15,433 nucleotides of DNA from positions 1 to 15,433 of the forward strand of contig DAIUEN010000013.1 in assembly GCA_036845085.1 (NCBI GenBank). Reading direction: 5' to 3'. A program made the position numbers and the translations under genes. Numbering within the stretch: the first letter of the stretch is position 1; the number at the start of each line of letters is the position of its first letter. The notes under the pieces were generated by a model. The model worked only from the letters and a program-made list of their open reading frames with translations, ran no database searches and was not told where the DNA came from. Shown piece by piece: positions 1 through 15,433 of this stretch. This DNA is from Candidatus Nanopusillus sp. GTDB lineage: Archaea; Nanobdellota; Nanobdellia; Nanobdellales; Nanobdellaceae.

Positions 1-75
1 CTATATCCTTTCTCTTTTATTTTTAAATATAGATCATAATCTATTACTGTTGTTATTTGTTTTTTCTTTCTCAAA

Positions 76-609
76 TTAATATATTAATCTTTCGATTTCT
101 CTTTCCATTAGTTTTTTAGCGAATTCGGAAATATTTGTTCCAATTTTGTTTATTAAGTTTCTTAAAGTATATAATCTTTCCTTATCTTTTGTATATATAG
201 CATCTAAAACAGCATGTAATATATATTCTACAGTTTTCATATATTCTTCATATTTAGATATTTCCCCCTGTAGCAATTCTGGTATATATTTTTCTATTCT
301 ACTTATATTAACTAGTGGAATATATATTTTGTCGTAATATGAATGTAAGAGATCTAAGCAAGTTGATGCCGAATATTTATCTAATTCTAACATATCATTT
401 ATTCTTTGTGTGGATAAATATATTTTAATAAGTAAATCGATATTATTGTTAAAATATCCATCTAAAGTAAATTTACTAAGCATTTTAGTAACTTCTAGGT
501 ATGTCTTTTGAATATCTCTATTATCTACTATATATACTTCTAAATCTTCTATTTCTCTTCGAATCATGTCGAAAAGTTTATTAACTTTTTCATCTAAAGA
601 CCTTTCCAT
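76..609 (-). CDS. hypothetical protein, predicted all-helical, no recognisable motif
   Basis: 177-aa ATG-initiated ORF with the same K/E/I/L/Y-rich composition as its neighbours. An A/T-rich TATA-like stretch (about 630-642) lies ~27 nt upstream of the start on the minus strand. The opposite-strand ORF 146..337 looks like a shadow. Confidence 0.55.
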   Translation of the reverse strand: MERSLDEKVNKLFDMIRREIEDLEVYIVDNRDIQKTYLEVTKMLSKFTLDGYFNNNIDLLIKIYLSTQRINDMLELDKYSASTCLDLLHSYYDKIYIPLVNISRIEKYIPELLQGEISKYEEYMKTVEYILHAVLDAIYTKDKERLYTLRNLINKIGTNISEFAKKLMEREIERLIY

Positions 610-649
610 AACATTTTAAATATTAGAAATATTTAAAAAATGATTTTAT

Positions 650-1687
650 TTATACATTCGGTTCTACAGATCTTATTGTAGGATCTATATCCATACCTTT
701 TCTTCTGTTTTTTATTAGAACTATTCTAGATTTTACATCTTCATCAAATATTTCATATCCATCCAACATCTCTGCCAGGTTTTCAGAAAATCTCTTTACA
801 TCTTCCATAGTAGGTACATTTTCTATATTTAATTTAATCCTAGAATATCCTAAAAGAGAATATGATTTTACTTCTATGAAGTGTGGGTTATATAATTCTA
901 TTAAATCAACCCACTCATCTATATATTTTAGATCATCGTTTAAACCTTTTATTAATGTTATTCTAGCTACTCTTCTAGTCTTAACTTTAGATCCAATTTC
1001 TAAAGATTTTAAGTATCTTTCCCAATAATCTTTATATAAAGGAACAGATATCTTTTTATACATCTCTGCATTTGCACCTGTAAAAGAAATATATAATTGA
1101 GTAGGGTATGCATTTAGTTTTATGATTTTTTCTAAAGCTTCTGGAACTTGACCAGATGTAACAACAAATATAGATTTAACCCATGGCCAATTTTTCTTTA
1201 TATAAAGAATAGATTCTGCTACATAAGGATATAGTAATGGTTCTCCAGATAGGGAAAAAGTTATATGTGTTGGTTTGTCTATAAATTTATTTAGTTTTTC
1301 TTTATTAGCTTTAGGATTTCCGTAATATCCTATTAGTAGTTTTTTCCTCATTTTCCTCAATTCTTCTAATGTTACTTCTGGAGGATCTACCGCTCCTTCT
1401 GGCAACATATTATAGTAAGGTTCAAATTCTAAATTTGGTCTCCAGCAAAATACACATCTATTTGGACACCAAACAACAGCTTGTGTTATTTGCATACATC
1501 CAGCGCTATCTATTTTATAGAATTTATGTTTATAACATGGTCTGTTATTTATAATTGATTCTCTAGTCCAATGACATATTTGTACTGCAGAATGATTAAA
1601 AATTCCGTATCTAGCCTTTTTTAATTGATCTTCGATTTTTTTATCATGTATCTTCCATATTTCCTGGTTTTTTTCTAGATATTGCAT
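650..1687 (-). CDS. taw1: tRNA 4-demethylwyosine synthase (radical SAM, Taw1/TYW1 family)
   Basis: 345 aa. It has the radical-SAM CxxxCxxC motif in the TYW1 context 'VVWCPNRCVFCWRP', plus upstream Cys residues for the second cluster ('VQICHWT', 'RPCYKHKFYKIDSAGCMQIT'). Length is typical of archaeal Taw1. Confidence 0.88.
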   Translation of the reverse strand: MQYLEKNQEIWKIHDKKIEDQLKKARYGIFNHSAVQICHWTRESIINNRPCYKHKFYKIDSAGCMQITQAVVWCPNRCVFCWRPNLEFEPYYNMLPEGAVDPPEVTLEELRKMRKKLLIGYYGNPKANKEKLNKFIDKPTHITFSLSGEPLLYPYVAESILYIKKNWPWVKSIFVVTSGQVPEALEKIIKLNAYPTQLYISFTGANAEMYKKISVPLYKDYWERYLKSLEIGSKVKTRRVARITLIKGLNDDLKYIDEWVDLIELYNPHFIEVKSYSLLGYSRIKLNIENVPTMEDVKRFSENLAEMLDGYEIFDEDVKSRIVLIKNRRKGMDIDPTIRSVEPNV

Positions 1688-1774
1688 TGTTATATTATTA
1701 TAAAAAATTTTATTAATTTTTTATATTATCAGAGAACTCGGCATTCATCATCTGTTCAGATGAGAAGGCTTTCT

Positions 1775-2155
1775 TCATAAGAATATAATTCTTTCTATGT
1801 TATATTTTTTAAAATATTTTAATAAAATTTTTTCTAAATCTTCTTTTGACATATCTTTACCACTACACCAAGCAACATCTAGATCTATATATGTACAATC
1901 TTCTTCAGTATATGTACTTATTACTATATGGGATGTAGAGAGTACAGATATAAATGTTAGATCTTTATTTCCATTAAAATCTTCTGGAAATAGAATTGTT
2001 TTTTTGAATAATATTTTACTATTTAAAAACTTAGCCAATTCTTCTGATAAAAAATCATATAACTCACTTTTATTGTATATTTTATCTATTTTTATTATGC
2101 ATAACATTCTTTTAACGTCTTTAATAGACAATTTCCTATAAACATTATTTTCCAT
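1775..2155 (-). CDS. S-adenosylmethionine decarboxylase-like (SpeH/class 1b pyruvoyl enzyme family) protein with a non-canonical processing motif
   Basis: 126 aa, the size of archaeal SpeH. 'VLSTSHIVISTYTEE' aligns with the family motif around the self-cleavage serine (canonical ..ESH.(S/T)IHT(W/F)PE). 'DLDVAWCSGKD' resembles the conserved D.F.CG segment. Confidence 0.55.
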   Translation of the reverse strand: MENNVYRKLSIKDVKRMLCIIKIDKIYNKSELYDFLSEELAKFLNSKILFKKTILFPEDFNGNKDLTFISVLSTSHIVISTYTEEDCTYIDLDVAWCSGKDMSKEDLEKILLKYFKKYNIERIIFL

Positions 2156-2182
2156 CTTTAAAATATTTATAATATCTTTGCT

Positions 2183-2192
2183 TTAAAAAATA
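2183..2192 (+). promoter_or_regulatory. TATA-like box for the tRNA-Gln gene
   Basis: 'tttaaaaaat' is centred ~28 nt upstream of tRNA position 1 (2216). The same 60-bp AT-rich spacer must also carry the promoter of the divergent gene ending at 2155. Confidence 0.4.
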
Positions 2193-2215
2193 TTATATAT
2201 AAAAAGATCATTGAT

Positions 2216-2288
2216 AGCCCCGTCGTCTAGTGGTCTAGGATGTGGGGTTCTGGTCCCCATGACCGGGGTTCGAATCCCCGCGGGGCTA
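2216..2288 (+). tRNA. tRNA-Gln (anticodon CUG), no encoded CCA, no intron
   Basis: Hand-folded cloverleaf: acceptor AGCCCCG/CGGGGCT, D arm GTCT-agtggtcta-GGAT, anticodon stem TGGGG/CCCCA with loop ttCTGgt (U33, purine 37), T arm CGGGG-TTCGAAT-CCCCG, discriminator A. The A1-U72 pair is typical of archaeal tRNA-Gln. It is a GC-rich island in an AT-rich background. Confidence 0.9.
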
Positions 2289-2297
2289 TATAGCAAT

Positions 2298-2310
2298 CTT
2301 AATAAATTTA
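2298..2310 (+). promoter_or_regulatory. TATA-like box for CDS 2329..3177
   Basis: 'cttaataaattta' is centred ~25 nt upstream of the ATG at 2329, consistent with a leaderless transcript. Confidence 0.35.
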
Positions 2311-2328
2311 TCTTTAGTTTTAGTATGA

Positions 2329-3177
2329 ATGAGTAAAAAACTTGAAGAGCTACTTGATAGAGAAGACATAAGATATTTAATAAAAAATGCTAATAAAATA
2401 GAAGATCCGGAAAAATATAGAAGAGAATTTGAGGAGATGTCAAAATTATTAAGGAAAATTGATGCGCCTTTTAAATATATTATAAATAGATTTAGACTAC
2501 CGATTAAAGAGATCTTGAAATATTTAAATTTAGATGATATTTTAGTTAAAAAAGGTTGTTCCTATATTGGAAATCTATTAATTGTAACTAAACTTAAAAT
2601 AGATCATTATGTAAGTAACGTAGTTGATATAGTATGCAATAAAGATACTCTTCATGAGCAAGAAAAAACAGCATTAGAATATATATCCAGATATGATTAC
2701 GAATTTTTACCTTCTACAACATTTGGATTTGTAATAGACAATAAACTAATAATACCAAATTATTATGGAATATATGAATATATATTGTTGCGTCTAAATA
2801 ATAATCTTCCATTGTATATAATTTTAGGCGCTGAAGGAAACATATATATTAAAAAGGGAAAAATATCCGAAACGATATACTTTGAAGATCCAATACTGAT
2901 ATCTCTTTTATATAAATTTTATAGATCTCATGAGAGAGATTGGTATGATCTTAATATGTACGAAGATAAAAATCCTCATGAATTAAAGAGAATAATAGAA
3001 ATGGGAATTAGCGAAAATGATCTAGAAAAGGCTTTAAAATTATTCGATAAGAAAGATTTAGAAAAGATATTATCGAGAATTGAAGAATATATGAAAAGAA
3101 ATCCAAATACTGTATACCAGGGTTTAATTAGTATAGTAGAACGTATAATAGAAAAATTAAAATCTAAATACAAGTAA
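2329..3177 (+). CDS. hypothetical protein
   Basis: 282-aa ORF with a TATA-like box at the leaderless distance. Composition matches its neighbours and I recognise no motif. The antisense ORF 2976..3173 is treated as a shadow. Confidence 0.55.
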   Translation: MSKKLEELLDREDIRYLIKNANKIEDPEKYRREFEEMSKLLRKIDAPFKYIINRFRLPIKEILKYLNLDDILVKKGCSYIGNLLIVTKLKIDHYVSNVVDIVCNKDTLHEQEKTALEYISRYDYEFLPSTTFGFVIDNKLIIPNYYGIYEYILLRLNNNLPLYIILGAEGNIYIKKGKISETIYFEDPILISLLYKFYRSHERDWYDLNMYEDKNPHELKRIIEMGISENDLEKALKLFDKKDLEKILSRIEEYMKRNPNTVYQGLISIVERIIEKLKSKYK

Positions 3178-3200
3178 ATATCTTTAACCTATTTAATTAA

Positions 3201-3213
3201 ATTTTTAAAAATT
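3201..3213 (+). promoter_or_regulatory. TATA-like box for the HTH regulator / ACD transcription unit
   Basis: 'atttttaaaaatt' is centred ~28 nt upstream of the ATG at 3235. Confidence 0.35.
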
Positions 3214-3234
3214 GAATATAACTATGTTATAAAT

Positions 3235-3570
3235 ATGGGTATAAGATGTGAAGAATTTGCTTTAAAATATCTTCCTATGATAAGGAGGGAATTAGTAAAT
3301 ATACTATATGAAAAATACAATATGTCTCAATCTTTAATTGCTAAAAAACTATTAATAACTCAAGCTTCAGTATCTCAATATTTAAATGGAGTTAGAAGAA
3401 GAAATAAAATAGAATTTTCTGAAGAAGAAAAAAATATAATAATGACAATAGCTGAAGAATTAACAAGGAGAGATGTTGTTTTATCTGATTTAATGATATA
3501 CATATGTAAGATTTGTGATATGAGAAATAAAGGAATATCATGTCATATTTATAACGGTAAAAATATATAG
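3235..3570 (+). CDS. small helix-turn-helix transcriptional regulator (COG2522-like) with a C-terminal Cys/His cluster
   Basis: 111 aa. 'MSQSLIAKKLLITQASVSQYLNGVRR' is a classic HTH recognition segment of the small archaeal regulator family. The C-terminus 'CKICDMRNKGISCH' (CxxC-x8-CxH) suggests metal binding. Confidence 0.7.
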   Translation: MGIRCEEFALKYLPMIRRELVNILYEKYNMSQSLIAKKLLITQASVSQYLNGVRRRNKIEFSEEEKNIIMTIAEELTRRDVVLSDLMIYICKICDMRNKGISCHIYNGKNI

Positions 3571-3577
3571 GATTTTT

Positions 3578-4453
3578 ATGGGTATTTTTGATGTAAAATC
3601 TGTTGCTGTAGTTGGTGTATCCAATAATGAAAAAAAAGCAGGTAATATAATTTTTAGAAATTTAATAAAAAGATTTAACGGAGAAGTATTTCCTGTTAAT
3701 CCAAAATATGAAACTATATTAGGTATTAGATGTTATAAATCTTTAGAAGAAATAGAAAAAGATATAGATGCAGTTATTATTTCTATACCGGCTGAAGGTG
3801 TTCCAGAAGTAGTAAAACAAGCAGTTAATAAAAGAGCAAAGTTGGTTATAATAATTTCTTCTGGTTTTTCAGAAGTGGGAAGAAAAGATCTTGAAGAAGA
3901 AATACTAAAATATATAAAAAATAGTAACACTAGAGTATTAGGTCCTAATGGTTTAGGAATTTATGATCCATATACTGGATTAGACTCTTTTTTTATAGAA
4001 GATAATAGAATAAAGAGACCTAAAAAAGGTAATATTGCATTATTATCACAATCTGGAGCATTAGCAATGGCTTTTATGGAATGGTTATCTGAAAAAGATA
4101 TCGGAGTGTCTAAAATAATTTCTTACGGTAACAAAATAGATTTAGATGAAGTAGATTTAATCAAAGAACTTAATGAAGACTCGAACACGAAAGCAATATT
4201 TATTTACATGGAAGGATTAAGAGAAAATCGCGGGAGAGAATTTTTAGAATTATGTAACAAAATAAATAAACCTATAGTAGTTTTAAAAGCAGGTAAAAGT
4301 AAGAGGGGTGCTATAGCAGTTAGTTCACACACAGCGGCAATGGCTGGAGATTATGAAATATATTCTAATTTATTTAAACAATTCAATATAATTGAGGCTA
4401 AAAATATGCATGACTTTATGACATATCTTAAAACTTTGGCGATATACTTATAA
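3578..4453 (+). CDS. acdA: ADP-forming acetyl-CoA synthetase (NDP-forming acyl-CoA synthetase) alpha subunit, N-terminal part (CoA-binding and phosphohistidine domains)
   Basis: 'KSVAVVGVS', 'FPVNPKY' and 'VIISIPAEGVPEVV' mark the CoA-binding domain. 'LLSQSGALA' and the phosphohistidine loop 'AVSSHTAAMAGD' follow. The ORF ends at TAA 4451-4453, where full-length alpha subunits continue. Confidence 0.85.
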   Translation: MGIFDVKSVAVVGVSNNEKKAGNIIFRNLIKRFNGEVFPVNPKYETILGIRCYKSLEEIEKDIDAVIISIPAEGVPEVVKQAVNKRAKLVIIISSGFSEVGRKDLEEEILKYIKNSNTRVLGPNGLGIYDPYTGLDSFFIEDNRIKRPKKGNIALLSQSGALAMAFMEWLSEKDIGVSKIISYGNKIDLDEVDLIKELNEDSNTKAIFIYMEGLRENRGREFLELCNKINKPIVVLKAGKSKRGAIAVSSHTAAMAGDYEIYSNLFKQFNIIEAKNMHDFMTYLKTLAIYL

Positions 4454-4480
4454 TATCATAAACTGTAAATCAATATTATC

Positions 4481-4951
4481 ATGGTAGTTTATATCTATAC
4501 TAATGGGGGTGGAGAAGGAGTTTTAGCTACAGATTCATTAGAATTATTAAATATAGAAATTGAAGAAACTCCGGAGCATATAAAAGAGAAACTAAAACAA
4601 ATCTTACCATCTTTTGCATCTTTGAAGAATCCTATAGATGTTACAGCTCAAGCTAGCGAAGATCAATATCTTAGGGGTTTAGAAATAATAATTAATGATC
4701 CTAATACTGAAGGAGTTTTAGCTATACTTTTACCTCAATTATCATTATTTACAATTAATTTTCCTGAAAGATTTTCTAAAATGTTTTATAAGCAAAAGCC
4801 AGTAGTATTTGTGGTTTATGGTGGTGGTTTTACAGAAATTATTAAAAGAGAGTTAGAAAAATATGTACCAGTATTTGATTATCCTGACGAGGGGGCTAAA
4901 GCTTTAAAATTGTTGATAGATCTTAAGAAAAGTAAAAAATTATTTATCTAA
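4481..4951 (+). CDS. acdA: ADP-forming acetyl-CoA synthetase alpha subunit, C-terminal part (domain 5), as a separate ORF in the same frame
   Basis: 'VVYIYTNGGGEGVLATD' and 'LKNPIDVTAQA' match the conserved ..ITNaGGpGVLa.D and NP.D motifs of the alpha C-terminal domain. It shares the reading frame of 3578..4453 and is separated from it only by TAA-YHKL-TAA-INII. Confidence 0.75.
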   Translation: MVVYIYTNGGGEGVLATDSLELLNIEIEETPEHIKEKLKQILPSFASLKNPIDVTAQASEDQYLRGLEIIINDPNTEGVLAILLPQLSLFTINFPERFSKMFYKQKPVVFVVYGGGFTEIIKRELEKYVPVFDYPDEGAKALKLLIDLKKSKKLFI

Positions 4952-6239
4952 TTTTTCCTAATTTTGACAACGAAATATATACAGGACAGCTTTCTTTTCC
5001 TAGTTCATAACATTCTCCTTTAGTAATACAACTTGGCCCCATAACTTTACCATATATCTTTTGAAGATATTTAGCTACTGCTTCAAAGAAAATTCTTGTC
5101 TCTAATTGTGCTCTATGGCATGTTCTCTGTTCTATAATATATTCTATAGCTTGTTGTGGTATTAACATAGCTATCGGTATGTAAGTTCCCAATGGTATAT
5201 GATTTAGTTTTTCTATTATTTTTTCTTCTTTTTCTATAGCATGTTTAGAATATTCAACTACACGCTCAAATATATTTCTTATATCTTCTCTATTTTTTAT
5301 ATATGCTCCATAATATATACCTTTATATTCTAGAAATTGAGGCCAGGTCTTTGGAGGTAGAAGATATGGCATTATTTGTCTATGTCTTATGATTTGTCTT
5401 ATAATTGCTATTGGAAGTTCGCTTGTTATTAATATAGTGTCTAATGTATTATTTACACTAATATAAGTATTACTAGAATAATTTAAATCTAACTTAGTTC
5501 CGTATAATTCATTATATCCAAATTTTTCCATTAATTTTTTTTCATTAAACGATAAAGTTAGTGGTTTTTCTTTTTTAACTGGCTTTATTCCTAAATTTTC
5601 TTCTACAAATTTCTCTATTATTTCGCCCATTTCTACTAGATTTTCATTTTCTATTAATTTACTAACTTCTTTTAGATAATTAGCAAATTTAAAATAATCT
5701 CTGAATGGAGGAAACTGTAATATTACCCATGTCTCAGTTCCTAGAGGTAATATAAATCTAGCGGCTTCCTTAGGAATACCCTTTTCTATAGCATATTTAT
5801 AAGCTTCGAAATATGGAGCATATTTGTCTTCATAACCTAAATCACTTTTTAGTTCCGGAGGTTTTGAATATCTTAAAGAAAACTCTGTGCCCACACCATA
5901 TATTCCGAATCCAGGTCTTATGCCAAGCCACATTAAGAAAGATATAGAAATAGGAACTTCAATTAACATAAAATAATTCCCTGTTTCAATCATGTCTGGA
6001 TGATGCACTTCCATAAAAAGTTCAAATCTTCTATTAATTTCTTCTGGGTTTTTGTTTGCATAATCTATCAAATCTTCTAATCTTGACATAGAGATCTTTT
6101 TAGGTCCTCCAGTAGAGATTAAAGCTCTTAGGCCAATTATTTCTTTTGTTTCCCCTTTGGCAAATAAGATTTTATAATTTCCTATTTTTTGACTTTCTAA
6201 GATGCTAATAACCATTTTATATTGTTTTACTAAAATCAT
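4944..6239 (-). CDS. thyX: ThyX-like (FAD-dependent thymidylate synthase family) protein with two tandem ThyX-like domains
   Basis: 431 aa, about twice a normal ThyX. The first half has 'FSLRYSK' (S-x-RY) and 'KEAARFILPLGTET' (E.AR..LP). The second half has 'IIRQIIRHRQ' (the RHR motif), 'IPLGTY' and 'RTCHRAQLETR' (R....AQ.E.R). The C-terminus has C-x5-C-x7-C. Confidence 0.65.
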   Translation of the reverse strand: MILVKQYKMVISILESQKIGNYKILFAKGETKEIIGLRALISTGGPKKISMSRLEDLIDYANKNPEEINRRFELFMEVHHPDMIETGNYFMLIEVPISISFLMWLGIRPGFGIYGVGTEFSLRYSKPPELKSDLGYEDKYAPYFEAYKYAIEKGIPKEAARFILPLGTETWVILQFPPFRDYFKFANYLKEVSKLIENENLVEMGEIIEKFVEENLGIKPVKKEKPLTLSFNEKKLMEKFGYNELYGTKLDLNYSSNTYISVNNTLDTILITSELPIAIIRQIIRHRQIMPYLLPPKTWPQFLEYKGIYYGAYIKNREDIRNIFERVVEYSKHAIEKEEKIIEKLNHIPLGTYIPIAMLIPQQAIEYIIEQRTCHRAQLETRIFFEAVAKYLQKIYGKVMGPSCITKGECYELGKESCPVYISLSKLGKIR

Positions 6240-6324
6240 AAAAGATAACTTTTAATGTAACAAAGCATATTTTAGTACTATATATTTAAAAAATTTACTT
6301 TTATGTAGTTATCATTTTAGAAAA

Positions 6325-6337
6325 TTTTTTAAATATT
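6325..6337 (+). promoter_or_regulatory. TATA-like box for CDS 6356..7069
   Basis: 'ttttttaaatatt' is centred ~25 nt upstream of the ATG at 6356, within the 116-bp divergent intergenic region 6240-6355. Confidence 0.35.
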
Positions 6338-6355
6338 ATCTAATTTTCATATTTT

Positions 6356-7069
6356 ATGGTACAAAAGGTAGAAGAAATAATACGTCTGGTAGATCTTGCT
6401 AGAAAAGAAAAAGAGAAACTAGAAGAATTGATAAGATTGAAAAATATAATGTGGACGAAGAAAAAAAATATTTTAGAAAAAGTTAGAACAGTTAGAATAG
6501 AAAAGTTAGAAAATATAATCTATAATTATTATAGAGAATTTATTATTAGTGAATTAAAGAAGTACTTACCAGAATCAAACGAACTGATTAATTTTATGAA
6601 AGAATATTTATCTTTTTATAGTAATCTATATAAACATAAATTTTGTAGAGAATTAGATAAATTAATATCAAAATATAATAATAATAACTTAGAAGATATA
6701 ATTAACAGTAAGAAGTTTGAGATATTATCGAAATATATACTAAATGACTTAACTAAAATTATTACACATCAGCTTTTAGATATTTATGAAATATCAAAAG
6801 GTTGTAGACGCTTTAATGATAAATGTCTAAAAATACAAGAAATTATATCAAAAAATTACAAAGAAATATATGACATCAAAAACGATTATAAATCATTTGT
6901 AAATGGACTTTATAAGTATATAAACTACTATATAAATACTCTTAACAAATTTGTTTGGTATACTAAAGAGCTAAATGACGTACTAAGTAATAATGACTTT
7001 AAAAAAATATCAGAGTTATCAAAAAATGTAGAATTTTTAGAAATTTTGCATGCTCTTAATAGTTATTAA
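6356..7069 (+). CDS. hypothetical protein, helical or coiled-coil-like
   Basis: 237-aa ORF with an N-terminal K/E/L heptad-like segment ('ARKEKEKLEELIRLKN'). It has a TATA box at the leaderless distance and is followed by T-tracts. Confidence 0.5.
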   Translation: MVQKVEEIIRLVDLARKEKEKLEELIRLKNIMWTKKKNILEKVRTVRIEKLENIIYNYYREFIISELKKYLPESNELINFMKEYLSFYSNLYKHKFCRELDKLISKYNNNNLEDIINSKKFEILSKYILNDLTKIITHQLLDIYEISKGCRRFNDKCLKIQEIISKNYKEIYDIKNDYKSFVNGLYKYINYYINTLNKFVWYTKELNDVLSNNDFKKISELSKNVEFLEILHALNSY

Positions 7070-7078
7070 TATTTCTAA

Positions 7079-7089
7079 TTTTTATTTTT
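7079..7089 (+). terminator. oligo-T tract (TTTTTATTTTT), archaeal-type terminator candidate
   Basis: Two T5 runs lie 10-20 nt downstream of the stop codon at 7067-7069. Archaeal RNAP terminates at oligo-T. Confidence 0.35.
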
Positions 7090-7127
7090 GGTAATTAATA
7101 TTAATGAAATTTAAATATATATAAAGG

Positions 7128-7176
7128 GTCTTGTTAATATGTGTCGGATAACGGCAATTATCCGACTCTACAAGAC
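7128..7176. other. GC-rich nested inverted repeat: candidate small structured RNA or palindromic operator
   Basis: The outer arms GTCTTGT (7128-7134) and ACAAGAC (7170-7176) enclose the inner arms GTCGGATAA (7143-7151) and TTATCCGAC (7158-7166), with a 6-nt loop cggcaa. All pairings are perfect. The repeat directly follows 'tttaaatatatataaa' and is followed by 'cattttc'. Confidence 0.4.
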
Positions 7177-8070
7177 GAAGCATTTTCTACTTAAATAATT
7201 TTCTAGATGTTATTGTAACTTAATGATAATATAAGAAAAATTTAAAAATTTTTACTACAATAGAAATGATAGATCTTCTTTCTAGGTATAAACTAATAGA
7301 ATTTATAAGAAATATTGATTCTTGGAGAAAATCTGAAAAAGCAGCATTTATTGTTCTTCAAAAAGCTTTCTAATTACTATACAATAAAAACTCTATTATA
7401 AAATAATATCGAAAAATCCATATCATTATAAAAAATACGAAGAGTATTTTAAGATGATCAGAGAAATAGTTAAAGCAGGTCTACCCAAATATTTCTGTCA
7501 TGCAGAAATACCAGATTTACAAAGAGAATAGTCATTTTCTATAAATTTTAGTTGTTTAAATTTAGAAAAATATAATAATGAATTTACTAGACATATTAAA
7601 GAAAATGAGGATGAAAGTAAAACAGTTGACTCTAGAGAATTAGATAAATAACTTGAAGAAATGTTTTCTAAAGAAATAGGATTTTTTAAGTTTTCAGCAT
7701 GTGTGGAAGTTGTTTTAGCTATATGATCTTTTTGACCCAACTTAATATACCAATAGTTACTATGTAGTTAAATTTTTTTTAGTTTTTTATTTAGACTATA
7801 AATAAATCTAGCTTTTGATCTATATACAATAGCAACTTTATTAATGATGTTATATCAGAATTAGAGAGAATATCCCTTTGATGGAATATAAAGATTAGGA
7901 TTATTACTACCAAATATAAGTAACAAATTAATATGACAATTTCCGTTAATTAATTTTTAATAATTTAATCTACCCTAATTGATATAGAAATTTATCAAAA
8001 ATTTGTTGCATAATTATATAAGTCATCTTTGGTCTACTACTAAGTAGTAATATATTGTATTTTTTAATAA

Positions 8071-9306
8071 ATGTTATTCTATAAAAATAAATTTATGACA
8101 ACTCTGAAATTTACTCTGCTTATAGTAAGTTTCTTATTATTTTCTATGGTTAATTTTATTTTTTCTTATAACGTAGTTTATAAAGATACAGAATATATAC
8201 CTAACATAACTATAGAACCGAATATTGATAATTATTTATTTATTCCTGGTCAAAATATTTCCGGATATGTAATAATAAAAAATAACGATCCATACTATTA
8301 TCCACAGATTTTTTTAGCCATAATGTTGATCAAAGAAGATACTTATATGACAAGTAACAATCAAGTATTATATGCGGAATTAAAGATGATATCAAATTTA
8401 TTACCTTATCAAAACTATGTAGTAAATTTTACATATAGAATTCCTGAAAATATATCTTCTGGTAATTATAAATTAATGTTTTATCTATACACTGCAGTAA
8501 AGCACATAATAGGTAATCCAAATTTTTTTAATTCTACTTTTTATCGAGAAATATACATAAATAATACAGATTTTAATAATTATCCTTGGATATCTATTTT
8601 AAAAAATGAAACCAAATTAATTAATGATTCTAATATACTAAAATTAAATTTAGCTATATATTCTAACGATTCCACTTCTGCAAAAATAAGAGTTAAATTA
8701 GCTAAATGGGATGCTTTACTTTATGGACCAATATTGGATAGAATTTTTGTTATAAATTTGACAAAGGGATATCAAACTTTAATGTTCGATTTAGTAAATA
8801 TATCCAATTTTTATGCAGATTATTATTATCTTTTAATAGAAGTTTATTCTGAAGAGTTATTACAAGATATGTACATTATACCATATCATATTTATGGAGA
8901 AGCTATCTTATTTGATGGAATATATCTTGATAAAAATGGAAAACTTTTGGTAGTTTTGTCTACTTATCCTAATAATAGTATTGTTCATAAATTATATAAT
9001 GTAGAGCTTAAAGTATTTTCAAATAAACAAAAATTTACTAAAACAATTAAAATAGGTGATGTGGTTTATGATCATACAACTTATGTATACATTGAAGATT
9101 ACGTCCCTATTAGTAACGGAATGGATTTATGTTTTAATTTAACTTATCAGAAAGAATTTAGCGGTTTAGTATATTTATCAAATATATGTTACACTTATTA
9201 TGTAGAAGAGAATAAGAACTTTTCAATATCTTTAACTAGATTAAAAGTTATATTAGTAATGATTGTAACCTTAGCAATAATAACTTACTTTATACTAAAG
9301 AAATAA
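8071..9306 (+). CDS. surface-anchored glycoprotein candidate (N-terminal signal peptide, C-terminal TM anchor, dense N-glycosylation sequons)
   Basis: 411 aa. The hydrophobic N-terminus is 'TLKFTLLIVSFLLFSMVNFIFS' and the C-terminal TM is 'VILVMIVTLAIITYFILKK'. I counted 14 N-x-S/T sequons by hand. The true start may be the ATG at 8095, because 'tttaataaat' ends 23 nt upstream of it. Confidence 0.7.
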   Translation: MLFYKNKFMTTLKFTLLIVSFLLFSMVNFIFSYNVVYKDTEYIPNITIEPNIDNYLFIPGQNISGYVIIKNNDPYYYPQIFLAIMLIKEDTYMTSNNQVLYAELKMISNLLPYQNYVVNFTYRIPENISSGNYKLMFYLYTAVKHIIGNPNFFNSTFYREIYINNTDFNNYPWISILKNETKLINDSNILKLNLAIYSNDSTSAKIRVKLAKWDALLYGPILDRIFVINLTKGYQTLMFDLVNISNFYADYYYLLIEVYSEELLQDMYIIPYHIYGEAILFDGIYLDKNGKLLVVLSTYPNNSIVHKLYNVELKVFSNKQKFTKTIKIGDVVYDHTTYVYIEDYVPISNGMDLCFNLTYQKEFSGLVYLSNICYTYYVEENKNFSISLTRLKVILVMIVTLAIITYFILKK

Positions 9307-9314
9307 GTGTAAAA

Positions 9315-9324
9315 TTTATAAATA
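9315..9324 (+). promoter_or_regulatory. TATA box (contains TTATAAAT) for CDS 9349..10110
   Basis: An exact TTATAAAT at 9316-9323 ends 26 nt upstream of the ATG. Confidence 0.45.
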
Positions 9325-9348
9325 CTCTTATATATTTTATCTATTATA

Positions 9349-10110
9349 ATGTTTAGATCTATAATGATATATCTGAAATATTACAAGTTACTAACATTGT
9401 TATTTATGGTAATATTCTTTTATTTTGGTCACTATTCTCATGGACAAACATCCAAAATTTATGATGGAAATTATCTTTGTGATTATAGTCAATTGAGAAC
9501 ATTAAAATTTAATGCAATATATCCTCGAGGTTTCCCTCCTATGTTTCCTTTTTCTCTATGTGCAGAAACATATACTAGATATGAAACAACCTATGTAACT
9601 TATACTTCTACAGTAACAAGTACAGTAACCAATACAGTTTATGTTACTAATACTGTTACTGTAACCCAAACTGTGACTGATACTTACTATGTATCCACAA
9701 CATTAACATATTACGTATATAGAACATCTACAACATATGTTACTGTAACAAATACAGTAACTTATACGACAACACGAACATCTACTATTTATACTACAGT
9801 TTATTCTACAACAACTACGACAATATATGGAACTCTTACTGTTACATCTACTTCTACAGTAACTTCTACAGCTACTGCTTATACTACAGCTACAACAACA
9901 GTGTATTCTACAGCTACTTTTACATCGACTATCGCAGGAACCGCTACTACAACATCTACAATATGGAGTACTATATATACTACACTTTCTACAACTCAGA
10001 CACAAACAAGTACAATTACTAGTACAGTAACTAACAATGTATATACTACTGTTACTCTTACATCTACTGTAACGGCTAAAAAAACTTATTATACTCTATT
10101 ACAATCATAA
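9349..10110 (+). CDS. secreted Thr-rich protein (signal peptide, short 2-Cys head, ~170-aa Thr-alternating array, no membrane anchor)
   Basis: 253 aa. The signal-like N-terminus 'KLLTLLFMVIFFYFGHYSHG' is followed by 'YLC...SLC'. From residue ~74 the array runs 'TYVTYTSTVTSTVTNTVYVTNTVTVTQTVTD...'. It has a strong TATA box at the leaderless distance. Confidence 0.7.
   Translation: MFRSIMIYLKYYKLLTLLFMVIFFYFGHYSHGQTSKIYDGNYLCDYSQLRTLKFNAIYPRGFPPMFPFSLCAETYTRYETTYVTYTSTVTSTVTNTVYVTNTVTVTQTVTDTYYVSTTLTYYVYRTSTTYVTVTNTVTYTTTRTSTIYTTVYSTTTTTIYGTLTVTSTSTVTSTATAYTTATTTVYSTATFTSTIAGTATTTSTIWSTIYTTLSTTQTQTSTITSTVTNNVYTTVTLTSTVTAKKTYYTLLQS
9568..10074 (+). repeat. low-complexity Thr-codon array (ACN-GTN/TAY/TCN period-6 DNA repeat)
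   Basis: By hand count, about 79 of 169 codons are Thr, frequently at every second codon. It generates the spurious Cys/Ser/Arg-rich antisense ORF 9703..10005. Confidence 0.85.
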
Positions 10111-10115
10111 ATACG

Positions 10116-11246
10116 ATGAATAATACAAAGTATAGTTTGAAGAAGATTCTTAGTTATATTTTATTGTTTATTTTTGTATTATATAATTTTCCATCTATTT
10201 ATAGTAATTGTCAACTTATTGGTTTCAATCCTATAAATGGTTGTGAAATGTATGAATGTTATGTTACTGTAACATCTACTGTATATGTTACTAACACAGT
10301 TTATCGAACTGTAACTTACACATCTACATATTATTCTACAGTTACTAATACCGTTACAGTACGAGTTACAAAGACATATACATATTATACTACAGTCACC
10401 GATACCGTTACTGTTACATCAACAGTTACTTCGACTAATACAGTTACCGCAACGACAACGCGATATCTTACAATTACTACAACTTATGTTCTAACTAGTA
10501 CAGTAAATTCTGCTACAGCCACCACAACAGTATATGTCACTAACACTCAAACAACAACGACAACTGTAACTGCTTCAACAAATACTGTGACCTCAACAGT
10601 TACTACAACTATAACAACAAATATAGCTACAACCACCATTACTACGACAACAACATTAACAACAACATCTACAGTTTATTCTACTATTACTAATACACAA
10701 CATACAACAACCACAACAACAACTACATTTACTAATACATATTACTCAACAACAACCACCACAACCACCCTTAACTATGTATCTACTATAAGATTTAGAG
10801 GAATTCTTAATCTGGGATCAATTAATCAAAGTTTCGTCCAGTCTATAGACTTTCCTATAGTTGGAGAAAGAACAATTTTCTATTTAAATATATCCAATTT
10901 AGGAAATGCTACTGTAAATAATATGATTTTAAGATTTTCTCTTACTGGAGGAAATATAAGGATGTTTTATAATAATACCGAAATTTCCTCATTAGATGCT
11001 ATTGTTATTTCTTCTGAAATTCCACCAAACGGCTATATAATAATACCATTTGACATGAATATACTAGCTTTTGGATCTTCTAGTTTAGATATATATGTTT
11101 TTGTAGATAACCAATACTTAGGGTATGTAACCTATCAATTTAACGTTAAGCCAGAAAATAGACAAAGTTCTCTAGTTATCTCTGAAAATATAATATATAT
11201 TTTGGCAATTTTTATTACCGTTTTACTAATATGGTTAATCATATAG
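10116..11246 (+). CDS. membrane-anchored Thr-rich surface protein (signal peptide, 3-Cys head, ~177-aa Thr-rich array, CARDB-like beta-sandwich region, C-terminal TM)
   Basis: 376 aa. The signal is 'ILSYILLFIFVLYNFPSIYS' and the head is 'NCQLIGFNPINGCEMYEC'. The array runs from 'YVTVTSTVYVTNTV' to 'HTTTTTTTTFTNTYYSTTTTTTT'. 'FYLNISNLGNATVNNMILRFSL' resembles CARDB/APHP-type domains, and the C-terminal TM is 'IIYILAIFITVLLIWLII'. It starts 5 nt after the previous stop. Confidence 0.75.
   Translation: MNNTKYSLKKILSYILLFIFVLYNFPSIYSNCQLIGFNPINGCEMYECYVTVTSTVYVTNTVYRTVTYTSTYYSTVTNTVTVRVTKTYTYYTTVTDTVTVTSTVTSTNTVTATTTRYLTITTTYVLTSTVNSATATTTVYVTNTQTTTTTVTASTNTVTSTVTTTITTNIATTTITTTTTLTTTSTVYSTITNTQHTTTTTTTTFTNTYYSTTTTTTTLNYVSTIRFRGILNLGSINQSFVQSIDFPIVGERTIFYLNISNLGNATVNNMILRFSLTGGNIRMFYNNTEISSLDAIVISSEIPPNGYIIIPFDMNILAFGSSSLDIYVFVDNQYLGYVTYQFNVKPENRQSSLVISENIIYILAIFITVLLIWLII
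10260..10790 (+). repeat. low-complexity Thr-codon array, shifting from alternating T-x-T to homopolymeric Thr runs
   Basis: This covers residues ~49-225 of the CDS. Mixed ACA/ACT/ACC/ACG codons are used. The region around 10700-10775 is nearly G-free on the + strand. Confidence 0.85.
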
Positions 11247-11263
11247 CTCATATTAATCACATC

Positions 11264-11271
11264 TTAAAAAT
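11264..11271 (+). promoter_or_regulatory. TATA-like box for CDS 11293..12513
   Basis: 'ttaaaaat' ends 22 nt upstream of the ATG at 11293. Confidence 0.35.
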
Positions 11272-11292
11272 TTTTCTTTTATTTATTGGATT

Positions 11293-12513
11293 ATGAACCT
11301 AAAAACATTAATAATTTTAGTATTTTTAGTTTTTATTATTTTGGTGACGTTAGATTATTTTTTAGCAAATTTTCCTAAAAAAAATTTAAATATAAAAGTA
11401 TTGGAAATAACTATTCATAATCCAACAGAATGTACACTTTTTGTCCCATACCAACAAAAAATACGGGTTAATGGTTCAATTATGGAGAAATACAAAATAA
11501 ATACAGATGGATCTAATGTTTTTTTCTTTACTAATTTAAGTAATCCTAATGAGTCAATTTTATTTTCATGGTTTGCTGGATACTATGGAAATGAAGCTAT
11601 ATGGTGGGTCAAATTAACTGATAAAATCCCGCCAAATGGAAATATTACAATATATATGTATATAGGATCTCCAGAAGATAATTACTATAAATCTTATTAT
11701 CCGTACGTAGGAATATCTTCTTTTGTATATAATAATTATAGCTGGGGACCTAAGAGCCAATATGATAATGGTAAATTTGTTTTTACTTTTTATGGATGGT
11801 TTTATGAGACATTAGACGGATGGTATGGCCTTATTAAACATGGTTCATATAATGTGACTCCAACAAATAAGGGAGTTGAAATGATTGGAAATACTATAAA
11901 TCAAGGATCTTATATAATGCCATATAATACTGGTAATATTAGTATAGCTCCAATAATTGTAGAAGAGGGTTGGTTTTATGATGGAGAAGCAGATGCTCAT
12001 ACAATTTCTTTATTTGGCGAATCATTTTTTGGAAGGAGTAGAGCAGTTTTTGCTTCTGGAGTCAACAAGCTAGGTGGTTCTACACCAGCTCTTTACGGTT
12101 CCGTATTTGTCCAATATGAATACTATAATCTATCACCTAGAATATATATATCTTACATAGGAAGTAACAATTCTTTACAGTTATACGAAGGACCTTTTAT
12201 TATCAATAAAACCAGTAATTATTTATATACATACTTTGCAATAGACTTTTGTGATAATGATAGTAAAGTATACGCAAGTACTGGATACTTTTTATTAGAT
12301 AACATACCGCCAATTTCCCTATTAGGTACTCTAGATAGTAATTATAGAGTTTCTGTGGAATTTGATAGGAAAATGTTATCTGGTAATCATTTTGCAATTG
12401 GTGCTGGGAGCGGTTTAGAATCTACTTCCTTACAATCTGTTTTCTGGATTGTAGGTAGAACCCACCCACCAAGAGGAATTATGCCAGAAGTATATTTTAG
12501 AGAAATAAGATAG
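11293..12513 (+). CDS. N-terminally anchored extracellular protein with a DUF2341-like plus ConA/LamG-like region
   Basis: 406 aa. The signal-anchor is 'LIILVFLVFIILVTL'. 'DGSNVFFF...ILFSWFAGYYGNEAIWWVKLTDKIPPNGNITIYMYIG' fits the DUF2341 pattern (dG.di.F...l.yw......a.vWVK.p.i...g..tIYmYYG). I counted 11 N-x-S/T sequons by hand. Confidence 0.6.
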   Translation: MNLKTLIILVFLVFIILVTLDYFLANFPKKNLNIKVLEITIHNPTECTLFVPYQQKIRVNGSIMEKYKINTDGSNVFFFTNLSNPNESILFSWFAGYYGNEAIWWVKLTDKIPPNGNITIYMYIGSPEDNYYKSYYPYVGISSFVYNNYSWGPKSQYDNGKFVFTFYGWFYETLDGWYGLIKHGSYNVTPTNKGVEMIGNTINQGSYIMPYNTGNISIAPIIVEEGWFYDGEADAHTISLFGESFFGRSRAVFASGVNKLGGSTPALYGSVFVQYEYYNLSPRIYISYIGSNNSLQLYEGPFIINKTSNYLYTYFAIDFCDNDSKVYASTGYFLLDNIPPISLLGTLDSNYRVSVEFDRKMLSGNHFAIGAGSGLESTSLQSVFWIVGRTHPPRGIMPEVYFREIR

Positions 12514-12524
12514 TGACATTATTT

Positions 12525-12533
12525 TTTATAAAT
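12525..12533 (+). promoter_or_regulatory. TATA box (contains TTATAAAT) for the GT-C gene
   Basis: An exact TTATAAAT at 12526-12533 ends 21 nt upstream of the ATG at 12554. Confidence 0.45.
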
Positions 12534-12553
12534 TTTTTTAAAGTAGATAAGTT

Positions 12554-13738
12554 ATGAATATATTTTATAAAATATATGAATTCATCCAAAGAAATATAAT
12601 AATTGAAAAAATCTATAAGTTTATATTAAAATATCCATTTTATTTAATCTTGTCTATTCTGCTAATTTTTTATACATATAAAACGATCTCTGTATTTTAT
12701 CCAATTGATTCTTATATATCTGACGAAGTATGGTATGCGTCTTCTGCCTATAATATTTTTACAAAGATCTTTAGAATTCCTATTGAACAATATGTACCTT
12801 TTCCAGAAGGAAAGAATCTTGAAAATTATTTTAATCTAGAACATCCCCCATTAGCCAAATATATAATAGGATTTTTTATATTTCTATTTGGATATACATA
12901 CTGGGCTTGGAGAATTCCTAGTTGGATAATAGGAAATCTTATAGTAATTTTATCATTTTTAATAACTAGAAAAATAGTTGGTGAAAATGTTTTTGGGAAT
13001 ATTGCTGGTATAATTGTAGCAGCTTTGATTATGTCAGATCCTAATATATGGATTATGCATGGAATAGCTATGTTAGACATATATTTAGCATTCTTCTCTC
13101 TATTGTCAATATATTATCTATTAAAAGATAAAATTATTTTGTCTTCAATATCATATGGTTTAGCATTATCTTCAAAATTACCAGCCGTATTTTTAATATT
13201 CCCTTTTTTATACTATATAACAAAAAAATATAATGAAAGAATAAAAAGATTAATATATGGAATATTGATTCCTTTTTCTGTGTATGTGATTTTAAATATA
13301 CCGCTATTAGTATATTTTGGTCTAACTAAATGGTTTTATGATAGTTTTTTACATGGTTTCGAATGGGGAATAACTTCAGGTCACATATCGGATGCTCCAA
13401 ATCAGGTTTCAAAACCATGGCAATGGTTATTAAATATAAATCCATTTTATTTTGGGACATACTATAGCAATGTATTTTATGCGAATGTAAATATATATTT
13501 TATGATCTTATGGTTAGTAACCATACCAATAATGTTTTTAGTTAGAGATAATAAAATTATTCTAGTAGGAATTTATCCGTTATTTATGTATTTTGGTTAT
13601 ATATTGATATATATCTTGGGAAATGATACATTGTTCAGTTTCTATGTTTCCCAATTTATGCCTTTAATATACATTTATGTAATCTCCTCTTTGTTTTTGT
13701 TGGGCTTAAAATATTACTACAGAGATTATAAAATTTAA
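12554..13738 (+). CDS. GT-C fold glycosyltransferase, PMT-like (GT39/PMT_2 family; polyprenyl-phosphate-sugar:protein O-glycosyltransferase candidate)
   Basis: 394 aa and multi-pass, with roughly 9-11 hydrophobic segments. The first extracytoplasmic loop carries the acidic motif 'ISDEVWYASSAYNIF' (compare FDE.YY..dA in bacterial and eukaryotic PMTs). It is followed by 'LEHPPLAKYIIGF' (compare the HPPLGK signature). Confidence 0.72.
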   Translation: MNIFYKIYEFIQRNIIIEKIYKFILKYPFYLILSILLIFYTYKTISVFYPIDSYISDEVWYASSAYNIFTKIFRIPIEQYVPFPEGKNLENYFNLEHPPLAKYIIGFFIFLFGYTYWAWRIPSWIIGNLIVILSFLITRKIVGENVFGNIAGIIVAALIMSDPNIWIMHGIAMLDIYLAFFSLLSIYYLLKDKIILSSISYGLALSSKLPAVFLIFPFLYYITKKYNERIKRLIYGILIPFSVYVILNIPLLVYFGLTKWFYDSFLHGFEWGITSGHISDAPNQVSKPWQWLLNINPFYFGTYYSNVFYANVNIYFMILWLVTIPIMFLVRDNKIILVGIYPLFMYFGYILIYILGNDTLFSFYVSQFMPLIYIYVISSLFLLGLKYYYRDYKI

Positions 13739-13743
13739 AAACG

Positions 13744-13752
13744 TTTATAAAT
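13744..13752 (+). promoter_or_regulatory. TATA box (contains TTATAAAT) for the small membrane protein
   Basis: An exact TTATAAAT at 13745-13752 ends 22 nt upstream of the ATG at 13774. This supports that ATG over the TTG at 13756 used by the ORF track. Confidence 0.4.
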
Positions 13753-13773
13753 GTATTGATAAAAATAATTTTT

Positions 13774-14013
13774 ATGTCTGAAGAATATGAAGAACTTTAT
13801 GCAACGAAACCTCAAGTTATTCTTTCTTTAATTACTACAATAATAGTTTTATCAATTATATTACCTACCTTATTTTTATTCCCATTCAATATTAAATTAT
13901 TTCTGGCTGGTGCTGGAACTATTCTTTTATTGATTATATTAGATGTTTTTGTTTATTTATCTTATTTAGGAAAATTTCCCCTTTATAGAATTAAGAGATA
14001 TAAGAAGGAATGA
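13774..14013 (+). CDS. small two-TM membrane protein (79 aa from ATG 13774; the ORF track extends to TTG 13756)
   Basis: It has two hydrophobic helices, 'VILSLITTIIVLSIILPTLFLF' and 'LFLAGAGTILLLIILDVFVYLSYL', and a basic tail 'RIKRYKKE'. The TATA box sits at the leaderless distance from ATG 13774. Confidence 0.5.
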   Translation: MSEEYEELYATKPQVILSLITTIIVLSIILPTLFLFPFNIKLFLAGAGTILLLIILDVFVYLSYLGKFPLYRIKRYKKE

Positions 14014-14043
14014 TAAATTGTTTTAACTATTAAGTAGTAAATG

Positions 14044-14053
14044 CTTATAAATA
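14044..14053 (+). promoter_or_regulatory. TATA box (contains TTATAAAT) for CDS 14073..15425
   Basis: An exact TTATAAAT at 14045-14052 ends 21 nt upstream of the ATG at 14073. Confidence 0.45.
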
Positions 14054-14072
14054 TTATTTATAAGATTTTTTT

Positions 14073-15425
14073 ATGATTAAAAATCTAGACTCACTAGTAA
14101 GTAGTATAAAAAATTTTAGAAATAAAATTTATAATAATCTAGATTTATTATTACAAATTTTTGTACGTTCTTTGGCGTTATCTACTAGGTATGGTAGTGC
14201 TCTTATGGTAGTACACTATAATTTTTCAAATATGCCAGATATTGTTAAATTTAGTGGAATTAAGAAAAAGATTATAGATTTATTCCAAAGAGAAGAAATC
14301 GTATATATATCTGCAGTGATATCTACTATAGCACTATTAATGTTTTTTACAAATATTCTCAATATGGATAAATATTATCAAACGGATATTTTAGTTAATC
14401 AAAGTATAGATGTAGATAATACAAATAAGAAAATAGTTTTTTGGGTAGTCCCTTGGTATAGAGAAAATTATACAATAAGTGGAGTTGAGGAAATTATAAA
14501 AGTAATAGAAAATTACAAATACAATAATATATATGTTGGCTTAGTTATTCCTTTAGATCAATTGGAACAAAAAGGACAATATGTATCTGTAATAAATAAT
14601 ACTATAAACTATATTATAAACAAAAGACCTGAATTATCTAATACGATATTCATCAATATTTTTCCTACATCTTCAGAAACTTTTAGAGGAGATCTTATAA
14701 ATTATGAGCTTTCCCAAGATCATGCAAAGTATATTACTTATATAACAAAAAAGTTGGTTGATAATGGATATAATATATATATTGGATTTAGTGAAATGGA
14801 TGGTTTAGTAAATAGAAATCCTAACTTATTAATTAAAAATTATGAAATAATACTAAATGAATTAGTTAAAGAAGGTGTAAATCTTAATAAAGTAGGGCTA
14901 TATTATTATAGTACTCATAATGTGGTCATAAATAATTTTAAATTAGTTGGCGATATGTTATTAAACTTAGCTAATAATTACGGAATAAAATCTAATGTAT
15001 ACATAGGTTTAGATAATTATAATTATAGATTTTCCGAATGTGATATGAATGGCAAGGCAGATTTACCAAATTACTTTGCTTTAAGAATTAAAGAATTATC
15101 TGAATATTATAAAGGAAATGATAAAATTAAAATAATGGTTGGAGAAATAGGAGTACCTCTGGGAAAAGAATGCGTTTCTAATTTATGGTACGATTTATCT
15201 AAGGGATGGGATTATGAAAAAGTTCTAAAATATTCTAAAGATAGTATGATTATGTGGAAATTAGTATTAGATTCTTATAAAGAATTTGATAATAATCTAT
15301 CAAATAAAATAAGTTTGGTTGGTATCTATGAAGTTGGAGGGAAAGAATATAATATATTTCTTCTTCCACAGGAAGAAAAAGATAATATTATTAAATACAT
15401 TATAGAATTCTCTATGTCAGGATAG
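14073..15425 (+). CDS. membrane-anchored extracellular protein with a (beta/alpha)8-barrel-like pattern; possible clan GH-A-like glycosidase (function speculative)
   Basis: 450 aa with one TM ('IVYISAVISTIALLMFFTNIL'). It is followed by about eight alternating hydrophobic strand/helix units: IVFWVVPW, IYVGLVIPL, TIFINIFPT, IYIGFSEMDG, KVGLYYYST, NVYIGLDNY, IKIMVGEIGVP, ISLVGIYEVGG. Glu residues sit at the ends of putative strands 4 and 7. Confidence 0.55.
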   Translation: MIKNLDSLVSSIKNFRNKIYNNLDLLLQIFVRSLALSTRYGSALMVVHYNFSNMPDIVKFSGIKKKIIDLFQREEIVYISAVISTIALLMFFTNILNMDKYYQTDILVNQSIDVDNTNKKIVFWVVPWYRENYTISGVEEIIKVIENYKYNNIYVGLVIPLDQLEQKGQYVSVINNTINYIINKRPELSNTIFINIFPTSSETFRGDLINYELSQDHAKYITYITKKLVDNGYNIYIGFSEMDGLVNRNPNLLIKNYEIILNELVKEGVNLNKVGLYYYSTHNVVINNFKLVGDMLLNLANNYGIKSNVYIGLDNYNYRFSECDMNGKADLPNYFALRIKELSEYYKGNDKIKIMVGEIGVPLGKECVSNLWYDLSKGWDYEKVLKYSKDSMIMWKLVLDSYKEFDNNLSNKISLVGIYEVGGKEYNIFLLPQEEKDNIIKYIIEFSMSG

Positions 15426-15433
15426 TACTAAAT

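What the first reader, a model, noticed from the sequence alone, without database searches (positions are those of the whole stretch)
8071..15425. Candidate archaeal protein O-glycosylation / cell-surface module: a PMT-like GT-C transferase encoded beside two secreted Thr-rich proteins
Seen in the sequence: seven co-directional genes with short spacers, and every product carries a signal peptide or TM segment. Two adjacent products are secreted proteins with Thr-rich arrays, about 47% Thr over ~170 residues in the one I counted. Two genes downstream lies a multi-pass protein with the DE-loop and HPPL(A)K signatures of dolichyl/polyprenyl-phosphate-mannose:protein O-mannosyltransferases. It is flanked by a DUF2341/lectin-like protein, a small 2-TM protein and a barrel-like putative glycosidase.

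Established knowledge: GT39 PMTs O-mannosylate Ser/Thr-rich stretches of translocating proteins in fungi, animals and actinobacteria. Thr-rich regions of haloarchaeal S-layer proteins are O-glycosylated. To my knowledge no archaeal O-glycosyltransferase has been identified.

Inference: the enzyme/substrate adjacency suggests a self-contained O-glycosylated surface-fibre or stalk system.
Basis: partly seen in the sequence, partly recalled or inferred. Interest (0 to 1): 0.8.

Follow-up and report, generated by a model that had tools for sequence, protein, structure and literature searches.

The report
Archaeal PMT-like glycosyltransferase beside threonine-array proteins
A tiny hot-spring symbiotic archaeon keeps a membrane sugar-transferase gene (related to the enzymes that put mannose on Ser/Thr of secreted proteins) locked next to two secreted proteins that are half threonine and a lectin-like protein, giving a testable enzyme-substrate candidate for archaeal O-glycosylation, whose enzyme is still unknown; the function itself is not proven.

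Summary
Seven co-directional genes (8071-15425) all encode signal- or TM-bearing products. Two are 46-59% Thr over 100-170 residues. g5 (12554-13738) passes the Pfam PMT and PMT_2 thresholds and models confidently (pLDDT 95) as a minimal 11-helix GT-C enzyme.

The window comes from a Nanopusillus-like nanoarchaeon. The block g1-g5 is conserved in every Nanopusillaceae genome examined, although both flanks differ. g6 and g7 are window-specific, and g7 is an orphan, so the "glycosidase" label has no support. g4 has an L-type-lectin fold.

The enzyme's acceptor is unresolved:
- The fold matches ArnT and Pmt4 equally well.
- Sequence profiles favour bacterial protein O-mannosyltransferase (88 of 98 family members) over ArnT (9 of 98).
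- The closest non-nanoarchaeal relatives (46-50% identity) are Sulfolobales Agl1/Saci_0421. That gene sits beside N-glycan sugar genes, has no Thr-rich neighbour, and was untestedly proposed as an N-glycan transferase.
- Haloferax AglS shows that a Dol-P-Man-dependent enzyme can finish N-glycans.

The GT39 annotation and Agl1's PMT domain are already published. The conserved substrate adjacency appears new. I judge the O-glycosylation module plausible (about 0.45) but unproven.

The parts
8071..9306 (+). g1: 411-aa surface protein with an N-terminal signal and a C-terminal TM anchor; strongly enriched in N-glycosylation sequons.
   Evidence: There are 14 sequons against 4.7 expected (P<0.001). 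Orthologs of 55-57% identity sit at the same position in N. stetteri, N. acidilobi and RSNP5. Only sub-threshold Pfam hits.
9349..10110 (+). g2: 253-aa secreted protein with a signal peptide, two Cys, a Thr array (residues 71-245, nt 9559-10083, 45% Thr, no Pro, no sequon) and a conserved C-terminal TYYTL(L/I)QS motif.
   Evidence: Ortholog alignment A4 shows Thr invariant at alternate positions, with variable residues between them and length indels. Orthologs are present in L008, L009, L011 and L012.
10116..11246 (+). g3: 376-aa protein with a signal peptide, a Cys-containing N-terminus, a Thr array (residues 49-225, nt 10260-10790, 51% Thr), a sequon-bearing beta-rich domain and a C-terminal TM anchor.
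   Evidence: In alignment A5 the C-terminal domain and its NxS/T sites are conserved. tblastn finds orthologs in eight loci.
11293..12513 (+). g4: 406-aa N-terminally anchored ectoprotein with a DUF2341-like sandwich and an L-type (legume/ERGIC-53-like) lectin fold. It belongs to a family whose named members are all Nanopusillus or other nanoarchaea; some paralogs carry type IV pilin N-termini.
   Evidence: AF2 model has pLDDT 86.5. The Foldseek top 50 are all L-type lectins, E about 1e-8. The family has 103 hits; of 75 scanned, 9 match DUF2341, 8 Pilin_N and 5 Arch_flagellin. There are 11 sequons against 4.4 expected. It lies directly upstream of the GT-C gene in all relatives.
12554..13738 (+). 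g5: 394-aa minimal GT-C glycosyltransferase of the PMT/PMT_2 (GT39-like) family, an ortholog of Sulfolobales Agl1 (Saci_0421, arCOG00561). Motifs: SDEVWY nt 12719-12736, EHPPLAK nt 12839-12859, WRIPS nt 12908-12922, MLDIY nt 13070-13084.
   Evidence: Pfam and NCBIfam hits. Homologs. AF2 pLDDT 95, pTM 0.92. Foldseek finds ArnT and Pmt4. A profile alignment to C. thermophilum Pmt4 shares HPPLxK, an Arg and an LLD motif, but is weak (E 0.13). Invariant and near-invariant D57, E58, E96, H97, P98, P99, L100, K102, R120, D175, K208.
13756..14013 (+). g6: small 2-TM protein (85 aa from TTG; public calls use 79 aa from ATG at 13774). It is window-lineage-specific and not part of the conserved block.
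   Evidence: No homolog in any related locus. In relatives a 155-160 aa type IV pilin-like gene occupies this position.
14073..15425 (+). g7: 450-aa orphan membrane protein with one TM at residues 74-98. Function unknown; not part of the conserved block.
   Evidence: Only self-hits in both large protein searches. No Pfam, NCBIfam or PDB hit. The same gene is present on three contigs of the same population.

Best explanation
g1-g5 form a conserved cell-surface gene block of a Nanopusillus-like ectosymbiotic nanoarchaeon. g5 is a minimal GT-C enzyme whose active site (the DE loop after TM1) faces outward.

Proposed mechanism (inferred):
1. g5 takes a hexose, most likely mannose or glucose, from dolichyl-phosphate-hexose made on the cytoplasmic face.
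2. It transfers the hexose to hydroxyls of the period-2 Thr arrays of g2 and g3 as they leave the Sec pore.
3. The arrays become stiff, soluble, protease- and heat-resistant glycosylated stalks or fibres.
4. g3 is membrane-anchored and g2 is released or associated.
5. g1 and g4 are N-glycosylated co-residents of the same surface structure. g4 is a lectin-fold head that may bind glycans, either the symbiont's own or the host's.

Shown: the family, fold, motifs and topology of g5; the composition and periodicity of the arrays; the conserved linkage; the lectin fold of g4.

Inferred: the donor (from the family's neighbourhoods), the protein acceptor and the biological role.
For: (1) g5 exceeds the Pfam PMT and PMT_2 thresholds.

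(2) Across 98 family members, 88 hit the curated bacterial protein O-mannosyltransferase model (best E 3.9e-17). Only 9 hit ArnT, 5 hit Agl23 and 2 hit STT3. The only PDB sequence the family profile touches is a Pmt4, with collinear HPPLxK, Arg and LLD motifs, but at a non-significant E of 0.13.

(3) The high-confidence GT-C model has its best TM-score (0.67) to C. thermophilum Pmt4.

(4) g1-g2-g3-g4-g5 keep the same order in N. stetteri, N. acidilobi and Nanopusillus RSNP5 (L009). A second RSNP5 contig (L012) starts within the block and holds g2-g5. Shorter contigs (L001-L004, L010) hold the g3-g4-g5 or g4-g5 end. Identity is 55-65%. Both flanks differ from the window: a 3.1-kb insertion upstream, and g6/g7 in place of a pilin gene downstream.

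(5) Thr arrays are rare otherwise. Only 1 of 103 g4-family surface paralogs has one, and there are none elsewhere in the 21-kb flanks.

(6) The arrays contain no N-sequons, 0 and 1 against about 3 and 11 expected. Any glycan on them must therefore be O-linked. By contrast g1, g4 and the g3 C-terminal domain are sequon-enriched.

(7) The donor is supported at family level. The commonest immediate neighbour of non-Nanopusillus homologs is a GT2 fused to a GtrA/DPMS TM domain, a Dol-P-hexose synthase type (9 of 110 flanking genes). N. acidilobi has a 2-TM glycosyltransferase next to phosphomannomutase.

(8) Independent, weaker recurrences exist. A TxT-array protein lies directly downstream in a Pyrodictiaceae MAG (L052). 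A Thr-stalk protein is adjacent in a Nitrososphaeria MAG (L047). Pilin-like or S/T-rich surface genes lie beside the homolog in L030 and L091.

(9) In relatives, the next gene is a pilin with 22-33% S+T and 2-2.6% charged residues. This matches the composition of the heavily O-glycosylated Sulfolobales pili (PMC7347861). Sulfolobales carry the Agl1 ortholog, and their O-glycan is a single mannose with no known transferase (PMC11607397).

(10) There is a precedent for co-encoding a GT-C enzyme with its Ser/Thr-rich adhesin substrates: the S. mutans pgf cluster (PMC12041528).
Against: - No experiment bears on it. The cluster's proteins were not detected in the N. acidilobi proteome.
- Fold search does not separate PMT from ArnT (E 3e-6 versus 6e-6), and AglB and ALG3/12 also match.
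- The NCBIfam match is 48 bits against a cutoff of 800 and covers only the N-terminal third.
- The closest orthologs outside Nanopusillaceae (Sulfolobales 46-50% identity, Thermoproteus 42-44%) have no Thr-rich neighbour within about 10 kb, apart from distant genes in L023 and L024.
- In S. acidocaldarius the ortholog is agl1, beside agl2-agl4, which make UDP-sulfoquinovose for the N-glycan.
- Conserved order among genomes of one family may be inherited synteny rather than functional coupling.
- N. acidilobi cells bound WGA, while ConA (alpha-Man/Glc) labelled the host (PMC4935971). This argues against abundant exposed alpha-mannose on the symbiont.
- The period-2, Pro-free arrays look beta-strand-like rather than like classical disordered PMT substrates.
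Confidence: 0.45

Rival explanations
1. g5 is an N-glycan-finishing (AglS/ALG-like) transferase. It adds a hexose from Dol-P-hexose to a lipid-linked or already Asn-linked glycan on the outer face. It sits in a surface-protein cluster because g1, g4 and the g3 C-terminal domain are heavily N-glycosylated. The Thr arrays are unrelated to its activity.
For: - The S. acidocaldarius ortholog is agl1, next to agl2-agl4. It was proposed, though never tested, to act on the N-glycan.
- The Sulfolobus N-glycan contains two alpha-mannoses whose transferases are unknown.
- Haloferax AglS transfers Man from Dol-P-Man to the Asn-linked tetrasaccharide and is said to be distantly PMT-related.
- Foldseek also matches ALG3, ALG12 and AglB.
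- N. acidilobi has AglB, AglH-like and flippase genes, so an N-glycosylation pathway exists.
- g1 and g4 are 2.5-3-fold sequon-enriched.
Against: - Curated profiles favour protein O-mannosyltransferase, 88 of 98 members.
- The agl1 proposal invoked UDP-sulfoquinovose, which is not a GT-C-type donor, and it was based on adjacency alone.
- This reading does not explain why the rare Thr-array genes are the ones locked to the enzyme across the family.
- No AglS sequence could be compared here.
Confidence: 0.3
2. The linkage is inherited synteny without dedicated coupling. g5 is a general housekeeping GT-C enzyme with some acceptor. g2 and g3 are unglycosylated beta-rich fibre or stalk proteins whose all-Thr face is structural, like the TxT faces of beta-solenoids.
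For: - All syntenic genomes belong to one family, at 55-65% identity.
- Upstream ACD genes are also syntenic in relatives.
- Strict period-2 Thr with V/Y/I between and no Pro suggests beta-strands.
- ConA did not label N. acidilobi.
Against: - Both flanks of the block have been rearranged while the block stayed intact.
- Only the Thr phase of the arrays is conserved, and array lengths vary by indels. This is more typical of a compositional or modified stalk than of a precisely folded domain.
- Weak independent recurrences exist in unrelated lineages.
Confidence: 0.15
3. g5 glycosylates a lipid or a non-protein polymer, such as a glycolipid head group or lipoglycan, in the manner of ArnT or PimE.
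For: - ArnT is the top Foldseek hit by E-value, and PimE and the Emb proteins also match.
- PMT_2 is a broad family.
- Some relatives also hit GT87.
Against: - Only 9 of 98 members touch the ArnT model, and weakly.
- No lipid-glycan biosynthesis genes lie in the block.
- Nanoarchaeota are reported to obtain their lipids from the host (general knowledge, not tested here).
Confidence: 0.1

Closest known systems
Protein O-mannosyltransferases (GT39: fungal/animal Pmt1/2/4 and POMT; actinobacterial Pmt)
   Same: - GT-C fold.
- Outward-facing DE motif after TM1.
- HPPL(A/G)K, conserved Arg and LLD motifs.
- Pfam PMT hit above threshold.
- Likely Dol-P-hexose donor.
- Candidate acceptors are Thr-rich secreted proteins.
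   Different: - g5 has only 394 aa, against roughly 500-800 aa (from memory).
- No MIR domain.
- 16-18% structural-alignment identity.
- Far below the bacterial Pmt equivalog cutoff.
- The candidate substrates are period-2, Pro-free arrays rather than disordered Ser/Thr/Pro regions.
- Activity is untested.
Sulfolobales Agl1 (Saci_0421; arCOG00561)
   Same: - True ortholog group: 46-50% identity over about 90% of the length.
- Same size and same invariant residues.
- Joint clade with bootstrap 77.
   Different: - In Sulfolobales the gene lies beside DeoC and agl2-agl4 sugar-nucleotide genes and has no Thr-array neighbours.
- Its function is only a published guess (sulfoquinovose transfer to the N-glycan).
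Haloferax volcanii AglS (Dol-P-Man : N-glycan mannosyltransferase)
   Same: - An archaeal membrane enzyme acting on the outer face with a Dol-P-mannose donor.
- Reported to be distantly PMT-related.
   Different: - Its acceptor is an Asn-linked tetrasaccharide.
- Its sequence relationship to g5 could not be tested here.
Streptococcus mutans Pgf cluster (PgfS, PgfM1/M2 with Cnm, CnaB, CbpA) and GtrB/PgtC2
   Same: - A GT-C enzyme using a lipid-phosphate sugar O-glycosylates extracytoplasmic Ser/Thr-rich regions.
- The enzyme genes are co-encoded with their adhesin substrates.
   Different: - Bacterial.
- A YfhO-family GT-C, not PMT/PMT_2.
- The GT-A synthase is in the same operon, whereas none is in this window.
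- Undecaprenyl rather than dolichyl carrier.
ArnT (GT83)
   Same: - Best Foldseek E-value.
- Same GT-C_A architecture.
- Shares the PMT_2 Pfam family.
   Different: - Its lipid A acceptor does not exist in archaea.
- Sequence profiles prefer Pmt over ArnT (88 versus 9 members).

Membership tests
GT39 / Pfam PMT (PF02366) protein O-mannosyltransferase | Profile match above the curated threshold | tested here: met
   PMT scores 30.4 bits against cutoff 22.7, and PMT_2 36.6 against 26.1. The match covers only residues 97-231.
GT39 / Pfam PMT (PF02366) protein O-mannosyltransferase | GT-C fold with a catalytic Asp-Glu in the first extracytoplasmic loop, plus an HPPLxK/Arg donor-binding set | tested here: met
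   AF2 pLDDT 95. GT-C hits only. D57, E58, H97, P98, P99, L100, K102, R120 and D175 are invariant or at least 90% conserved. They align to Pmt4's HPPLGK, Arg and LLD motifs, but in a weak alignment (E 0.13). The catalytic roles are assumed from PMT literature and were not tested.
GT39 / Pfam PMT (PF02366) protein O-mannosyltransferase | Luminal MIR domain between late TM helices (eukaryotic PMTs) | tested here: not met
   The 394-aa model has only a 40-residue loop with a beta-hairpin (residues 274-313) and no extra domain. Bacterial Pmts also lack MIR; that point is from memory.
GT39 / Pfam PMT (PF02366) protein O-mannosyltransferase | Full-length equivalence to characterised bacterial Pmt (NCBIfam NF058602, cutoff 800 bits) | tested here: not met
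   48.5 bits, covering positions 40-207 of 530. It is nonetheless the best curated family for 88 of 98 relatives.
GT39 / Pfam PMT (PF02366) protein O-mannosyltransferase | Transfers mannose from Dol-P-Man to Ser/Thr of a protein | not testable with these tools
   Needs biochemistry or glycoproteomics.
Agl1 / arCOG00561 ortholog group | Close full-length orthology to Saci_0421-type proteins | tested here: met
   46-50% identity over 88-95% coverage to Sulfolobales proteins. L005 shows the ortholog followed by NTP_transferase, epimerase and BadF genes, matching agl2-agl4 (PMC4388408). NJ clade bootstrap 77. The N. acidilobi ortholog is labelled arCOG00561.
Agl1 / arCOG00561 ortholog group | Neighbourhood of N-glycan sugar-nucleotide genes (agl2-agl4) | tested here: not met
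   None are present in the window or in any Nanopusillaceae locus.
AglS-type Dol-P-Man:N-glycan mannosyltransferase | Sequence relationship to HVO_1526 | not tested
ArnT / GT83 | Profile match and lipid A acceptor | tested here: not met
   g5 itself has no ArnT-model hit at E<=1. Only 9 of 98 relatives hit it weakly. The fold similarity is shared with PMT. Archaea have no lipid A (general knowledge).
Pgf-like GT-C plus substrate gene cluster | GT-C gene co-encoded with Ser/Thr-rich surface protein genes | tested here: met
Pgf-like GT-C plus substrate gene cluster | YfhO-family GT-C and an adjacent GT-A lipid-P-sugar synthase | tested here: not met
   The family is PMT/PMT_2, not YfhO. There is no GT2 gene in the window. 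A GT2-DPMS gene is adjacent only in Nitrososphaeria and Hadarchaeum homologs.
L-type (legume/ERGIC-53) lectin, for g4 | Lectin jelly-roll fold | tested here: met
   The Foldseek top 50 are all L-type lectins, including the M. jannaschii 7elv structure. E is 1e-8 to 3e-7 and target-normalised TM 0.5-0.6.
L-type (legume/ERGIC-53) lectin, for g4 | Sequence-profile membership and conserved metal- and sugar-binding residues | tested here: inconclusive
   No lectin Pfam hit, only weak DUF2341. Binding-site residues were not examined.

The most novel reading that the evidence does not exclude
The minimal Agl1-type GT39 enzyme is the long-sought archaeal protein O-glycosyltransferase. In Nanopusillaceae it is genetically locked to its own substrates: period-2 Thr-array proteins and, in relatives, a low-charge S/T-rich pilin. 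It is also locked to a lectin-fold protein. Together they build a glycan-coated stalk or fibre that the ectosymbiont uses at its surface, possibly in host contact. The same enzyme would then account for O-mannose on Sulfolobales pili, threads and cytochrome b558/566.
Probability: 0.35. Interest if true: 0.8.

Novelty: new member of a known kind. Interest (0 to 1): 0.6.

Why it matters
Archaeal O-glycosylation has been known for decades on haloarchaeal S-layers, on Sulfolobus cytochrome b558/566 and on Sulfolobales pili. It was recently reported on the thread filament. Even so, reviews and primary papers up to 2024 still call the pathway and its transferase elusive (PMC8241124, PMC11607397).

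This locus gives a compact, conserved pairing of a candidate enzyme with candidate substrates. The organism's relative, N. acidilobi, is in co-culture. The enzyme also has an ortholog (saci_0421) in a genetically tractable archaeon.

A positive result would assign a function to arCOG00561 across Crenarchaeota and DPANN. It would extend PMT-type chemistry to the third domain. It would also bear on how the eukaryotic lumenal GT-C enzymes arose.

If the result is negative, the block is still a conserved surface module of an obligate ectosymbiont, with a lectin-fold protein, that may be relevant to host attachment.

Tried and rejected
- A PDB sequence search with g5 alone found nothing. The family profile gave only a non-significant Pmt4 hit.
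- g7 as a glycosidase is rejected for lack of any evidence: no family, PDB or homolog hit.
- Recent transfer of the gene from the current host is not supported. The Nanopusillaceae clade is sister to, not nested within, Sulfolobales plus Thermoproteus. N. acidilobi's host family (Acidilobaceae) has only a 32%-identity homolog. The NJ tree is crude and the direction of any transfer remains open.
- The opposite-strand ORF 9703-10005 inside g2 is an artefact of ACN codon runs. The + frame is conserved with its signal peptide and C-terminal motif.
- The Thr arrays are not slippage repeats. Tandem Repeats Finder finds only short low-score fragments.
- The Sulfolobales 492-499 aa polytopic protein upstream of agl1 was checked as a possible flippase and has no Pfam hit.
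- Promoter and terminator scans were not run. The tool models sigma-70 sites, and the DNA is 22% GC.

Full report
**What is there.** The window is about 25% GC and carries typical archaeal housekeeping genes: a radical-SAM TYW1-like gene, a tRNA-Gln, a split ADP-forming acyl-CoA synthetase and a ThyX-like gene.

From 8071 to 15425 there are seven + strand ORFs, separated by 42, 5, 46, 40, 17 and 59 nt. Hydropathy confirms that each product has a signal-like or TM segment.

g2 and g3 are extraordinarily Thr-rich. g2 is 47% Thr over 150 residues, and g3 is 59% over 100 and 52% over 170. The other proteins are 3-6% Thr.

The arrays have these properties:
- They are not recent DNA repeats.
- They contain no Pro.
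- They have a strong period-2 pattern. T-T pairs at lag 2 number 50 against 35+-3.3 expected, and 62 against 45+-3.4. Lag 1 is depleted.

**Whose genome.** The best homologs of g5 are 64-66% identical proteins labelled Candidatus Nanopusillus. A scan of one genome per species returned Nanobsidianus stetteri, Nanopusillus acidilobi 7A and three further contigs from two Nanopusillus MAGs at 63-65% identity. None is identical. The window is thus an unrepresented species or genus of Nanopusillaceae, which are obligate ectosymbionts of hot-spring Crenarchaeota. The same contig (15.7 kb) occurs in three metagenome assemblies.

**The enzyme.**
- *Profile hits.* g5 (394 aa) passes the Pfam gathering thresholds for PMT_2 (36.6 against 26.1 bits) and PMT (30.4 against 22.7). 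Its only NCBIfam hit is the actinobacterial protein O-mannosyltransferase model (E 5.5e-13). That hit is 48 bits against a cutoff of 800 and covers only the N-terminal third.
- *Conserved residues.* An alignment of 98 relatives has invariant E96, P98, P99, L100, K102 and K208. Y54, D57, E58, H97, R120 and D175 are at least 90% conserved.
- *Structure.* AlphaFold2 with that alignment gives pLDDT 95 and pTM 0.92. The model is a bundle of about 11 helices with a 70-residue first outer loop carrying the DE motif, and no extra domain.
- *Sequence profiles discriminate better.* Of the 98 members, 88 hit the protein O-mannosyltransferase model (best 3.9e-17). Only 9 hit ArnT, 5 hit Agl23 and 2 hit archaeal STT3. 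The only PDB sequence touched by the family profile is a Pmt4. It shows collinear HPPL(A/G)K, (W/F)R..P and LLD matches, but at a non-significant E of 0.13.

That criterion is not met, but neither is membership of characterised PMTs established.

**Synteny.** In N. stetteri (L008), N. acidilobi (L011) and one Nanopusillus RSNP5 contig (L009), homologs of g1, g2, g3, g4 and g5 occur in the same order and orientation. Identities are 47-65%, and the Thr arrays reach 46-60% Thr over 80 residues. The second RSNP5 contig (L012) begins inside the block and holds g2-g5. The shorter contigs (L010, L001-L004) hold the g3-g4-g5 or g4-g5 end.

The flanks are not conserved:
- In relatives the block follows the acyl-CoA synthetase genes directly. 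The window has a 3.1-kb insertion there.
- In relatives the block is followed by a 155-160 aa type IV pilin-like gene (Pilin_N). The window has g6 and g7 instead.
- g6 and g7 have no homologs in any related locus. g7 has no homolog other than itself among 5.8 billion cluster representatives (word-index search) or 1.8 billion representatives (full HMMER scan).

The conserved unit is therefore g1-g5, and the 'putative glycosidase' has no support.

**Outside Nanopusillaceae the picture changes.** The next-closest homologs are Sulfolobales proteins (46-50% identity) and Thermoproteus proteins (42-44%). In S. acidocaldarius the gene is followed by an NTP-transferase, an epimerase and a BadF-type kinase. 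That layout is agl1 (saci0421) followed by agl2-agl4. The literature records only an untested proposal that Agl1 transfers sulfoquinovose to the N-glycan (PMC4388408).

Among about 58 non-Nanopusillus loci, Thr-rich ORFs lie next to the GT-C gene in only a few cases:
- A Pyrodictiaceae MAG (L052), with a TxT-type array directly downstream.
- A Nitrososphaeria MAG (L047), where the adjacency is not conserved in its sister L045.
- Another nanoarchaeote (L030), where pilin-like proteins with T-rich tails lie 1.5-3 kb away.

A 37%-identity homolog (L091) is preceded by a pilin-like S/T-rich protein and a sequon-rich anchored protein.

A census of 110 immediately flanking genes shows that the commonest neighbour is a GT2 fused to a GtrA/DPMS TM domain (9 cases, directly upstream in Nitrososphaeria and Hadarchaeum). 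This supports a dolichyl-phosphate-hexose donor for the family.

A neighbour-joining tree places the Nanopusillaceae clade (bootstrap 100) as sister to Sulfolobales plus Thermoproteus (joint bootstrap 77), not inside Sulfolobaceae. The gene belongs to the Agl1 subfamily, but a recent host-to-symbiont transfer is not shown.

**The other proteins.**
Of 75 members scanned, 9 match DUF2341, 8 Pilin_N and 5 Arch_flagellin. Its model (pLDDT 86.5) matches only L-type lectins in the top 50: legume lectins, ERGIC-53, VIP36 and an M. jannaschii lectin domain, at E about 1e-8. The 'lectin-like' reading is supported at fold level. Sugar binding is not shown.
- *Sequons.* g1 and g4 are enriched in N-glycosylation sequons, 14 against 4.7 and 11 against 4.4 expected (P<=0.001). 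The arrays have essentially none. g3's sequons sit in its conserved C-terminal domain.
- *Array conservation.* Ortholog alignments show that the arrays conserve the Thr phase. The intervening residues (V, S, N, Y, I, A) and the array length vary.
- *Rarity of arrays.* Only 1 of 103 g4-family paralogs has a Thr array, so such arrays are not a general feature of these surface proteins.

**Context from the literature.**
[quoted passage not shown] Its neighbours Nps_02610 to Nps_02625 are uncharacterised. None was detected by shotgun proteomics.
- The same genome has an AglB-type protein, an AglH-like enzyme and a flippase. It also has a 2-TM glycosyltransferase beside phosphomannomutase.
- N. acidilobi cells bound WGA, whereas ConA labelled the host. 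This is mild evidence against abundant exposed alpha-mannose.
- Lombard (2016) already noted that Agl1 bears a PMT domain, in the context of archaeal O-mannosylation, and that AglS is distantly PMT-related.
- AglS transfers mannose from Dol-P-Man to an Asn-linked glycan.
- Sulfolobus O-glycans are single mannoses, and the transferase is 'currently elusive'. The haloarchaeal pathway is likewise unknown.
- Sulfolobales adhesive pili are extensively O-glycosylated, with 37% S/T and 1.5% charged residues. The pilin next to the GT-C gene in Nanopusillus relatives has 22-33% S+T and 2-2.6% charged residues.
- In S. mutans, GT-C enzymes that O-glycosylate Ser/Thr-rich regions are encoded with their adhesin substrates.

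**Verdict.**
- *Most likely (about 0.45).* g5 is a Dol-P-hexose-dependent protein O-glycosyltransferase. Its preferred substrates include the adjacent Thr arrays, within a five-gene surface block that also holds a lectin-fold protein.
- *Main rival (about 0.3).* An AglS-like role in finishing N-glycans on the sequon-rich neighbours.
- *Less likely.* Inherited synteny with unglycosylated beta-rich arrays (about 0.15), or a lipid or polymer acceptor (about 0.1).

The enzyme family and its annotation are known. The conserved enzyme-substrate-lectin linkage in Nanopusillaceae appears not to have been described. It makes an open question directly testable.

Noticed in passing
window 7128-7176 (within the non-coding gap 7070-8070): A nested GC-richer hairpin (GTCTTGT..GTCGGATAA-CGGCAA-TTATCCGAC..ACAAGAC) lies in a 1-kb stretch of about 21% GC with no convincing ORF. 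MFE is -19 to -20 kcal/mol, with z -3.1 on the + strand and -4.0 on the - strand. There is no Rfam or tRNA match, and the only other copy is on the same contig (L088).
   Followed up: partly
window 4944-8070: A 3.1-kb insertion relative to N. acidilobi and N. stetteri, where the acyl-CoA synthetase beta gene is followed directly by the g1 homolog. It holds a 431-aa ThyX-like gene on the - strand (Thy1, two stretches; it overlaps the end of the upstream gene by 8 nt), a 237-aa orphan ORF (6356-7069) and the non-coding gap. No clear terminal repeats were found.
   Followed up: partly
L011 11385-11867, L008 11392-11859, L012 4406-4873, L010 3046-3513, L001 3700-4167, L004 2294-2761: In all relatives the gene after the GT-C gene is a type IV pilin-like protein (MKGISPIIATILLIVMTVAIAG...). 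It has 22-33% S+T and only 2-2.6% charged residues, a composition like the heavily O-glycosylated Sulfolobales adhesive pilins. It is missing from the window, where orphan g6 and g7 take its place.
   Followed up: partly
g4 family (P0122-P0224; window 11293-12513): The lectin-fold/DUF2341 ectodomain forms a large paralog family (103 hits) in which every source-named member is a Nanopusillus or other nanoarchaeon. Several members are fused to archaellin or type IV pilin N-termini. This would suit lectin-tipped pili or adhesins of an ectosymbiont facing a glycosylated host S-layer.
   Followed up: partly
L032, L045, L047, L076 (and 5 further flanking genes in the census, not individually identified): In Nitrososphaeria and Hadarchaeum a GT2 fused to a GtrA/DPMS transmembrane domain (Dol-P-hexose synthase type) lies directly upstream of, and co-directional with, the GT-C homolog. 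This is a two-gene donor-plus-transferase module.
   Followed up: partly
L052 11409-12227 and 1828-2805 (Pyrodictiaceae MAG): An N-anchored protein with a TxT-type Thr array (TTITSTVTHTVTKTVTFTV...) lies immediately downstream of a 37%-identity GT-C homolog. A second protein, 57% Thr over 80 residues, lies 8 kb upstream. This is an independent recurrence of the adjacency in a free-living crenarchaeote.
   Followed up: no
L009 and L012 (Nanopusillus sp. RSNP5 MAG): The same MAG carries two copies of the block on different contigs (g1-g5 on L009, g2-g5 on L012). This is either a duplication or two strains binned together.
   Followed up: no
window 2215-2289 and 1775-2155: tRNA-Gln(CTG) (58.6 bits in Rfam), and a 126-aa AdoMet-decarboxylase-like ORF on the - strand (Pfam AdoMet_dc, E 4e-6). 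These are ordinary housekeeping features.
   Followed up: no
window 9703-10005 (- strand): A 100-aa Cys/Ser/Arg-rich ORF lies antisense to the g2 Thr array. It is a mechanical by-product of ACN codon runs, not a gene.
   Followed up: yes

Follow-up and report, generated by a model that had tools for sequence, protein, structure and literature searches.

The bacterial serine-rich repeat glycoproteins, such as Fap1 and GspB, are single-chain glycosylated surface fibrils made of Ser-x dipeptide arrays of variable length, with Ser and not Thr as the repeated residue; glycosylation genes lie nearby, and the proteins use an accessory SecA2/Y2 system for export and an LPXTG signal for anchoring. Ice-binding T-x-T solenoids consist of fixed coils of 12-19 residues, in which Gly, Asn, Cys or Asp make the turns and each coil holds no more than 2-3 Thr. 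Curli CsgA/CsgB are the precedent for a cross-beta polymer that pairs an anchorless subunit with an anchored, nucleating paralogue. In Caldicellulosiruptor bescii, the alternating Thr-Pro linkers of CelA are glycosylated by the product of a neighbouring GT39 gene, Cbes_1864 (PMC6151902). Ser/Thr-rich, O-glycosylated surface proteins of Archaea include the haloarchaeal S-layer glycoprotein with its Thr cluster (PMC6098224) and the adhesive pili of Sulfolobales (PMC7347861), and the threads of Sulfolobus acidocaldarius (Saci_0406) are a non-type-IV fibre held together by donor-strand complementation of Ig-like domains, with a putative O-mannose (PMC11607397).

The locus described here lies in a window of 15,433 nucleotides from Candidatus Nanopusillus sp. 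It comprises two adjacent plus-strand ORFs: gene A (9349..10110), which encodes an anchorless threonine-ladder protein of 253 aa, and gene B (10116..11246), which encodes its predicted membrane-anchored paralogue of 376 aa. I rate the A/B pair as a variant of the archaeal Ser/Thr-rich surface proteins, with new features. Common to both are export, a hydroxyl-rich composition, very low charge, an expectation of glycosylation and a thermoacidophilic habitat. Unlike the S-layer Thr cluster and the pili, A and B hold Thr/Tyr in a single unbroken period-2 phase over 100-366 residues and come as two matched chains; their ladder makes up most of the protein, on its distal side, and is neither a short linker near the membrane nor part of a globular pilin surface, and their glycosylation is a prediction. 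In CelA, too, a period-2 Thr array belongs to a secreted protein of a thermophile, and its locus includes a PMT-family GT-C gene. It differs in the partner residue, which is Pro in CelA and Val/Ser/Thr/Tyr/Ile in the A/B ladders (0.08% Pro), in the shortness of its linkers, which lie between enzyme domains, and in its GT39: the GT-C of the window, at 394 aa, is the shorter enzyme, with its nearest homologues in an N-glycan neighbourhood. A long dipeptide-period hydroxyl array of variable length also likens A/B to the serine-rich repeat proteins; neither an accessory Sec system nor an LPXTG sorting signal was found in the A/B cluster. A SecY2 match (E 0.04, 12.7 bits, cutoff 249.6), which fell on a different protein, was discarded as noise.

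An anchorless, beta-rich subunit encoded beside a surface-retained paralogue recalls curli. A/B however lack 19-23-residue Q/N-rich repeat units, turn residues and a dedicated secretion channel, the ladders containing no curli-type imperfect strand-loop-strand repeats (Gln 1.9%, Asn 4.1%), and the A-then-B order with 1-nt coupling suggests equimolar partners. With the ice-binding and antifreeze solenoids A/B share alternate-position Thr, which would give an all-Thr strand face, whereas the ladders have neither a coil period nor turn residues and belong to a habitat of about 80 C. The threads offer an archaeal surface fibre of a thermoacidophile and strand exchange with Ig-like domains, and on this analogy the conserved strand that ends A could bind to the Ig-like domain of B. 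They differ in being beads-on-a-string polymers of globular beta-domain subunits; Thr ladder and sequence similarity are both absent.

The product of A opens with a Sec-type signal peptide (aa 1-32, 9349..9444), with a basic n-region, a 13-residue hydrophobic core and a predicted cut between SHG and Q that fits the -3/-1 rule; the c-region of A orthologues keeps Pro at -4 and S/A/G at -1. A class III pilin signal was rejected, the n- and h-regions being Sec-like, and so was a lipobox, Cys never being at +1 of the predicted cleavage site. The head (aa 33-73, 9445..9567), assigned from the orthologue alignment and a table of Cys residues, contains Cys44 and Cys71. According to that alignment, about 40 aa of the head are an insertion specific to the window's lineage, and Cys71 is the counterpart of the conserved pre-ladder Cys. 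Predicted tryptic peptides of this head include IYDGNYLCDYSQLR and GFPPMFPFSLCAETYTR. The hydroxyl ladder (aa 74-249, 9568..10095), recognised by its residue pattern, is made of 88 (T/Y/S)-x dipeptides, that is 176 residues with 46% Thr, no Pro and no N-glycosylation sequon. Its first phase is T, Y or S at 84 of 88 positions (67, 15 and 2, respectively, with 4 others), and its second phase is occupied by V (21), S (15), T (14), Y, I and A (6 each) and then by rarer residues. Measured against shuffles, Thr residues are correlated at all even lags (z +4.1 to +5.5) and anticorrelated at all odd ones (z -3.8 to -5.6), and the motif TxTxT is found 30 times where 4.9 +/- 2.5 would be expected; two-state segmentation detects no phase slip over 180 residues. 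The preliminary description had proposed a signal peptide and two-Cys head followed by a Thr-rich array with a period-2 Thr face; the layout is borne out, and the periodicity is real and stricter than claimed. The underlying DNA is no clean tandem repeat: TRF finds only short periods of 12-24 nt with 75-90% match, and the Thr codons are mixed (ACA/ACT/ACC/ACG). A has no C-terminal TM segment; it is a secreted protein that itself carries no membrane anchor. The absence of TM segment and lipobox had been noted from the start; the accompanying statement that there is no sorting tail overlooked the C-terminal TYYTLLQS (10084..10107), whose conservation emerges from orthologue comparison.

A is a genuine, conserved protein that hot-spring Nanoarchaeota secrete. 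Independent assemblies yielded the identical protein on 5 contigs, which come from 4 data sources. Positional orthologues are Nps_02620 of Ca. Nanopusillus acidilobi (strain 7A) and Nst1_357 of Ca. Nanobsidianus stetteri, with others in Nanopusillus MAGs and about 30-36 metagenome loci. In N. acidilobi the B orthologue is Nps_02615, and the A and B ladders measure 200 and 194 aa. The frame is intact throughout, and every orthologue ends in the tail family consensus x-Q-T-Y-Y-T-L-I-Q-S. The dN/dS of the ladder is 0.26-0.8. The C-terminal ~55 aa and tail of A, and the proximal ~45-90 aa of B, are positionally conserved across strains, and in both proteins the ladder grows and shrinks in its distal part.

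In B, a signal peptide and a head with 3 Cys precede the ladder (aa 51-224), which is followed by an Ig-like beta-sandwich (aa ~240-345) and, at the C-terminus, by a TM helix (aa ~354-376). AlphaFold2, given 8 homologues, resolved only the Ig-like C-domain (pLDDT 76-88), for which Foldseek returned generic matches only (Ig-like, macroglobulin, PapD-like, transglutaminase-barrel). The two proteins are collinear paralogues (alignment z 4.3 against dipeptide shuffles in the window, 5-10 in relatives), and the A tail aligns with the junction between ladder and C-domain in B, TYYS...LNYVS. B ladders have 1-3 phase slips, A ladders none, which makes continuous in-register beta pairing along the full length doubtful. 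A Nanopusillaceae A/B ladder pair was defined by an A with signal peptide, Cys head, (T/Y)-x ladder and ...TYYTLIQS C-terminus directly upstream of a B with ladder, Ig-like domain and TM anchor, and the window locus matches every one of these features. An apparent A-B fusion ORF occurs in metagenome locus L035.

The lengths of the two ladders covary. Over 20 unique complete pairs, with 102-366 aa in A and 100-378 aa in B, the Pearson r is 0.994 and the mean absolute difference 6.75 aa; for the length changes in 10 sister-pair contrasts r is 0.989, one example being ladders of 200/194 versus 366/378 joined to C-domains that are 97% identical. The spread between near-identical strains reaches 3.7-fold, in dipeptide-compatible steps. 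The Cys counts of the heads (A,B) are (1,5) in twelve pairs, (1,3) in four, (2,4) in two and (2,6) in one; their parity agrees in 19/20 pairs, the exception being the window itself (A 2, B 3), and it switches jointly in three sister contrasts. Two-Cys A heads carry a CxC motif. The stop codon of A is separated from the ATG of B by 1 nt in 31 loci and, as originally reported, by 5 nt in the window. The covariation of length and of Cys parity and the 1-nt gene coupling give strong comparative support to the earlier proposal that A docks onto its anchored paralogue. Gene conversion between A and B is, however, active in relatives, and conversion alone can equalise the ladder lengths, which counts against physical pairing. 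Tracts of 100-230 nt with 80-95% identity, some of them out of register, are found in most relatives, where the share of the A ladder lying in A/B DNA tracts of at least 85% identity is 0-60%. Yet lengths are matched despite little such DNA in the window (0%, 180/178), in L024 (0%, 129/122) and in L017 (8%, 173/176). Third-codon identity between the window's A and B is 0.45, close to a rough expectation of ~0.4 from the Thr codon usage of the ladders.

The composition of the ladders was established from 6,623 residues pooled from 40 ladders: T 49%, S 12%, V 12%, Y 7% and I 5%, with V+I+L+Y at about 25-26%, Cys 0.29%, Asp 0.41%, Gly 0.56% and charged residues at ~1.6%. Tyr recurs every 5-20 residues, and Lys and Arg are nearly absent. 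N-sequons number 13 against 46 +/- 4.4 expected. The high Ser+Thr content, low complexity and length polymorphism are those of mucin-like stalks; the Pro-rich, hydrophilic, disorder-type composition of such stalks is replaced by a strict beta-type alternation. The preliminary description had set the array apart from mucin-like linkers. The absence of Pro is confirmed; its argument from period 2 against a glycosylated linker is weak because known O-glycosylated stalks, such as the CelA Thr-Pro linkers and the serine-rich repeat proteins, have dipeptide periods.

A and B belong to a conserved five-gene cluster that runs from a ~401-411-aa surface protein through A, B and a ~397-406-aa protein to a PMT-like GT-C glycosyltransferase. 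Conserved synteny identifies the window's upstream member (8071..9306, plus strand; 411 aa, signal peptide, 14 sequons, C-terminal TM anchor) and downstream member (11293..12513, plus strand; 406 aa, N-terminal TM, 11 sequons); the latter has a weak DUF2341 match and a phrog_7548 match. The 11-14 sequons in each of these neighbours contrast with the depleted ladders. The glycosyltransferase (12554..13738, plus strand; 394 aa, GT39/83-type) was assigned with Pfam, through PMT_2 PF13231 (36.6 bits, cutoff 26.1) and PMT PF02366 (30.4 bits, cutoff 22.7). It matches the NCBIfam protein O-mannosyltransferase NF058602 with E 5.5e-13 and 48.5 bits against a cutoff of 800, over aa 32-209 only; with 394 aa against the 530 positions of the profile, it falls short of the full-length equivalog architecture. 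Its homologues are annotated GT39, and a PDB sequence search with it gave no match. The gene is present in 17/17 loci that extend far enough downstream, and all 17, like the window, have an SDEVWY motif after TM1. An acidic Asp-Glu motif in the first extracytoplasmic loop is catalytic in PMTs; other GT-C enzymes, ArnT among them, carry comparable motifs, which makes it unspecific for PMTs.

The closest homologues of the window's GT-C come from Sulfolobales, where they sit in a neighbourhood of N-glycan genes (agl1-agl4), and the nearest one with a discussed role, S. acidocaldarius agl1 (saci0421), has been proposed for N-glycan assembly. No Thr-rich gene lies beside the PMT-like homologue in S. 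acidocaldarius, S. solfataricus or Thermoproteus, and this lack of linkage outside Nanoarchaeota weakens the inference that connects the glycosyltransferase to the ladder: the enzyme may elaborate N-glycans and not O-glycosylate the ladder. The surface of N. acidilobi is lectin-reactive and glycosylated (PMC4935971), O-glycans are carried by Sulfolobales pili, which have 37% Ser/Thr and 1.5% charged residues (PMC7347861), and the GT39 gene of C. bescii adjoins that of its Thr-Pro-linker substrate (PMC6151902). The enzymes of archaeal O-glycosylation were still called unidentified or elusive in 2018 and 2024 (PMC6098224; PMC11607397).

The reading that I favour, with a probability of about 0.45, is that A and B together form a two-chain surface stalk or fibril, confined to Nanopusillus-type Nanoarchaeota, in which A is the chain without an anchor and B provides one. 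Sec export and signal cleavage would produce a mature A made of a short Cys-bearing head, an uninterrupted extended strand and the conserved tail, the strand presenting Thr/Tyr hydroxyls on one side and Val/Ser/Thr/Ile on the other. A is a truncated paralogue of B, which has the Ig-like domain and the TM anchor in addition; the two genes are tightly coupled. As for the geometry, which I infer from the comparisons above, A and B would lie side by side along their equal-length ladders, tied by one or more interchain disulfides at the distal N-terminal heads, with the A tail near the membrane-proximal Ig-like domain of B. The ladder, low in charge, without Pro/Gly and depleted of sequons, is probably O-glycosylated, and possibly by the co-encoded PMT-like GT-C enzyme, an assignment drawn from synteny only. 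Fully extended, it would measure roughly 60 nm in the window and 33-125 nm across strains. The rapid change of ladder length, coordinated between the two genes, suggests a role at the host/environment interface, in adhesion, host recognition or spacing. A bolder version of this two-chain reading, which I consider unlikely, is that A/B form a previously undescribed archaeal fibre, a two-chain in-register ribbon of hydroxyl ladders with a disulfide-capped tip, whose length would be re-tuned strain by strain to the envelope of the crenarchaeal host by coordinated expansion and contraction in both genes. It would serve as a tether or ruler in ectosymbiosis, and the co-encoded, possibly host-derived GT39-like enzyme, acting on this fibre, would be the long-sought archaeal protein O-glycosyltransferase.

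That A is a non-functional low-complexity tract or a mis-called ORF is scarcely credible. Such a view could draw on the lack of proteomic detection, the N. acidilobi proteome giving no abundance values for Nps_02605 to Nps_02625, and on HMMER searches without matches. Yet the absence of the A orthologue from the proteome is expected, since its mature part yields no more than one normal-sized tryptic peptide, and the search negatives are uninformative. A word-indexed search with A gave 0 matches and did not recover A itself, 4/4 A-family proteins checked being missing from that clustered collection; a phmmer search run exhaustively over 1.84 billion representatives returned a single marginal match, to an unrelated Thr-rich protein (P0012, E 8e-4), and missed even B, the HMMER composition correction hiding ladder similarity, so that it says nothing on ladders beyond the lineage. 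Pfam, NCBIfam and PHROGs gave 0 matches for A or B, and a PDB sequence search none for B and none significant for A (best E ~8). A 253-codon ORF is not expected by chance in 25% GC DNA, dN/dS is below 1, and position, frame, signal peptide and tail are kept in three named taxa and tens of metagenome loci. An array of unconserved length had been named beforehand as a sign of a non-functional tract. Lengths do vary, but the frame and tail are kept and A stays matched in length to its paralogue; the variation is thus no such sign. A beta-solenoid with a flat T-x-T face, in the style of ice-binding proteins or adhesins, is very improbable, even though the strict Thr/Tyr phase and the long beta strands drawn by AlphaFold2 would suit it. 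Autocorrelation of aromatic, turn-type, aliphatic and Ser residues at lags up to 40 revealed no consistent coil-length period across the 40 ladders (best pooled z = 1.2, lag 8), and the TRF fragments span just 12-24 nt. Gly, Asn, Asp, Cys and Pro are not regularly spaced, and Gly, Pro and Asp are almost missing. A solenoid neither needs nor predicts a phase unbroken up to 366 residues, nor does it sit well with 3.7-fold length variation in dipeptide-compatible steps. AlphaFold2 gave A alone a mean pLDDT of 39, and 30-40 for its ladder as for that of B (8-sequence alignment); the models are long beta hairpins, not a solenoid, at a pLDDT too low to use. The likeness to solenoid faces that had been suggested at the outset is therefore unsupported.

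A curli-like cross-beta polymer, in which anchored B would nucleate the in-register parallel stacking of many secreted A into an amyloid-like fibre, has several points in its favour. In-register stacking needs equal length and similar sequence and would explain both the covariation and a benefit from gene conversion; the composition is extremely beta-prone (T, V, Y and I) with breakers absent (Gly+Pro <0.7%), and an anchorless subunit and an anchored paralogue of matching length are encoded side by side. I nevertheless hold such a polymer to be quite improbable: turn-forming positions for a serpentine fold and Q/N-rich repeat units of the curli type are absent, the 1-nt translational coupling suggests near-equimolar synthesis and not an excess of A, and the single Cys per A better fits one cross-link per pair. 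AlphaFold2 is uninformative on this point. Finally, A and B may be independent, heavily O-glycosylated mucin-like stalks or glycocalyx proteins that owe their equal lengths and similar sequences to ongoing gene conversion and not to pairing; A would then either be released or stay attached through a signal anchor that remains uncleaved at its N-terminus. Such an anchor on A is possible, Wurch et al. listing the A orthologue as '1 TM' without a signal-peptide flag. The conversion tracts of most relatives, the fusion ORF of L035, a composition and length polymorphism typical of glycosylated stalks and the PMT-like gene within the cluster all fit independent stalks, which I regard as somewhat unlikely for several reasons. 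Lengths match in the three pairs without detectable conversion cited above; Cys parity covaries, which ladder conversion cannot explain since the heads of A and B are unalike; the tail and the 1-nt coupling are conserved; and an essentially Pro-free ladder with 25% Val/Ile/Leu/Tyr is atypical of a mucin-type linker exposed to solvent.

Nanoarchaeota are obligate ectosymbionts, and to my knowledge the mode by which they attach to or recognise their hosts is unknown. In population studies, hypothetical cell-surface proteins were flagged as the fastest-evolving Nanoarchaeota genes (PMC6142677). Being lineage-specific and hypervariable in length, with coordination between two surface proteins, the A/B locus is a concrete candidate for host attachment or recognition, and its presence in the cultivated N. 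acidilobi makes it experimentally testable. A PMT-family glycosyltransferase here adjoins the most Thr-dense proteins found in these genomes. An unbroken two-residue phase of up to 366 residues, with hardly any turn or charged residues, is also an uncommon challenge for protein design at 80 C and pH 3-4.

A TATA-like box, TTTATAAATA (9316..9325, plus strand), can be read from the sequence and ends 24 nt upstream of the ATG of A; it is a possible archaeal promoter of a near-leaderless A-B transcript. A scan for bacterial sigma-70 promoters and terminators, a bacterial method inapplicable to archaea, found fewer sites than in shuffles. Downstream of the cluster, Nanopusillus has a true pilin-like gene (MKGISPIIATILLIV...) that is absent from the window. 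On the opposite strand of the ladder, the ORF list includes a Cys/Ser/Arg-rich frame of 100 aa (9703..10005, minus strand), which is not a gene but the ACN/GTN array read in reverse complement. Metagenome locus L014 has a comparable shadow ORF.

Gene A (9349-10110, plus strand) encodes a protein of 253 residues whose N terminus is built as the preliminary description had proposed, from a signal peptide and a head bearing two cysteines. Residues 1-32 form a Sec-type signal with a basic n-region, the h-region LLTLLFMVIFFYF and the c-region GHYSHG, which satisfies the -3/-1 rule, and the 41-residue head carries Cys44 and Cys71. It is followed by the ladder, a (T/Y/S)-x dipeptide array of 176 residues (aa 74-249; 9568-10095, plus strand). 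The strict, Thr-dense period of two noted from the sequence was borne out and far exceeds chance expectation: Thr makes up 46% of the array, its autocorrelation alternates in sign, positive at each even lag and negative at each odd one (|z| 3.8-5.6), and 30 TxTxT motifs are present where shuffled sequences give 4.9 ± 2.5. The first phase of the 88 dipeptides is occupied by T67/Y15/S2 and the second by V21/S15/T14/Y6/I6/A6, then rarer residues. Two-state segmentation gave zero phase slips across 180 residues, and the window A ladder contains neither Pro, again as claimed, nor any N-x-S/T sequon. The DNA of the ladder is no clean tandem repeat, its Thr codons being mixed, and an ORF listed on the minus strand (9703-10005) is only a shadow ORF cast by the ACN/GTN array. 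Assemblies from four sources gave the window A protein in identical form on five contigs.

Gene B (10116-11246) encodes an anchored paralogue consisting of a signal peptide, a Cys-rich mini-head, a ladder, an Ig-like beta-sandwich (hereafter the C-domain) and a C-terminal TM helix. AlphaFold2 modelled the sandwich with a pLDDT of 76-88, and Foldseek returned generic Ig-like matches only. This domain order implies that the globular domain adjoins the membrane and that head and ladder lie distal to it, the reverse of a classical Thr-rich linker, which is membrane-proximal. A is collinear with the signal, head and ladder of B (alignment z 4.3 for the window pair and 5-10 for those of relatives, measured against phase-preserving shuffles) and ends at the point where B runs on into poly-Thr and the Ig-like domain. 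All A orthologues close with a conserved C-terminal tail, QTYYTLIQS (variants KTYYTLLQS in the window, ETYFYLVQS, QTYYYLVQS and QTYYTLMQS), which is homologous to the junction between ladder and Ig-like domain in B. Longer A orthologues carry, directly N-terminal of the tail, a conserved stretch of ~55 aa with the motif ST(I/V)WST(I/V)YTT; the ~100-aa alleles (for example at loci L006 and L009) are without this Trp motif. The 40-aa head of the window A is an insertion specific to its lineage, and heads outside that lineage consist of no more than a few residues flanking one or two Cys.

Similar arrays, which the preliminary description had suggested looking for in related archaea, were indeed recovered there. 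In the genome scan the family was limited to Ca. Nanopusillus acidilobi 7A, two Nanopusillus MAGs and Ca. Nanobsidianus stetteri Nst1, with the proviso that HMMER-based searches cannot settle the occurrence of such ladders in other lineages; 36 further loci came from a metagenome scan, and B homologues are present on a contig named OBNano. Since the window C-domain is only ~50% identical to those of Nanopusillus and Nanobsidianus, the window represents a distinct lineage within the same hot-spring Nanoarchaeota group. The order of the cluster is conserved. First comes a surface protein of 401/411 aa that has a signal peptide and a TM at its C terminus; A and B follow, then a protein of 397/406 aa whose TM is N-terminal, and last a PMT-like GT-C glycosyltransferase. 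In N. acidilobi the same order is found in Nps_02625, 02620, 02615, 02610 and 02605, all annotated 'uncharacterized' except the predicted mannosyltransferase. A stop and B ATG are separated by 1 nt in 31 loci and by 5 nt in the window.

Twenty unique complete A/B pairs were used for comparison. Ladder length varies from 102 to 366 aa in A and from 100 to 378 aa in B, and over these 20, incompletely independent, pairs the two lengths are almost perfectly correlated (Pearson r 0.994, Spearman 0.97, mean absolute difference 6.75 aa). The covariation is no phylogenetic artefact, since in ten contrasts between sister pairs, chosen by C-domain identity, the change in A follows the change in B with r = 0.989. 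These contrasts also indicate that ladder length shifts rapidly and in step: A/B ladders measure 200/194 aa at locus L013 and 366/378 at L027 (C-domain identity 97%), 171/166 at L019 and 129/122 at L024 (95%), and 102/110 at L009 and 221/220 at L031 (85%). The variable zone is distal, the proximal 60-90 aa keeping 94-95% DNA identity. Head cysteines covary as well. Mature-head counts (A,B) are (1,5) in 12 pairs, (1,3) in four, (2,6) in one and (2,4) in two; parity agrees in all pairs but the window (2,3), and switches together in three sister contrasts. In the window the extra Cys44 lies within the inserted head, Cys71 being at the conserved pre-ladder position; outside the window, A heads with two Cys carry them as a CxC motif.

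The evidence best supports a model in which B has A as its anchorless partner chain, a pairing that I infer from the co-translated genes, the equal-length collinear ladders, the parity of head Cys and the conserved A tail; where both head counts are odd, an interchain bond would be demanded. The two would then make up a long projection, low in charge and probably glycosylated, with the TM helix of B as its anchor and a putative disulfide between the two heads; the chains might lie side by side in a ribbon, pack face to face or be tied merely at their ends. The main rival is a pair of independent glyco-stalks homogenised by gene conversion. Tracts at least 85% identical between A and B do cover up to 60% of the A ladder (range 0-60%), and conversion contributes to the length match. 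It does not account for all of it: lengths agree even where the shared tract is small or absent, at 0% in the window (180/178) and L024 (129/122), 8% in L017 (173/176) and 14% in L012 (179/170). In the window, A-B third-codon identity is 0.45, close to a rough expectation of ~0.4 from ladder Thr codon usage. A curli-like arrangement, in which B nucleates a polymer of A, also accommodates the length match. The fast, coordinated change in ladder length suggests that the A/B partnership serves to contact or recognise the host, which would fit the excess non-synonymous variation reported for nanoarchaeal surface proteins (PMC6142677).

A keeps phase better than B: over the 20 loci, slips per 100 aa number 0.57 in A ladders and 1.25 in B ladders. 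Eight of 20 A ladders run without slips over 108-366 residues, that of L027 along all 366 aa, and B ladders contain 1-3 slips each. Even-unit recombination and selection are candidate causes. B ladders have a common conserved proximal in-phase block of ~74 aa. With dN/dS of 0.26-0.8, against 0.2-0.3 for the C-domain in most comparisons, the ladder is under weaker purifying selection than the C-domain rather than neutral. Locus L035 (2850-4281) holds one ORF in which an A-type signal plus head runs through a long ladder into a B C-domain, produced by either inter-ladder recombination or assembly collapse, and at L020 the B gene is disrupted; both may be collapses or chimeras of repetitive genes in metagenome assembly. 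The complete genome of N. acidilobi 7A, a cultured strain, the genome assembly of N. stetteri Nst1 and the window allele, which was re-assembled five-fold, offer some protection from such error.

The likeness to beta-solenoids drawn in the preliminary description was not supported. Pooling gave 6,623 ladder residues (T 49%, S 12%, V 12%, Y 7%, I 5%, N 4%); the ladders have no common period above 2, and Gly (0.56%), Pro (0.08%) and Asp (0.4%) are nearly absent, so that composition and periodicity do not match and this fold is disfavoured. AlphaFold2 was unconfident about the ladder, alone and with homologues, and a PDB sequence search found no entry resembling it. A reading of A as junk, a non-functional tract, is likewise disfavoured. 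An extended chain rises ~0.33 nm per residue; fully extended, the ladder would span ~60 nm in the window and 33-125 nm across strains. The cells are 100-300 nm across (PMC4935971). Charged residues total 1.6%, and this Ser/Thr-rich, low-charge composition parallels that of the O-glycosylated adhesive pili of Sulfolobales (37% Ser/Thr, 1.5% charged; PMC7347861). Asn in the ladders of all loci occurs nearly always as N-T-(V/I/A/Q) (e.g. window 9568-10095 and 10266-10787). N-glycosylation sequons number 13 where 46 ± 4.4 are expected, a 3.5-fold depletion even though Ser and Thr make up ~61% of the ladders; the flanking surface proteins have 11-14 each. The published N. acidilobi proteome has no abundance values for Nps_02625 to Nps_02605 (PMC4935971 Supplementary Data 1). 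It likewise missed the S-layer protein, for lack of tryptic sites (PMC4935971), and the sequence of the mature A orthologue predicts only one normal-sized tryptic peptide.

The GT-C gene (12554-13738) matches Pfam PMT_2 and PMT above thresholds and is present in 17/17 loci reaching far enough downstream. Its best NCBIfam match, confined to the N-terminal catalytic part, is a protein O-mannosyltransferase model, and the SDEVWY loop motif is conserved. Outside Nanoarchaeota its closest homologues are GT39 proteins of Sulfolobales (46-50% identity), then those of Thermoproteus (42-45%), values that are high for an enzyme common to Nanoarchaeota and Crenarchaeota. As these homologues come from relatives of the hosts, the gene may have passed laterally between the lineages of symbiont and host. 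That GT-C O-glycosylates the ladder is plausible from synteny, at somewhat under even odds. In C. bescii a GT39 gene adjoins its alternating Thr-Pro substrate (PMC6151902), and the Sulfolobus O-glycosyltransferase has been termed 'elusive' (PMC11607397). The S. acidocaldarius homologue is agl1 (saci0421), adjoining agl2, agl3 and agl4, for which a role in N-glycan assembly has been proposed; AglS of Haloferax, an extracytoplasmic Dol-P-Man enzyme completing N-glycans, is a precedent. No Thr-rich genes flank the homologue in the Sulfolobales or Thermoproteus loci examined.

Ser/Thr-rich archaeal surface proteins are a known class. A literature search found no paper describing the A/B genes, which are annotated only as 'uncharacterized'. 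To the extent of that search, four of their features are undescribed: a hydroxyl ladder kept strictly in one phase, the placement of this ladder at the distal end, the matching of an anchorless with an anchored chain, and a hypervariable length that is coordinated between the two.

The window (GC ~25%) also contains TYW1, an AdoMetDC-like gene, a ThyX-like gene and an intact tRNA-Gln (CTG; 2215-2289, by both ARAGORN and Rfam). The alpha subunit of an ADP-forming acyl-CoA synthetase is split into adjacent ORFs (3578-4453 and 4481-4951), a split kept in relatives that agrees with the split genes known from Nanoarchaeota. Acyl-CoA synthetase and first cluster gene abut in Nanopusillus and Nanobsidianus; in the window ~3 kb lie between them (4944-8070), comprising the ThyX-like gene (minus strand), a 237-aa ORF without family and ~1 kb of ORF-poor DNA (7070-8070). 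The 406-aa cluster protein (11293-12513; 11 sequons) matches phrog_7548, a family of unknown function (E 2e-11, aa 87-398), which would link it to a prokaryotic-virus (phage/archaeal virus) protein family, and weakly matches DUF2341 besides. After the PMT-like gene Nanopusillus encodes a pilin-like protein whose signal is of class III (MKGISPIIATILLIVMTVAIAG...; L013 13130-13612, L012 4406-4873, L015 3046-3513), unlike the window, where a small 2-TM ORF (13756-14013) and an unrelated 450-aa ORF follow.
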